Part shown: piece after piece, positions 1-37,474 of the stretch
Numbering within the stretch: position 1 is the first letter of the stretch
How the letters are laid out: each line of letters begins with the position of its first letter
Source of the DNA: an uncultured Candidatus Saccharibacteria bacterium
GTDB lineage: Bacteria > Patescibacteriota > Minisyncoccia > Phycocordibacterales > CALRHW01
Assembly (NCBI GenBank): GCA_964441885.1
Contig: CAYTVX010000001.1
Span: 6,559 to 44,032, forward strand
Length of the DNA stretch: 37,474 bases
Direction: 5' to 3'
Made by a program: the position numbers and the translations under genes
Notes under the pieces: generated by a model
What the model was told of the DNA's origin: nothing
Databases searched by the model: none
What the model saw: only the letters and a program-made list of their open reading frames with translations

Positions 1-63
1 AGCGATGACAACAACAGTCATTCTGAATATGTATTTTTTTTGTTTAGATGTCATGAGAATAAC

Positions 64-741
64 TTAATTTGTAACTGCTGTAATTGTGGACGTTGAAACA
101 TAAGTACCTTCTGGAACAGAGCTGTTAGGACTTACTGTGAGTCTCCAAACGATAGTGGATGTTGCACCTGAAGCTGCTGTGTACGTATTTGATACAAGTG
201 TAGATGTTGCTGTAGTCGATAGACCCATCCAACACGTTGCTGATGTGCTTGTATCCACTCCTCCAGCTGAGTTACACACACTTGCTCCATCGTCTAAAAA
301 CTTTTGTGCCATAAAAGTAGTAGAACTTCCTGACACTGTAAACCCAAACTCCTCACCAGATGGCACTGAATACGCATAGTCTGGAATACCCGCAGTTGCT
401 GGTGTGTAGTCAGCAATTGTACCGGCCACATTTCCTTGCATTGCTGGTGAAGAACTTGCCTTTATTGTTGCTGTAAATCCACTTGTATCGTTTGTGAATA
501 TTCTTACTGTGGTAGAACCATATGACACACCTCCAGTAAGACCGGCAATAGAACCGTTCATTGTGAGATCACTTGTAGGAGTCACGAATGAAATTTCTGA
601 TGTAATAACCTGCGTAACGGTAAACTGATCTTCAATAGCCCTTGTTACTAAGGGTTCGATAAACACAAAACCCAAAGCTAATGTGAGGGTGATGAAGAAG
701 CTTGCCGCAATTGATTGCCCCGCATTAATTTTTCTGATCAT
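64..741 (-). CDS. secreted/surface beta-rich protein, family unknown (signal-anchor N-terminus; WxL- or SCPU-like C-terminal motif)
   Basis: 225-aa ORF. It has a hydrophobic N-terminal segment (AASFFITLTLALGFVFI) followed by a Thr/Ser/Gly-rich body. The C-terminus reads 'IVWRLTVSPNSSVPEGTYVSTSTITAV', which resembles terminal strands of WxL/SCPU-type surface proteins. The family call is by eye only. Confidence 0.55.
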   Translation of the reverse strand: MIRKINAGQSIAASFFITLTLALGFVFIEPLVTRAIEDQFTVTQVITSEISFVTPTSDLTMNGSIAGLTGGVSYGSTTVRIFTNDTSGFTATIKASSSPAMQGNVAGTIADYTPATAGIPDYAYSVPSGEEFGFTVSGSSTTFMAQKFLDDGASVCNSAGGVDTSTSATCWMGLSTTATSTLVSNTYTAASGATSTIVWRLTVSPNSSVPEGTYVSTSTITAVTN

Positions 742-797
742 AATAATTTCTTCTTAATAATTTTTTAATAATTTTTTCGACCTTTTAGGCTAGAGCC

Positions 798-830
798 TAT
801 CCTCGAAGCTCTTCTAGAGCACCGAGGATA
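798..830 (-). terminator. stem-loop between two minus-strand genes (possible terminator or processing site)
   Basis: An 8-bp outer stem pairs tatcctcg (798-805) with cgaggata (823-830), with an inner gctct/agagc stem. No clean U-run follows on the minus strand, so a terminator function is uncertain. Confidence 0.3.
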
Positions 831-839
831 AACACCAAC

Positions 840-1712
840 TTAATCTCCAACGGGCACCACCACATATAAATAATCTTGATCTGAAGACTTTTTGAACACA
901 GGCTTTATCACGCCAGAAGTCCCAGAATTGTCTGGATAAACTTTTGTCTCATCTGAAAATGAATCTTTGATTTTCTTTTTAAGCCTTTCATCTTCCACAG
1001 CGTTTCCCGTACTTGGTGAGGTCACAACACCGATATGGTTATACTCGGAATCATTTTTGTTGACCGCATCAATATGTTTTGTATCAAGTAAAACAAAAGT
1101 ATTTACTGTTTCAAAATTAAATAAACCAGAAATAAAATGATAAGTGTTGAGTGCGAGGTGATCTAAAAATCTTCCTGCAGAATTAAAAATAGAAGAACCA
1201 TTTACTGACTGTAGTGCAAGTGCAAATTGTGAAGTGGCACTTGGTAATGTTTTTAAAACTAGTGTTTGATTGAAAGAAATAAAATCACCAGAAAGAATTG
1301 TGACTTTTGATTGAAAATCTTTGTTGTGTGAAATACTTACAAAGAAAAATATAAGGGAAAGTAGAGGAATAAGCGCCAAGTAAAAAAGTGTCTTTTTTAG
1401 CTTTTCGTCCAAGATTGAAGAGAGAGAGAAATCTCGTGAAGGCTGAAGCTGATTGAAGGTTTCAGAAAATGGTTGTAAATAGTGATTTATGGTTGGTGGA
1501 AAATATATAATTCCGCGTGACTTTTCTGAAGCATTTTTTTTATGCTCCAAGACAGAGTCTTCGCCCATAAACCAACCCCTTCCCACACGCCTTGCTTCAA
1601 TTTTAAATCCACGACAAAGTTGTCCGATATAATCCGAATTATAGCCAGTTATTTCAGAAGCTCGTTTAGCCGAGATGTACTTTTTTCCTTCAAAATATAG
1701 CTCACTGTTCAT
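840..1712 (-). CDS. membrane protein with N-terminal excisionase/MerR-like helix-turn-helix
   Basis: 290-aa ORF. The N-terminus 'KYISAKRASEITGYNSDYIGQLCRGFKIEARRVGRGWFM' looks like an HTH_17/excisionase-type motif. One clear TM segment (LFYLALIPLLSLIFFFVSI) follows, then an uncharacterised C-terminal domain. Confidence 0.6.
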   Translation of the reverse strand: MNSELYFEGKKYISAKRASEITGYNSDYIGQLCRGFKIEARRVGRGWFMGEDSVLEHKKNASEKSRGIIYFPPTINHYLQPFSETFNQLQPSRDFSLSSILDEKLKKTLFYLALIPLLSLIFFFVSISHNKDFQSKVTILSGDFISFNQTLVLKTLPSATSQFALALQSVNGSSIFNSAGRFLDHLALNTYHFISGLFNFETVNTFVLLDTKHIDAVNKNDSEYNHIGVVTSPSTGNAVEDERLKKKIKDSFSDETKVYPDNSGTSGVIKPVFKKSSDQDYLYVVVPVGD

Positions 1713-1951
1713 TGGTATAAGTATAACTTTTTAGCTAGATTTTTTGAACGATTTTTTGGGGATAGCTTTGTTATTTTTTTATATATTTTTTTCTGTTTAA
1801 TTTTTATTAAACAAAGACTTTTTTAGAGCAGAAATATGTTGAAAAATATAACATCAGATTATTTACCTAAGGATGAAGTAGATCTCTGAAATATTTTTCA
1901 ATGCAGGATATTTTATAAAAACAGACGGTACTTAATTTTAATAAGTAAAAG

Positions 1952-1977
1952 TTATCAACATACATGAACATTGATAA
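1952..1977. promoter_or_regulatory. candidate operator: inverted repeat TTATCAA-N12-TTGATAA in a divergent intergenic region
   Basis: Perfect 7-bp arms at 1952-1958 and 1971-1977, about 60-90 nt upstream of the MerR-like gene. They lie in the 327-bp AT-rich region shared with the divergent HTH-membrane gene. Confidence 0.3.
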
Positions 1978-2039
1978 ACTATACAAATTTGTTTATTATT
2001 ACTACTAATGTTTATTAAGGTTTATCTAAGTTTTATCCA

Positions 2040-2282
2040 ATGAATGAATCATTTCTCACAATCAAACAAACAGCAAAAATTTTAGGTGTCACACCCCTTA
2101 CGCTCCGCAATTGGGACAAAGCTGGAAAGTTTGAAGCGAGTCGACACCCAATAAATAATTACCGTGTATACAAAAAAGAAGACGTGGAGGCATTTATCGC
2201 ATACATGGGATCAAAAAATTCAAACACACGAAAGAGAGGAAATCAAGTTAAAAAATTGGATGTTTTACATCTCGAAGATTAA
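2040..2282 (+). CDS. MerR-superfamily/excisionase-type HTH DNA-binding protein
   Basis: 80-aa ORF. 'LTIKQTAKILGVTPLTLRNWDKAGKF...RHPINNYRVYKKEDVEAFI' is a typical MerR/HTH_17 signature. Confidence 0.75.
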   Translation: MNESFLTIKQTAKILGVTPLTLRNWDKAGKFEASRHPINNYRVYKKEDVEAFIAYMGSKNSNTRKRGNQVKKLDVLHLED

Positions 2283-2300
2283 GAACAACAATCCGCAAAT

Positions 2301-2336
2301 AAAAACACCATTTCAATTTTGAAACGGTGTTTTTAT
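2301..2336. terminator. bidirectional intrinsic terminator between convergent genes
   Basis: The hairpin pairs aaaaacaccatttc with gaaacggtgttttt (one wobble). It has an A-run on its left and a T-run on its right. It lies between the MerR-like gene (+) and gatB (-). Confidence 0.7.
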
Positions 2337-2353
2337 TTTACTTATTTTATTTT

Positions 2354-3799
2354 TTACTTTAACAATTCAATTAAAATTTCTTTTAAAACAGTTGGGTTCG
2401 CAGAACCTTTTGTAGCTTTCATTCCCTGCCCCACAAAAAATTGTAGAGCTGACTCTTTTCCCTTTTTATAATCAACAACAACATTTGGATTATCTGCGAC
2501 AATTTTTTCTATTACAACTTTCAAATCATCCACGTTGCTTTGCTGAAGCAAATGTTCTGACTCAGCAATTTCTTCTGGCGCCCCACCACTCTCATACATA
2601 ATTTTCAAAATATCTTTTGCTCCACGAGAAGAGACTTTTTCCTCACCCACCATACGCATCAGTTTACCAAAACTAGGTGCCTGTATTTTTACTTCTATGT
2701 TGGCCAAGGCCTCGTCTATATTTGAAGTAGCAGACTTTATGAGACCGAGCAGATCTGATGAGATATAGTTTGAAGCCAATCTCACAAGCTTCTTGTCCCC
2801 TTCAAAAGAAGACACGGCCAATTCAAAGTAAGTACCAAGAGCTGTGAGTCGCACATACATTTCTGCATCCTCTGCTTTCATTCCATAATTTTTTATAAAA
2901 CGCTCTCTCCTCTCCCACGGCAACTCAGGCATACTTTTCATAAGCACTTTGTTTGAAAATTCTTCTATCTGAGAAATATAAATTTTTGGAAGATCTGGAT
3001 CTGGAAAATATCTGTAATCATGAGAGTCTTCTTTTAAACGCTGAGAAAAAGTAACTTCCTTTTGCTCATCCCACCCCCTAGTTTCTTGTATCACCTTTTC
3101 ACCTATTTCAATCAACTCAACATGTCTTTTAGTTTCGTATTCAATTGCCTTCTCAACAGCTCTAAAAGAATTTAGATTTTTTACTTCCACCTTTGTACCA
3201 AGCACTCCTTCTTTATTACTTACAGAGATATTAGCCTCAACACGCATCTCCCCCTTTTCCATATTTGCCTCCCCCGCTCCAAGATACTGTAATAAAAGCT
3301 GCAACTCCCGTGCAAAACTAGAAGCCTCTTGTGCACTATGAATCACGGGCTCTGTAACGAGCTCCATAAGGGGCACTCCTGCACGATTAAAGTCTACGAG
3401 ACTGTGATCCCCCTTTTCATGAGAAGACTTGGCTGTATCCTCTTCCAGATGCACACGAGTGAGTGCTACGCCTGCAATATGACCACCAGAGACGAGTGGA
3501 TGCTTGTATTGGCTAATCTGATACCCCTTTGGAATATCTGGATAGAAATAGTTTTTTCTATCAAACTCAGTGAAGTCTGCGAGCTTTCCACCCACCGCAA
3601 GACCAAGTCGAAGCACCTGCCTCACAGCCTCTTTATTTATCACAGGTAAAGTTCCGGGATGACCCATACACACAGGACACACATTTGTATTTGGACGTTT
3701 TTCCTCAGGATTATTCTTTGAGTTACAAAACATCTTTGTCTGAGTTTTTAGCTCTGCATGTACTTCCAAACCAACTGTTAACTTATAGTCAGATGACAT
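2354..3799 (-). CDS. gatB: Asp-tRNA(Asn)/Glu-tRNA(Gln) amidotransferase subunit B
   Basis: 481 aa, with GatB-typical blocks along the full length: 'GLEVHAEL', 'CPVCMGHPGTLP', 'DFNRAGVPLMELVTEP', and a C-terminal YqeY-like tail. Confidence 0.95.
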   Translation of the reverse strand: MSSDYKLTVGLEVHAELKTQTKMFCNSKNNPEEKRPNTNVCPVCMGHPGTLPVINKEAVRQVLRLGLAVGGKLADFTEFDRKNYFYPDIPKGYQISQYKHPLVSGGHIAGVALTRVHLEEDTAKSSHEKGDHSLVDFNRAGVPLMELVTEPVIHSAQEASSFARELQLLLQYLGAGEANMEKGEMRVEANISVSNKEGVLGTKVEVKNLNSFRAVEKAIEYETKRHVELIEIGEKVIQETRGWDEQKEVTFSQRLKEDSHDYRYFPDPDLPKIYISQIEEFSNKVLMKSMPELPWERRERFIKNYGMKAEDAEMYVRLTALGTYFELAVSSFEGDKKLVRLASNYISSDLLGLIKSATSNIDEALANIEVKIQAPSFGKLMRMVGEEKVSSRGAKDILKIMYESGGAPEEIAESEHLLQQSNVDDLKVVIEKIVADNPNVVVDYKKGKESALQFFVGQGMKATKGSANPTVLKEILIELLK

Positions 3800-3804
3800 A
3801 AAAT

Positions 3805-4770
3805 TTATTTAAGTTTTTTTACAAGATTGTCTTTAAACTCCTTTACTGAATCATCGTCCAATATTGATACTGAGAAAATTTCTTTATTGTGTTTTGACAG
3901 TGCTTTCTTTTTTTCTTTCAAAACCGCTTCTGTTACGGCATCTGTTTTTGTAAGTACAATAATTTCTTTTTTTAACTCAAGCTCTTGCCCATAGTCAGCA
4001 AGCTCTTTACGAATTGTCTTGTATACACCCACCACATCTTCATTTTCAACTGAAATACAATGTAGGAGCATTCGTGTACGTTTTATATGTCTCAAAAATT
4101 TATGCCCCAAACCCCTACCCTGAGAAGCTCCTTCAATGAGACCCGGAATATCTGCGATAATGAAACCATACATATCACCTAGATTTGGCTCTAGAGTTGT
4201 AAACTCATAATTACCCACCATCGCTTTTGCATTAGTAAGTGCGTTTAACAAGCTAGACTTTCCTGCGTTTGGAAGTCCCACAAGACCTAGATCAGCAACG
4301 AGTTCAAGCTCTATAAAAAAATCTGACCCTTCACCTTCTTTTCCATTTGTAAATTCTTTTGGACGAATATTGGTAGAGGCTTTGAAGTGCTCATTGCCCA
4401 AGCCACCACGACCACCCTCAAGTATCAGCAATTTTTCTCCACTCTTTAAAAGACTGAACTTTTTCCCAGTCGTAAGATTGGTCAACACACTACCGACAGG
4501 AAAATCAATAATGAGATCTTTTCCATTTTTACCATGCATACTATTTTTAAGTCCTGGTCCACCATCTTCTGAAACAATCTCTTTGACGTGTTTGTACTTA
4601 CGAAAAATAGCCAGGTCTCGTACGGCCTGTATATACACATTTCCACCTCCTCCACCGTTACCACCAGCGGGCCCAGCATGATCCTTGCCCTTTTCCTGAC
4701 GCCAACGCACCACGCCGTTTCCGCCGTTTCCTGCCTTTATATGAAGTTTTAGTTCGTCGATAAATGCCAT
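3805..4770 (-). CDS. obg: GTPase Obg/CgtA (short form without a long C-terminal domain)
   Basis: 'MAFIDELKLHIKAGNGGNG', a Gly-rich Obg fold, G1 'GLPNAGKSSL', G3 'DIPGLIEGAS' and G4 'TKTD'. At 321 aa it ends soon after the G domain. Confidence 0.95.
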   Translation of the reverse strand: MAFIDELKLHIKAGNGGNGVVRWRQEKGKDHAGPAGGNGGGGGNVYIQAVRDLAIFRKYKHVKEIVSEDGGPGLKNSMHGKNGKDLIIDFPVGSVLTNLTTGKKFSLLKSGEKLLILEGGRGGLGNEHFKASTNIRPKEFTNGKEGEGSDFFIELELVADLGLVGLPNAGKSSLLNALTNAKAMVGNYEFTTLEPNLGDMYGFIIADIPGLIEGASQGRGLGHKFLRHIKRTRMLLHCISVENEDVVGVYKTIRKELADYGQELELKKEIIVLTKTDAVTEAVLKEKKKALSKHNKEIFSVSILDDDSVKEFKDNLVKKLK

Positions 4771-4797
4771 CTTATACTTGATACTATAGTATTTTGG

Positions 4798-5691
4798 CTA
4801 GTTTTCAAGTGCGATTTTCGCAAGTGCGATTGCTCCCTCCTTAGATTTTGCTACTGCAAGAAAAAGTTTACTGTGACAAAAGAGTGAATCCTCTACACCA
4901 GTTACATCTGCAAGCTCCTTATCTCTCTTTCCACCCCAACTCGCAGGAAAATTTTTTCTATTTTTAAATACTTGAGAACCATCACAAACAGCATTTACTT
5001 TCCAAAAATCATTCACCGGTTCATAAAAAACAACAAAGAGTGGCTCTGGGTGACTCATCAAAACATCAAACCAAGGATACTTTCCAGAAAGCACCACCAA
5101 ACGTTTATCTTCTGCTAGCGCATAATCTTTCTCTACCAAAGCTTCTGCTTCCTTAGAATCTCTTATAGCAATCACTTGTCTTTCAAGAATTTTTTTTGCA
5201 AGGGGCACCATTTCAAAAAATCTTTCATCATTTGACTCTCCAGTCTCTTTCCATGAAACACGAAAGACATGCATAATGTCTTGAATTGTGTACGGTAAAA
5301 AACCGTCTTCATTGGAGCTATAAATATTTACACCATTATCATTGGCATCAATCGGCAAAATTAATTTTTCATCAACAGCGTCTGCTACCTCCCTGCTACC
5401 ACAAATCTGCTCACCATATTTTTTCCAAACAAGACCAGCAGAAGCAAAGGGAATTCCATTTTGTCGTGCTCCCGCTCCACCGGTTTGATGATGATCAAAT
5501 CTGTTTTTTGATTCATCATACTCTCCGCCTATATCTACAAGAAAATCTGCATTTGCAAATTGTGCTTCATCTCGTGTGCGCACTACTTCTATCTGTGCTT
5601 CACCACCAAGAGCTATTTGTAATATGGCAACAGCAAACACATCATCAGAATGAAAATTGCCGTTGTGGGTAACAATCTTTAGAGTATTCAT
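4798..5691 (-). CDS. MYG1/UPF0160 family metal-dependent hydrolase
   Basis: The N-terminus 'IVTHNGNFHSDDVFAVAIL' and the later 'FDHHQ' motif are characteristic of the MYG1 family. Confidence 0.85.
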   Translation of the reverse strand: MNTLKIVTHNGNFHSDDVFAVAILQIALGGEAQIEVVRTRDEAQFANADFLVDIGGEYDESKNRFDHHQTGGAGARQNGIPFASAGLVWKKYGEQICGSREVADAVDEKLILPIDANDNGVNIYSSNEDGFLPYTIQDIMHVFRVSWKETGESNDERFFEMVPLAKKILERQVIAIRDSKEAEALVEKDYALAEDKRLVVLSGKYPWFDVLMSHPEPLFVVFYEPVNDFWKVNAVCDGSQVFKNRKNFPASWGGKRDKELADVTGVEDSLFCHSKLFLAVAKSKEGAIALAKIALEN

Positions 5692-5708
5692 GTGAAAAAC
5701 ATAACACG

Positions 5709-8396
5709 CTAAGAGACTGCGTGCAAATGTTTATGTCCCAAACGCCTAACGATAAATTTTCTAAACTCTTCAATAATAATTACAATCGTTGATATTGAAA
5801 TGATAGCAATCCACTCGTTTAAACCCAAAGCTGTAGTATGAAGAATCTTTTGCATAAAGGGTGTATAAACAGCCACAAGCTGTAAACCAACTACAATTAT
5901 AGTCGCACCGACCAGATACCAATTTGAAAATATTCTTTTTGTAAAAATAGAGTTATTTTCTGATCTACAATTCCAAGCATTAAACCACTGAAATACGGCA
6001 AGTGTAGTGAGAGACATAGTCCAACCCATCACCATATCCAATTCATAAACCTGTTTAAATACGTAAAGTGTACCAACCATCATTACCGCACCCATCATAA
6101 TAATTCTAAAAATAGCTGTCCTATCTATAAAAAACTTATTTCGTAAATGTGTGCCAATTTTAGCAAGCTTCTCTCTAGGCTCTAAAGCCATCGCAACCAC
6201 CAAAAATCCGTCTGTTACAAGGTTGAGCCACAAAATCTGACTTGGCAAAAGAGGAAGTGGCATTATGAAACACAAAGCCCCAACCACCACGAGCAACTCA
6301 CCCATACCTGTAGAAAAAAGATAAAGGATGACTTTCTTTATGCTTGCGTAAATATTTCTTCCCTCTTCTATAGCGGCAATAATACTTTTAAAATTATCAT
6401 CAAGTAAAATAATGTCTGCAGCCTCTTTTGTAACCTCTGTACCAATTTTACCCATTGCGATACCCAAATCTGCGGCAACCAAAGAAAGTGCGTCGTTTAC
6501 ACCATCCCCCGTCATAGCAATAATGTCGCCACGCAATTTATATGCCTCAATTATTCTTAGCTTGTGCTCTGGCGTCACTCGCGCAAAAACAGTGACAGCT
6601 CCAATATGATGAGCGAGCTCTTTTACACTCATGCTTTCCAGTTCTTTTCCCATCATCACCCTATCTCCCACATTAAAAATACCAGCTTCCTGAGCAAGAG
6701 CTTCAGCTGTGATCTTATGATCACCAGTAATCATCACTACCTTAATTCCATTTTCTTGCGCCAATCGCACAGATTCAAATACATTTTCCCTAAGTACATC
6801 TCGCATTGCAAAAAGACCCACCAGAGTAAGTGGTGGCAAATTATCAAGCTCCACATCTTCGCCCGCGTTTTCATTTACAGCACAAGCAATCACACGAAGT
6901 CCCCTTCTTGAAAGACTGTGAATTTGTGTTTCAAAAAGATCTTTATCTGCGGGTGATATTTTTTCTTTGCCATTCTTATTCCATACAAACGTTGCAAGTG
7001 AAAGTATCTTTTCTGGCTCTCCAACTATAGTGAGAAACTTTTTTCCTTTTACACTGTGAAGTGTAGTGTGAAATTTTCTTATAGAATCAAAGGCAATATC
7101 CAAAACCCTTGGTTCTTCTTTTTCTAAATCATCTTTATCAAAGCCAACCTTTTCACCAAAAACCAACATTGCCGCTTCGGTAGGATCTCCAGATACTTTC
7201 CACACACCTTCCTTCTCCAAAAAAGAAACACGAGCATCTGCACAAAATGTACCTATTTTCCCCATATAAAGTAACTCTGGATGATTGGCTGGATCTACCA
7301 CCTGTCCATCAAGTTTCACCTCACCACTAGAATCATATCCACTACCATAAACCTCAAACATACTCCCCCCCACAAATACACGCTCAATCATCAACTCATT
7401 CTTTGTAATAGTCCCTGTTTTATCTACAGCAATAATTTTTGCTTGACCAAGCGCTTCCACCGCCTGCAATTTTTTTACCAAAGCGTTGCGCTTTGCCATT
7501 CTATATACACCAGTAGCAAGCACTAAAGTAATGACTATTGGTAAACCCTCTGGAATAAGAGATACGGCAACGGCGACAGAAGTAAGAAACATATCTCTTA
7601 CAGAATTTCCAAAATATATACCCAACACAAACACAAGCGCGCTTATTACCAACACAGCGACACTCAAAAATCTAGACAACTTCTGAATATCTTTTTTTAA
7701 AGGAGCATCAGAATCTATGGTAATAATTTTTTGAGAAATTTTACCTATAACAGTATCCACACCGGTAGATACTACGAGCGCACGAGCAGTACCAGCAACA
7801 ACAAAAGTGCCCTTGAAAGCCATGTTGCGCTGATCTGCTTCTGGAACATCTTTACCCTCAACCACTCCGGATTCTTTTTGTACCGCCAATGATTCTCCAG
7901 TAAGAGCAGACTCATCTACCTTAAAATTGGTCGTCTCTATGAGTCGTACATCCGCTGACAGCTTATTTCCTTCTCGCAATATCACAATATCTCCTACCAC
8001 AAGCTCTTCGTCTAGTACCACCATCTCTCGAGCGTCTCGCACCACCACAGCATCAGTTTTAGTAAAATTTTTTAATGCCGCAAGAGTGTTTTGTGCCTTA
8101 CCCTCTTGTAAAAAACCAATAATGGCGTTGGCAATAAGAACAAATAAAATAATGTACGCATCTACATGCTCACCCAAAAAAAACACAATCACAGCAGAAA
8201 CGAGCAAAATGTATATAAGTGAACTCTGAAACTGTCTTAAAAAAAGCACAATATGACCCTCTACCCGAGCGTCTGGGAGCTTGTTTGGCCCATTTTTTTT
8301 CAACCTTATTTCTACTTCACTCTGTGTAAGTCCATGCGTGTCTGAAAAAAGAGTGGCTAGTGATTCTGATACGGTTTTAGCATACCAATTATTCAT
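5709..8396 (-). CDS. cation-transporting P-type ATPase (P2/Ca2+-type-like)
   Basis: 895 aa with 'LTGES', the phosphorylation site 'DKTGTIT', 'MITGDH', 'TGDGVNDA' and about 10 TM segments. Confidence 0.95.
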   Translation of the reverse strand: MNNWYAKTVSESLATLFSDTHGLTQSEVEIRLKKNGPNKLPDARVEGHIVLFLRQFQSSLIYILLVSAVIVFFLGEHVDAYIILFVLIANAIIGFLQEGKAQNTLAALKNFTKTDAVVVRDAREMVVLDEELVVGDIVILREGNKLSADVRLIETTNFKVDESALTGESLAVQKESGVVEGKDVPEADQRNMAFKGTFVVAGTARALVVSTGVDTVIGKISQKIITIDSDAPLKKDIQKLSRFLSVAVLVISALVFVLGIYFGNSVRDMFLTSVAVAVSLIPEGLPIVITLVLATGVYRMAKRNALVKKLQAVEALGQAKIIAVDKTGTITKNELMIERVFVGGSMFEVYGSGYDSSGEVKLDGQVVDPANHPELLYMGKIGTFCADARVSFLEKEGVWKVSGDPTEAAMLVFGEKVGFDKDDLEKEEPRVLDIAFDSIRKFHTTLHSVKGKKFLTIVGEPEKILSLATFVWNKNGKEKISPADKDLFETQIHSLSRRGLRVIACAVNENAGEDVELDNLPPLTLVGLFAMRDVLRENVFESVRLAQENGIKVVMITGDHKITAEALAQEAGIFNVGDRVMMGKELESMSVKELAHHIGAVTVFARVTPEHKLRIIEAYKLRGDIIAMTGDGVNDALSLVAADLGIAMGKIGTEVTKEAADIILLDDNFKSIIAAIEEGRNIYASIKKVILYLFSTGMGELLVVVGALCFIMPLPLLPSQILWLNLVTDGFLVVAMALEPREKLAKIGTHLRNKFFIDRTAIFRIIMMGAVMMVGTLYVFKQVYELDMVMGWTMSLTTLAVFQWFNAWNCRSENNSIFTKRIFSNWYLVGATIIVVGLQLVAVYTPFMQKILHTTALGLNEWIAIISISTIVIIIEEFRKFIVRRLGHKHLHAVS

Positions 8397-8400
8397 AAAT

Positions 8401-8946
8401 TTATTTTATACTAAAAATTTTAGATCTCTTCTTTTCCGCAATAAAAGTAACTACCATAAGCGCGAAAATTGTGAGCGCCATCACAGGAATAGTAATATAG
8501 CCAAATTCTAAAACGTATTGTTTTGCACAAGCGCCACCATCAGATGTGCAAGGAGTAAACGAATGCCCTCCGAGATTTGTAAAAGAATGATAAAAGGCTA
8601 CGATTCCACCAAGTACAGAAAGCCCATAAGCATAAGGCAGGATGCTTTTATCTTTCCACCAAAAACCCAAACCAAGTAAGACTACTTGTGGATACAAAAA
8701 TAGACGCTGGACCCAACACAATATACACGGCTCAAAACCAACCACCTCAGAATAAATCAGACTCCCCAAAAGACCGCTGAGAGCCAGCAGGAAAGATATT
8801 CCAAGCGCACGCTCTCCCACCCATGACACAGTACGATCGGCAAAACCATTCTTAATCACTAAACATAAAATAAAAAGCACTAAAACGACATCTGCAAATA
8901 GTGTGCCCCAAGAAAATACTGCTGTAACTAATTCAGAAATATTCAT
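8401..8946 (-). CDS. disulfide bond formation protein, DsbB/BdbC family
   Basis: 'SLIYSEVVGFEPCILCWVQRLFLYP' (CxxC) and a second pair in 'PCTSDGGACAKQYVLEFGYITIP' closely parallel Bacillus BdbC. It also has an extra N-terminal TM extension of about 45 aa. Confidence 0.8.
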   Translation of the reverse strand: MNISELVTAVFSWGTLFADVVLVLFILCLVIKNGFADRTVSWVGERALGISFLLALSGLLGSLIYSEVVGFEPCILCWVQRLFLYPQVVLLGLGFWWKDKSILPYAYGLSVLGGIVAFYHSFTNLGGHSFTPCTSDGGACAKQYVLEFGYITIPVMALTIFALMVVTFIAEKKRSKIFSIK

Positions 8947-8956
8947 TTATATAATT

Positions 8957-9325
8957 TTAAGGAAGGGTGCAACTAGTCATTTGAGCAAGCTCCTCCAAAG
9001 AAAGTACCTTTTCTACCCGACTTCCATCCTTAAAGTCCCAAGTTGGATATTTTTTTATATTCTTATCTACACACACCTGCATAGTCCCGTTGCTGTCTGG
9101 AGTAGAACATTCTACATAAGTTAAATTTTTTATTGATTTACCAAACAAAGCCTTTTGATCTCTACAATGCGGACACCAGAATGCTCCGTAAAATATAGCT
9201 CCGCTATCCTTTACGCAAGAGGCAAAACTATCAAGCTTGCCTGGCTTACCAGGAGATTTTACCAGCAAAATCGTTCCAGCAATGATCAATAATATAACCA
9301 CAATAGCAATCAATTTTCCTTTCAT
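8957..9325 (-). CDS. membrane-anchored thioredoxin-like protein (VKOR-associated Trx-domain type)
   Basis: N-terminal TM, then 'FYGAFWCPHCRDQKALFG...YVEC...YPTWDF', a pattern typical of the Trx-like domain fused to bacterial VKOR proteins. Confidence 0.8.
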   Translation of the reverse strand: MKGKLIAIVVILLIIAGTILLVKSPGKPGKLDSFASCVKDSGAIFYGAFWCPHCRDQKALFGKSIKNLTYVECSTPDSNGTMQVCVDKNIKKYPTWDFKDGSRVEKVLSLEELAQMTSCTLP

Positions 9326-9334
9326 ATAAAAATA

Positions 9335-9979
9335 TTATATCACAGAGGATTTCTTCTTGCGGATTCTATACAAGACAAACAGAATACAAACAAGTCCAAT
9401 ACCCATAAGAAAAAAATCCTCTATTTTTCCAATCAAGTCAGCATACCTATAATACAGCGCACCCACTTGCCATCCCACCAAAGCCAAAATCGTTGCCCTA
9501 ATGCATGTACCCAAAAAAGTGTAAATAAAATACTTTTTCATATCGTAACGAATAAGCCCATAAAAAGCCGAAATCGCTACGCTCGGTATAATAGGAATGG
9601 TACGCAGAAAAAATAAAGCCCATTCGTCAATATTTTCTGAATCAAATTTTGTTTGCAGTTTTTCTATATCATTCCACGATAAACCGAGCCACTTACCCCA
9701 TTTTACAAGAATTGGTTTACCAAAAACATGGGCCAATCCATAAACAAAAAAAGAACCGATAGTAACACCGAGTGACGCCGGCAGAACAACGGTTAAAATA
9801 AGCTTAAATAAAAAAGCTATAGAAAATGAACCTTTCAAAAAGAGGAATCCTGAAAAAGTGAGAACCAGAGCAGATGGAATTGGAGCTACAACCTCCTCAA
9901 GAAGAGAACCGAGAAATACACCCCAAGCTCCAAGTGGCAAAATAACACTCTGAATAAATTGTATTGTAGTTTCAATCAT
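9335..9979 (-). CDS. DedA/VTT-domain family membrane protein
   Basis: 214 aa and polytopic. The 'EEVVAPIPSALVLTFSGFL' and 'R.IP..P' style motifs are typical of DedA. Confidence 0.8.
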   Translation of the reverse strand: MIETTIQFIQSVILPLGAWGVFLGSLLEEVVAPIPSALVLTFSGFLFLKGSFSIAFLFKLILTVVLPASLGVTIGSFFVYGLAHVFGKPILVKWGKWLGLSWNDIEKLQTKFDSENIDEWALFFLRTIPIIPSVAISAFYGLIRYDMKKYFIYTFLGTCIRATILALVGWQVGALYYRYADLIGKIEDFFLMGIGLVCILFVLYRIRKKKSSVI

Positions 9980-9984
9980 TTTTT

Positions 9985-12438
9985 CTACTTACCATGACAC
10001 TGCTTATATTTCTTTCCGCTACCACAAGGGCACGGATCGTTGCGACCCACTTTTTCACCATCTGCGTTTTTCATTGCTGAAGATGCCGGTGTAGAGGTTT
10101 TGCCCCCATCACCAGCCCCAATAATAGAAGCTTGGTCATGTACTTCTTTTAAATTTTCCGGTTCTTTAAAAAACATGTCGCTCGCAATATTTGGCAAAAG
10201 TTTTATCACCTCATCCTCTACAGCCTGCTCCATTTCTTTAAATAGTCGCAAACCCTCCTTTTTATATTCTACAAGTGGGTCTCTCTGGCCATATGCGCGC
10301 AGATTTACACTTGAACGCATATAATCCATTACTTCAAGGTGCTCAATCCAAAACATATCAATAGCCTGAAGCACCAACCGGCGCACAGCCAGAGCGAAAG
10401 AATCATCACTCAGATCTATTTCTTTTTCAGTAAGACCGGTAACATACTCAGCAAGTTCGTTTTTTGTGCTAAACAAAATTTTACGACGACGCTCATAGAC
10501 GATTTTTCGCTGATAATTGAGCACATCATCAAATTCAAGAATATGTTTTCGTGCATCAAAATTAAAGCCTTCTATTTTTGTCTGTGCTGTTTCAAGAGAA
10601 CGTGTAATGAGGCGGTTTTGGATTGGTTCATCATCTGGTATGCCAAATCTACCCATTAGTTTTTTAATTGTGTCTGAAGCAAAAATTCTCATAAGCGAAT
10701 CTTCAAGAGAAACAAAAAATTGCGTCGCGCCTGGATCACCCTGTCTTCCGGCACGTCCTCGAAGCTGATTGTCTATGCGCCGTGCATCATGTCGCTCTGT
10801 ACCAAGCACAAAAAGTCCACCGAGATTTTTCACCTCTTCATAAGCTTCTGTCGTAGTGGGATTTCCTCCAAGTTTTATATCCACTCCACGACCAGCCATA
10901 TTTGTAGCAATTGTAACAGCACCCTTTTTTCCAGCTTGAGAGATAATCTCTCCTTCTTTTTCGTGATTTTTTGCGTTTAAAAGCTGATGTGGAATTCCCT
11001 CTTGCTCCAGATATTTAGAAAGGAGTTCATTTTTATCTATAGACACGGTACCCACAAGCACAGGACGTCCCAGAGCATAGAGTTCTTTTATCTGTCTCGC
11101 TACAGCTTTAAACTTCCCAGCTTCTGTCTGAAAAATAAAATCGTTTAAATCTTTTCTCTGTGGCGGTCTATGAGTTGGCACAGCGATTATTGTAAAACCA
11201 TAAACCTTATAAAACTCTTCAGCAGAAGTCATGGCTGTACCCGTCATACCAGATAACTTTTTATAAAGTCTAAAATAATTTTGAAATGTAATAGAAGCAA
11301 ATGTACGAGACTCTTTTTGAATACTCACTCCCTCTTTTGCCTCTATAGCCTGATGCAAACCCTCAGACCACCTTCGTCCAGGCTGAAGCCTGCCGGTAAA
11401 TTCATCCACAATCACAACTTCACCATCTTTTACAACATAAGCCTTATCCTTTTCAAAAAGCGCTTTAGCTCTCACTGCGGTTTCTAGATGATGAACATAT
11501 TTAATTCCCTTTTCTGAATAAATATTTTGGATACCGAGCATTTTTTCAGCAAAATTTATTCCTTCATCATTTAATATTACTGCGCGTAGTTTTTCATCAA
11601 CGGTAAAATGTTTTTCTTTTTCCATCTTTGACGCAATACTAGAAAATGTTTTATACAAATCTTCTGATTCACTTGTGGGCGCAGAAATAATAAGAGGCGT
11701 ACGCGCTTCATCTATAAGAATAGAATCAACTTCATCTACAATTGCAAAATTATGTTCACGCTGACGCAAACGAGATTGTTCGTACTCTATATTGTCACGC
11801 AAGTAGTCAAAACCAAATTCGTTATTTGTTCCGTATGTAATATCTGCTTCATAAGCTTGTCTGCGAGTTACGCCACGCAAAAATTCGTACACAACTTTAA
11901 ATGAACCTGTTTCATCACGTTTTTTATCAAGTTCAGTATGAAGAGGATCATATATGTATGAAGCCTCGTGATTCATTACTCCAAGAGAAAGACCAAGTGC
12001 AGAATAAACCTGCCCCATCCACACACCGTCACGACGAGCAAGATAATCATTTACAGTAACCACGTGCACACCTTTTCCAGAAAGGGCGTTTAAATATGCA
12101 GGAAGAGTTGCCACCAGAGTCTTCCCCTCACCGGTGCGCATTTCTGCACCATTACCCTGATGAAGAATGATTCCTCCCATAAGCTGTACATCAAAATGTC
12201 GTTGATTTAGAGTACGTTTTGAGGCCTCCCTTACAAGAGCAAATGCTTCGGGTAAAATATCATCTAGGGTTTCCCCTTTCCCCAAACGAGCCTTAAAATC
12301 AGCTGTCTTATCTTTCAGCCCCTGATCTGAAAGCTTTTCATAAATAGGTTCAAAAGAGTTGATTTTTTCAACTATTGGTTCTAGCTTTTTTATGACTCTG
12401 TCGTTCTGAGAGCCAATTATTTTATCAACTAAAAACAT
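9985..12438 (-). CDS. secA: preprotein translocase ATPase SecA
   Basis: 817 aa with 'MRTGEGKTLVATLPAYLNAL', 'DEVDSILIDEARTPLIIS' and the C-terminal zinc motif 'CPCGSGKKYKQCHG'. Confidence 0.97.
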   Translation of the reverse strand: MFLVDKIIGSQNDRVIKKLEPIVEKINSFEPIYEKLSDQGLKDKTADFKARLGKGETLDDILPEAFALVREASKRTLNQRHFDVQLMGGIILHQGNGAEMRTGEGKTLVATLPAYLNALSGKGVHVVTVNDYLARRDGVWMGQVYSALGLSLGVMNHEASYIYDPLHTELDKKRDETGSFKVVYEFLRGVTRRQAYEADITYGTNNEFGFDYLRDNIEYEQSRLRQREHNFAIVDEVDSILIDEARTPLIISAPTSESEDLYKTFSSIASKMEKEKHFTVDEKLRAVILNDEGINFAEKMLGIQNIYSEKGIKYVHHLETAVRAKALFEKDKAYVVKDGEVVIVDEFTGRLQPGRRWSEGLHQAIEAKEGVSIQKESRTFASITFQNYFRLYKKLSGMTGTAMTSAEEFYKVYGFTIIAVPTHRPPQRKDLNDFIFQTEAGKFKAVARQIKELYALGRPVLVGTVSIDKNELLSKYLEQEGIPHQLLNAKNHEKEGEIISQAGKKGAVTIATNMAGRGVDIKLGGNPTTTEAYEEVKNLGGLFVLGTERHDARRIDNQLRGRAGRQGDPGATQFFVSLEDSLMRIFASDTIKKLMGRFGIPDDEPIQNRLITRSLETAQTKIEGFNFDARKHILEFDDVLNYQRKIVYERRRKILFSTKNELAEYVTGLTEKEIDLSDDSFALAVRRLVLQAIDMFWIEHLEVMDYMRSSVNLRAYGQRDPLVEYKKEGLRLFKEMEQAVEDEVIKLLPNIASDMFFKEPENLKEVHDQASIIGAGDGGKTSTPASSAMKNADGEKVGRNDPCPCGSGKKYKQCHGK

Positions 12439-12451
12439 GGGTCGTGGGGGT

Positions 12452-12457
12452 ATTGTA
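12452..12457 (-). promoter_or_regulatory. -10 box (TACAAT) 13 nt upstream of the secA ATG
   Basis: The minus strand reads ...tatgcTACAATacccccacgacccATG. There is no SD motif, and the implied leader is only about 6 nt. The -35 is weak (TTGTTA region). Confidence 0.35.
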
Positions 12458-12476
12458 GCATATTTAATGACTTAAC

Positions 12477-12515
12477 AAAAAAATAATCTCTCCGCTCGGG
12501 AGAGATTATTTTTTC
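12477..12515 (-). terminator. intrinsic terminator (perfect 12-bp stem, 5-nt loop, flanking A/T runs)
   Basis: aataatctctcc (12482-12493) pairs with ggagagattatt (12499-12510). On the minus strand a U-run follows directly. It sits 16 nt downstream of the stop of the small basic ORF. Confidence 0.8.
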
Positions 12516-12530
12516 TCAAACTACATGAGA

Positions 12531-12623
12531 TTATCGTCGTCGCTTTGTAGTTTTCTTTGCTTTCTTAGCTTTTTTTACAGTCTTTCGCTTTTTTGCAGGA
12601 GCTTTTCGTTTTTTTGCAGCCAT
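12531..12623 (-). CDS. unannotated 30-aa ultra-basic peptide (MAAKKRKAPAKKRKTVKKAKKAKKTTKRRR)
   Basis: Translated by hand from the reverse complement, ATG at 12623 and TAA at 12533-12531. It is below the 60-aa ORF-track cut-off. It occupies an otherwise empty gap between murB and secA and has its own strong terminator. 19 of 30 residues are K or R. Confidence 0.5.
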   Translation of the reverse strand: MAAKKRKAPAKKRKTVKKAKKAKKTTKRRR

Positions 12624-12772
12624 GATATTTTATTTAAAAATTTCTAAAGTTACTTTGTTCAACGACCTTTCTAAAATGACAAAGCTTACAACATTAATTA
12701 TGTTACATATACATTTCAAATACAATATTTTTTCGTACACAAGTGTGGATAACAATTGCGCGCGCAGAAAAA

Positions 12773-13813
12773 TTAAAAGCCAAGCGAAACAATTTCTGGC
12801 ATTAAATTAATTTCTGTATTTTTTTTCACACACTCACACATTTCATCTGCAAGTTTTTTTATTTCATCTGCCGTTGCGTTGCCAAAATTTACAATCACAA
12901 GAGGTTGATTTTTATACACACCCACATTCCCCACCCTGTAACCTTTATATTTACAAATATTATCAAGAATCCATGCAGCAGGAATTTTTTTATTATTATC
13001 TGGTGCATCAAAAAAAGGAATCTCTGGAAATTTTTTCTTTATAGAGTCAAAATGTTCTTGTGACACAACAGGGTTTTTAAAAAAAGAACCGGCGGTGCCA
13101 TACAAAGCCAAGTCTGGAAGTTTTTCTTTTCGTATGGAAAGCACCGCATTTCTAACATCTAAAACAGAGGGACTAATAACACTGTTCTTTGTAAAAAAAA
13201 TTGATACGTCTTTATATGAAATTTCTGGCTGCACATTTTTAGCAAGAGTACACGCCACTCTAGTAACAATATACTTTTTTCCTTCTGGTGTTTTAAAAAT
13301 ACTATCTCTATATCCAGCACGACACTCTTCTGCCTTTAATATACACAAAGACAACGCCTTAGTATCAAAAACCTCAACCCAAGAAAGCGTATCTTTAATT
13401 TCCCTTCCATATGCACCAATGTTTTGTACGGGAGCAGCACCCACCGTACCAGGAATACCGGAAAGATTCTCAAAACCAGAAAGTCCACGCTCTACGGAAA
13501 GCGCCACCACGTCGTCCCAATTTTCCCCAGCACCCATTGTCACCTCCACTCCATCAGCCACATTTTTCCACTCTACGCCCACAATATTTATCTTAATCAC
13601 CAAACCATCAAATCCATCATCAGATACAAGCAGATTGGAACCGCCACCAAGCACAAAAAAAGGCAGGTCTTTTCCCTGCGCAAATAAAATAGCATCTTTA
13701 ATCTCTGTAACTGTTTTTGCTAAAACAAAATACTTAGCCTTACCCCCTATGCGAAATGTAGTATGAAGAGAAAGAGATACGTCTTGCTGTAGATGATCCA
13801 TGTTGTATTTCAT
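12773..13813 (-). CDS. murB: UDP-N-acetylenolpyruvoylglucosamine reductase MurB
   Basis: 'TFRIGGKAKYF', 'VLGGGSNLL' and 'AGENWDDVV' match MurB and its FAD-binding fold. The ORF track extends to 13852, but that extension is encoded by a GC-rich hairpin. The ATG at 13813 (MKYNMDHLQQ) is preferred. Confidence 0.92.
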   Translation of the reverse strand: MKYNMDHLQQDVSLSLHTTFRIGGKAKYFVLAKTVTEIKDAILFAQGKDLPFFVLGGGSNLLVSDDGFDGLVIKINIVGVEWKNVADGVEVTMGAGENWDDVVALSVERGLSGFENLSGIPGTVGAAPVQNIGAYGREIKDTLSWVEVFDTKALSLCILKAEECRAGYRDSIFKTPEGKKYIVTRVACTLAKNVQPEISYKDVSIFFTKNSVISPSVLDVRNAVLSIRKEKLPDLALYGTAGSFFKNPVVSQEHFDSIKKKFPEIPFFDAPDNNKKIPAAWILDNICKYKGYRVGNVGVYKNQPLVIVNFGNATADEIKKLADEMCECVKKNTEINLMPEIVSLGF

Positions 13814-13818
13814 TACAT

Positions 13819-13887
13819 CGAGTCGCGGTCGGCGGTGCAAACTCCAAAACAAATGTCTATGTGAGTGCTATCGCCGACCACGGCTCA
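13819..13887 (-). promoter_or_regulatory. GC-rich 15-bp stem-loop in the murB 5' leader
   Basis: The arms are 13819-13833 (gagtcgcggtcggcg) and 13873-13887 (cgccgaccacggctc), with one mismatch and one G-U pair. The loop between them is 39 nt. The base of the stem is 5 nt from the murB ATG. Confidence 0.4.
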
Positions 13888-13903
13888 ATACAATGATATA
13901 TTT

Positions 13904-13931
13904 ATTATATATACACCACACATAAACGCAA
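13904..13931 (-). promoter_or_regulatory. candidate sigma70-type promoter for murB (TTGCGT-16-TATAAT)
   Basis: Minus strand: -35 TTGCGT (13931-13926), a 16-nt spacer, then -10 TATAAT (13909-13904). Confidence 0.4.
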
Positions 13932-13948
13932 AACCCCCACGAGGGGGG
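13924..13948 (-). terminator. intrinsic terminator ending the glycan-cluster operon
   Basis: The minus strand reads cccccctcgtggggg followed by ttttgcgttt. A 5-6 bp G/C stem and 4-nt loop lie about 95 nt downstream of the Wzy_C/TPR gene stop. Confidence 0.6.
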
Positions 13949-14042
13949 ACTTACGCAGACATTCGTTTGTTTTGAAGTAAGCTCGCGCTCACTGAAATAC
14001 ACATTAGCAGTTCACAAAGAAAAAGTCAAATTTTATCAAAGC

Positions 14043-16238
14043 CTAAGGCTTTCTTCCTGCCCTGATTTCACTTATATAATATTCCCCCTGTTTTTTATAG
14101 GCATTTGGATCAATCTCTATAAATTCTTGTAGCGATTTAATAGCCATATCTTTATTACCCATTTCTAAATAACCAGCAGCTAAAGAAAGTCTATACTGAG
14201 GATTTTTAGGATCTGTGGCAACACGATCTTTTAAAATAGATATAGCCGCATCATAATTTTTTACAAATACATAAGTACTCAACACTCTTTCGTTAAACAA
14301 ATAACTACTCCTAGGAACAACCGAGATTATTTCATTTGCAAGATCATATTTCCCTGCTTGTATAGCGCCAGTAAAATACGCTAGACGAGCTTCTAAGTAT
14401 TCAGGAGACAGATCAAACGCCTCTTTTAAAGCAGCGAGTGCTTCAAGCGGTTTATTTTGTGCAAAATATACATTTGATAATTCAAAAAGTATCGTTTGCT
14501 TTCTTGGACTCAGACTGTGAGCCTGAGTAAGATAATTTAATGCATGATCAAACACTCCATATCTACCCAACAAAGATCCTAAAAATAAATAGTAACGCGC
14601 ATCCGGCTCCTTGTTTTCTTCAATCTGTTTTGCCATTTCACTACTAGCAGATTGGAATACAGCTGAACGCAAATCATTTGGAACATTCTCTACTGACAAC
14701 TTTTGAGAAAGAAGGATGAGATGTTCTCTAGCCTCTCCATTACCAAAAGTGTCATACGCTATAGATTTTTTAAAAGACAGAAGATCCTTGGCGTAATCAT
14801 AGGCACCACCAGGTTCTGGCGCGAGAGCATATATAAGAGCGGTGGTTGCCTGCATTGGTTTTATGTTTACCTTGTATAAAGTAAATATTGTGGCCACAAG
14901 TAGAAGAGCTGCAACAACACCAAGTCCTGTATTACCAAACTGCAAGTTTGGAGCAATTGGTTTTGCTGTAGATGGGGTTTTTGCTGAATACACATAAGCC
15001 AAAATCATCACGAATAATAAATAACTAGTGATATTATCGAATACAAATAAATTTTGTATAAAGTATCCAACAATTAGACCCGTGAGAATGCTTTTGTCAG
15101 TGATAGAAAAATCTTCCAATTTTTTACGCCAAATATAATACAAAAGAAATACAAAGATAGATAAGTAAGCACCAAGACCCAAAACACCTCCGGAAACAAG
15201 CCAATCTAAAACGGCATTGTGGGTGTGATCAAACCATTGTTCCTGATAGTACATTCTAGGATCATAGTTTTTATTAAAAACATAATTAAAATTCTCCTGC
15301 CCCCAACCAAGTACAGGATGTTCTTTAAACCCCTTTATCGCCATTGGCCAAATATAGTATCTACCTTGGCCTTTTAAAAATTCCTGCTTAAGAGAAATCT
15401 CTGTAAATCTTACTAAGGTTGGACTACTTTTCACAAAAGATGAATCTTTCGCCATAAACAAACCCCCAACAATAAGCACCAAAGAAACAAGTGCTCCAAT
15501 AGCAAATTTTCTAAACATCTTTTTCTGTCCACCCAAAATAGAGAGCAAAATAGTAGAAACAAATAATCCACCAACAAGACCCACCAAAGCACCTCTAGTC
15601 TGCGTCTTGTACATTAAGAAAAACTCTAATGCTATACCAATGCCATAAAGCCATTTGAGGTAAACTTTGTTTGAGCGCATCAACAAAAACAAAGCCAAAA
15701 ACATATTTATAAGTAAGTAAGCAGCAAAATATGTAGCATTACCAAACGTAGCATCAATACGATCAGAACTTTGGTGAATATCTGCATTTCCATAAATCTG
15801 GGGTAATGCATAAAAAAGACAAAGAATAACACTTGCCCCAAAAGACGTATTGAAAAAATAATTCCACCATTTTTCTGTCTTCAACACAGTTGCAAGCATC
15901 AAAAAATAAGCAGACAAATGAAGAAGATTTACAAAACCCTCCATGCGCTCATAATTACTCCAAAAACTTCTGTAAAAGTTTACACCAAAAATATCAGCAA
16001 TAAAAATCACTGAAACAAAAAGTGCAAGTACTCCTAGTAACCAAGACCTCTTTGGTCTATATGTAATATCTTTCAACATCAAAAGAATCCACAAACCAAA
16101 CACAAGCTCCACAATGATCCTAAATACAAAAGCCTTGCCGGTAATAAACGGAAAGAAAAAATGATTAATAATTATAAATGGTATAAATGGAGTAGCAAAC
16201 AAACCACATAAAACAATATAACGAAGATTTTTAGTCAT
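14043..16238 (-). CDS. O-antigen ligase/polymerase-like (Wzy_C) membrane protein with C-terminal TPR repeats
   Basis: 731 aa. The polytopic N-terminal ~450 aa include 'YKTQTRGALVGLVGG' (Wzy_C-like). The C-terminal ~250 aa carry TPR-like repeats (e.g. 'ALNYLTQAHSLSPRK', 'AIKSLQEFIEIDPN'). Confidence 0.8.
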   Translation of the reverse strand: MTKNLRYIVLCGLFATPFIPFIIINHFFFPFITGKAFVFRIIVELVFGLWILLMLKDITYRPKRSWLLGVLALFVSVIFIADIFGVNFYRSFWSNYERMEGFVNLLHLSAYFLMLATVLKTEKWWNYFFNTSFGASVILCLFYALPQIYGNADIHQSSDRIDATFGNATYFAAYLLINMFLALFLLMRSNKVYLKWLYGIGIALEFFLMYKTQTRGALVGLVGGLFVSTILLSILGGQKKMFRKFAIGALVSLVLIVGGLFMAKDSSFVKSSPTLVRFTEISLKQEFLKGQGRYYIWPMAIKGFKEHPVLGWGQENFNYVFNKNYDPRMYYQEQWFDHTHNAVLDWLVSGGVLGLGAYLSIFVFLLYYIWRKKLEDFSITDKSILTGLIVGYFIQNLFVFDNITSYLLFVMILAYVYSAKTPSTAKPIAPNLQFGNTGLGVVAALLLVATIFTLYKVNIKPMQATTALIYALAPEPGGAYDYAKDLLSFKKSIAYDTFGNGEAREHLILLSQKLSVENVPNDLRSAVFQSASSEMAKQIEENKEPDARYYLFLGSLLGRYGVFDHALNYLTQAHSLSPRKQTILFELSNVYFAQNKPLEALAALKEAFDLSPEYLEARLAYFTGAIQAGKYDLANEIISVVPRSSYLFNERVLSTYVFVKNYDAAISILKDRVATDPKNPQYRLSLAAGYLEMGNKDMAIKSLQEFIEIDPNAYKKQGEYYISEIRAGRKP

Positions 16239-16285
16239 AAATCAAATATTAGTTGGGTTTATGTAACTATAGACCACGCTGGGTA

Positions 16286-17029
16286 TTATTTCAATTCAGC
16301 TACCTTAAAAACACATATTATTGATACGCCAAAAGGAAAATTCATATACCTTAAAAAAGATTTCTCTAGCAAAAATACCAACCGCAAAAGAGCATTAGCC
16401 CAGACAGGGGTTATGGAGAAATCTGAATTATTTCGACCCCAACCAAATGTGTTTTTTAAAATACGAACCAACGCTATAGGTATAAACAAAAAAGTATTAA
16501 AATAACTAACCCGGAGCACAGAAAAACCCGATCTTTCCACAACTTCCACAAGCTGACTTTTTGTATAACGTCTTTTATGATGCACGATATCATCATGCTC
16601 ACTCCACAAAAACATATATGCGGGCACAGTCACCACACATATACCATTTGGTGATAAATATTTTTTAATAGCAGAAAGCACGGAACTCTCATCATCAATA
16701 TGCTCAATAACATCAAACATAGTTATCAAATCAAACTCCCCTTCAACAGAAACCTCCGGAAACGTACCATGGAACACTTCCACATTCCTAAATTTCTCTT
16801 TAATCTCATTGGCCGAATCCAAAGACGGTTCCACACAAACTAGGTTGTCTGAAAACTCTCCAATCATAGGCAAATTTATCCCCGGCCCAGAACCAATATC
16901 CAGAGACCTGCGAGATTTTTTTTGTGGAAACAAATCACTTAAAAATGAGCGCAATATTTCTCTTCTGGAAACAAACCACCAATGTCTTTCCTCTATTTCT
17001 TTAAACTCTTTATAGACTTTACTTTCCAT
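16286..17029 (-). CDS. class I SAM-dependent methyltransferase
   Basis: Motif I is 'SLDIGSGPGIN', with an acidic post-I 'VCVEPS' and 'FDLITMFDVIEHI'. The start was moved to the ATG at 17029 (MESKVYKEF); the track ORF reaches 17062. Confidence 0.85.
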   Translation of the reverse strand: MESKVYKEFKEIEERHWWFVSRREILRSFLSDLFPQKKSRRSLDIGSGPGINLPMIGEFSDNLVCVEPSLDSANEIKEKFRNVEVFHGTFPEVSVEGEFDLITMFDVIEHIDDESSVLSAIKKYLSPNGICVVTVPAYMFLWSEHDDIVHHKRRYTKSQLVEVVERSGFSVLRVSYFNTFLFIPIALVRILKNTFGWGRNNSDFSITPVWANALLRLVFLLEKSFLRYMNFPFGVSIICVFKVAELK

Positions 17030-17960
17030 CAGAATCAAAATTAATCTTTCTCTCAACAACAAAAAGTGGGCGGTCTTTTACCTCATCATAAATACGTCGG
17101 ATATACTCACCAATAACCCCCACAGACAAAAGCTCCACACCACCAATAAAAAGAATGAGGATAGATATAGAAGCAAAACCTGGAATGTATTTATCTGTAA
17201 ACAACTTTAAAGACAAAATAATTAAAATTCCCACAAAGGCAGCCAAGGCAAAGAGTAAACCAAAAAAGTTAACTATGAAAAGCGGCGCGCCAGAATGAGC
17301 AAAAAACCCGCCGTAAGCCAGCTTAAAAAGCTTGGAGAAAGAATACTTGGTCACACCCGCGTACCTTTTATCTCTCTCGTATTCAAGACCGGTCTGTGTA
17401 AATCCGACCCAAGAACGCAATCCACGCACGTATCTATTTTTTTCTCTAAATGAACGCATCTGATCTACTACCCGGCGAGACATCAAAGCAAAATCTCCAG
17501 CGTCTCGCGGTTGTTTTATTGGACCAGAAAAATGAGATAGTAAGATATAAAAAGAGCTATAAGCAAATCTTTTCAAAAAAGACTCTTTGCGTTTTTTACG
17601 AACAGCGTACACTACATCAAACCCCTCTTTATGTTTTTTGTATAATTCAGAAATAAATTCTGGAGGATCTTGCAAGTCACCGTCCATCACCACCACAGCT
17701 TCTCCCAAAGCATGCTCCAAAGCCGCCGACACAGCAGCTTGGTGACCAAAATTACGTGAAAAAAATAAAGCTTTTATGTGGCTGTCTTCTCTAGCAAAAT
17801 CCACCACCATTTCACGAGTCTTATCTTTTGATCCATCGTCTATAAGGAGTATTTCATAGGAAATAGACATCTTCTCAAGGGCAGATTTGAGTCGAAGGAG
17901 TAACTCCTTTAAAACATCCTCTTCGTTATATACGGGTACGGCAACGGACAAATCTATCAT
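17019..17960 (-). CDS. family-2 glycosyltransferase, polyprenol-phosphate sugar synthase type (GtrB/ArnC/DPM1-like)
   Basis: 'VAVPVYNEE', 'LIDDGSKD', 'DGDLQDPPE' and two C-terminal TM helices. Confidence 0.9.
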   Translation of the reverse strand: MIDLSVAVPVYNEEDVLKELLLRLKSALEKMSISYEILLIDDGSKDKTREMVVDFAREDSHIKALFFSRNFGHQAAVSAALEHALGEAVVVMDGDLQDPPEFISELYKKHKEGFDVVYAVRKKRKESFLKRFAYSSFYILLSHFSGPIKQPRDAGDFALMSRRVVDQMRSFREKNRYVRGLRSWVGFTQTGLEYERDKRYAGVTKYSFSKLFKLAYGGFFAHSGAPLFIVNFFGLLFALAAFVGILIILSLKLFTDKYIPGFASISILILFIGGVELLSVGVIGEYIRRIYDEVKDRPLFVVERKINFDSDGK

Positions 17961-19299
17961 AGATGTGTGAAATCATAGCAGTGAAAAAGAGGAAAATCAA
18001 TGGATTGAGCATGTAGCGATGCCGAGCTTCTACACCCAAAGTTGTTGATAATATCGTCACGCAAAAATACAGTAATGCAAGAAAAAACACAAATGCTGTA
18101 ATATTTTTTCTATAAAACCAAGCGCCAACGATAGAACCCAATACGACAATTACCCAAAATATTTTTCCCAACAAAGCCAAAAAGAAATATGGATTAATAA
18201 TTACAGACATGATTTCTGAAATTCCTGCCAAAAATCCATTCTGTGCAAAATACAAAGAAAAAGACACATTCTTGGGAACATCAATCACATTATATTTAGA
18301 CAAAAGATAATGGTAATTTCCTGAAAATAAAAAAGTGTTCAATCCCAAAAAATATGATTTCAGATAAGCAGTTGGATGTGCAAATATTATTTCCTTTGAT
18401 TTATGGTTTAAATACTCTTCATTTTTAAAACTTGATGGGTTTTTATGATCTGGTGCATTTTTCTTCAATTCGCTAGCTAGAAACTCCATAGAGTGCTGAA
18501 GTGTATCACCGGTGGCAAGAGACATCGTAGAAGCTGCACTATAAACATAAAGATTGTATGCTCCAGCTGACACAAACCCCACTTCATTAAAAGCAACATA
18601 ATTGCGCACATACCAAGGCATCATAACCAGTACAACACCTACAACACACAAAGCCAAATGCCAAGATTTTCTTATTGGTATTTTTTTAAAAAACATAAAC
18701 AAAGGAAAAGACAATAAAACAGCAATTAAAAAATAAAGACCTGCTGGACGAAAATAATTGCTAACACCAATGAATACTCCCGCCCATATAGCATATTTCA
18801 GATTTTGATTTATTAACCACTTCATTAAAAAGAACAGCCCTAACATAAAAAAAATAGAAAAAAATAAATCTGGCATAAGAACAACACTATAAAAAATCTG
18901 TATGGGTTCAAAAATTACGAGGCATGCTGCAAAAAAAGAAAAACGATCTGACAAATAGATAAACTTTTTTGCTAAAAAATATATAAAAACTGGCACAAAA
19001 GAAGCCACAATAATCTGCAGTACAGACCCAAACCAAAAAGGTAAAGAAAACCAGCCAAGAAGGAGGAAAAATATTGGGTATCCAGGACCACGAAAAGCCT
19101 CGGTTACACCATTTATTGCATACTCATGGTGAGCAAGTAAGCTATCGCCAAGATATTTATAATCAATCGAGTCTTCCAATAAAAGAGAACTTTGGCCTCC
19201 ATGTGCGAGTAAGGCCACCAACAAAATTAATCGAACAAAAATACTTAAGAAGAAAATAACATAGATAACTTTTGGAATTTTTATAAAAAAATCTTTCAT
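17926..19299 (-). CDS. polytopic membrane glycosyltransferase, GT39/ArnT/PMT_2-like
   Basis: 457 aa with about 11 TM helices. An early loop 'LLEDSIDYKYLGDSLLAHHEY' resembles the acidic first loop of GT-C enzymes. Its position next to a GtrB-like GT2 is the classic donor/transferase pairing. Confidence 0.65.
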   Translation of the reverse strand: MKDFFIKIPKVIYVIFFLSIFVRLILLVALLAHGGQSSLLLEDSIDYKYLGDSLLAHHEYAINGVTEAFRGPGYPIFFLLLGWFSLPFWFGSVLQIIVASFVPVFIYFLAKKFIYLSDRFSFFAACLVIFEPIQIFYSVVLMPDLFFSIFFMLGLFFLMKWLINQNLKYAIWAGVFIGVSNYFRPAGLYFLIAVLLSFPLFMFFKKIPIRKSWHLALCVVGVVLVMMPWYVRNYVAFNEVGFVSAGAYNLYVYSAASTMSLATGDTLQHSMEFLASELKKNAPDHKNPSSFKNEEYLNHKSKEIIFAHPTAYLKSYFLGLNTFLFSGNYHYLLSKYNVIDVPKNVSFSLYFAQNGFLAGISEIMSVIINPYFFLALLGKIFWVIVVLGSIVGAWFYRKNITAFVFFLALLYFCVTILSTTLGVEARHRYMLNPLIFLFFTAMISHIYDRFVRCRTRI

Positions 19300-19307
19300 A
19301 AAATACT

Positions 19308-21077
19308 TTACCTTGCATTCAAATGATAATTTTTATAAAAATATGAATTTTCATCTTTTAAAAGATCCTGTGGGTCACCCTCTTCTACAACCCTACCGCC
19401 ATCTAAAACTATCAATTTATCAACATCAGCTACGGTCGATAATCTATGCGCAATAATCAACACGGTTATTTTCCCATGTAATTCCTTAATCGCTTTTTGT
19501 ATTGCCAATTCTGACTCATTGTCCAAAGCACTAGTGGCCTCATCTAAAATCAAAATCTCTGGCTTTCTAAGCATGACTCTAGCCAAAACAATTCTCTGCC
19601 TTTGTCCCACCGACAACATTACTCCACGATCACCAACAACCGTAGAAAAACCATCAGGCAAAGATTGAATGAAATCAAAAATATATGCTTGCTTTGCAGC
19701 AAACGCTACATCTTCATCACTTGCGTCTGAATAAAATCTTATATTTTCTTCGATGGAAGCATTCAAAAGGAAGATATCCTGAGAAACATACCCAAGCCTC
19801 TCTCTCCACTCTCTCATATTTACATCTTTTATATTTACACCATCAAGTTCAATAGAACCCTCTGTAGGATCAAACAACCTTAAAACCAAATCGGCGATTG
19901 AGGTCTTTCCTGCACCAGATTGCCCCGTAAGTCCAATAGTATCCCCTTTTTGTATATTCAAATTAAAATCAGATATGATTGATGCAGAATCCTTACTATA
20001 CTTAAAACCAACACCGTCAAAGACGAGATTCTTTTTAAAAGAAAAACTTACATCATTTTTTCCTTCAGATTCTACTTCTTTGGAAAGTTTTTCGCCAAAA
20101 GATCTAATGTGTTCTGAATAAGGAACTAACTCATTTATTGAATGTATAGAAGACTGTGTTGAACCCAAATAAATAAATATTTTCTGTATTAAATATAGTG
20201 TGGCAGCAAAAACCAACAAACTAAAACCTGGCGCGCGATAAGAGAAAGAGAAAACAACGACAATAAATATTAGACCAAAAGGCTGTATAAAAATTGTCCC
20301 CAAAGAACTGACGAAAATATTTTTAAAAGCCAGCCTCCTGAGGGAATGTATCAACAAAAGACCTTTATTAAATACCGACGATTCTTTACCACTAGATTTG
20401 ACCGCCTTCATTCCAATAATGTGTTCGTTTATATGCTGAGACAAAATTTTTTCAGTGACAGAGGTTTCCTGACCAATCATCTGAGAACGTCTCACTAGCG
20501 GACGGAAAACAAAGACCAAAAAAACACCAGCAAGCATCGTAAAAAATGTAATTTTGGGAGAAATATTTACGGCGACGATAAGATATATCAAAAAACCCGT
20601 AGATGATTGAACAAATTGAATAATAACGTCAAACAAATTACCTGTTCTCTGCACATCCCTCATTATGGTATTCTGCAAATAACCTATTTTTTGACGTAAC
20701 AAAAATGACCAGTTGGCCTTGAGTACACCAGAAAAAAGCTTTTCAGTCTCCTTACTTATAAAATTTGCATTTGCTCTAGCTCTAACAAGATTAAACAGCA
20801 TCATTACGACAGCTCTCAATAAAAACATACCGACCATCAAAAAAATAAGTGCTCTAAATTTAAATGTAATATTAAAATGACCAAAGGTAGACGCAATTAT
20901 TTTAGTTATAAGGTTGGGCGCTTCATCTCCTCCCATTAAAAAAGATAGAGCGGGAATAATAATGTTTATACCAACACCCTCAAGTAACGCACTAAAAAAA
21001 CCCAAAAATGCCAAAAATAAAATCTGCCAGGCATATTGTCCAAAGGTTTTTTTCAATATAGAAATTGTTTTAAACAT
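19308..21077 (-). CDS. ABC exporter, fused permease/ATPase (MsbA/type-1 exporter-like)
   Basis: Six N-terminal TM helices, Walker A 'GQSGAGKTS', signature 'LSVGQRQR' and Walker B 'ILILDEATSALD'. Confidence 0.93.
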   Translation of the reverse strand: MFKTISILKKTFGQYAWQILFLAFLGFFSALLEGVGINIIIPALSFLMGGDEAPNLITKIIASTFGHFNITFKFRALIFLMVGMFLLRAVVMMLFNLVRARANANFISKETEKLFSGVLKANWSFLLRQKIGYLQNTIMRDVQRTGNLFDVIIQFVQSSTGFLIYLIVAVNISPKITFFTMLAGVFLVFVFRPLVRRSQMIGQETSVTEKILSQHINEHIIGMKAVKSSGKESSVFNKGLLLIHSLRRLAFKNIFVSSLGTIFIQPFGLIFIVVVFSFSYRAPGFSLLVFAATLYLIQKIFIYLGSTQSSIHSINELVPYSEHIRSFGEKLSKEVESEGKNDVSFSFKKNLVFDGVGFKYSKDSASIISDFNLNIQKGDTIGLTGQSGAGKTSIADLVLRLFDPTEGSIELDGVNIKDVNMREWRERLGYVSQDIFLLNASIEENIRFYSDASDEDVAFAAKQAYIFDFIQSLPDGFSTVVGDRGVMLSVGQRQRIVLARVMLRKPEILILDEATSALDNESELAIQKAIKELHGKITVLIIAHRLSTVADVDKLIVLDGGRVVEEGDPQDLLKDENSYFYKNYHLNAR

Positions 21078-21079
21078 CT

Positions 21080-22225
21080 TTATTTTCCTATGTTAATAAA
21101 ATCTAAAATTCTACACGCGCGTTTTTCCCAAGTATGCACTGTCACCCTTTCCTTGGCCAACTCTGATACTTTACCACCAAGACTAGTATTTCCCAACACA
21201 CATAAAATAGAATCGGCCAACGATCGAGCATTATCTGGCTCAAAAAGCACAGCGGTATCATCACCAGTAATCTGCCTAATAGACGGTAAATCAGAAGCTA
21301 CAATAGGTCTACCGCTTGCCATATACTCAAAAAGCTTCATTGGTGAGGTATAAAAAGCAGAAATTTTTTCTTTTGCTGTATTTGGTAAAACTAAAACATC
21401 AGCAGCAGCTTGCCAATATGGAATTTCGGTATGAGGACGATGACCAATAACTCTAACCGATTCAATATCTCCGTATTTTTTTACAAATTGTTCACAATCG
21501 TCTTTTGTTCCGCCAACAAAATAAATGACGGTGTTTGGTAAAAAACGTGCAGCCTCTGCGAGAGTATCTACACCCTTCCAACCATACAGATGCCCCGTAT
21601 ACAATACGATTGGTTTTTCATCAGACAAAGACAGCTCTGCTCTTGCCTCTTTTTTTGATATTACTCTTCCAAAAGACTCCAGCTCCACAGCGTTTGATTC
21701 TACCAAAATTTTCTGACTATCAAGACCGAAAAGTTCTTTAAGTTTGTCTTTCTTCCATTGGTTAGTAGACAAAATCCACGTCATTCTTTGTAGCATTTTT
21801 TTATAGAAAAAAAGACTTTTCTCGGGAAAATCATGCACTTCATAAAAGCTTGGAGTAAAAGTTAGCGAAGCTGAAAAAAGTGGGACTATCGCATTAGAAT
21901 ATGCGATATCTCCAGATTTGCGAAAAAATAAAAGATAAAAGAAAACAGATACAGAAAAAGAAACCAGCATTACCCTAAATGCTATAAATGAGAAAAACGG
22001 CACCCAAAACAAATCTATTACTGGTAAAAATTTAACTGAAAATTTACTATCTATTTTATAATAGTCTCTGTAACTATTTTTTGTCCGACCAACGCGCCGG
22101 GGCGCCAAAAAGATAATCTCATGTCCAAGCTTTACAAATGCCTCACAGCTTTTTGCTGCAAAAAGTGAAGCTGCTTTTTCACTTGGGAAACGACCCTCAA
22201 AAATGTAGAAAATTTTACTTTTCAT
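21080..22225 (-). CDS. GT4-like (GT-B fold) glycosyltransferase
   Basis: 381 aa with a C-terminal 'SPMKLFEYMASGRPIVASDLPS' EX7E-type motif. Confidence 0.8.
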   Translation of the reverse strand: MKSKIFYIFEGRFPSEKAASLFAAKSCEAFVKLGHEIIFLAPRRVGRTKNSYRDYYKIDSKFSVKFLPVIDLFWVPFFSFIAFRVMLVSFSVSVFFYLLFFRKSGDIAYSNAIVPLFSASLTFTPSFYEVHDFPEKSLFFYKKMLQRMTWILSTNQWKKDKLKELFGLDSQKILVESNAVELESFGRVISKKEARAELSLSDEKPIVLYTGHLYGWKGVDTLAEAARFLPNTVIYFVGGTKDDCEQFVKKYGDIESVRVIGHRPHTEIPYWQAAADVLVLPNTAKEKISAFYTSPMKLFEYMASGRPIVASDLPSIRQITGDDTAVLFEPDNARSLADSILCVLGNTSLGGKVSELAKERVTVHTWEKRACRILDFINIGK

Positions 22226-22231
22226 ATTAAA

Positions 22232-23257
22232 CTAAGACATTACTTCAGATAACCGACTCATTAAAAAATCCAAACTATTTTTCTTAGAAAATACCTGCAA
22301 ACTACGTAAAACCTCCTCTCTGTTATTCAGATTAAATATTTTTTCTAAACCTTCACATATTTCCTCTTTTGAAAAACCCACAAAACACTCTTTGGGCAAA
22401 GATCCAGACAAAGAGGTGTTTGATACAAGGGGTATAGTGCCACAACCCGCAGACTCAACAATAGTCTTATCAAAGGAACCGCTTTCTGTGAGATTCAAAC
22501 ACACCTCAAAAGAGCTGTAAATACTCGGAAGCTCTTTCTGATTTAGTGAGCCATTAAAAGAGACCAAACGACCAAGATCATTCTGTGACACATACTTCTT
22601 AATTTTATCAAAATAAATTAAATCTTCTTTAAGAACTGGACCGAAAACTCCTAAATAAAATTCCTTACCATCGTCTAAACTTTTTTTTACAGCTTCAACG
22701 GCCTCAAATACATGTTTTACAGGACTCACGCGGCCCACCATACAGACATGACGAAGTCTCCTCTCCACCTCACCATCTGAAATAAAAACGCTTGTGTCTA
22801 CACCCGCCGGCATAAGAATACTTTTTTTAAATCTAGCAGTAAAAGATTGTGATGATGTACAAAACACTCTATTAGATAAAACCACGGCGATTCTTGTTAA
22901 AAAATTTCCGTAAGAATGATTGCGCCAAAAATAAACTGGGGTTTTCAATATCCTCCAAAATACTCCTGCCAACAAAACATATTCCTGATTCATGTGCACA
23001 AAAACACTCTGATAGTTTTTACGTTCTTGCCAAATATATTTATAAAAACGCAAAACATAAGTGAACTTTGAAACACCTTCTTCTTTACCAAGAGAAAGAA
23101 CTTTTACATTTTTTGGCAATGAATAATTCCCTCTCCATAAACAAACCACAATCACACTGTCGTATTGTTTTGCAAACTCATTTATCCATTCATGAAAAAA
23201 ACCCAAAACAGAGTCATTCTTATCTACTTTTTGTGTAACGATTAAAAGATTCTTCAT
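22232..23257 (-). CDS. GT-B fold glycosyltransferase (GT4-like)
   Basis: 341 aa. The N-terminus 'LLIVTQKVDKNDSVLGFFHEWINEFAK' is a pattern I recognise from CPR/archaeal glycosyltransferases. The C-terminus has 'SGSFDKTIVESAGCGTIPLVSN'. Confidence 0.7.
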   Translation of the reverse strand: MKNLLIVTQKVDKNDSVLGFFHEWINEFAKQYDSVIVVCLWRGNYSLPKNVKVLSLGKEEGVSKFTYVLRFYKYIWQERKNYQSVFVHMNQEYVLLAGVFWRILKTPVYFWRNHSYGNFLTRIAVVLSNRVFCTSSQSFTARFKKSILMPAGVDTSVFISDGEVERRLRHVCMVGRVSPVKHVFEAVEAVKKSLDDGKEFYLGVFGPVLKEDLIYFDKIKKYVSQNDLGRLVSFNGSLNQKELPSIYSSFEVCLNLTESGSFDKTIVESAGCGTIPLVSNTSLSGSLPKECFVGFSKEEICEGLEKIFNLNNREEVLRSLQVFSKKNSLDFLMSRLSEVMS

Positions 23258-24405
23258 ATTTTTCTACTCATTTGCGCTGATTCAATTGAGGCTTTGTATT
23301 TTTCTAAATACTCTTTTTTAGAAGGACAAGTAACCAACGGCAAACGCAGAAAAGCCTCATGGGTAAAAGTTTCTCGCAAACCACTATTTTCTATAAATTT
23401 TTTCACTTTTTCAAATAAACATTTACTGTCTCCCACAGGACACACAAAAGAATCTCCATCTTTTAGCACCTCGGAAGCAATGCCTACATCTGTTGAAATG
23501 GTTGGGCAATGAGCACTTAAAGCTTCCACCACGGTCATACTATAGCCCTCATAATCTGAAGTAACTAGAAATAGGTTTGCTGTTTTATAATAAGAAATAA
23601 GGTCTCCGCGCCAAGCCTCAAACACAACATTTCTAGTTAAATTATGATCCTCTACAAATGACTTAAGAGACTCCTCTTCTAGTCCTTCTCCTACCACGAT
23701 TAGACCGACCCTTGGATATTGCTTCACCAACTTCGTCATAACATTTAGAGCAAGGAAAATATTTTTCTCCTTGGTCAAACGCGATGCCATTAAAATTACA
23801 AAGTTAAATTGAGGATATTTTTTCTTTAAATCAATGGTCACTGATGTATTTTGAATTTTTTCCACATCTACAAAAATAGGTAAAATCGTTGGAGATTTCA
23901 GAATTATTTTACTATCAAACAAAGAATCTGCTATGCGTTTTGATACTGCTCGCACTGCATCAGCCTGCTTAAAAACTTTTTTTGCAAGACGAATACGAAT
24001 ACGATTTAAAACTGAAGAACTGGAAAAAAATGGACTAAGTAAATCTGTGTGAATTTGTATATGAAGTGGAATATTAAACTTCTTCTTTAATTTCATCCCC
24101 ACAAGACCGGTCTCAAATGGATCCTGACAAGTAACCACAGTATCTTCCATAGAGAGTTTCCTCTCACGCACGATGCGTGAAGAAATAAGTAGCGCATCAC
24201 GAATATATAAAAGCTTAAACAAAGAATTGGTAGGATAAATCCACACATTTTCTGATACCTGTTCTTTTTTATTTACGAGGGCTCGCCGTGAAAACACCAC
24301 AATATGTAGTTCATCAAAAAGTGTACCGTATTCAATAACACGCGCACGAATAGCGCTATCTTGCTTAAATATACTTCTATCTGTACCAATGCTTATAATT
24401 TTCAT
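23254..24405 (-). CDS. GT4 glycosyltransferase
   Basis: 'SDYEGYSMTVVEALSAHCPTISTDVG' is an EX7E motif. An ATGA overlap joins it to the downstream gene. Confidence 0.85.
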   Translation of the reverse strand: MKIISIGTDRSIFKQDSAIRARVIEYGTLFDELHIVVFSRRALVNKKEQVSENVWIYPTNSLFKLLYIRDALLISSRIVRERKLSMEDTVVTCQDPFETGLVGMKLKKKFNIPLHIQIHTDLLSPFFSSSSVLNRIRIRLAKKVFKQADAVRAVSKRIADSLFDSKIILKSPTILPIFVDVEKIQNTSVTIDLKKKYPQFNFVILMASRLTKEKNIFLALNVMTKLVKQYPRVGLIVVGEGLEEESLKSFVEDHNLTRNVVFEAWRGDLISYYKTANLFLVTSDYEGYSMTVVEALSAHCPTISTDVGIASEVLKDGDSFVCPVGDSKCLFEKVKKFIENSGLRETFTHEAFLRLPLVTCPSKKEYLEKYKASIESAQMSRKI

Positions 24406-25397
24406 ATATTTAAAAATTCTTTTGCAATATCGCTTACAGTATGAGTAAATGAAAAATTGGCGACCTTTTGTTTGTATTCTTGGTAATGTTCGTCATCGGC
24501 AAGAAAAAGAATTTTGTTTTTAATATCTTCTTCGTTTAGCGGATCTATAAAAAGTGAGATATCTTTTATTCTATCCCCAATGCCGTTTTCTTTTGTGACA
24601 ATACATGGCTTACCAAAAGATATAGCGTCCAAAACAAAGTTTGGACTTATATCTGTAATAGAAGGCAAAATGACTACATAACATTCTTTCATTTTCTCCA
24701 ACAAATCATTTTTGGGTATATCTGTAAGTAAAGAAAGATTGAGTGACGAATCTTTTTTCTGCGCTTCCGCAAAAGCTCGTTTAAGAGCCTCTACATTTTT
24801 CAGCTTTATATTTCTACCAGCCCATAGATAAGTTTTTGATTTTGCCTCAAAATTACCCACGACTGATTTGTACTCATTTTCAATAATGAGCTTCTTTTGC
24901 TTTTTTAGACCATAAGCATCATCAAAAATATCTCTTTGCCACTTTGTACTAAATACCACAGCGCTTGCATTTTCAAGTGTAAATCTTGTAACCAAAAAAA
25001 TAATCCTTTCTTTTAAATTCAATTTCTTCAAACTGGTCTTGTAAAAATCTTTAAATAAAACCAGATCTCCAGTACGCTCTACATAAGACTCCCAAAGAAA
25101 ATCCCCACCTGTACGAATAATAATTTTTTTACGTAAAATATTTGCAGCACATACTGCCGGCCAACCCACAGAAAAAGTATCTAGAGCAACCACAAGATCC
25201 ACTCCCCATAGGCTAAAAAGTGTGCGCAAAAAGAAAAGCTTGTGGCGAATGAGTGTGGGTAGTTTACGTTCCAGGTTGTATGTGAGTATTTTTACACTAT
25301 TTCCAGCACCACGAAACTCATCCTCAATCTGTTTTGCATACTGCGCCGGACCACCCACTTGTGGCGGATAAATGCCTGTGCATATGAGTATCTTCAT
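24402..25397 (-). CDS. GT-B fold glycosyltransferase (GT4-like)
   Basis: 'MKILICTGIYPPQVGGPAQYA' is a glycine-rich N-terminal GT-B motif. An ATGA overlap joins it to the downstream gene. Confidence 0.75.
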   Translation of the reverse strand: MKILICTGIYPPQVGGPAQYAKQIEDEFRGAGNSVKILTYNLERKLPTLIRHKLFFLRTLFSLWGVDLVVALDTFSVGWPAVCAANILRKKIIIRTGGDFLWESYVERTGDLVLFKDFYKTSLKKLNLKERIIFLVTRFTLENASAVVFSTKWQRDIFDDAYGLKKQKKLIIENEYKSVVGNFEAKSKTYLWAGRNIKLKNVEALKRAFAEAQKKDSSLNLSLLTDIPKNDLLEKMKECYVVILPSITDISPNFVLDAISFGKPCIVTKENGIGDRIKDISLFIDPLNEEDIKNKILFLADDEHYQEYKQKVANFSFTHTVSDIAKEFLNI

Positions 25398-25406
25398 GTA
25401 TATACC

Positions 25407-26588
25407 CTAGCAGATTTTAGTAAAAACACTATCCTTCATTTGCTTGGTGATATGATCCCAATCGTAATCTTTAGCAACCATTTTTGAGGCGTTTAAAACT
25501 ATCTTTTGACGAAGTTCTGGGTTATCTAAAAGTTTATGTACACTTTTTGCAATACTCTCTGGATTATTTACCTCACAAAATAGACCCGTCTCATTTTCTT
25601 TAAGAAAATCTGGGATACCGCCAACACTGGTAGCAATTACAGGAATACCCGCCGCCATAGCTTCTATAAAAGAAATACCCATACCCTCAGAAAGTGATGG
25701 TCTTATAAATATGTCAGAAATTTTTAAATACTTTGGCGTGTCTTTATTGTCCACGAACCCCGCAAAGATAACGCGCTTTTCTAGACCCAAATCACTCACA
25801 AGTTTTTTTAAACTTTCCTCAAGTGGCCCAATTCCGAGAATCAAAAATTTAATATTTTCTGGCAAAAGTACGAGTGCAGAAATAACATCTGCAACTCCGT
25901 TTTTAACAACGAGCCGTGAAGTGGTAACGAGAAAAATGTCTCCCTCCTCTTTATGAAATTGCCAACGCAAGGCGCCGAGCTCTTGCTCACCATATTCGTG
26001 GGTAAAAAAAGAAACATCTACGCCGTTTGGAACAAGTACGGTTTCGCCTTTGTAACCCATATCTCTAGCAAATTTCCCCAAATAGTTAGAAATTACCTGA
26101 ATCAACGAGGCTTTTTTGAAAATCATTTTATAAAAATGATACACGAGCCGAATACGTAGACGACTGGTGATATGCGATATTGTGTCCCCCTCTTGAAGAG
26201 TCAGAATTATTGGTACACGTTTAAACCAAGAAAAGAAAAGTGCCGGGAATCCCATGTATGACATCATCGACCACTGTGCGTCATATTTTCTAATTCGGTG
26301 AAGAGAAAGACCTTTAAAGGAGGCTGTGAACGGAAAAAATACTTTATTTAGATACATAGGAAAACTAACCAAGTCCGTCATCGTTGGATTACTTTTTGTA
26401 AAACCGATTCTATAGACATTAATGTTTCCTATTCTTTCAAATTTTGGTAACTTCTTGTCAAAACGTAAAGTAATCAAATCAAACTCTACTTCACTTACAG
26501 CGATTCTGTCTGTGATTTCTTTTATAGCAATTTCGGCTCCGCCTATAAACGGGTGGTATGCTATTGAATAAATAAGAATTTTTTTCAT
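25407..26588 (-). CDS. GT4 glycosyltransferase
   Basis: 'MKKILIYSIAYHPFIGGAEIA' and 'PSLSEGMGISFIEAMAAGIPVIATSVGGIPDF'. The start was placed at the ATG at 26588; the track ORF reaches 26720 and would overlap the upstream gene by 128 nt. Confidence 0.88.
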   Translation of the reverse strand: MKKILIYSIAYHPFIGGAEIAIKEITDRIAVSEVEFDLITLRFDKKLPKFERIGNINVYRIGFTKSNPTMTDLVSFPMYLNKVFFPFTASFKGLSLHRIRKYDAQWSMMSYMGFPALFFSWFKRVPIILTLQEGDTISHITSRLRIRLVYHFYKMIFKKASLIQVISNYLGKFARDMGYKGETVLVPNGVDVSFFTHEYGEQELGALRWQFHKEEGDIFLVTTSRLVVKNGVADVISALVLLPENIKFLILGIGPLEESLKKLVSDLGLEKRVIFAGFVDNKDTPKYLKISDIFIRPSLSEGMGISFIEAMAAGIPVIATSVGGIPDFLKENETGLFCEVNNPESIAKSVHKLLDNPELRQKIVLNASKMVAKDYDWDHITKQMKDSVFTKIC

Positions 26589-26592
26589 AAAA

Positions 26593-28380
26593 CTAAACTT
26601 CGAGCATTTTGCGGAGCACATCTTCTGGCACTTCTTTTGGACCAACTGGTGGTTGGGATTGTGCTTGTGGTCTTGCTTCACCGCGTATTTGTCCTTTGTT
26701 TTCAACCCTTGGTACTTCATTTTCTATTTTTACAGTTGATACTGAATCTTTTGGTATTCCTGTCTTTGTTTTTTCAACAATAGAAGCAAGTGCTTGTTTT
26801 AAACTTGAAACATTCTCTTTTGTTGGAGTCTTGTGATCAATTATATTTTTCTTTTCTGGTTTTTTTAAAGATTCAAGAGAAATAGGAGCTGGTGGTTTGT
26901 GTTCTACAACGGGTTCCTTTACTACCTCCTTTATCTGAATTTTTCCATCTCCAGAAATCTTTATAGCCTCAAAAGGATTTTTCTGAGGAGGCATCGCTGG
27001 CATGTCCTTTTTTCTTGGCTTATCATTTTGTGATCTATGCTCTTGCTGATGCATAGTCTGTGGCCTATTTTCTGGTTTTGGATTACTTAAATTGATGGGT
27101 TGATGCCACATATTTATTTCATCTTCTACATCCTTTCTTGGTCGAGCAAACTGCTTTCTAGAATTTTCAATAATCTCATCTCTAGACAAAAGACCGTCTT
27201 TTTCAATTGGAGGAAGGGTGGTAGCAGAAAAAGGTGGAGACGTCACACCGTCTATCATCAATTTCAAATAAATTTGTATATATCCTAAATTAACCAAATC
27301 CTCAGCTGTAAATGTAGGCATGAATTCCTTTTCAAGCACTTCTGCATCAAATGCTCCAACACGAAATACAATCATCGTACCAACGTTTCCAAACACAGCA
27401 TCACGCACCTCTTCAGACATCTGCTCTATATACTGATGAGCAATTGTAAGATTCAACTTATATTTTCTCGCCTCAGAAAGAATGTCGGCAAAAGATTCAT
27501 TAGCAAAATTTTGAAATTCATCCACGTAAAGATAAAACTGCGGAAGGGTGTGCAAAACACGCTCGGTCACATCAGCGCGTGACATAGCGCCAAGGTAAAT
27601 TTTGGTAATGAGCATACTTCCCAAAAGATTTGCATTTGCTTCACCCACTCGCCCCTTTGAAAGATTGACGATAAGAATTTTCCTCTCGTCCATTACTTTT
27701 CTAATATCAAAAGTAGATTTTGGTTGGCCAATAATATTGCGTACAAGTGGGTTGGAAACAAACTGTCCAATTTTATTTTGGATAGCCGCACCAGCTTCTT
27801 GCATGTATCGTTCGCCGTATTTTTCAAACTCATCAATCCAAAAAGCTTTTACAGATGGATCAGAAATATTTGCAACCACTTTTTTACGGTAATCTTTGTC
27901 TGCAAGCATTCTGTTGACACCCATCAAAGTAGAATCTGGATATTCAAGAAGCGCCAAAAGAATGTTGTTTAGAATGTACTCCATTCTGGCAGACCATGCA
28001 TCCACCCAGATTTTTTTAAAAGCACTCATCAAACCGTTGGATACCAAATGCCTTTTATCTGCACCCACATCCTCCATCACGTTAAAAGAAATTGGATAAT
28101 CAGTATCAAATGGAGCGAAATATATTATGTCTTTAACCCGCTCCTGAGGAACATACTCTAAAAGAAGGTCAGCTGTCTTTCCGTGTGGATCTACAAAAGC
28201 CATTCCTTCACCATTTCTAATATCCTGCACAGCCATATTTTCTAGTAGGGTGGATTTTCCCATACCAGTTTTTCCAATAACATAGACATGCTTTGTACGA
28301 TCTTTGGTCTTTATTCCAAATGGAGTTTTCTGATTTCTAGAATCAGTTTGCGCAAAATATGTTACAGCGTCAGGATTCAT
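26593..28380 (-). CDS. P-loop ATPase of the TraD/VirD4 (TrwB) coupling-protein / HerA-FtsK superfamily, with a disordered P/K/E/Q-rich C-terminal tail
   Basis: Walker A 'VIGKTGMGKSTLLENM', 'FVDPHG', Walker B 'FYLYVDEFQNF' and 'ARKYKLNLTIAHQYIEQM'. The last ~170 aa are low-complexity. Confidence 0.75.
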   Translation of the reverse strand: MNPDAVTYFAQTDSRNQKTPFGIKTKDRTKHVYVIGKTGMGKSTLLENMAVQDIRNGEGMAFVDPHGKTADLLLEYVPQERVKDIIYFAPFDTDYPISFNVMEDVGADKRHLVSNGLMSAFKKIWVDAWSARMEYILNNILLALLEYPDSTLMGVNRMLADKDYRKKVVANISDPSVKAFWIDEFEKYGERYMQEAGAAIQNKIGQFVSNPLVRNIIGQPKSTFDIRKVMDERKILIVNLSKGRVGEANANLLGSMLITKIYLGAMSRADVTERVLHTLPQFYLYVDEFQNFANESFADILSEARKYKLNLTIAHQYIEQMSEEVRDAVFGNVGTMIVFRVGAFDAEVLEKEFMPTFTAEDLVNLGYIQIYLKLMIDGVTSPPFSATTLPPIEKDGLLSRDEIIENSRKQFARPRKDVEDEINMWHQPINLSNPKPENRPQTMHQQEHRSQNDKPRKKDMPAMPPQKNPFEAIKISGDGKIQIKEVVKEPVVEHKPPAPISLESLKKPEKKNIIDHKTPTKENVSSLKQALASIVEKTKTGIPKDSVSTVKIENEVPRVENKGQIRGEARPQAQSQPPVGPKEVPEDVLRKMLEV

Positions 28381-28423
28381 TGGAGTATTTTAAGTTATTA
28401 TACCACAACAACACAAACGGAAA

Positions 28424-29650
28424 CTATTCTTTCAAAAGTGCACCTAAAGTATATTTATTACTTGGGCTCCAGATCATCCAAGAAGAAACGCCCGCGTCAT
28501 TACTTGCTTTTATTTGTGCCTTCACTTCAGCGATATCATAGTTACCACCATAATCAAAGTCTTGAATCCAAGTGCGTAGTTTTTTTGCAGAATCCCCCTT
28601 ATACCAAGATGGAGCACTTGTGGGTGTAATACTTGCCGTAGTACTAGCAGATAGCAAATCAAATTTTTCTGCGCGCTTTACAGCACCACTCATAGCAAAA
28701 TTTACTACTTCATAGACATGGTCGTTTGGATTTTTCCAACCATTAAAATTTTTAGGATAATGAGATGGATATACCATTGGTGCAACATAATCAAAAAAAG
28801 GAAATGCATTTTCAATCACTTGTCCAATATTTAAATCGTCCATACTAGTAGTGGTCATTCCAAAAAGATCCACCGAAGTTTTGAGTCCTGTATCTTTTAA
28901 ATGCTCATGTAGATAAACAAAAAAATCTCTTAGAGCATCTGGCTTTGTTTTTCCTGCAGAATGTGTGTACAACACATCATCCATTTTTCCATCTGAAGGA
29001 AAACGAATATAGTCAAAATTAATTTCATCAAAACCAATCGCGTAAGATTCTTTTGCAATTTCAATAATATAATCCCAATGTTCTTTTGCTCCAACATCAA
29101 TAAAACTTAATCCTTTAAAATCTTTCCACACCCCGCCAGACTTACTTTGAACACCCAAATCTGGACGTTTTTTTACCATATATGGATCCTGGAAAACGGT
29201 TACTCTACCTATCACATAGATATTTTTACTATGAAGATACTCTAAAAATTCTTTCATATCACTTGTGCCACATTTATCTGAAATAGAATCAACCAGCATT
29301 GGATTATCTGTGTCAAAAGCAAGGCGACCAGTAAAATCTTTTATATCAATAACAATTGAGTTTATTTCCGTGTCATCAGCAATTTTTACCAATCTCTCCC
29401 TGAAATCTTTGGTGCCCACGACACACTGCGTCATATAAATAGCCTTAAGCGGTGATGGTGTAGCAACGTGAGTAACTTTTTTTTCTTCCACAACAGAAGT
29501 CTCTGTTGATTTTATCTTTGCTACTTTATTTTCAGAATCATATCCAACAGCAAAAAAAGAAGAAACAAAAAAAGAAACGACTAAAAAAAATCCAATCAAC
29601 AGGACTGCTAAACCAAAATGTTTTTGTGCTTTTTTTGATACAGTCATCAA
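28424..29650 (-). CDS. membrane-anchored putative glycoside hydrolase (TIM-barrel, DUF4015/GHL-type)
   Basis: N-terminal TM, then 'NSIVIDIKDFTGRLAFDT', 'YVIGRVTVFQDP' and 'GFDEINFDYIRFP'. Confidence 0.7.
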   Translation of the reverse strand: MMTVSKKAQKHFGLAVLLIGFFLVVSFFVSSFFAVGYDSENKVAKIKSTETSVVEEKKVTHVATPSPLKAIYMTQCVVGTKDFRERLVKIADDTEINSIVIDIKDFTGRLAFDTDNPMLVDSISDKCGTSDMKEFLEYLHSKNIYVIGRVTVFQDPYMVKKRPDLGVQSKSGGVWKDFKGLSFIDVGAKEHWDYIIEIAKESYAIGFDEINFDYIRFPSDGKMDDVLYTHSAGKTKPDALRDFFVYLHEHLKDTGLKTSVDLFGMTTTSMDDLNIGQVIENAFPFFDYVAPMVYPSHYPKNFNGWKNPNDHVYEVVNFAMSGAVKRAEKFDLLSASTTASITPTSAPSWYKGDSAKKLRTWIQDFDYGGNYDIAEVKAQIKASNDAGVSSWMIWSPSNKYTLGALLKE

Positions 29651-29995
29651 CTATATCTTAATTTCTTCTTTTGATAGCTCTGAATCAACATCTATACTTG
29701 AATTTTGTTCTGTCACATCCTGCACGGGTTCTGTTTCTGAATCTAACAAAAACTCCTCTTCATGCGGTACCTCATTTTCCAAAACTGGTTCTGACTGAAC
29801 GATTTCTTTACGATCCTTTTTATGTACTGGCCTTCTAGATATTCTTTTATGTCGTGCGATTAAAAATGAAAGTGTTGATATGGCCAAACCAGAAATAATA
29901 TAAATACAGTTTTTCCACATACTTGGAAAACCCAAAAATGGCATCAAGGCCACCCATATACCAAGTATTAATATGAGACGATTTTTTGTAAACAT
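29651..29995 (-). CDS. small two-TM membrane protein with an acidic tail, unknown function
   Basis: 114 aa with two hydrophobic helices and an E/D/S-rich tail. Its stop abuts the start of the downstream hydrolase gene with a 0-nt gap. Confidence 0.5.
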   Translation of the reverse strand: MFTKNRLILILGIWVALMPFLGFPSMWKNCIYIISGLAISTLSFLIARHKRISRRPVHKKDRKEIVQSEPVLENEVPHEEEFLLDSETEPVQDVTEQNSSIDVDSELSKEEIKI

Positions 29996-30003
29996 GTAAA
30001 GAT

Positions 30004-30009
30004 ATTATA
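30004..30009 (-). promoter_or_regulatory. -10 box TATAAT 8 nt upstream of the ATG (leaderless-type arrangement)
   Basis: The minus strand reads acgtgTATAATatctttacATG. Confidence 0.35.
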
Positions 30010-30020
30010 CACGTAAAATA

Positions 30021-31331
30021 CTACAAATCTACTGGTGTAGCCAAATCATTGGCAATTGTGTTTATATCCCCGGCTCCCATCGTAATAAGCACCTCATCTT
30101 TTTTTAAAGAATTAAGTGCCTCAGAAATACTGTCCAAGCTATCATAAGCTCGGACATTTCCTCTGTGATTTGCTCGTATCTTTTCAGCAACCATCTCAGA
30201 TGAAATGCTTGGATCAAAAGACTCACGGGCCGCATATATAGGAGCGAGTAAAACATTATCAGCATCTTTAAAAGCATCCGCAAAATCCTCTAGATGATCT
30301 TTTGTCCTACTGTAAAGGTGTGGCTGAAAAGCTACTGTAATTTTTTTGCTAGGAAATAATTCCCGCGCCATAGAAAGTGTTGCCTTTATCTCTGTAGGAT
30401 GGTGTGCATAATCGTCATATACATCGGCTCCATAAATAGTTTTTCCTCTGTATTCAAAACGTCTCCACGTACCACTAAAAGTATTTAGAGAATTTAAAGC
30501 TGTTTTTTCCTCTATACCTAAAATAGACGCCACAGCAAGTGCTGCGCCAGCGTTTTTTTTATTATGATCACCCGGTAAATGAATAGCATGCTTTGCGTCT
30601 GCTAGAGAATAATCACGAATCGCACAACGAAGCCCACTGATTACTTGCGGAATATTTTCATCACTAGGATTGCACACTAAATAATCCTCTATAGTAATAC
30701 GTGAAGCCAGCTCTCTAAACGCAGACTGAATATCTGCTATATCCTTATAATAATCTAAATGATCATCATCAATGTTGGTAATTACTAAAATATTTGGATG
30801 CAAATTTAAAAATGACCTTTTGTACTCACAAGCTTCTACCACAAAATACTTGCTCTTTCCGGCAATAAAATTACTTTTTTGATCTTTTAATGAACTGCCC
30901 ACAATGACAGTTGGCTCCAAACCAGCGTCCAACAAAATTTTTGCAATCATCGCCGTTGTTGTAGTTTTACCATGAGTGCCAGATACAGCAATCGTAAATT
31001 TTTCTTTAGAAATAACCCCCAGCATTTCTGGATACGAAAGTACTGGCACACCTAGTGTTCGTGCATATTCTAAAATTTCTGGCTTGATTGTATTCCACGC
31101 AATACTATAAACAATCAAATCTGCTGTTTTGGGAATCACAGAATTGTCTGTACCAATTTTTGTATCTACACCAAATTTGCGCAAAGCTCCCACCATTTCA
31201 AATTCATCCAAATCATTGCCCGTAACAACTTTTCCTTCCAAAGCCATCATCCGAGCTATAGCAGAAATACCGATTCCTCCGATTCCTATAAAATGCGCAT
31301 GTTTTATTTTTGAAATATCAATATCTTTCAT
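30021..31331 (-). CDS. murC: UDP-N-acetylmuramate--L-alanine ligase MurC
   Basis: 'HAHFIGIGGIGISAIA', 'VSGTHGKTTTTAMI' and 'DDYAHHPTEI'. The track start at 31367 is a TTG. The ATG at 31331 (MKDIDISKIKHAHF) gives the canonical N-terminus. Confidence 0.93.
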   Translation of the reverse strand: MKDIDISKIKHAHFIGIGGIGISAIARMMALEGKVVTGNDLDEFEMVGALRKFGVDTKIGTDNSVIPKTADLIVYSIAWNTIKPEILEYARTLGVPVLSYPEMLGVISKEKFTIAVSGTHGKTTTTAMIAKILLDAGLEPTVIVGSSLKDQKSNFIAGKSKYFVVEACEYKRSFLNLHPNILVITNIDDDHLDYYKDIADIQSAFRELASRITIEDYLVCNPSDENIPQVISGLRCAIRDYSLADAKHAIHLPGDHNKKNAGAALAVASILGIEEKTALNSLNTFSGTWRRFEYRGKTIYGADVYDDYAHHPTEIKATLSMARELFPSKKITVAFQPHLYSRTKDHLEDFADAFKDADNVLLAPIYAARESFDPSISSEMVAEKIRANHRGNVRAYDSLDSISEALNSLKKDEVLITMGAGDINTIANDLATPVDL

Positions 31332-31338
31332 TGACCTT

Positions 31339-31367
31339 ACTATACCCGTAAACAGAACTCCCTTCAA
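31339..31367 (-). promoter_or_regulatory. candidate murC promoter TTGAAG-17-TATAGT, with the -10 ending 7 nt before the ATG (leaderless mRNA predicted)
   Basis: Minus strand: TTGAAG (31367-31362), a 17-nt spacer, TATAGT (31344-31339), then aaggtca and the ATG. Confidence 0.5.
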
Positions 31368-31378
31368 TATAGAGACCG

Positions 31379-31407
31379 TTGACTTGTTTACAAAATAACT
31401 ATATGGT
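31379..31407 (+). promoter_or_regulatory. candidate promoter for the plus-strand GC-rich gene (TTGACT plus a TATATG/TATGGT-like -10)
   Basis: TTGACT lies at 31379-31384, with an imperfect -10 15-17 nt downstream. It is back-to-back with the murC promoter. Confidence 0.3.
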
Positions 31408-31487
31408 TTTTAAGGACATTTCTGTCCTACCGCATACGAAAGAACACTCCAAACAATAGTCCCTTGAAAAAGGAAGGAAGATAGAAA

Positions 31488-32513
31488 ATGGAAACAACTC
31501 ATACCGATGATTGCCCAAAGCCTAAAAGGACTTTCTTGAAGTCCCTCGACGGCGTCACGATCGCCCTTTACGGACAAGCAAGCGGTGACTGGTCAACCCG
31601 ATCATGGGAGCCAGACACATCCGTGGAGCTGCGCAACAACCTGCCTACGTATCAGCGATTGAGCAGGATTGGGGAAAAGTTTGGTGCACAAAGCATCTAC
31701 TTCCCCAGACCAGACAAGTTCAACGGCAAGATCGACGCTAGTTGCCTAAACGCCGAATCCGACACCTTGCCAACCGCCGACAAGTGGCACAAGATCAGGA
31801 CAAACGGCAGCAAGACAACCATCTTGCGTGGCCCGTTGGTGGATGGAGCAATCTTCGGCCCAGGCCAAGGATTCTTCATCAACTCAGCGGACTGCCCAAC
31901 GATCGTGGCCCGCTATCTGGGTATGACCATCGCCACACATGCAGGACGAGAATGCCTCTACGACAAGTGCCTTGCGCAAACCGGCAAGAAGACTGAGGGG
32001 CGTGAACACGAAAGCGTCGTCTTTGCCATAGTCGACACGTTCAAGCAACTGGCGACAAAGCGTGGGGTGACTTTTAATCCCAACGGCATCCACGTGTTCA
32101 TCACGTGTGGCATTGCAGGAAAAAACTTCGAACACAGGCTTGACCACCCGAATTTTGGTCCAGCCAACCGAAGGATGATCCCGCACCTGCTTCAGAGTTT
32201 TCCAACGCTGCCGGGGTACCCACACGTTCTCAAACCATTTGAAGCCGGGATGATCTCTCTGCACAATCTGGCCAGAGCTCAGCTCCACATGTGTGGGGTA
32301 CCAGAGATGAACGTGTCGTCAGACGGCATCAACACCTACGATGACATCGTCCCCAGCAGAGCCCACACTAAAAACCGCAAATTCATTTGGCACAGCTACC
32401 GCCGATATGAAGAAGAATGCGCCTTGGAGTGTGCGCAGAGCGGAATGGACCCTTATTCGTTCTCAAGTCCAGAGTGCAGATATCGCAACGGGGTGCTCGT
32501 AGTGTCCCGTTGA
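31488..32513 (+). CDS. divergent YfiH/PgeF-family protein (DUF152, Cu-oxidase_4 / LACC1-like), on a GC-rich insert
   Basis: By-eye alignment to E. coli YfiH blocks: 'FINSADCPTIVA' with 'VMTADCLPVLF'; 'IATHAGRECL' with 'AAVHAGWRGL'; 'ITCGIAGKNFEH' with 'LGPAIGPRAFEV'; 'LHNLARAQLHMCGVPEMNV...TYDD...FIWHSYRR' with 'IYQLARQRLANVGVEQIF...TYTE...FFSYRR'. An SD-like AAGGAAGGAAG lies upstream and the stop is TGA. Confidence 0.7.
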   Translation: METTHTDDCPKPKRTFLKSLDGVTIALYGQASGDWSTRSWEPDTSVELRNNLPTYQRLSRIGEKFGAQSIYFPRPDKFNGKIDASCLNAESDTLPTADKWHKIRTNGSKTTILRGPLVDGAIFGPGQGFFINSADCPTIVARYLGMTIATHAGRECLYDKCLAQTGKKTEGREHESVVFAIVDTFKQLATKRGVTFNPNGIHVFITCGIAGKNFEHRLDHPNFGPANRRMIPHLLQSFPTLPGYPHVLKPFEAGMISLHNLARAQLHMCGVPEMNVSSDGINTYDDIVPSRAHTKNRKFIWHSYRRYEEECALECAQSGMDPYSFSSPECRYRNGVLVVSR

Positions 32514-32556
32514 ATCACACTCGATCCGTGATGCCTCAACCTACCTTACCTCCTTC

Positions 32557-33966
32557 CTACGCGCCCCGCTTGTCTTTACCGACGGCGGGGCGTTTCTTTT
32601 TTTCAATTTTATTTTTAAAATTTTTTACAATTTTATCAAATTGATCTCCTCTATCAAATTCATTTGTAAACATGCCAAAAGAAGCAAATCCAGGACTAAA
32701 CAAAATACTATCCCCACTGCGAGCATAGAAAAAAGCTTGAGTAAAAGCTTCTTCTAGATCTTTCGCCTCTACCACATGCACATCTTGTAACATCTGCATC
32801 TCCGGCTTTATTTTTTCTGTGCCTGTCGTATTTTTACCAGACAAAAGCACCACAGTCGTAGTTATTTCTGGTATACGATTAAGTACTGGACTCATATCTA
32901 GATTTTTATCAGCACCACCCATAATAAGAACGATATTTTTATTTTCCCCAAGTGCGTTTAGTGCAACCAAAAGTGAATCTGGGGTAGTAGACGTTGTGTC
33001 ATTGTATATATCCACACCACCGATGGTACGCACAAGCTGCATTCTACCCTCCACACCAGAAAATTTAGTAATTGATTCTTTTATAACATCCTCTCCAATC
33101 TGCAAAATATTGCCAACAGCAAAAGCAAGCTCTGCATTTCTTTTGTTGTGTTCACCCTTTGTTTGCAAACGCCAAGAATCAGGAATGGAAAGTGGCATCA
33201 TAAAATGACTTTTCAACTTTGGATACTTAGTTTGTATTTTTTTAAGTAAATCTTTTGGTGCAACCAAATAATCATTTACTATCTGTGATGTAAAAATTTT
33301 TGCTTTATCATCCCAATATAATTCCCTATCATTTTTATAATAATTAAGATGATCATCCATGAAATTGGTGAAAACTGCGATATGAGGACTAATGCCACCA
33401 TCACCAAATCCCTGCAGCTGCCAAGACGAGAGCTCAAGTACAGCGATATCCCCTGCTTTTACCTTTTTAAGCAAAGGCAAAGTCGCAACACCACGAATAT
33501 TGCCACCAAGAAAAATGCGCTGTTTCCATTTGAGTTTTTTCTTTGCATGCAAAAGCATTTCATATATGAGCATTGTGGTCGTAGTCTTACCACGAGTACC
33601 AGTCACCCCTATCAGAGTTACATCTGGCGCAAGCTTTGCAAAAAGAGACTCGTCCATTTCTACAGGAATATCGTGAGCGCGAGCCTCTGCAATAAACGAC
33701 GAGTCGAGAGGTATGCCAGCAGATTTTAAAATCATATCCCTATCACGAAAATCCTCCAGCCTATGCTCACCGAGCACATATTTTATTTTTCTAAATTTTT
33801 TAAGCTTTTTTAAGGTCGGCGCCAAATCCTCTGCACTTTTTAAATCAGTCACTATCAAATCCGCCCCGCACTCTGCAAGAAAAGCCACATCAGCTAGCCC
33901 CCTACCGAGCAAACCAAGACCCATGACGGTAATTTTTTTCTTTTTAAAATATTCTTTGTAATTCAT
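32557..33966 (-). CDS. murD: UDP-N-acetylmuramoylalanine--D-glutamate ligase MurD
   Basis: 'ITVMGLGLLGRG', 'GVTGTRGKTTTTML' and 'GEHNKRNAELA'. The track start at 33975 is a TTG, and the ATG at 33966 (MNYKEYF) is preferred. The last ~14 codons lie in the GC-rich terminator of the convergent gene. Confidence 0.92.
   Translation of the reverse strand: MNYKEYFKKKKITVMGLGLLGRGLADVAFLAECGADLIVTDLKSAEDLAPTLKKLKKFRKIKYVLGEHRLEDFRDRDMILKSAGIPLDSSFIAEARAHDIPVEMDESLFAKLAPDVTLIGVTGTRGKTTTTMLIYEMLLHAKKKLKWKQRIFLGGNIRGVATLPLLKKVKAGDIAVLELSSWQLQGFGDGGISPHIAVFTNFMDDHLNYYKNDRELYWDDKAKIFTSQIVNDYLVAPKDLLKKIQTKYPKLKSHFMMPLSIPDSWRLQTKGEHNKRNAELAFAVGNILQIGEDVIKESITKFSGVEGRMQLVRTIGGVDIYNDTTSTTPDSLLVALNALGENKNIVLIMGGADKNLDMSPVLNRIPEITTTVVLLSGKNTTGTEKIKPEMQMLQDVHVVEAKDLEEAFTQAFFYARSGDSILFSPGFASFGMFTNEFDRGDQFDKIVKNFKNKIEKKKRPAVGKDKRGA
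32562..32603 (+). terminator. GC-rich intrinsic terminator of the plus-strand gene, embedded in the murD 3' coding end
   Basis: cgccccgc (32562-32569) pairs with gcggggcg (32585-32592), followed by tttcttttttt. Confidence 0.75.
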
Positions 33967-33999
33967 ACTCAGCAAATACAGTGTTGCTGATATTATATC

Positions 34000-35421
34000 C
34001 TAAATCACCTCAACCACGAGCATGTTTGTCTTCACACCCTTTTTATTGAAAGGCGCACCAGCGACGACTACTACCTTGTCCCCTTTTTTCGCCAGTTTAT
34101 TTTTTAAACAAAAAGCACGCACAAAATTGAAAGCGTCAGATAAAGTCAGAAATCTTTTTATACAAACAGGATAACAACCAAAGCTCAAACTGAGTTTATT
34201 ACACACCCTTTCGTTGGGTGAAAGAGCCATGATGAGTGAAGTGGGCTTGTGTCGCGACACCATACGCGCAGAAAATCCAGTCTCAGTCAGAGCAAAAATA
34301 AGTTTTGCGTCCACGTCATGAGCAGTATTTACTACAGACTTAGTGATTGAGTTTACAATATCCATTTCACCATTTTCAAGCGCCTCGATATCAAATCTTT
34401 CACAATGATCACGCTCTACTTCTACGGCCACGCGAGACATTACCTCCACAGCTTCTACTGGAAATCTACCCAAAGTCGTCTCCTCTGAAAGCATCACTGC
34501 ATCTGTGCCGTCAAAAATAGCATTAGCAATATCAGACACCTCTGCTCGAGTCGGGACGGGTGCGTTTATCATAGACTCGAGCATTTGTGTCGCAGTAATG
34601 ACTGGCTTACCCGCATCATTACATTTTTTAATAATCATCTTTTGTATCATTGGCACTTTTTCTGCAGGCACTTCAATAGACAGATCTCCGCGCGCCACCA
34701 TAATGCCATCAGACAGCTCAATAATTTTATCAATATTTTCTACAGCTTCAGGTGTCTCTATCTTTGAAATAATTCCAGCGTCGAGCTTTGCTTTTTTCAT
34801 CATTTCTCTTAGCTCAAGCACATCCTCCGGTCGACGCACAAAAGAAAGCGCCATAAAATCAACTTTGTTTTTTACACCAAACTGAAAATCCTTTTTATCT
34901 TTTTCTGTAATCGAGCTGATTTTCAGATACGCACCAGGCAAATTGACCCCACGTCGACCTTTTGTATCTCCACCCACAATCACCTTACACTTCACCTCGC
35001 TTCCTTTTACACTCACAATCTGCAATTTCTTTTTTCCATCATCAAGAAGAACGAAACCTCCCACTTTTACCTCTCTTGGCAGATTTGGATAATTTACATA
35101 TACACGTTTTTCATTACCCACTATTTTTTCAGTAGTCAATGTGAAAAATTCCCCTTCTTTCAATTGGATTCTTTCGGTTGCAAAATCTCCGATGCGGATT
35201 TTTGGACCAGAAAGGTCTTGCAAAATCGCCACATTTTTACACATTTTTTTTGCTAACTTCCTTGTTACGTCTACACGCCTTTGATGCTCAGTATGATCAC
35301 CGTGGGAAAAATTGAGGCGCACTACATCAAGACCAGCAGAAAAAAGCCTCGTCATCATTTCTTCACTTTCTGTCGCCGGACCTATGGTTGCGACGATTTT
35401 TGTTTTTTTCTGAATATTCAT
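34000..35421 (-). CDS. pyk: pyruvate kinase
   Basis: 'KKTKIVATIGPA', 'VRLNFSHG' and 'IMVARGDLSIEVP'. The start was set at the ATG at 35421 (MNIQKK) because the longer track ORF (to 35469) runs into the tRNA gene. Confidence 0.93.
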   Translation of the reverse strand: MNIQKKTKIVATIGPATESEEMMTRLFSAGLDVVRLNFSHGDHTEHQRRVDVTRKLAKKMCKNVAILQDLSGPKIRIGDFATERIQLKEGEFFTLTTEKIVGNEKRVYVNYPNLPREVKVGGFVLLDDGKKKLQIVSVKGSEVKCKVIVGGDTKGRRGVNLPGAYLKISSITEKDKKDFQFGVKNKVDFMALSFVRRPEDVLELREMMKKAKLDAGIISKIETPEAVENIDKIIELSDGIMVARGDLSIEVPAEKVPMIQKMIIKKCNDAGKPVITATQMLESMINAPVPTRAEVSDIANAIFDGTDAVMLSEETTLGRFPVEAVEVMSRVAVEVERDHCERFDIEALENGEMDIVNSITKSVVNTAHDVDAKLIFALTETGFSARMVSRHKPTSLIMALSPNERVCNKLSLSFGCYPVCIKRFLTLSDAFNFVRAFCLKNKLAKKGDKVVVVAGAPFNKKGVKTNMLVVEVI

Positions 35422-35455
35422 ATAAATAAAACGGCGCCAATGAAGGCGCAAAAAT
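35422..35455 (-). terminator. short hairpin plus U-tract immediately 3' of tRNA-Ile and 5' of pyk
   Basis: The minus strand reads gcgcc-ttcatt-ggcgc, then cgttttatttat, then the pyk ATG. The stem is only 5 bp. Confidence 0.35.
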
Positions 35456-35457
35456 AC

Positions 35458-35533
35458 TGGTGCGCGCACTAGGGGTCGAACCTAGGACCTTTCGAGTATC
35501 AGTCGAATGCTCTACCAACTGAGCTATGCGCGC
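35458..35533 (-). tRNA. tRNA-Ile (anticodon GAU), CCA encoded
   Basis: Folded by hand from the minus strand: acceptor GCGCGCA/TGCGCGC, D-arm GCTC-AGTTGGTA-GAGC, anticodon arm TTCGA-CTGATAC-TCGAA, variable loop AGGTC, T-arm CTAGG-TTCGACC-CCTAG, discriminator A and CCA. Confidence 0.9.
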
Positions 35534-35692
35534 AAACAAAACTATATGCCCATAAAATCTAACAAAAATCAGTCGATAATACAAGAACAGAATGTTGTAA
35601 CCTCATAAGTAAGTGCGGGCGCCCAACATCAGTTGTGCGCCCGCGAGGGTACCCTTTCGGGCAATGATTGTAATGCTTGGTTGTGCGACTTT

Positions 35693-35938
35693 TTAGGCCG
35701 CAGACGGAGAAGGATCGGACTCCTCCGACATGCCAGCGTTGCGCTCGATTGCGCGAAGCAGAAGTCGTGCTCGGTCACGAATGGAGAGAGGGGTAACGCT
35801 GCTCTCCTCGCGCAACACATCGAGCACGCGATCACAGCAGATCTTCAGAACGTCGGGGTTCTTCTCCAGATCGTCGAGTCGGTCACGAGCTTCTTCAGCT
35901 CGAATCCGGGATACGGAATCAGTCGTGGACTTCTTCAT
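35693..35938 (-). CDS. 81-aa helical, charged orphan protein on a second GC-rich insert
   Basis: This is the most protein-like of four overlapping frames: amphipathic and charged ('RIRAEEARDRLDDLEKNPDVLK...RDRARLLLRAIERN'), with GC-biased third positions and an AAGGA 8 nt upstream of the ATG. I recognise no family. Confidence 0.45.
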   Translation of the reverse strand: MKKSTTDSVSRIRAEEARDRLDDLEKNPDVLKICCDRVLDVLREESSVTPLSIRDRARLLLRAIERNAGMSEESDPSPSAA

Positions 35939-36070
35939 CTAATTGCATCCTTGCATTGTGTGGTATTTTTATTACCACAAAGGAACTGAAAGGTGTGACA
36001 CAGTGTCCCACCGCAAACCAAAGGGTATCATCATAAAACATCAATGTCAAGTTGATACAAATAACGCACA

Positions 36071-36097
36071 AAGAAAAACCGCACACTTTCGTATGCG
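36071..36097 (-). terminator. intrinsic terminator about 160 nt downstream of the 16S 3' end
   Basis: The minus strand reads cgcatac-GAAA-gtgtgcg(g), followed by tttttcttt. Confidence 0.55.
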
Positions 36098-36252
36098 ATT
36101 TTTCTGATACTATTCTTTATTTTGTTCCGTTCACATCGTCTTTCCGACTGTCATGCTACTTTAAGGATGTTTAGCAATAATCCGTTTCTGAGCTCAATTG
36201 AGGCTCAGAAATCGACTGTAAGTTTTGTCACAAAAGTGACAAAACGATTTTC

Positions 36253-37474
36253 ATTTGAAATACTCCACGAGCAGCTTCCGCTACCCGTGCCTTGTTACGA
36301 CTTACTCCCTGTCATTGAGCTTACCTTAGGACCACATACGTGATATTTCGGGTATTCCCAACTCCCTTGAGTTGACGGGCGGATTGCGATAATTAAACAA
36401 CATTTCGCGTTCCCACGTAGCGTGCGGATTTCCCGCACTACGCGAGTCCAACAATTATGCAAATTGCATAAACTATTGGTTTTGTCCTTCCTAAATTTAT
36501 ATTTTGAACCATTATGAAGAGGGAAGGAAGTGATGCTTCTGAAGTGTTTACCCTCAGCTTGGGGAACGTGACCCATGGTTTTTTTATTGAGGTGCCTACC
36601 TCATACACGATCTTCGTTCTTCCCTCCCTCATAATGATCCAAAATAAAATCTAGTACTACGACGCAGCTGACTTCTCATGATACTTATAAATTGTTTTTA
36701 TATCACGAGATCTCCCAAGGGTCAGTAATAATTCTTTTCCCTGCATCCTATTTGAGATTTTTTTAATACTTCCCCATGACTCACCTAATGGGTCGTATCT
36801 CTCTTTTTTTAAATAGGCTGCTATTTGCTACTAGGATCCTTCACCTGCCAGCCTCACGGCCAACCGATTACCCTTTCGCTACTCTCCAAAAAATGGAGGT
36901 GTTGATTTTAACAACATAGATTTATTACCTGCCTGGCGCTTTTAATTCTGAGTACAAGACTTGAGAACGTATTCACCGCAGTATAGCTGACCTGCGATTA
37001 CTAGCAATTCCAACTTCATGGGGTCGAGTTGCAGCCCCCAATCTGAACTGGGGCGACTTTTCTTACGATTAGCTCAGGGTTACCCCGTCGCAACGCGTTG
37101 TAGTCGCCATTGTATTATGTGTGTAGCCCCGGATATCAGAGGGACATGCTGACCTGGCGTCATCCTCGCCTTCCTCCCCGTATATTATGTCCAAAATTTC
37201 TTTTGGGCACACTATACGGGGCAGTCTCGCCTGACAAATATAACAGGCAACAAGGGTTGCGTTCGTTACCCCACTTAAGGGAACAATTCAAACCACGAAC
37301 TGACGACGGCCATGCATCACCTGTCAACTAGTCTTGCGAGGGCCCCGGTTTCTCGGGGCTTTCACGTTGATTTCTAACCTTGGTAAGGTTCTTCGTTTAT
37401 CGTCGAATTAAACCACATAATCCACTGCTTGTGCAAGTCCCCGTCTATTCCTTTGAGTTTTAACCTTGCGGTCG
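36253..37474 (-). rRNA. rrs: 16S rRNA gene, 3' part (E. coli ~895 to the 3' end), interrupted by an insertion; continues beyond the window
   Basis: Conserved blocks on the minus strand include AAACTCAAAGGAATAGACGG, GTGGTTTAATTCGA, GCATGGCCGTCGTCAG, AACGAACGCAACCC, GGCTACACAC, GGAATTGCTAGTAATCGC, GGTGAATACGTTC, CCGCCCGTCA and GTCGTAACAAGG. Helix 45 has a GGAA loop. The 3' end is approximate. Helix 40 carries an expansion of about 30 nt (37166-37222). Confidence 0.93.
36383..36948 (-). other. ~566-nt intervening sequence (putative intron/IVS) within the 16S gene at E. coli position ~1396/1397
   Basis: The universal CTTGTAC(A/T)CA|CCGCCCGTCA is split: cttgtactca ends at 36949 and ccgcccgtca starts at 36382. 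The insert contains GNRA-capped hairpins and long-range complementary G/A- and C/T-rich arms. No convincing ORF is present. The boundaries are uncertain by a few nt. Confidence 0.75.

Follow-up and report, generated by a model that had tools for sequence, protein, structure and literature searches.

A lone plus-strand gene between murC and murD

The window (the whole stretch of DNA analyzed, 37,474 nucleotides from an uncultured Candidatus Saccharibacteria bacterium) carries an open reading frame (ORF) on the plus strand between the minus-strand genes murC and murD (Table 1). A first-pass annotation noticed it as the only plus-strand gene within about 29 kb of minus-strand genes, and it proved to be the sole real plus-strand gene of the window: the rest of the plus-strand ORFs of at least 110 aa shadow larger minus-strand ORFs or sit in the rRNA spacer. 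The other neighbors of the locus are a pyruvate kinase gene, the rRNA operon, and glycosyltransferase genes, surroundings for which comparison with a division and cell-wall (dcw) cluster was generous.

Table 1. Features of the murC-murD region, numbered from the first letter of the window
Feature	Position	Strand	Basis and remarks
murC	30021..31367	-	Pfam Mur ligase domains; probable start ATG at 31331
Promoter-like site TTGACT-17-TATGGT	31379..31407	+	Consensus scan; conserved in sister locus L005; predicted function
Leader, ~75 nt	31408..31487	+	Sequence, GC; host-like GC of 0.29-0.40
Divergent YfiH/YlmD/PgeF-fold protein, 341 aa	31488..32513	+	ORF, subthreshold Pfam, AlphaFold, Foldseek, hhalign
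GC-rich block, 1052 nt, GC 0.551	31541..32592	.	Cumulative-sum segmentation, 1.1-kb windows, dinucleotide outlier
Intrinsic terminator of the YfiH-like gene	32561..32604	+	GC hairpin at 32561-32593, then T-run; inside the 3' end of murD
murD	32557..33975	-	Pfam MurD-like_N, Mur_ligase_M, Mur_ligase_C; convergent to the YfiH-like gene

The promoter-like regions upstream of the YfiH-like genes in the window and in the sister genome (locus L005) have the string TTGACTnnTTnACAAAATAnnTATATGGTTTT in common. A purine-rich, SD-like run, GGAAGGAAG, lies at 31472-31480, upstream of the ATG. Native genes lack SD-like purine motifs, and the 16S 3' end of the group lacks CCUCC (the anti-SD). The SD-like site proposed at first pass is therefore present but cannot act as a classical SD. 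A promoter scan located a TATAGT box at 31339-31344, 7 nt upstream of the murC ATG, which suggests a leaderless-type murC promoter divergent from that of the YfiH-like gene. The same pattern (TATAGT or TATTAT before the ATG) also precedes murC in L005, L007, L010, and L012.

RNA folding confirmed that the gene has its own terminator: the hairpin is followed by UUUCUUUUUUU and has a free energy of -27.5 kcal/mol (z = -4.74). Equivalent hairpins separate the convergent genes in L005, L007, L010, L033, L059, and L082. In the window, the hairpin encodes the final 11 to 12 murD codons (32557-32592, RPAVGKDKRGA and the stop). The overlap is real, but to say that the gene rewrites the murD 3' end goes too far: in every relative, with or without a YfiH-like gene, the C-terminal tail of MurD is hypervariable and rich in Lys/Arg, and the hairpin overlaps murD in L010 as well.

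Composition of the GC-rich block

The compositional anomaly was borne out by sliding-window GC, segmentation, GC3, and the GC-normalized dinucleotide distance (delta*). Cumulative-sum segmentation gave a GC content of 0.551 in the block versus 0.368 and 0.359 in the adjacent kilobases. In 300-nt windows, GC was 0.53 to 0.56 over 31500-32550 and 0.33 to 0.40 on either side, and all other 1.1-kb windows of the stretch had a GC of at most 0.464. The GC3 of the YfiH-like ORF was 0.643, versus 0.23 to 0.37 in 27 of 27 other genes of the window. Its composition is atypical in overall GC (0.54 versus 0.38), in GC3 (0.64 versus 0.29), and in C3 (0.40 versus 0.10 in the remainder of the window); the third-position frequencies are C.40, T.15, G.25, and A.20. 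The delta* value was 0.139 in the block and 0.073 ± 0.021 (maximum, 0.118) in 93 other windows. The block starts some 50 nt into the ORF, which puts its left edge about 120 nt to the right of the boundary first placed at 31420, and it ends at the hairpin's 3' arm.

Strand orientation was rejected as the source of the elevated GC3: the 62 other minority-strand genes, from 80 loci, averaged only +0.013, and complemented native third-position frequencies predict a GC3 of 0.29, versus the observed 0.64. Amino acid composition was likewise rejected, as native codon usage would give a GC of 0.413 and the gene has 0.539. A second GC-rich stretch (35550-36000) had no homology to the GC-rich SLT gene of L005 and no Rfam or Pfam match.

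A divergent YfiH/YlmD/PgeF-fold protein

The window protein scored 18.8 bits against PF02578, below the cutoff of 22.9 (E = 0.0012; residues 125 to 285 covered); its relatives P0002 to P0004 have precomputed PF02578 hits. TIGR00726, the PgeF equivalog model (cutoff, 141 bits), gave no match for the window protein and 22 and 30.9 bits for P0002 and P0003, respectively. The AlphaFold model has a pLDDT of 90.7. When it was compared with the PDB by Foldseek, the best 18 matches were all YfiH/YlmD/PgeF (E of 7e-11 to 4e-8; target-normalized TM-score of 0.58 to 0.68), and the next match was CheD (2.5e-4). In a profile search of PDB sequences, 9 of 10 weak matches belonged to the same family, and hhalign to E. 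coli YfiH gave a probability of 96% (E = 4.5e-9).

That alignment predicts catalytic residues Asp119, Cys136, and His151 (D89, C107, and H124 in E. coli YfiH) and substrate-contact residues Tyr304, Arg305, and Arg333 (Y227, R228, and R235). The roles of the E. coli residues, a Cys107-His124-Asp89 triad and substrate contacts, are taken from PMC8844914. Among 56 family members, C136 is conserved in 54, H151 in 55, and D119 in 51; S303, R306, R333, and N334 are invariant or nearly so in the family. The first 97 residues have no alignable counterpart in canonical YfiH and contain a family-specific motif, FG..GDW...P.P..FN. The Cys-rich tail, pointed out at first pass as lacking in E. coli YfiH, is a lineage-specific insertion, with one Cys there in L005 and no such segment in other relatives. 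By its fold and catalytic residues, the protein is predicted to be a highly divergent YfiH/YlmD/PgeF-fold cysteine hydrolase with a Cys-His-Asp triad. The original YfiH/PgeF assignment holds to that extent, although the Pfam and NCBIfam scores fall short of the family cutoffs.

Exhaustive HMM searching retrieved 1125 cluster representatives at an E of ≤1e-3 and 641 at ≤1e-10. The size of the family was revealed only in this way, because word-indexed protein searches found few members (4 with a single sequence and 6 with a 56-sequence profile). A metagenome scan with a 4-sequence alignment found five short loci only.

Comparison with E. coli YfiH/PgeF (PDB 1Z9T, 7F3V, and 7W1G; PF02578, Cu-oxidase_4/DUF152) shows the same fold (Foldseek E of ~1e-9), with the triad, the SYRR motif (Tyr227/Arg228), and the C-terminal Arg235 kept. 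Sequence identity is only 12 to 15%, however, the window protein has about 100 additional residues as insertions (including 307 to 332), and the E. coli gene is unlinked to mur genes. The best structural matches are YlmD entries of Bacillota (PDB 1T8H, 6T0Y, and 6T1B; Bacillus cereus PgeF, 7FBG), with target-normalized TM-scores of 0.63 to 0.66 and sequence identities of 12 to 16%. Bacillus ylmD lies in the dcw cluster. There it comes after ftsZ and runs in the direction of its neighbors, whereas the window gene converges with murD and diverges from murC. The C-terminal domain of vertebrate FAMIN/LACC1 shares, by description, the fold superfamily and a conserved Cys/His site but is eukaryotic, fused to other domains, and without a link to mur genes.

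Predicted function

PgeF corrects MurC errors (PMC8844914, PMC12280929), and YlmD complements E. coli pgeF (PMC12280929). PgeF is marked by hydrolysis of UDP-MurNAc-L-Ser/Gly but not of UDP-MurNAc-L-Ala. The window protein is inferred to be a cytoplasmic, PgeF-like amidohydrolase that would remove wrong amino acids or peptides from MurC-made UDP-MurNAc precursors. The tie to MurC is strengthened by gene order, because family members adjoin murC or murD even where the arrangement differs. The gene lies directly after murC in L035, L038, and L057, is co-oriented upstream of murD in L093 to L095, and adjoins murD or murC in L097, L090, and L091. The location of the gene had been called functionally coherent, and its persistence beside murC/murD through such rearrangements agrees with this.

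The fold may have been put to another use, such as the purine nucleoside phosphorylase/adenosine deaminase activity reported for FAMIN/YlmD or other amide hydrolysis, a possibility that we regard as rather doubtful. In E. coli PgeF, Gln69 is the specificity residue for L-Ser. No conserved counterpart of Gln69 or His71 (loop L3) could be identified: the window protein has W100-H101 and L005 has WQVH, in a column that varies across the family and within a low-confidence N-terminal alignment. Trp127/Arg128, which contact the UDP diphosphate, align to Arg154/Glu155, and the substrate may hence differ from that of PgeF. Even relatives miss TIGR00726 by more than 100 bits, some family members adjoin an ABC exporter or an oxidase rather than mur genes, YlmD binds inosine in PDB 6t1b, and FAMIN/LACC1 retains the fold but has lost precursor-editing activity (PMC12280929). 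On the other hand, the equivalents of the triad, of the carboxylate-binding Arg235, and of the MurNAc/UDP-contacting Tyr227/Arg228 are kept, as is the murC/murD linkage, and bacterial PgeF was found to have only weak, physiologically irrelevant nucleoside phosphorylase activity (PMC12280929).

Distribution and descent

At least 14 other Paceibacteria loci carry a YfiH-like gene near murD/murC. In 12 of the other loci, 11 from a GTDB scan plus L005, the gene fills the convergent murD-murC slot (L005, L007, L010, L012, L082, L033, L048, L059, L069, L070, L085, and L092). The homologues located beside murC/murD are all in Patescibacteria-type loci, and none is close to canonical YfiH; L006, L096, L098, and L100, family members in other contexts, fall outside this statement. 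The nearest homologue (45% identity) is the protein of L005, the sister Paceibacteria genome, encoded in the identical slot, and the sampled candidate donors include no non-CPR organism. Among close relatives, only L008, L009, and L011 have an empty slot; there, as in the majority of distant relatives, just 1 to 5 nt separate the murD stop from the start of murC, which makes repeated gain rather than loss possible.

Neighbor-joining trees of the YfiH-like protein and MurC (global alignment with bootstrap, 13 taxa only) recovered the same four clades, with bootstrap values of 67 to 100. The window protein pairs with that of L005 as its sister (bootstrap, 100), and the two genes have homologous promoters and leaders. 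Local-alignment identities had hinted at incongruence (L070 closer to L057 than to L069), a hint discarded because the global-alignment bootstrap trees disagree. L007 and L082 are 87% identical in the YfiH-like gene and 88% in MurC. Between the window and L005, the YfiH-like protein is the fastest diverging of its neighborhood (45% identity versus 61 to 87% for neighbors). With the slot shared and the tree congruent with MurC at the clade level, the gene is not a lineage-restricted, tree-incongruent island.

Recurrent GC excess in AT-rich relatives

The gene exceeded its flanks in GC3 by 0.13 to 0.35 in 8 of 10 AT-rich hosts; in most GC-richer hosts, the difference was smaller (-0.12 to +0.10 in 10 of 11, and +0.15 in L035). 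The dependence of gene GC3 on that of the host was shallow across 21 loci (slope, 0.48). A constraint toward GC cannot hold for every family member, since L097, an AT-rich host, carries an AT-rich copy (gene GC3, 0.32). Fourfold sites are saturated between the window and L005 genes, so a single old transfer cannot explain the excess. A neutral, vertically inherited gene should have ameliorated; in this respect the composition looks foreign. SD-like runs are enriched upstream of the YfiH-like gene in these anti-SD-less genomes, and an SLT-like lysozyme gene, in the same position across them, is likewise GC elevated.

Origin of the gene

The best explanation, to which we assign a probability of roughly 55%, is an old, lineage-typical one-gene unit: a divergent PgeF-like gene of largely vertical descent, with its own promoter and terminator and a recurrent GC excess. 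Because many related Parcubacteria hold the gene in the identical slot, it appears to be an old feature of the lineage and not a recent import. The unit would consist of the promoter, the leader, the 341-aa ORF, and the hairpin terminator. It would be a long-standing accessory of Paceibacteria (Parcubacteria), convergent after murD and divergent from murC, inherited mostly vertically and lost from some lineages, with recent import from a host rejected. Transcription would be driven from its own promoter and stop at the hairpin, in which murD also ends. Richness in GC and C3, recurrent for this gene in AT-rich Paceibacteria, would be maintained or renewed by some process, which may be selection on codons or mRNA structure or, within the lineage, biased gene conversion or repeated replacement of the allele.

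Recent xenologous replacement is a less probable account. Here, the slot has long held the gene, and the current allele (separately in L005, L012, and others) came from GC-richer Paceibacteria. The proposed route is recombination through the conserved murC/murD flanks, with the allele still unameliorated. The third-position composition of the window gene matches that of Paceibacteria genomes of about 50% GC (e.g., L093), and the outlying dinucleotide signature, the saturated sites that rule out a relic of one ancient transfer, the fast local divergence, the weak dependence on host GC3, and the enriched SD-like runs all fit. However, replacement needs independent recent events in almost every AT-rich lineage sampled, with donors that mirror the host phylogeny, and among the 80 GTDB species loci from the MurD scan, those of the close clade (MurD identity of ≥70%) included none that was GC-rich. 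Moreover, the murC/murD ends adjoining the block lack GC elevation, and in L007 and L082 the gene and MurC co-diverge with the GC excess kept.

The recurrence of the excess may also tentatively be ascribed to gene-specific compositional homeostasis, in which a few position-stable, vertically inherited cell-wall genes would be actively kept GC-rich and purine-run-leadered against AT drift. At least two candidates are seen, the PgeF-like gene and the SLT/lysozyme-like gene located in the spacer of the rRNA operon. Recombination hot spots with local GC-biased gene conversion are one possible cause; alternatively, selection may favor a GC-rich, structured mRNA that leaves only its AT-rich start region open to initiation by anti-SD-less ribosomes.

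The block was first read as a foreign insert, perhaps from a higher-GC host of the episymbiont. As a horizontally acquired genomic islet would, it combines strong GC, codon, and dinucleotide anomalies with its own promoter, SD-like run, and terminator, an opposite orientation, and clean absence from L008, L009, and L011. Insertion of a cassette from a higher-GC non-CPR organism is nevertheless very improbable, and neither the foreign insert nor the host donor survived the comparison with relatives described above: the slot is shared across deep clades, with a tree congruent with MurC and promoter and leader homologous to those of L005, the anomaly recurs in relatives with saturated synonymous sites, and canonical YfiH/PgeF is only 12 to 17% identical, with subthreshold model scores. 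The block also lacks an integrase and a tRNA target. No mobility gene lies within the 1.3 kb separating murC and murD, a repeat search around the block found only short chance matches, with neither flanking inverted or direct repeats nor target duplications, and 72,556 plasmids and 50,697 phages searched by tblastn yielded no homologues.

An assembly chimera, a GC-rich kilobase from another organism joined by the assembler, can be dismissed despite the abrupt compositional borders, because four independent assemblies span the block (contigs L001 to L004, from three sequencing runs [SRR12762304, SRR12762303, and SRR31051132] and one NCBI metagenome [GCA_020050275.1], each crossing one or both junctions at 99.6 to 100% identity), the murD reading frame runs on across the block boundary, and many other genomes have the identical architecture.

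Implications

If the predicted function is true, Paceibacteria hold a recognizable, highly remodeled MurC-proofreading enzyme physically tied to murC/murD, and the recently established PgeF editing pathway extends to Patescibacteria. The sequence family, about 1100 clusters, is missed or barely detected by current Pfam and NCBIfam models. For an old, vertically inherited unit, as we favor, the locus indicates that a textbook signature of horizontal transfer (GC, codons, dinucleotides, own signals, and orientation) can mark an old, position-stable gene, which calls for caution when the hosts of episymbionts are inferred from compositional islands. The GC excess despite saturated synonymous divergence, shared by a second cell-wall gene, is an evolutionary puzzle that is tractable in existing genomes.

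A GC-rich gene in reverse orientation between murC and murD

Sliding windows placed GC at 0.53 to 0.56 across positions 31500-32550, against 0.33 to 0.40 in both flanks. Cumulative-sum segmentation delimited a block with a GC content of 0.551, the ceiling of all other 1.1-kb windows being 0.464, and a single ORF fills this block almost exactly. The GC3 of the ORF is 0.643, versus 0.23 to 0.37 across the 27 other genes, and the third-position excess is mostly C for T (C3, 0.40 versus 0.10; T3, 0.15 versus 0.41). Recoded to the codon usage of the native genes, the ORF would have a GC content of 0.413, whereas the actual value is 0.539. The block also ranked first of 94 windows in GC-normalised dinucleotide deviation (0.139, versus 0.073 +/- 0.021 elsewhere). 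All remaining plus-strand ORFs of at least 110 aa shadow minus-strand genes or fall in the rRNA spacer. The compositional anomaly and the lone reverse orientation described in the first-pass annotation were thus both borne out. The chimeric assembly that it named as a possible refutation is ruled out: independent contigs from three sequencing runs of metagenomes containing this population (SRR12762303, SRR12762304, and SRR31051132) and from one NCBI metagenome cross the junctions at 99.6 to 100% identity.

Coordinates of the features discussed in the window and in homologous loci from other genomes (L handles; L005 is the sister locus of the window)
Feature	Locus	Coordinates	Strand	Remark
murC	Window	30021-31367	Minus	One flank of YfiH-like gene
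YfiH-like ORF	Window	31488-32513	Plus	341 aa
GC-rich block	Window	31541-32592		1052 nt
murD	Window	32557-33975	Minus	Other flank of YfiH-like gene
Hairpin, predicted terminator	Window	32561-32593	Plus	Followed by T-run
tRNA-Ile	Window	35458-35533		
81-aa ORF	Window	35693-35938	Minus	rRNA spacer
16S rRNA gene	Window	36250-37474	Minus	
SLT-like gene	L005	12672-13175	Minus	
SLT-like gene	L009	3302-3787		
SLT-like gene	L010	4778-5215		
SLT-like gene	L011	789-1283		

A remodelled member of the YfiH/PgeF family

PF02578 scored 18.8 bits on the 341-aa protein, under its cut-off of 22.9, and TIGR00726, the NCBIfam equivalog for peptidoglycan editing factor (PgeF), did not match it. An exhaustive profile search gave a family of 1125 cluster representatives at E <= 1e-3 (641 at E <= 1e-10). 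With a 56-member alignment as input, AlphaFold returned a confident model (pLDDT, 90.7), and the best 18 PDB matches to it were YfiH/YlmD/PgeF structures only (E, 7e-11 to 4e-8; identity, 12 to 17%). Profile alignment with E. coli YfiH (sequence checked against 1Z9T) had a probability of 96%. With residue roles taken from PMC8844914, this alignment places Asp119, Cys136, and His151 on the catalytic triad (E. coli Asp89, Cys107, and His124), Tyr304 and Arg305 on the residues contacting MurNAc and UDP (Tyr227 and Arg228), and Arg333 on the residue that holds the carboxylate of the attached amino acid (Arg235). Cys136 and His151 are near-invariant in the family alignment. Fold and triad therefore agree with the original assignment to YfiH/PgeF, although the sequence models barely register the protein.

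Departures from canonical YfiH are considerable. The N-terminal 97 residues cannot be aligned and carry a family-specific motif instead, the equivalents of Gln69 and His71 are uncertain, and Arg154/Glu155 stand in place of Trp127/Arg128. The extra segment annotated as a Cys-rich tail is present but is an insertion (approximately residues 307 to 332), common only to the window protein and its closest relative, in which the segment contains a single Cys.

Distribution and history of the gene

A MurD scan of GTDB species representatives assigned the window to Parcubacteria/Paceibacterota, and YfiH-like genes were located in the resulting loci by tblastn together with an HMM search over every ORF. 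The gene lies between murD and murC, convergent to murD, in L005, L007, L010, L012, and L082, whose MurD proteins are 71 to 80% identical to that of the window. The same slot is occupied in the more distant L033, L048, L059, L069, L070, and L085, and L092 has the same arrangement. Elsewhere, the gene is convergent to murD directly past murC (L035, L038, and L057), 5' of murD in the same orientation (L093 to L095), or adjoining murD or murC (L097, L090, and L091). In L006, L096, and L100, a family member is followed by an ABC exporter, and in L098 it has another location. The close relatives L008, L009, and L011 have no YfiH-like gene at all; there, 1 to 5 nt separate the murD stop from the start of murC, a spacing also seen in the majority of distant relatives.

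Although murD and murC abut in most Paceibacteria genomes, their junction serves as a general slot for inserted genes in this group. In L056, an Asp/Glu racemase gene, probably murI, lies in it (4631-5389), and L017, L021, and L022 carry GC-elevated ORFs there with no Pfam match.

Neighbour-joining trees with bootstrap of the YfiH-like protein and of MurC had the clades {L048, L070, L069}, {L033, L085}, {L035, L057}, and {L007, L082} in common. Both drew the AT-rich group that includes the window as one clade, a node whose bootstrap did not reach 60 in either tree. The YfiH-like proteins of the window and L005 are sisters (bootstrap, 100), and the two loci have in common a promoter-like string (TTGACT-17-TATGGT; predicted promoter at 31379-31407 in the window) and part of the leader upstream of the gene. 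The congruent clades, this sisterhood, and the common upstream string argue for a gene that would have resided in the locus before the clades split and then been lost in some lineages, or else for transfers among close relatives only. They argue against a non-CPR donor. The first-pass annotation had proposed acquisition from a foreign source, possibly the higher-GC host of an episymbiont; given the slot occupied in relatives, the congruent clades, and an identity of just 12 to 17% to the nearest canonical YfiH proteins, a recent origin of that kind is wrong or at least unsupported.

An unexplained and recurrent GC excess

GC elevation of the gene extends beyond the window to most AT-rich hosts. 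Its GC3 exceeds that of the flanks by 0.35 in the window, by 0.27 in L005, and by 0.26 in L059, followed by L012 (+0.20), L010 (+0.18), L098 (+0.17), and L007 and L082 (+0.13 to +0.14). In GC-richer hosts, the difference is -0.12 to +0.10 in 10 of 11 loci (the exception is L035, +0.15), and in the AT-rich host L097 the YfiH-like copy is AT-rich too. Across 21 loci, gene GC3 rises with host GC3 with a slope of 0.48.

Strand orientation was rejected as the cause, other minority-strand genes averaging +0.013 (n = 62). At conserved four-fold sites, likeness between the window and L005 is at chance level (murD, 0.40, with 0.35 expected; murC, 0.30, with 0.31 expected), and our two-state relaxation implies that a neutral relic of a single transfer before the split should have shed most of its GC excess. 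The +0.35 is therefore not a relic of one transfer predating that split. Two explanations remain. The allele may have been replaced repeatedly and recently from GC-richer relatives, a kind of genome absent from the close-clade sample, or a local GC-favouring force, biased gene conversion or selection, may act on the gene.

Translation and termination signals

The purine run GGAAGGAAG precedes the ATG of the YfiH-like gene and is unusual for this genome: an SD-like tetramer occurs at the first start in 1 of 26 other window genes and in 8% of 111 genes in related loci, versus an SD-like purine run in about half of YfiH-like genes. The 16S 3' end reads ...GTGGAGTATTTC-type or ...GCTGCTCGTGGAGTATTTC, with no CCUCC anti-SD, in the window (~36250-36300) and in all related loci holding that end (L005, L007, L009 to L013, L048, L059, and others), in agreement with the anti-SD loss described for a Parcubacteria subgroup (PMC9297842). 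The annotated SD-like site is real as a purine run, but judging from the 16S end, it cannot act as a classical SD. Native genes have no SD; in many of them, murC among them, a TATAAT-like box 7 to 20 nt 5' of the ATG points to leaderless messages. The YfiH-like gene would then be one of the few leadered genes.

Directly 5' of the purine run and start codon, the YfiH-like genes of L010, L007, and L082 have a small hairpin with an A-rich loop (GGTCC-ACAAA-GGACC and GATCT-GAAAA-GATC; L010:8400-8440). Window positions 31458-31481 show a weaker CCTT-GAAAA-AGG pairing that takes in the SD-like run, and the leader hairpin may be a conserved element. Directly past the murD stop, the minus strand (32541-32556) holds a perfect SD-like string, GGAAGGAGGTAAGG. 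A TTG and an ORF of 28 codons come next, on the strand opposite the final part of the YfiH-like gene. This string is probably a chance match, and the organism has no anti-SD.

At the other end of the gene, a hairpin with a T-run (-27.5 kcal/mol; z = -4.7) is a credible predicted plus-strand terminator, with termination predicted at 32593-32604, consistent with the proposal that the gene brings its own. L005, L007, L010, L033, L059, and L082 each have a similar GC hairpin between their convergent genes, and overlap with murD is also seen in L010. The hairpin does encode 11 to 12 codons of murD, but it need not have rewritten the end of that gene. MurD conservation ends at ...RGDQFDKIVKNFK, beyond which Lys/Arg-rich tails vary in sequence and length in all relatives, irrespective of the presence of the YfiH-like gene, so the window tail is another variant of a sequence-unconserved one.

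A second GC-rich gene in the rRNA operon

The order 16S, tRNA-Ile, pyruvate kinase, murD, murC on one strand recurs in many related loci, and this stretch has no obvious terminator. An insertion of ~0.5 kb (~36400-36900) appears to interrupt the window 16S gene around E. coli position 1400. Helix 44 is missing from the Rfam 16S match (36892-37474), and the true 3' domain (CCGCCCGTCA ... AAGTCGTAACAAGGCA) is located at ~36288-36383, within a stretch 92 to 97% identical to related loci. Taken at its full length from the GTG at 35469, the pyruvate kinase ORF (region 34000-35533) overlaps tRNA-Ile by 12 nt; translation probably starts at the ATG at 35421 instead.

Between 16S and tRNA-Ile, L005, L007, L071, L009, L010, L011, and L012 carry a gene for a secreted SLT/lysozyme-like protein of ~150 to 165 aa. 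These proteins are 48 to 63% identical to that of L005 (50 to 63% for four compared directly). In the four genes measured (L005, L009, L010, and L011), GC3 is 0.51 to 0.70, versus 0.25 to 0.43 for the genomes, and A3 is just 0.09 to 0.21. The SLT-like gene behaves like the YfiH-like gene and is the second cell-wall gene with a high GC content and a constant position across the AT-rich clade. In this slot, the window has a nonhomologous 81-aa ORF (GC, 0.57; GC3, 0.61) with an AAGGA run upstream and a GC hairpin downstream (~35620-35660). Neither Pfam nor NCBIfam matches this ORF, and the fetched loci contain no homologue.

Proposed function in cell-wall precursor editing

PgeF/YfiH hydrolyses UDP-MurNAc-L-Ser/Gly, the mistaken products of MurC, as does Bacillus YlmD (PMC12280929, PMC8844914). 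The conserved triad, the conserved residues holding MurNAc and the amino acid, and the persistent linkage to murC and murD make editing of UDP-MurNAc precursors our best guess for the window protein, and the functional logic with MurC already proposed for this location holds to that extent. With the specificity loop and the residues contacting the diphosphate both diverged, the substrate may be a different one. Within a known enzyme family, the YfiH-like gene represents a new and strongly remodelled variant, and the context in which it lies is conserved and specific to Paceibacteria.

Follow-up and report, generated by a model that had tools for sequence, protein, structure and literature searches.

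In textbooks, bacterial translation starts with base pairing between the Shine-Dalgarno (SD) motif of the mRNA and the anti-SD at the 3′ end of 16S rRNA, and few parts of rRNA are as strongly conserved as the anti-SD. The 16S rRNA gene in the window (the whole 37,474-nt stretch analyzed) raises the question of what has become of this element. The gene lies on the minus strand and matches Rfam RF00177 at 422.6 bits in cmscan, against a gathering score of 50. After helix 45, it reads GGAGUAUUUCAAAUGAAAA where GGAUCACCUCCUUUCU is expected. Our preferred reading, to which we give a probability of roughly 85%, is that this is a normal 16S gene of a Parcubacteria lineage (GTDB class Paceibacteria) with a decayed anti-SD.

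The 16S body was placed by cmscan at 36949..37474; it covers the model from position 883 up to where helix 44 begins (CUUGUACUCA). The contig end at 37474 truncates the gene, whose 5′ third and leader are located at the end of contig C20; the 5′ part, at 8868-9185 of that contig, starts with TAAGAGTTTGATCCTAGCTCAG. A 566-nt insertion sits at the base of helix 44 (36383..36948), followed by the 3′ segment (36264..36382), which comprises GCCCGUCA, the 3′ strand of helix 44, helix 45 and the closing GGA and is 75-99% identical to relatives class-wide. By direct reading, helix 45 is intact at 36289-36266 (CACGGGUAGC-GGAA-GCUGCUCGUG), as the initial annotation had described it. This helix with its GGAA loop and the RF00177 score above the gathering value identify the gene as a bacterial small-subunit rRNA. 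The genome measures 605 kb and is 91.7% complete; its nearest SecA relatives, at 72% identity, are Parcubacteria/Paceibacterota MAGs, with Staskawiczbacteria at 54%. The relatives used for comparison have genomes of 0.5-1.1 Mb.

Helix 45 is followed by G36265 and A36264 and then by GUAUUUCAAAUGAAAAUCG (36263-36245). In a direct reading, CCUCC was absent from helix 45 down to the trailer-side strand of the processing helix (36134-36106), and the tail GGAGUAUUUCAAAUGAAAA holds no CCUCC within the ~10 nt past helix 45 where a functional anti-SD is expected. The 16 nt past helix 45 (GUAUUUCAAAUGAAAA, 36248..36263, minus strand) would be the positional homologue of UCACCUCCUUUCUA in other bacteria, as judged from conservation and from the series of tails in the class. 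The tail has the look of an anti-SD that decayed mostly by C-to-U and also by C-to-A substitutions, and it would no longer be able to pair with GGAGG.

Alignment of the 16S 3′ ends of related genomes, a check proposed in the initial annotation, extended the CCUCC-less tail to the whole order. The 30 same-order genomes whose tails were read, from many families, all have GGA-n-UAUUUCAA-n-UGAA, also written GGA-n-(U/A)A(U/A)UUCAA, and CACCUCC was found in none of them. Because all 30 share the same tail, it is neither chance nor an assembly artefact, and the claim that the 16S 3′ tail lacks the canonical CCUCC thus holds well beyond this genome. The canonical pattern GTAACAAGG-N22-32-CACCTCC, present in 196 of 401 genomes of the phylum, was absent from this genome and from seven of seven same-order genomes. 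Tail columns T40, T43, T44, C45, A47, A52 and A53 were invariant over 16 genomes from 10 families. The UUC and GAA of the tail are kept order-wide and are weakly self-complementary (UUUC-AAAU-GAAA); the mini-hairpin is predicted at only -0.2 to -1 kcal/mol, with z-scores near +1, and the palindrome is conserved across the order. In a sample of the class with 83 readable tails, 32 (39%) had CACCUCC, 12 had CUCC with different flanking letters (CAUCUCC, UUCUCC) and 39 had no CUCC; graded intermediates such as CACUUCUUA, ACAUUUCUUU, UUAUUUCCUUUCU and UCAUUUCAUUUU occurred among them.

It is extremely unlikely that the 16S copy in this bin is chimeric, misassembled or non-functional. Its position at a contig end and its insertion, which the closest relatives do not have, might point that way, but independent genomes of the genus share a tail and trailer of 94-99% identity, both are conserved order-wide with covarying stems, and contigs of four metatranscriptome runs align to the tail region with 1-2 mismatches. 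Among DNA runs, X1-X3 contain 42-93% of the words sampled from the window. RNA-library contigs also extend over the trailer (X15, 36209-36382; X20, 36123-36263), with precursor RNA or library DNA as possible sources; the RNA evidence consists of assembled contigs, which can show neither ends nor abundance. No run covered 35900-36111 or 36430-36906 of the insertion. Neither gap is informative, since the alleles in these contigs are those of genus mates that have no insertion and whose sequence diverges beyond ~36110. The joint 36382/36949 in contigs X15, X18 and X19 does not speak for splicing: the short side measured 19-24 letters, below the bridging criterion of 31, and genus mates have DNA without the insertion.

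The insertion is a separate finding and bears on the tail only through its ACACCUCCAUUUUUUGGAGAG (36905-36885), of which cmscan placed 36904-36892 on the 16S 3′ end. This segment resembles CACCUCCUUUCUAGGGAG at the 3′ end of canonical relatives, so that its CACCUCC piece might provide an anti-SD after excision; alternatively, a second 16S with a normal tail might have escaped assembly in this MAG of 49 contigs, in which the 16S is split over two contig ends. We regard either source as very unlikely, given that near-complete relatives of the order, including one-contig and two-contig genomes, have one 16S of the same type and no canonical pattern. The insertion is moreover absent from genus mates, four of which (G001, G003, G004 and G005) have ~1400 nt from the leader to the 3′ part, and a genome scan outside ORFs returned no other free-standing RNA candidate bearing CACCUCC, the other hits being complements of SD sites, tRNA ends and terminators.

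We then followed the decayed tail into the ~130 nt beyond it, which would represent an ordinary pre-16S 3′ trailer of four hairpins and a GUCGAU motif. Covariation was assessed with RNAalifold and single-sequence folds, and no Rfam family reached the gathering threshold over 36100-36266. The first hairpin (hp1, GUUUUGUCAC-UUUU-GUGACAAAAC, 36222..36245, minus strand like the features that follow) has compensatory changes in five of five pairs and folds in every relative. The GUCGAU motif (36216-36211), in whose region G86, C88, G89 and T91 are invariant, adjoins hp2 (36211-36185), the two spanning 36185..36216; the inner part of hp2, CUC-AAUU-GAG, is conserved, and seven of its pairs show compensatory changes. 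Both near-perfect hairpins reported in the initial annotation (36218-36239 and 36177-36203) exist, with coordinates a few bases off. In hp3 (36154..36176), the stem UGCUA/UAGCA (36176-36172 / 36158-36154) closes the loop AACAUCCUUAAAG (36171-36159), and stems of other sequence pair in relatives (UUGUUG/CAACA, GCUU/AAGC, AGUAGC/GCUACU, UGCCG/CGGCA). The same is true of hp4 (GUCG-GAAAGA-CGAU, 36135..36148), which has a conserved GGAAAGAC loop and the stems GUCG/CGAU, GUGG/CUAC, GCAG/CUGC, CCCG/CGGG and UUCG/CGAA among relatives.

The trailer strand of the processing helix (GUGAACGGAACAAAAUAAAGAAUAGUAUC, 36106..36134) pairs with the leader at ~8808-8838 of contig C20 in a 29-bp duplex of -55.5 kcal/mol. 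Eight relatives have leader-trailer helices of 26-32 bp (-35 to -46 kcal/mol) with compensatory changes, and inverted copies of the trailer strand lie upstream of the 16S in the four genus mates named above. A terminator-like hairpin (CGCAUAC-GAAA-GUGUGCG, then a U run, 36070..36097) ends the 16S transcription unit, with no 23S downstream. The 3′ arm of this hairpin can alternatively pair with the leader.

In E. coli, the rrn leader-trailer stem is cut by RNase III, and the 3′ end is matured by YbeY and exonucleases. Here, likewise, the 16S is enclosed by a long leader-trailer helix, and the genome encodes both RNase III and YbeY; RNase III would cut this helix, and YbeY and/or exonucleases would then make the final 3′ end, whose position we infer from the sequence. 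The two systems differ in the distance between helix 45 and the processing helix, which is 33 nt in E. coli and ~130 nt with four conserved hairpins here. A long trailer is nevertheless common to class members that keep the anti-SD: canonical-tail members have a structured trailer of ~150 nt (148 nt) with a GGUCG motif within their own processing helix, and the (G/A)UCGA motif recurs in canonical-tail trailers.

The initial annotation had singled out a pyrimidine-rich candidate about 110 nt downstream that lacks CCUCC. Such a segment, AACAUCCUUAAAG, does exist and has no CCUCC, but it lies ~95 nt after helix 45 and is the loop of the third hairpin. The associated proposal of a second, 3′-terminal insertion followed by AACAUCCUUAAAG as a degenerate, displaced tail was rejected, because CCUCC-keeping relatives have an equally long structured trailer; the motif is a hairpin loop of a normal trailer, and its complement is not enriched.

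The same observations bear on the idea that the ~130-nt trailer is kept on the mature 16S and that the hp3 loop, with its core AUCCU, serves as a weakened anti-SD for a few SD-bearing genes. This is quite unlikely. The loop does keep (A)UCCU(U/A)AA in most members of the genus and near family, AAGGAU stands 9 nt ahead of the ATG at 35938 and AAGGAAGGAAG precedes the ORF at 31488, and the trailer is covered by RNA-library contigs down to 36123. Those contigs, however, may derive from precursor RNA or library DNA, and the loop is devoid of CC in the order's other families (AAACUUUAAAU or AAACUGUAAAU in L027 and L020, and also AACAUCUUUCAAA). Words complementary to the loop were found upstream of 5.1% of genes, compared with 5.1% far upstream and 5.2% of shuffles, and the strongest SD sites of the genome (AGGAGGUG, AAGGAGG and GAGGUGA) match CACCUCCU, not AUCCUU. 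The trailer of canonical-tail relatives is just as long and structured.

Loss of the anti-SD, the reading that we favor, was compared with SD usage at gene starts genome-wide. ORF starts were set at the most upstream start codon and not taken from a trained gene caller. SD-like words occurred near the start in 15.4% of 512 ORFs, far upstream in 17.6% and in 13.1 ± 1.5% of shuffles; genome-wide SD enrichment, named in the initial annotation as one of two results that would overturn its claim, was thus not seen. The same crude method gave 56.7% versus 29.6% in E. coli, and 12.4% versus 11.6% in G053, a single-contig genome of the same order. G was depleted at positions -1 to -12 upstream of starts (9-13%). 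Within the window, GGAGG was found in none of the 28 long ORFs and any four-letter SD-like word in only five, in agreement with the earlier statement that its native genes show no GGAGG-like motif. The only strong SD site in the window is AAGGAAGGAAG, before the GC-rich ORF 31488-32513. The prfB gene is a single frame without the SD-dependent programmed frameshift.

The idea that mRNAs pair with the new tail was examined and discarded: 6-mers complementary to GUAUUUCAAAUG were found in 7.0% of genes, in 7.3 ± 1.1% of shuffles and in 7.4% with a reversed, non-complementary control. Two Patescibacteria that keep CACCUCC, G119 and G434, were dropped as positive controls for SD detection for showing little SD enrichment (22% versus 14% and 15% versus 18%, respectively), and E. 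coli was used instead. Because these two genomes show little or no enrichment, a shortage of SD motifs does not by itself mark genomes that lost the tail, and the seemingly already low SD use in CCUCC-keeping relatives suggests that relaxed selection preceded the loss of the anti-SD.

GC-rich ORFs behaved differently. Canonical SD words were found in 34.9% of them (n = 43), compared with 11.5 ± 4.3% in shuffles. That a minority of GC-rich ORFs carry AGGAGG-type words is odd if nothing can read them, and they represent a puzzle, as no reader of such sites was found here. The initial annotation had favored loss or irrelevance of SD pairing. The CCUCC-less order, the missing SD enrichment and the G depletion are all in its favor, whereas irrelevance is incomplete in view of the GC-rich ORFs with SD words.

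How might native genes be translated? A TAnnnT box peaks exactly at -12, where 61 of 512 ORFs have it compared with a background of ~17, and it was found at -12 in 55 of 348 ORFs of G053. Such a peak is the promoter-spacing signature of leaderless mRNAs. We propose that native genes start translation without SD pairing. For part of them, a -10 box ending 7 nt before the ATG would yield leaderless mRNAs that are bound at the start codon itself; the remaining genes would have leaders rich in A and poor in G, a type that ribosomal protein bS1 serves, and a bS1-like protein is encoded in the genome. Leaderless-rich Mycobacterium and Deinococcus similarly have a -10 box ending ~7 nt before the start codon, from which transcripts would begin at AUG (PMC3898074, PMC4633059, PMC3160421), but they keep the canonical anti-SD and use SD for leadered genes, and for the present genome leaderless transcripts are predicted from promoter spacing. 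Bacteroidetes (Bacteroidota) are reported to sequester their anti-SD and initiate independently of SD (Jha et al. 2021, NAR 49:547, cited in PMC9723584); as here, their genes lack SD motifs, their leaders are A-rich and G-poor and there is no reliance on SD pairing. Bacteroidetes, however, keep CCUCC hidden by bS21, bS18 and bS6, whereas in the present lineage the sequence itself is missing, and bS21 was not found in the 91.7% complete genome.

It may also be that the ~130-nt trailer stays on the mature 16S and prolongs its 3′ end on the side of the platform where mRNA exits, and that there loops such as AUCCUUAAA of hp3 would join initiation, including the reading of GC-rich SD-like genes. 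In a milder form, the tail and the segment that follows it would be kept complementary by compensatory change, through the series CUCC/GGAG, UCUCU/AGAGA, UUCU/AGAA and UUUC/GAAA, and maturation would need a 3′-end hairpin and not the anti-SD itself; this form rests on the class tail series, not on thermodynamics. We consider this reading, with its milder form, quite unlikely.

Decay of the anti-SD in a large radiation with genomes of free-living size would mean that a bacterial cell can run wholly on SD-independent initiation, with leaderless mRNAs and A-rich leaders. It also has a practical side for annotation, as gene callers and 16S 3′-end annotators built on an SD model will misplace starts and rRNA ends in such genomes.

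Loss of the anti-SD in this lineage has already been known since 2022, when it was published for a uL1-less subgroup of Parcubacteria (Tsurumaki, Saito, Tomita, Kanai 2022, RNA 28:1041, PMC9297842). As discovery, the window therefore adds little; the gain is in detail. The published study scores only presence or absence of the motif, whereas the replacement sequence, the intermediates, the trailer, the gene-start statistics and the leaderless signature come from the present analysis. The details added are a tail that appears to be a decayed homologue, neither deletion nor insertion, intermediate stages of decay that survive in sister lineages, a long folded trailer that is older than the loss, and a seemingly low SD use already in relatives with CCUCC. 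Tsurumaki et al. detected CCUCCU in 48% of Parcubacteria, compared with CACCUCC in 32 of 83 class tails (39%) here. The present lineage shares the three features of their subgroup: it belongs to the CPR/Parcubacteria, its 16S 3′ end is without CCUCCU and no uL1 was found. In a small sample, uL1 (PF00687) was found neither in this genome (91.7% complete) nor in five of five other CCUCC-less genomes (≥98% complete), and it was found in three of five canonical-tail class members, a pattern that matches the published overlap (PMC9297842).

The source genome (605 kb, 49 contigs, 39.5% G+C, 91.7% complete) encodes a SecA whose best matches (72% identity) are in MAGs labelled Parcubacteria or Paceibacterota, with 54% for Staskawiczbacteria. 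Its 16S rRNA gene lies on the minus strand at the window end (Rfam RF00177, 422.6 bits, model positions 883-1533). Direct reading of the RNA strand showed that the 16S body runs up to 36949, with CUUGUACUCA as its last letters, followed by a 566-nt insertion (36948-36383), after which the 3' segment restarts with GCCCGUCA and continues with the 3' strand of helix 44 and helix 45. The latter is intact, as the initial annotation had it (CACGGGUAGC-GGAA-GCUGCUCGUG, 36289-36266). The tail that follows, G-A-GUAUUUCAAAUGAAAAUCG (36265-36245), occupies the place of the usual bacterial GGAUCACCUCCUUUCU, and no CCUCC was found from helix 45 to 36106, confirming that the canonical anti-Shine-Dalgarno (anti-SD) sequence is missing. 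The gene is split over two contig ends, C20:8771-9185 with the leader and first ~315 nt, and window 36069-37474, at the end of contig C1, from position 883 onward; its middle part was not located in the assembly.

A BLAST search with the 16S 3' part against 60 relatives gave matches in 45, and the tails of 30 were read. Those of the same order, from many families, all read GGA-n-(U/A)A(U/A)UUCAA-n-UGAA, and none contained CACCUCC. The canonical end, searched with the exact pattern GTAACAAGG-N22-32-CACCTCC, was present in 196/401 genomes sampled across the phylum, 0/7 in the same order and 5/16 in the rest of the class. Loss of the anti-SD characterises the lineage and is no accident of one genome. 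A second pattern, printing the 47 nt after GTCGTAACAAGG, yielded 83 readable tails from a 151-genome sample of the class. CACCUCC was present in 32 of them, CUCC was kept in an altered context in 12 (GGAUCAUCUCCUUUCU, GGAUUUUCUCCUUUU), and 39 had no CUCC. The latter included graded forms (GGAUCACUUCUUAUCUAGAGAA, GGAACAUUUCUUUACUAGAAAU, GGAUUAUUUCCUUUCUGAAAU, GGAUCAUUUCAUUUU, and GGAGUAUUUCAAAUGAAA of the source order), and position-by-position alignment of UCACCUCC with GUAUUUCA revealed mainly C-to-U differences. Both observations suggest that the tail is a decayed homologue of the anti-SD, not the product of a deletion or insertion, a reading based on the tail series and no reconstructed phylogeny. 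The finding is real, its first interpretation was correct, and it is already known: Tsurumaki et al. (2022, RNA 28:1041) could detect CCUCCU in no more than 48% of Parcubacteria.

Gene starts were considered on a set of non-overlapping ORFs, chosen by length with a minimum of 120 aa and each assigned its most upstream start codon; 512 had sufficient sequence before the start. SD words (GGAG, GAGG, AGGA or AAGG) scored at -25 to -3 were not enriched genome-wide, with 15.4% near the start versus 17.6% at -60 to -38 and 13.1±1.5% in shuffles, and at -1 to -12 G fell to 9-13% and A rose to 41-45%. The same method applied to 50 kb of E. coli K-12 gave 56.7% versus 21.7% far upstream and 29.6±4.6% in shuffles, with G at 33-43% from -11 to -7, indicating that this crude procedure does detect SD use where present. 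A single-contig genome from another family of the order, G053, resembled the source genome (12.4% versus 11.6%). Within the window, GGAGG was found in 0/28 long ORFs, in agreement with the reported lack of such motifs. The order-wide CCUCC-less tail and the lack of genome-wide SD enrichment support the favoured view that SD pairing is lost or irrelevant.

TAnnnT showed a sharp peak at -12 (61/512 ORFs versus a background of ~17), as did TATAAT; examples are the starts at window 8396 (secA), 29995, 28380 and 25397, and prfB on contig C32. The peak recurred in G053 (55/348 ORFs). This spacing puts the -10 box 7 nt ahead of the ATG, a hallmark of leaderless transcripts, which are predicted here from promoter spacing. 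TAnnnT was also found at -12 in 46/339 ORFs of G119, which belongs to the phylum and has a canonical tail, and thus leaderless-type starts seem widespread in Patescibacteria, beyond the anti-SD-less lineages. SD words showed little or no enrichment in two CACCUCC-keeping patescibacterial genomes, with 22% versus 14% (G119) and 15% versus 18% (G434, n=154). This small sample suggests that SD-independence is older than tail loss, and because of it the scarcity of SD motifs alone would not prove the tail non-functional.

The alternative proposed for the tail was a 3'-terminal insertion. An inverted copy of the 28 nt at 36133-36106 was found on contig C20 of the source genome; four genus mates carry one too, ~1.4 kb upstream of their 16S 3' part. 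Leader-trailer helices of eight relatives have 26-32 bp (dG -35 to -46 kcal/mol) with compensatory differences between families, and the duplex of the source genome has a dG of -55.5 kcal/mol; this is the usual processing helix enclosing pre-16S RNA. The interval from helix 45 to this helix contains, in order on the minus strand, hairpin hp1 (36245-36222), a conserved GUCGAU (36216-36211), hp2 (36211-36185), hp3 (36176-36154, loop AACAUCCUUAAAG) and hp4 (36148-36135, loop GAAAGA). Two of them, hp1 and hp2, had been noticed before, with coordinates a few bases off. RNAalifold found compensatory changes in 13/31 predicted pairs, chiefly in hp1 and hp2, and single-sequence folds across genera gave the same four hairpins with differing stem sequences. 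Trailers of this kind also occur in class members that keep CACCUCC, where the hairpins are accompanied by a GGUCG(A/U) motif and a distal strand of the AACAAAA type; the distance from CACCUCC to the trailer strand of the leader-trailer helix is 148 nt in G434. The long folded trailer is therefore older than anti-SD decay. The sequence 3' of the tail is an ordinary 16S trailer, and nothing suggests an insertion there, as canonical-tail relatives carry the same kind of trailer.

The pyrimidine-rich candidate of the initial annotation, AACAUCCUUAAAG, is the hp3 loop, and its complement was not enriched upstream of genes (5.1% versus 5.2%). The loop retains AUCCU in near relatives and reads AAACUUUAAAU, AAACUGUAAAU or AACAUCUUUCAAA in other families.

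Relatives with a canonical tail have, downstream of the anti-SD, a mimic of it (CCUCCUUUCUAGGGAG). Both sides co-vary along the class series UUCUCCUUUUAAGGAG, UCUCUUUUAAGAGA, CUUCUUAUCUAGAGAA and AUUUCUUUACUAGAAAU, with UUUCAAAUGAAA in the source genome. Such a pattern would fit a 3'-end hairpin maintained by compensatory change, a lead and not a result; in the source order the predicted hairpin reaches only -0.2 to -1 kcal/mol, no better than shuffles. In another class member (G254), the decayed tail CACUUAAACA and the segment UGUUUAAGUG a short way downstream form a perfect 10-bp pairing (dG -12.9, z -5.8), with UCGAC following directly; such complementarity is shorter in other lineages. Maturation in this class may be signalled by a 3'-end hairpin beside the conserved (G/A)UCGA motif.

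Canonical SD sites occur in a subset of genes. Forty-three ORFs have a G+C of at least 0.47 (ORF mean 0.398±0.052) and stand singly among native genes on 27 contigs that are otherwise ordinary. A match of 5 nt or more to UAAGGAGGUGAUC was present at -22 to -4 in 34.9% of them (shuffles, 11.5±4.3%; 0/300 reached 34.9%), versus 3.4% of the remaining 476 ORFs (4.9±1.0%). Their best sites, AGGAGGUG, AAGGAGG and GAGGUGA, fit the canonical anti-SD, not the hp3 loop. Examples from this GC-rich group (G+C 0.47-0.62; sites AGGAGGTG, AAGGAGG and GAGGTGA) are C15:13067-13573(-), C4:4774-5589(+) and C31:5401-6018(-), and further C39:989-1480(+), C10:3823-4335(+), C12:10516-11712(-) and window 31488-32513(+). 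No Pfam family was found for 8/10 such ORFs, and GC-rich ORFs of G053 displayed a weak trend (14% versus 5%, n=21). No partner able to pair with these sites was found in the source genome, nor any other CACCUCC-bearing RNA; the one exception, ACACCUCCAUUUUUUGGAGAG, belongs to the 566-nt insertion that is missing from genus mates. Transfer from SD-using donors may have left these sites as relics.

As for translation-related genes, prfB is encoded in one uninterrupted frame and lacks the SD-dependent +1 frameshift, a 406-aa ORF contains three S1 domains, and YbeY and RNase III are both encoded. Neither uL1 nor bS21 was found in this 91.7% complete genome. uL1 was not found in 5/5 further CCUCC-less genomes and was found in 3/5 canonical-tail genomes, the other two also lacking it; this small test agrees with the overlap of anti-SD loss and uL1 loss published by Tsurumaki et al. 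2022.

RNA evidence came from assembled contigs of four metatranscriptome runs, transcript ends and levels being beyond their reach. A 193-nt contig (run X15) covers 36209-36382 with one mismatch, and a 151-nt contig (X20) covers 36123-36263 with two mismatches, which are alleles of genus mates G001/G004. Other contigs (X18, X20) have helix 45 followed by 130 nt of a different trailer belonging to a relative. The trailer sequence so occurs in RNA libraries, with precursor RNA or library DNA as possible source.

The four closest genus mates (L003-L006, tails 87-99% identical) lack the 566-nt insertion, with ~1400 nt from leader to 16S 3' part; the insertion is therefore recent, or mobile, in this genus. 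In RNA-library contigs that join 36382 to 36949, the shorter side measures only 19-24 nt, and these insertion-less relatives may be their source. Within the insertion, ACACCUCCAUUUUUUGGAGAG (36885-36905, minus strand) consists of an anti-SD core and then its own mimic; canonical relatives end in the similar CACCUCCUUUCUAGGGAG, and in cmscan the piece aligned to the 16S 3' end. The likeness could be coincidental, or it may point to foreign rRNA-end sequence as the origin of the insertion.

The rRNA genes are unlinked at this locus, no 23S being found after the 16S terminator in the window. A small ORF of high G+C, with AAGGAU ahead of its ATG at 35938, lies 3' of the terminator, and a tRNA (35461-35533, minus strand, Rfam 74 bits) lies beyond it.

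Follow-up and report, generated by a model that had tools for sequence, protein, structure and literature searches.

A probable ORF-less group II intron with IIC-like features interrupts the decoding center of a Patescibacteria 16S rRNA gene

Group II introns that encode LAGLIDADG endonucleases have reportedly been found in fungal and green-algal mitochondria by Toor and Zimmerly in 2002 and by Mullineux et al. in 2010, and the rns-1396 introns of giant sulfur bacteria are said to go back to a study by Salman et al. published in PNAS in 2012. According to a recent survey (Liu, Jin and Du 2026, GBE, PMC13190283), the latter belong to group IIC and carry a LAGLIDADG gene. The Thiotrichaceae are the only bacterial hosts listed in this text, which does not contain the term “CPR”. 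In the 16S rRNA genes of Patescibacteria (CPR), group II intron-like insertions were described under the name “16IS9” (Tsurumaki, Sato, Saito and Kanai 2024, J Bacteriol, PMC11270868). That paper reports 53 group II-like insertions, which were located without exception at position 1400. LAGLIDADG genes were present in 39 of them, and the other 14 were ORF-less. On the removal of these insertions from transcripts, the authors cite Brown et al. Hence, the kind of element analyzed here has already been described at this CPR site by Tsurumaki et al., and its known outline remains unchanged by our results.

We analyzed a stretch of 37,474 nucleotides (referred to as the window) from the genome of an uncultured member of the Patescibacteria, in which the 16S rRNA gene on the minus strand is split by an insert lacking an intact ORF (Table 1). 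This insert is very probably a group II intron with an IIC-like backbone, affiliated with the intron family found around position 1400 of Patescibacteria 16S rRNA genes. The family is widespread, and the window copy, one of its ORF-less representatives, is neither an orphan nor a group I intron. As far as 16IS9 is described in the available text, the window intron shares with it the host group, the insertion site and the lack of a reverse transcriptase, and both sets of introns consist of a majority with LAGLIDADG_1 and an ORF-less minority (14 of 53 in that paper; 9 of 31 and 24 of 88 in our two samples, see below). In contrast to the 16IS9 detections, which were made with Rfam models, the window copy scores below those thresholds and would therefore probably be counted among the “uncharacterized long ISs” in the scheme outlined in PMC11270868. 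It also departs from the available description of 16IS9 by a rare domain III extension of ~165 nt and by a recognizable ORF remnant.

The rns-1396 introns, compared here by their description in PMC13190283 and not by sequence, resemble the window intron in their 16S rRNA insertion site, which lies within a few nt, and in a 5′ terminal linker that is present in all rns-1396 members. In rns-1396 and in most CPR relatives, moreover, domain IV harbors a LAGLIDADG gene of the single-motif type. The backbone of rns-1396 is of IIC type, as may also be that of the window intron, and no EBS2 is reported in the text consulted. Unlike the rns-1396 hosts, which are Gammaproteobacteria of the family Thiotrichaceae, the host of the window intron belongs to the Patescibacteria. 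The mitochondrial LAGLIDADG group II introns, as far as they are covered by the same text, likewise reside in rRNA genes and unite a ribozyme with a LAGLIDADG gene, possess 5′ linkers in several families and frequently show ORF degeneration (274 of 753). They differ in their IIA1, IIB1 or IIB2 backbones, their organellar location, their other rRNA sites and their mostly double-motif endonucleases. A preliminary description of the window, made from its sequence, had mentioned similar elements in CPR and, near this position, in giant sulfur bacteria, and both papers (PMC11270868, PMC13190283) agree with this statement.

The split of the decoding-center sequence noted in the preliminary description was corroborated by SSU alignments and by uninterrupted congeners. 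Exon 1 starts at the contig end and, based on the Rfam bacterial SSU model, its 3′ terminus reads ...CUUGUACUCA, with a terminal base that we take to be A1398 in E. coli numbering. Exon 2 was detected solely via the archaeal SSU model RF01959 (local match of 31.7 bits). It resumes directly after the insert and spans CCGCCCGUCA... to GUCGUAACAAGG and helix 45, with an approximate 3′ end at ~36266, and contains no CCUCC anti-SD sequence. A CACCUCC at positions 36892–36904, which had been placed by Rfam as the 16S rRNA 3′ end, was rejected as an alignment artefact. It lies inside the insert and belongs to a small domain I hairpin (pairs 51–54 with 62–65), and the true 3′ exon is located at 36382–36266. 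The insertion point is flanked by ACUCA upstream and by CCGCCCGUCA downstream. All four congeners with a 16S rRNA gene (G001, G003, G004 and G005) lack the insert and read CTTGTACTCACCGCCCGTCA without interruption, with otherwise identical neighboring sequence in two of them, which is a directly observed presence/absence polymorphism. The intron begins with G and ends with U, and the adjoining exon bases differ from both. Owing to the intron-less congeners and these mismatching edge bases, the intron boundaries in Table 1 are exact and free of register ambiguity, and the uncertainty of a few nt in the preliminary description can be dropped. Furthermore, an independent 622-nt contig from DNA run X1, which covers positions 36353–36974 with 0 mismatches to the window, spans both exon-intron junctions and thus demonstrates that they occur in DNA reads. 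The G+C content was 40% in the intron vs 49% in exon 1. Searches of the genome assembly (92% complete, 49 contigs) yielded a single 16S rRNA match and a single intron copy; neither a second intron copy nor a 23S rRNA gene was found in it.

Table 1 Features of the interrupted 16S rRNA gene and of its probable group II intron, in window coordinates.
Feature	Position	Strand	Basis
16S rRNA exon 1, partial	36949..37474	(-)	RF00177, 422.6 bits, model positions 883-1389
Probable group II (IIC-like) intron, 566 nt, ORF-less	36383..36948	(-)	Intron-less congeners, homologues, Rfam matches of relatives
5′ linker, 7 nt	36942..36948	(-)	Alignment A2
GUGYG-equivalent, AAGCG	36937..36941	(-)	Alignment A2
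Domain I, basal stem CCAGG/CUUGG around nested stems	36715..36936	(-)	RNAalifold consensus
Terminal loop UAGGUGAGUC with candidate EBS1	36778..36787	(-)	Direct reading of the sequence
Domain II hairpin	36674..36710	(-)	Helix 14: 99.6% paired, 6/9 pairs changed on both sides
AGAAGUCAGC...GUAGUAC motif, J2/3 and base of domain III	36654..36676	(-)	Near-invariant in alignment A2
Domain III stem extension, ~165 nt, branched tip	36491..36654	(-)	-65.1 kcal/mol, z = -6.6
GGAAGGACAAAACC motif, conserved, 3′ side of domain III	36478..36491	(-)	
Domain IV, reduced to a small hairpin, ORF remnant	36447..36477	(-)	BLASTP and DNA comparison with ORF-bearing relatives
Domain V	36412..36446	(-)	Covariation
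Domain VI stem	36386..36408	(-)	Helix 3: 7/7 pairs changed on both sides
16S rRNA exon 2: CCGCCCGUCA, shortened helix 44, helix 45	36266..36382	(-)	RF01959 and by-eye alignment with congeners
tRNA-Ile(GAU), context, downstream of the 16S rRNA gene	35458..35533	(-)	

Homology of the insert to other introns was demonstrated by BLAST, with E-values down to 4e-88 against same-site introns in other families of the same order. Homologous inserts, located at this site or shifted by 1 nt, were present in 33 of 401 genomes of this order, including the genome under study, and the window intron is also homologous to copies in MAGs named as Nomurabacteria, Kaiserbacteria, Paceibacterota and others. A 34-nt degenerate domain V pattern occurred at more than 118 loci in named Patescibacteria MAG contigs among the matches listed. 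This homology and the insertion site between positions 1398 and 1399 place the window intron in the 16IS9 family. The closest intron (in genome G065) was 83% identical over the 5′ 293 nt and 95% identical over the last 65 nt, while the 16S rRNA exons of its host were 86–91% identical to those in the window. As the identity of the introns does not clearly exceed that of the hosts, we make no claim of transfer beyond the patchy distribution.

The window copy remained below the Rfam cut-offs of both group II models that it matched, scoring 19.5 bits vs 35 bits for group-II-D1D4-1 (RF01998) and 14.5 bits vs 32 bits for group-II-D1D4-3 (RF02001). The two matches were collinear, and RF00029 (domains V–VI) had no match in the window copy at E ≤ 10. 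Five loci of relatives were searched with the same models. Three of them passed the cut-off of RF01998 (G026, 53.6 bits; G010, 50.8 bits; G020, 38.4 bits) and two missed it (G037, 28.7 bits; G023, 27.4 bits), whereas the cut-off of RF02001 was passed by G010 (43.4 bits) and G026 (33.5 bits), with G020 below it at 19.8 bits and no match in G037 and G023. The Rfam comparison suggested in the preliminary description thus succeeded in locating the SSU exons and returned no match to the group I model RF00028, but left the window copy under the group II thresholds. At columns that are ≥90% conserved in the other family members (a few exon columns included), the window copy showed 0 differences in 113 and 0 in 39 columns. 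Its CGC triad and the compactness of its domain I (222 nt) would fit the IIC subclass. The window intron presumably resembles the IIC intron of Oceanobacillus, and we take its AGAAGUCAGC and GGAAGGAC motifs to be like those of IIC introns.

The 5′ end of the window copy departs from the canonical arrangement, in which GUGYG directly follows the 5′ exon, as a linker of 7 nt precedes the sequence AAGCG. Relatives possess GUGCG or AUGCG at the equivalent place, and only positions 3–5 (G, Y, G) are invariant in the family. The same departure by a linker is described, in the available text of PMC13190283, for all rns-1396 members and several organellar families. In domain I, helices 1–10 were 80–100% paired across the alignment, with compensatory changes present. 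A candidate EBS1, UGAGU (36779–36783), is complementary to ACUCA, the final 5 nt of the 5′ exon, and this complementarity as well as domains I–III correspond to what is expected of a group II intron. The AGAAGUCAGC...GUAGUAC motif forms the core of the alignment to group-II-D1D4-1, both in the window and in the three relatives with 38–54 bits. Downstream of it, the gagggagggaag and cttccttccctc arms, whose complementarity had been pointed out in the preliminary description, are real and sit inside the long and stable domain III hairpin (Table 1). Among all loci compared, an extension of domain III of this kind was found elsewhere only in G257/L069. The GGAAGGACAAAACC motif on the 3′ side of this domain overlaps in relatives with the start of the endonuclease ORF (MGRTKP).

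Domain V, which had initially been noticed as a GAAA-capped hairpin, is real and represents the most conserved part of the element. Its lower helix of 9 bp and upper helix of 5 bp are capped by GAAAU, a loop of 5 nt that deviates from the GNRA tetraloop, and the hairpin contains the CGC triad with a G.U pair at 36442–36444 that is present in 29 of 29 sequences. Its 3′ strand shows an unpaired CG next to a weak U-A pair, and this pair beside the bulge is kept in only 7 of the 29 sequences. With the hairpin, the triad including G.U, the 2-nt bulge and compensatory changes at 10 of 14 pairs, the structure agrees with a group II domain V. The predicted domain VI possesses a bulged A at window position 36390 (intron nt 559), 7 nt from the last base of the intron, whose 3′ terminus AAU conforms to the AY end of group II introns. 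The distal stem of this domain is variable, two of its pairs being present in about half of the sequences. Conservation of the structure was demonstrated by covariation. In domains V–VI, 87% of the cells were paired and 17 of 21 pairs had changed on both sides (0 of 500 shuffles equally good; slid controls 30–47%). The corresponding values for domains I–II were 89% and 55 of 71 pairs (0 of 500 shuffles equally good; slid controls 37–43%).

Most relatives encode an ORF with a LAGLIDADG motif, which was present in 22 of the 31 relatives (143–209 aa) and in 64 of the 88 complete introns in the domain V scan sample. This gene is of the single-motif LAGLIDADG_1 type (one ORF tested, 75 bits) and is located in domain IV. 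Domain IV of the window copy contains no intact endonuclease ORF. As ORF-less members are a recognized minority, the missing LAGLIDADG_1 gene does not exclude membership in 16IS9. Two ORFs of 64 and 93 aa listed in the preliminary description do exist, the frame of the latter entering the 3′ exon, and neither has a Pfam match. A coding role was rejected for both, the only similarity being a remnant of 17 residues at the end of the 64-aa frame, of which 11 are identical to the N-terminus of the endonuclease of G037 (BLASTP). As this stretch partly overlaps a conserved RNA motif, the similarity is not purely protein-level evidence. A DNA comparison showed the remnant in domain IV to be a fusion at TTGGA, with the initial ~15 codons of the ORF on one side and its final codons on the other. 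The earlier characterization of the insert as ORF-less and devoid of a homing endonuclease gene is therefore correct with respect to an intact gene, but it overlooked that the 64-aa frame ends in the remnant of a LAGLIDADG gene start. A deletion of ~400 nt between two short TTGGA repeats would account for the loss of the endonuclease and for the mini domain IV that is left. Having lost this gene, the window copy should no longer home by itself, and since it resides in the only 16S rRNA gene found, its ribozyme would still have to splice. A search of the 92%-complete assembly for a LAGLIDADG_1 protein (maturase-like) found none, which speaks against the explanation that we favor should the ribozyme depend on the help of a protein.

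The insert interrupts the decoding-center sequence, and we agree with the preliminary description that it must be removed for a working rRNA. In the splicing pathway that we propose from the structure, transcription of the pre-16S rRNA would run through the intron and the ribozyme would fold into domains I–VI. The EBS1 loop UGAGU would pair with ACUCA, the last five bases of the exon, with the 7-nt linker looped out, and cleavage at A1398|G would be catalyzed by domain V. The attacking group could be the bulged A of domain VI, giving a lariat, or water in a hydrolytic reaction, and ligation of the exons would restore ...ACUCACCGCCCGUCA... at the base of helix 44. Hydrolysis is common among IIC introns.

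Sequencing runs of DNA (X1, X2) and RNA (X11, X15) were examined for the two forms of the locus. The RNA runs, in which the presence of this organism was not demonstrated, contained no intron cover. The joined form 36382|36949 was found in RNA contigs at depths of 745 and 82, with sides of 21 and 24 nt. As it also occurred in the DNA runs X1 and X2 and its flanks are conserved across many organisms, the joined form in RNA provides no evidence of splicing. DNA run X2 contained exon sequence identical to the window, with 0 other letters over positions 36976–37312, as well as a contig joined across the intron (depth 6, side of 19 nt), and no intron cover. An intron-less strain belonging to the same species, or to one very close to it, would explain this pattern, but the short contigs do not prove that the pieces are linked to each other.

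Several other explanations of the insert have to be weighed against a splicing group II intron. The intron might be decaying and splicing-dead and its 16S rRNA copy non-functional, with a second, intron-less rRNA operon remaining unassembled, but this appears very unlikely to us. The incompleteness and fragmentation of the assembly, the truncation of the 16S rRNA gene by the contig end, the missing 23S rRNA gene, the deleted endonuclease gene and the Rfam scores of the window copy, which are the weakest among those compared, would all be compatible with such a copy. However, decay would not be expected to spare all 152 family-conserved columns, the exons are intact and well aligned (Table 1), the genome yielded just one 16S rRNA match and one intron copy, and 16S rRNA genes of CPR are usually single-copy according to the available text of PMC11270868. 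Even less likely is an intervening sequence (IVS) that is removed by a host RNase without ligation, which would leave the 16S rRNA fragmented at the decoding center. Excision with fragmentation was an alternative in the preliminary description and gained no support here. A complete covarying ribozyme, with its domain V and a domain VI that resembles a branch site, would be needless for an RNase substrate, and cutting the rRNA between A1398 and C1399 would break the decoding center in two. Fragmenting IVSs are known from bacterial 23S rRNA genes and are suspected in CPR, as stated in the same text, and the RNA runs yielded no ligated junction attributable to this strain, but the known IVS sites are 23S rRNA helices and thus elsewhere than the site considered here.

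A degenerate group I intron is highly improbable, although no other rRNA introns are as common in CPR (PMC11270868) and RF00028 does match elsewhere in the 16S rRNA genes of relatives (L021, L024 and L023). In the window, no match to this model was obtained at E ≤ 10 between positions 36000 and 37474, the 5′ exon ends with A and the intron with U, and the homologues match group II models with covarying domains V and VI. The preliminary description had considered a U-ending exon and a G-ending intron, as in group I introns. Such splice-site expectations are inapplicable to a group II intron, and relatives of the window copy pass the group II thresholds. Retention of the insert as an expansion segment of the mature 16S rRNA is just as improbable. 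Its only support is that direct RNA data are lacking for this strain, and against it stand the location within the universally conserved 1390–1400 strand of the decoding center, the insert-free genes of all four congeners, the restriction of such inserts to 33 of 401 genomes, and the mobile-element gene encoded by the inserts of relatives.

For annotation, the insert should accordingly be labeled as a group II intron and not as an unexplained insertion. Threshold-based Rfam screens under-count the ORF-less members of this CPR family, and primers or probes targeting positions 1390–1400, as well as 16S rRNA length filters, will mis-handle intron-bearing organisms. The window copy adds a well-delimited case of probable endonuclease loss by short-repeat deletion that left a minimal domain IV. 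Moreover, the relatives gathered here suggest that LAGLIDADG group II introns in bacteria form a far more extensive family than is implied by the “Thiotrichaceae only” picture of the 2026 survey.

The family may split into two lineages, whose splice junctions are 1 nt apart, A1398|C1399 (as in the window) vs C1399|C1400. The register of the candidate EBS1 differs by one base between them, UGAGU vs GUGAG followed by a non-U, and among 102 introns the register of the EBS1 loop tracked the splice-site class (31 of 34 vs 2 of 44). Such a shift would be a natural one-nucleotide “intron sliding” inside the decoding center through re-registered exon recognition. The domain III extension contains blocks that are identical in two hosts of different families. 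This extension might represent a structural module, acquired from elsewhere, that stabilizes a ribozyme deprived of its protein gene or, alternatively, a nested mobile RNA element. Taken jointly, intron sliding and either role of the extension are a tentative reading, which we regard as possible but rather doubtful. Both features are absent from the literature examined.

One further contig with the intron (L074) is labeled as a Gammaproteobacteria MAG. Considered as a possible bridge to the intron family of the sulfur bacteria, this contig is probably mis-binned, since its exons resemble those of CPR in their ACUCA and short helix 44.

The final 1.2 kb of the window contains, on the minus strand, a 16S rRNA gene of which only the 3' part is present: gene and window both stop where contig C1 of the MAG (605 kb, 49 contigs) ends. 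The preliminary description had noticed that an insert splits this gene, and the observation was confirmed by the SSU alignment, by intron-less congeners and by an independent DNA contig. Because the uninterrupted sequence CTTGTACTCACCGCCCGTCA occurs in four genomes of the same genus, in which the adjoining sequence is identical or nearly so, the insert boundaries, formerly regarded as ambiguous, are exact. In E. coli numbering, we take the insert to lie between A1398 and C1399. Both junctions are spanned with zero mismatches by a 622-nt contig obtained by assembly of a public DNA run. The hairpin, the inverted arms and the two short ORFs that had been pointed out in the insert are all present.

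Features of the interrupted 16S rRNA gene, its insert and the downstream region (window coordinates)
Feature	Position	Strand	Description
16S exon 1	37474 down to 36949	minus	Rfam bacterial SSU model; stops at ...CUUGUACUCA
Insert	36948..36383	minus	566 nt between the two 16S parts
Candidate EBS1 loop, domain I	36778-36787		UAGGUGAGUC; holds UGAGU, complementary to exon end ACUCA
Domain III stem extension	36491-36654		~165 nt; fold -65.1 kcal/mol, z = -6.6
Domain V	36412-36446		9-bp lower helix with CGC triad, 3'-strand CG bulge, 5-bp upper helix, GAAAU loop
Domain VI	36386-36408		covarying stem, bulged A 7 nt before last intron base
16S exon 2	36382-36266	minus	CCGCCCGUCA, shortened helix 44, GUCGUAACAAGG, helix 45
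Spacer			~320 nt, downstream of 16S
81-aa ORF	35693-35938		without Pfam match
tRNA-Ile(GAU)	35458-35533
Pyruvate kinase	34000-35469

Exon 2 was detected solely as a local match to the archaeal SSU model of Rfam. The Rfam SSU alignment skips this real 3' exon and puts the 16S 3' end on an intronic CACCUCC (36892-36904), an annotation trap by which the gene end would be misplaced by about 630 nt. The 3' end itself (36262-36285, minus strand) reads ...GCUCGUGGAGUAUUUCAAAUG after helix 45. The anti-Shine-Dalgarno motif CCUCC is absent from the 16S 3' end in the window's genome and its congeners (loci L010, L013, L014 and L016). According to the available text of a preprint (bioRxiv 10.1101/2022.01.07.475337), anti-Shine-Dalgarno loss affects about half of the Parcubacteria, in which shortening of helix 44 has also been reported. 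At position ~1160 of the Rfam SSU model, a 33-nt insertion (37167-37230) stands against 2 nt in the model; it folds as a long hairpin (CCCCGUAUAG...UAUACGGGG) that lengthens the tip of a 16S helix in a lineage-specific way and is skipped by RNA contigs of other organisms (joint 37177-37220). A 23S rRNA gene was found neither downstream of the 16S rRNA gene (34000-36260) nor anywhere in the assembly.

The insert almost certainly belongs to the 16S intron family known from CPR (Patescibacteria), as a group II (IIC-like) member without an ORF. Within the order, BLAST matches were obtained in 33 of 401 genomes searched, the window's genome counted in, and in none of the six sampled congeners (0/7 in an earlier search). 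Of 31 inserts extracted at the same 16S site from relatives and the window, 22 contain a single-motif LAGLIDADG ORF 143-209 aa long, and nine, the window's among them, lack such an ORF; one relative's ORF, scanned with Pfam, matched LAGLIDADG_1 with 75 bits. Three relatives' inserts passed the 35-bit cut-off of the Rfam model group-II-D1D4-1 (53.6, 50.8 and 38.4 bits), two further relatives stayed under it (28.7 and 27.4 bits), and the 32-bit cut-off of D1D4-3 was passed in relatives at 43.4 and 33.5 bits. The window's insert gave weak, collinear, sub-threshold matches to D1D4-1 (19.5 bits) and D1D4-3 (14.5 bits), and the Rfam group I intron model had no match in it at E ≤ 10. The earlier interpretation was partly right: an insert without an endonuclease gene had been recognized, with the choice between group I and group II left open, and it is the latter that applies. 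In the available text of Tsurumaki et al. 2024 (PMC11270868), 380 CPR 16S genes were surveyed and 53 group II-like insertions reported, all at position 1400, with LAGLIDADG genes in 39, no ORF in 14 and a reverse transcriptase in none (0/53). Direct homology places the window's insert in this family, and the insert probably escapes Rfam-threshold screens like the one in that study.

Covariation in two alignments of the intron family supports the ribozyme structure. In A1 (final ~110 nt, 29 members), the domain V and VI structure taken from the window's sequence was tested; 87% of cells were paired and changes on both sides occurred in 17 of 21 pairs, none of 500 shuffles was as good, and slid controls reached 30-47%. 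The central G.U pair of the domain V triad is present in 29/29 sequences, and the intron 3' end is AAU. For A2 (5' ~320 nt, 27 members), RNAalifold gave a consensus with 57 pairs, and compensatory changes occurred in 41; the addition of three helices by hand gave 71 pairs, 89% paired, with both-side changes in 55 (0/500 shuffles as good; slid controls 37-43%). These three were the weakest A2 helices (57-73% paired), partly owing to misalignment around insertions. The GUGYG motif is displaced by a 7-nt A-rich linker, which is followed by AAGCG (AUGCG or GUGCG in relatives). Positions 3-5 of this GUGYG equivalent (G, Y and G) are invariant in the family, and a basal stem of 5 bp, supported by covariation, directly adjoins it on the 3' side. 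The UGAGU in a domain I loop is a candidate EBS1, the intron loop that pairs with the end of the 5' exon. In two ORF-less relatives (G023, loci L004/L024, and G341, locus L048), the domain V lower helix is split on its 3' strand between CUACGU and GGG by an extra segment of about 50 nt and about 40 nt, respectively; either the segment is a nested insertion or the ribozyme has been inactivated.

Tsurumaki et al., in the same available text, left open how the CPR insertions relate to the group II introns with LAGLIDADG genes in fungi and sulfur bacteria. For the sulfur-bacterial rns-1396 family, the available text of Liu et al. 2026 (PMC13190283) describes a IIC backbone, a single-motif endonuclease in domain IV, the lack of EBS2 and, in all members, a 5' terminal linker, which it also notes for several families of organellar group II introns with LAGLIDADG genes. 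These features match those seen here, the families being compared by description alone.

At columns with a conservation of 90% or more in the other members, the window's copy differs in 0/113 (A2) and 0/39 (A1) cases, which argues against decay of its ribozyme. The endonuclease gene is missing, and the simplest reading is that ~400 nt were deleted between short direct repeats, because relatives have one and the same short sequence at either end of the ORF. Their ORF start (MGRTKP) is overlapped by the conserved motif GGAAGGACAAAACC. In the window, this motif precedes about 30 nt alignable to the first ORF codons (11/17 residues), after which TTGGA leads directly into the last codons; these overlap the domain V 5' strand, and what is left of the region folds as a small domain IV hairpin. 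Neither a LAGLIDADG_1 gene nor a second intron copy was found elsewhere in the assembly. Among all loci compared, the domain III extension is common to one other species only (G257, loci L038/L069; G257 and L069 are apparently the same record), with identical blocks, e.g. GAACGAAGAUCGUGUA and GGUCACGUUCCC, in two hosts of different families.

Judged from its sequence, the window's intron probably still splices and would thereby restore the decoding centre. The introduction of PMC11270868, citing Brown et al., states that insertions of this kind are removed from transcripts. Among public runs that match parts of the window, the RNA runs contained huge exon depth, zero intron depth and the joined exon form, which says nothing on splicing since DNA runs contain it too and its flanks are conserved between taxa. 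A DNA run of another study contained exon sequence identical to the window's and a contig joining across the intron, a hint that very close strains may differ in whether they have the intron.

A 34-nt degenerate domain V pattern was found in at least 118 contigs, and the matches listed were nearly all from MAGs of the Patescibacteria/Parcubacteria group, with Nomura-, Kaiser-, Taylor-, Vogel-, Giovannoni-, Falkow- and Wolfebacteria, Paceibacterota and others as hosts; many of the matches listed bear the automatic label 'uncultured Candidatus Saccharibacteria'. The matches listed include 88 complete introns, 64 with and 24 without the endonuclease ORF. Of these 88, 46 end in front of CCGCCCG (junction 1398/1399), including cases undecidable by one nt (first intron base C), and 42 are spliced at 1399/1400. 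In 102 distinct introns (loci L001-L177), the base that follows GAG in the candidate EBS1 was compared between the splice-site classes: it was U in 31/34 scorable introns of the 1398 class and non-U in 42/44 of the 1399 class. The candidate EBS1 register appears to move one base with the splice-site class, as a one-base shift predicts; because the two classes are also two lineages, the association is no statistical proof. Only three items go beyond the cited literature: this 1-nt splice-site shift, to which the EBS1 register corresponds, the extension of domain III, and the clean trace that the endonuclease deletion left.

Two loci, L021 (G010) and L023 (G026), contain a more canonical group II intron 1 nt upstream (junction 1397/1398), with ACUC followed by GGGUCGCC(G/A)UGCG...; this intron scores best with Rfam and carries a LAGLIDADG ORF of 190-210 aa, and these 16S genes also contain group I introns (RF00028, 74 and 29 bits). 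An intron with an intact endonuclease ORF lies on a 3.2-kb contig (L074) of a MAG labelled uncultured Gammaproteobacteria. Because its 16S exons are CPR-like, this is probably a mis-binned Patescibacteria contig; unlike the window, these exons retain GGAUCACCUCCUUU.
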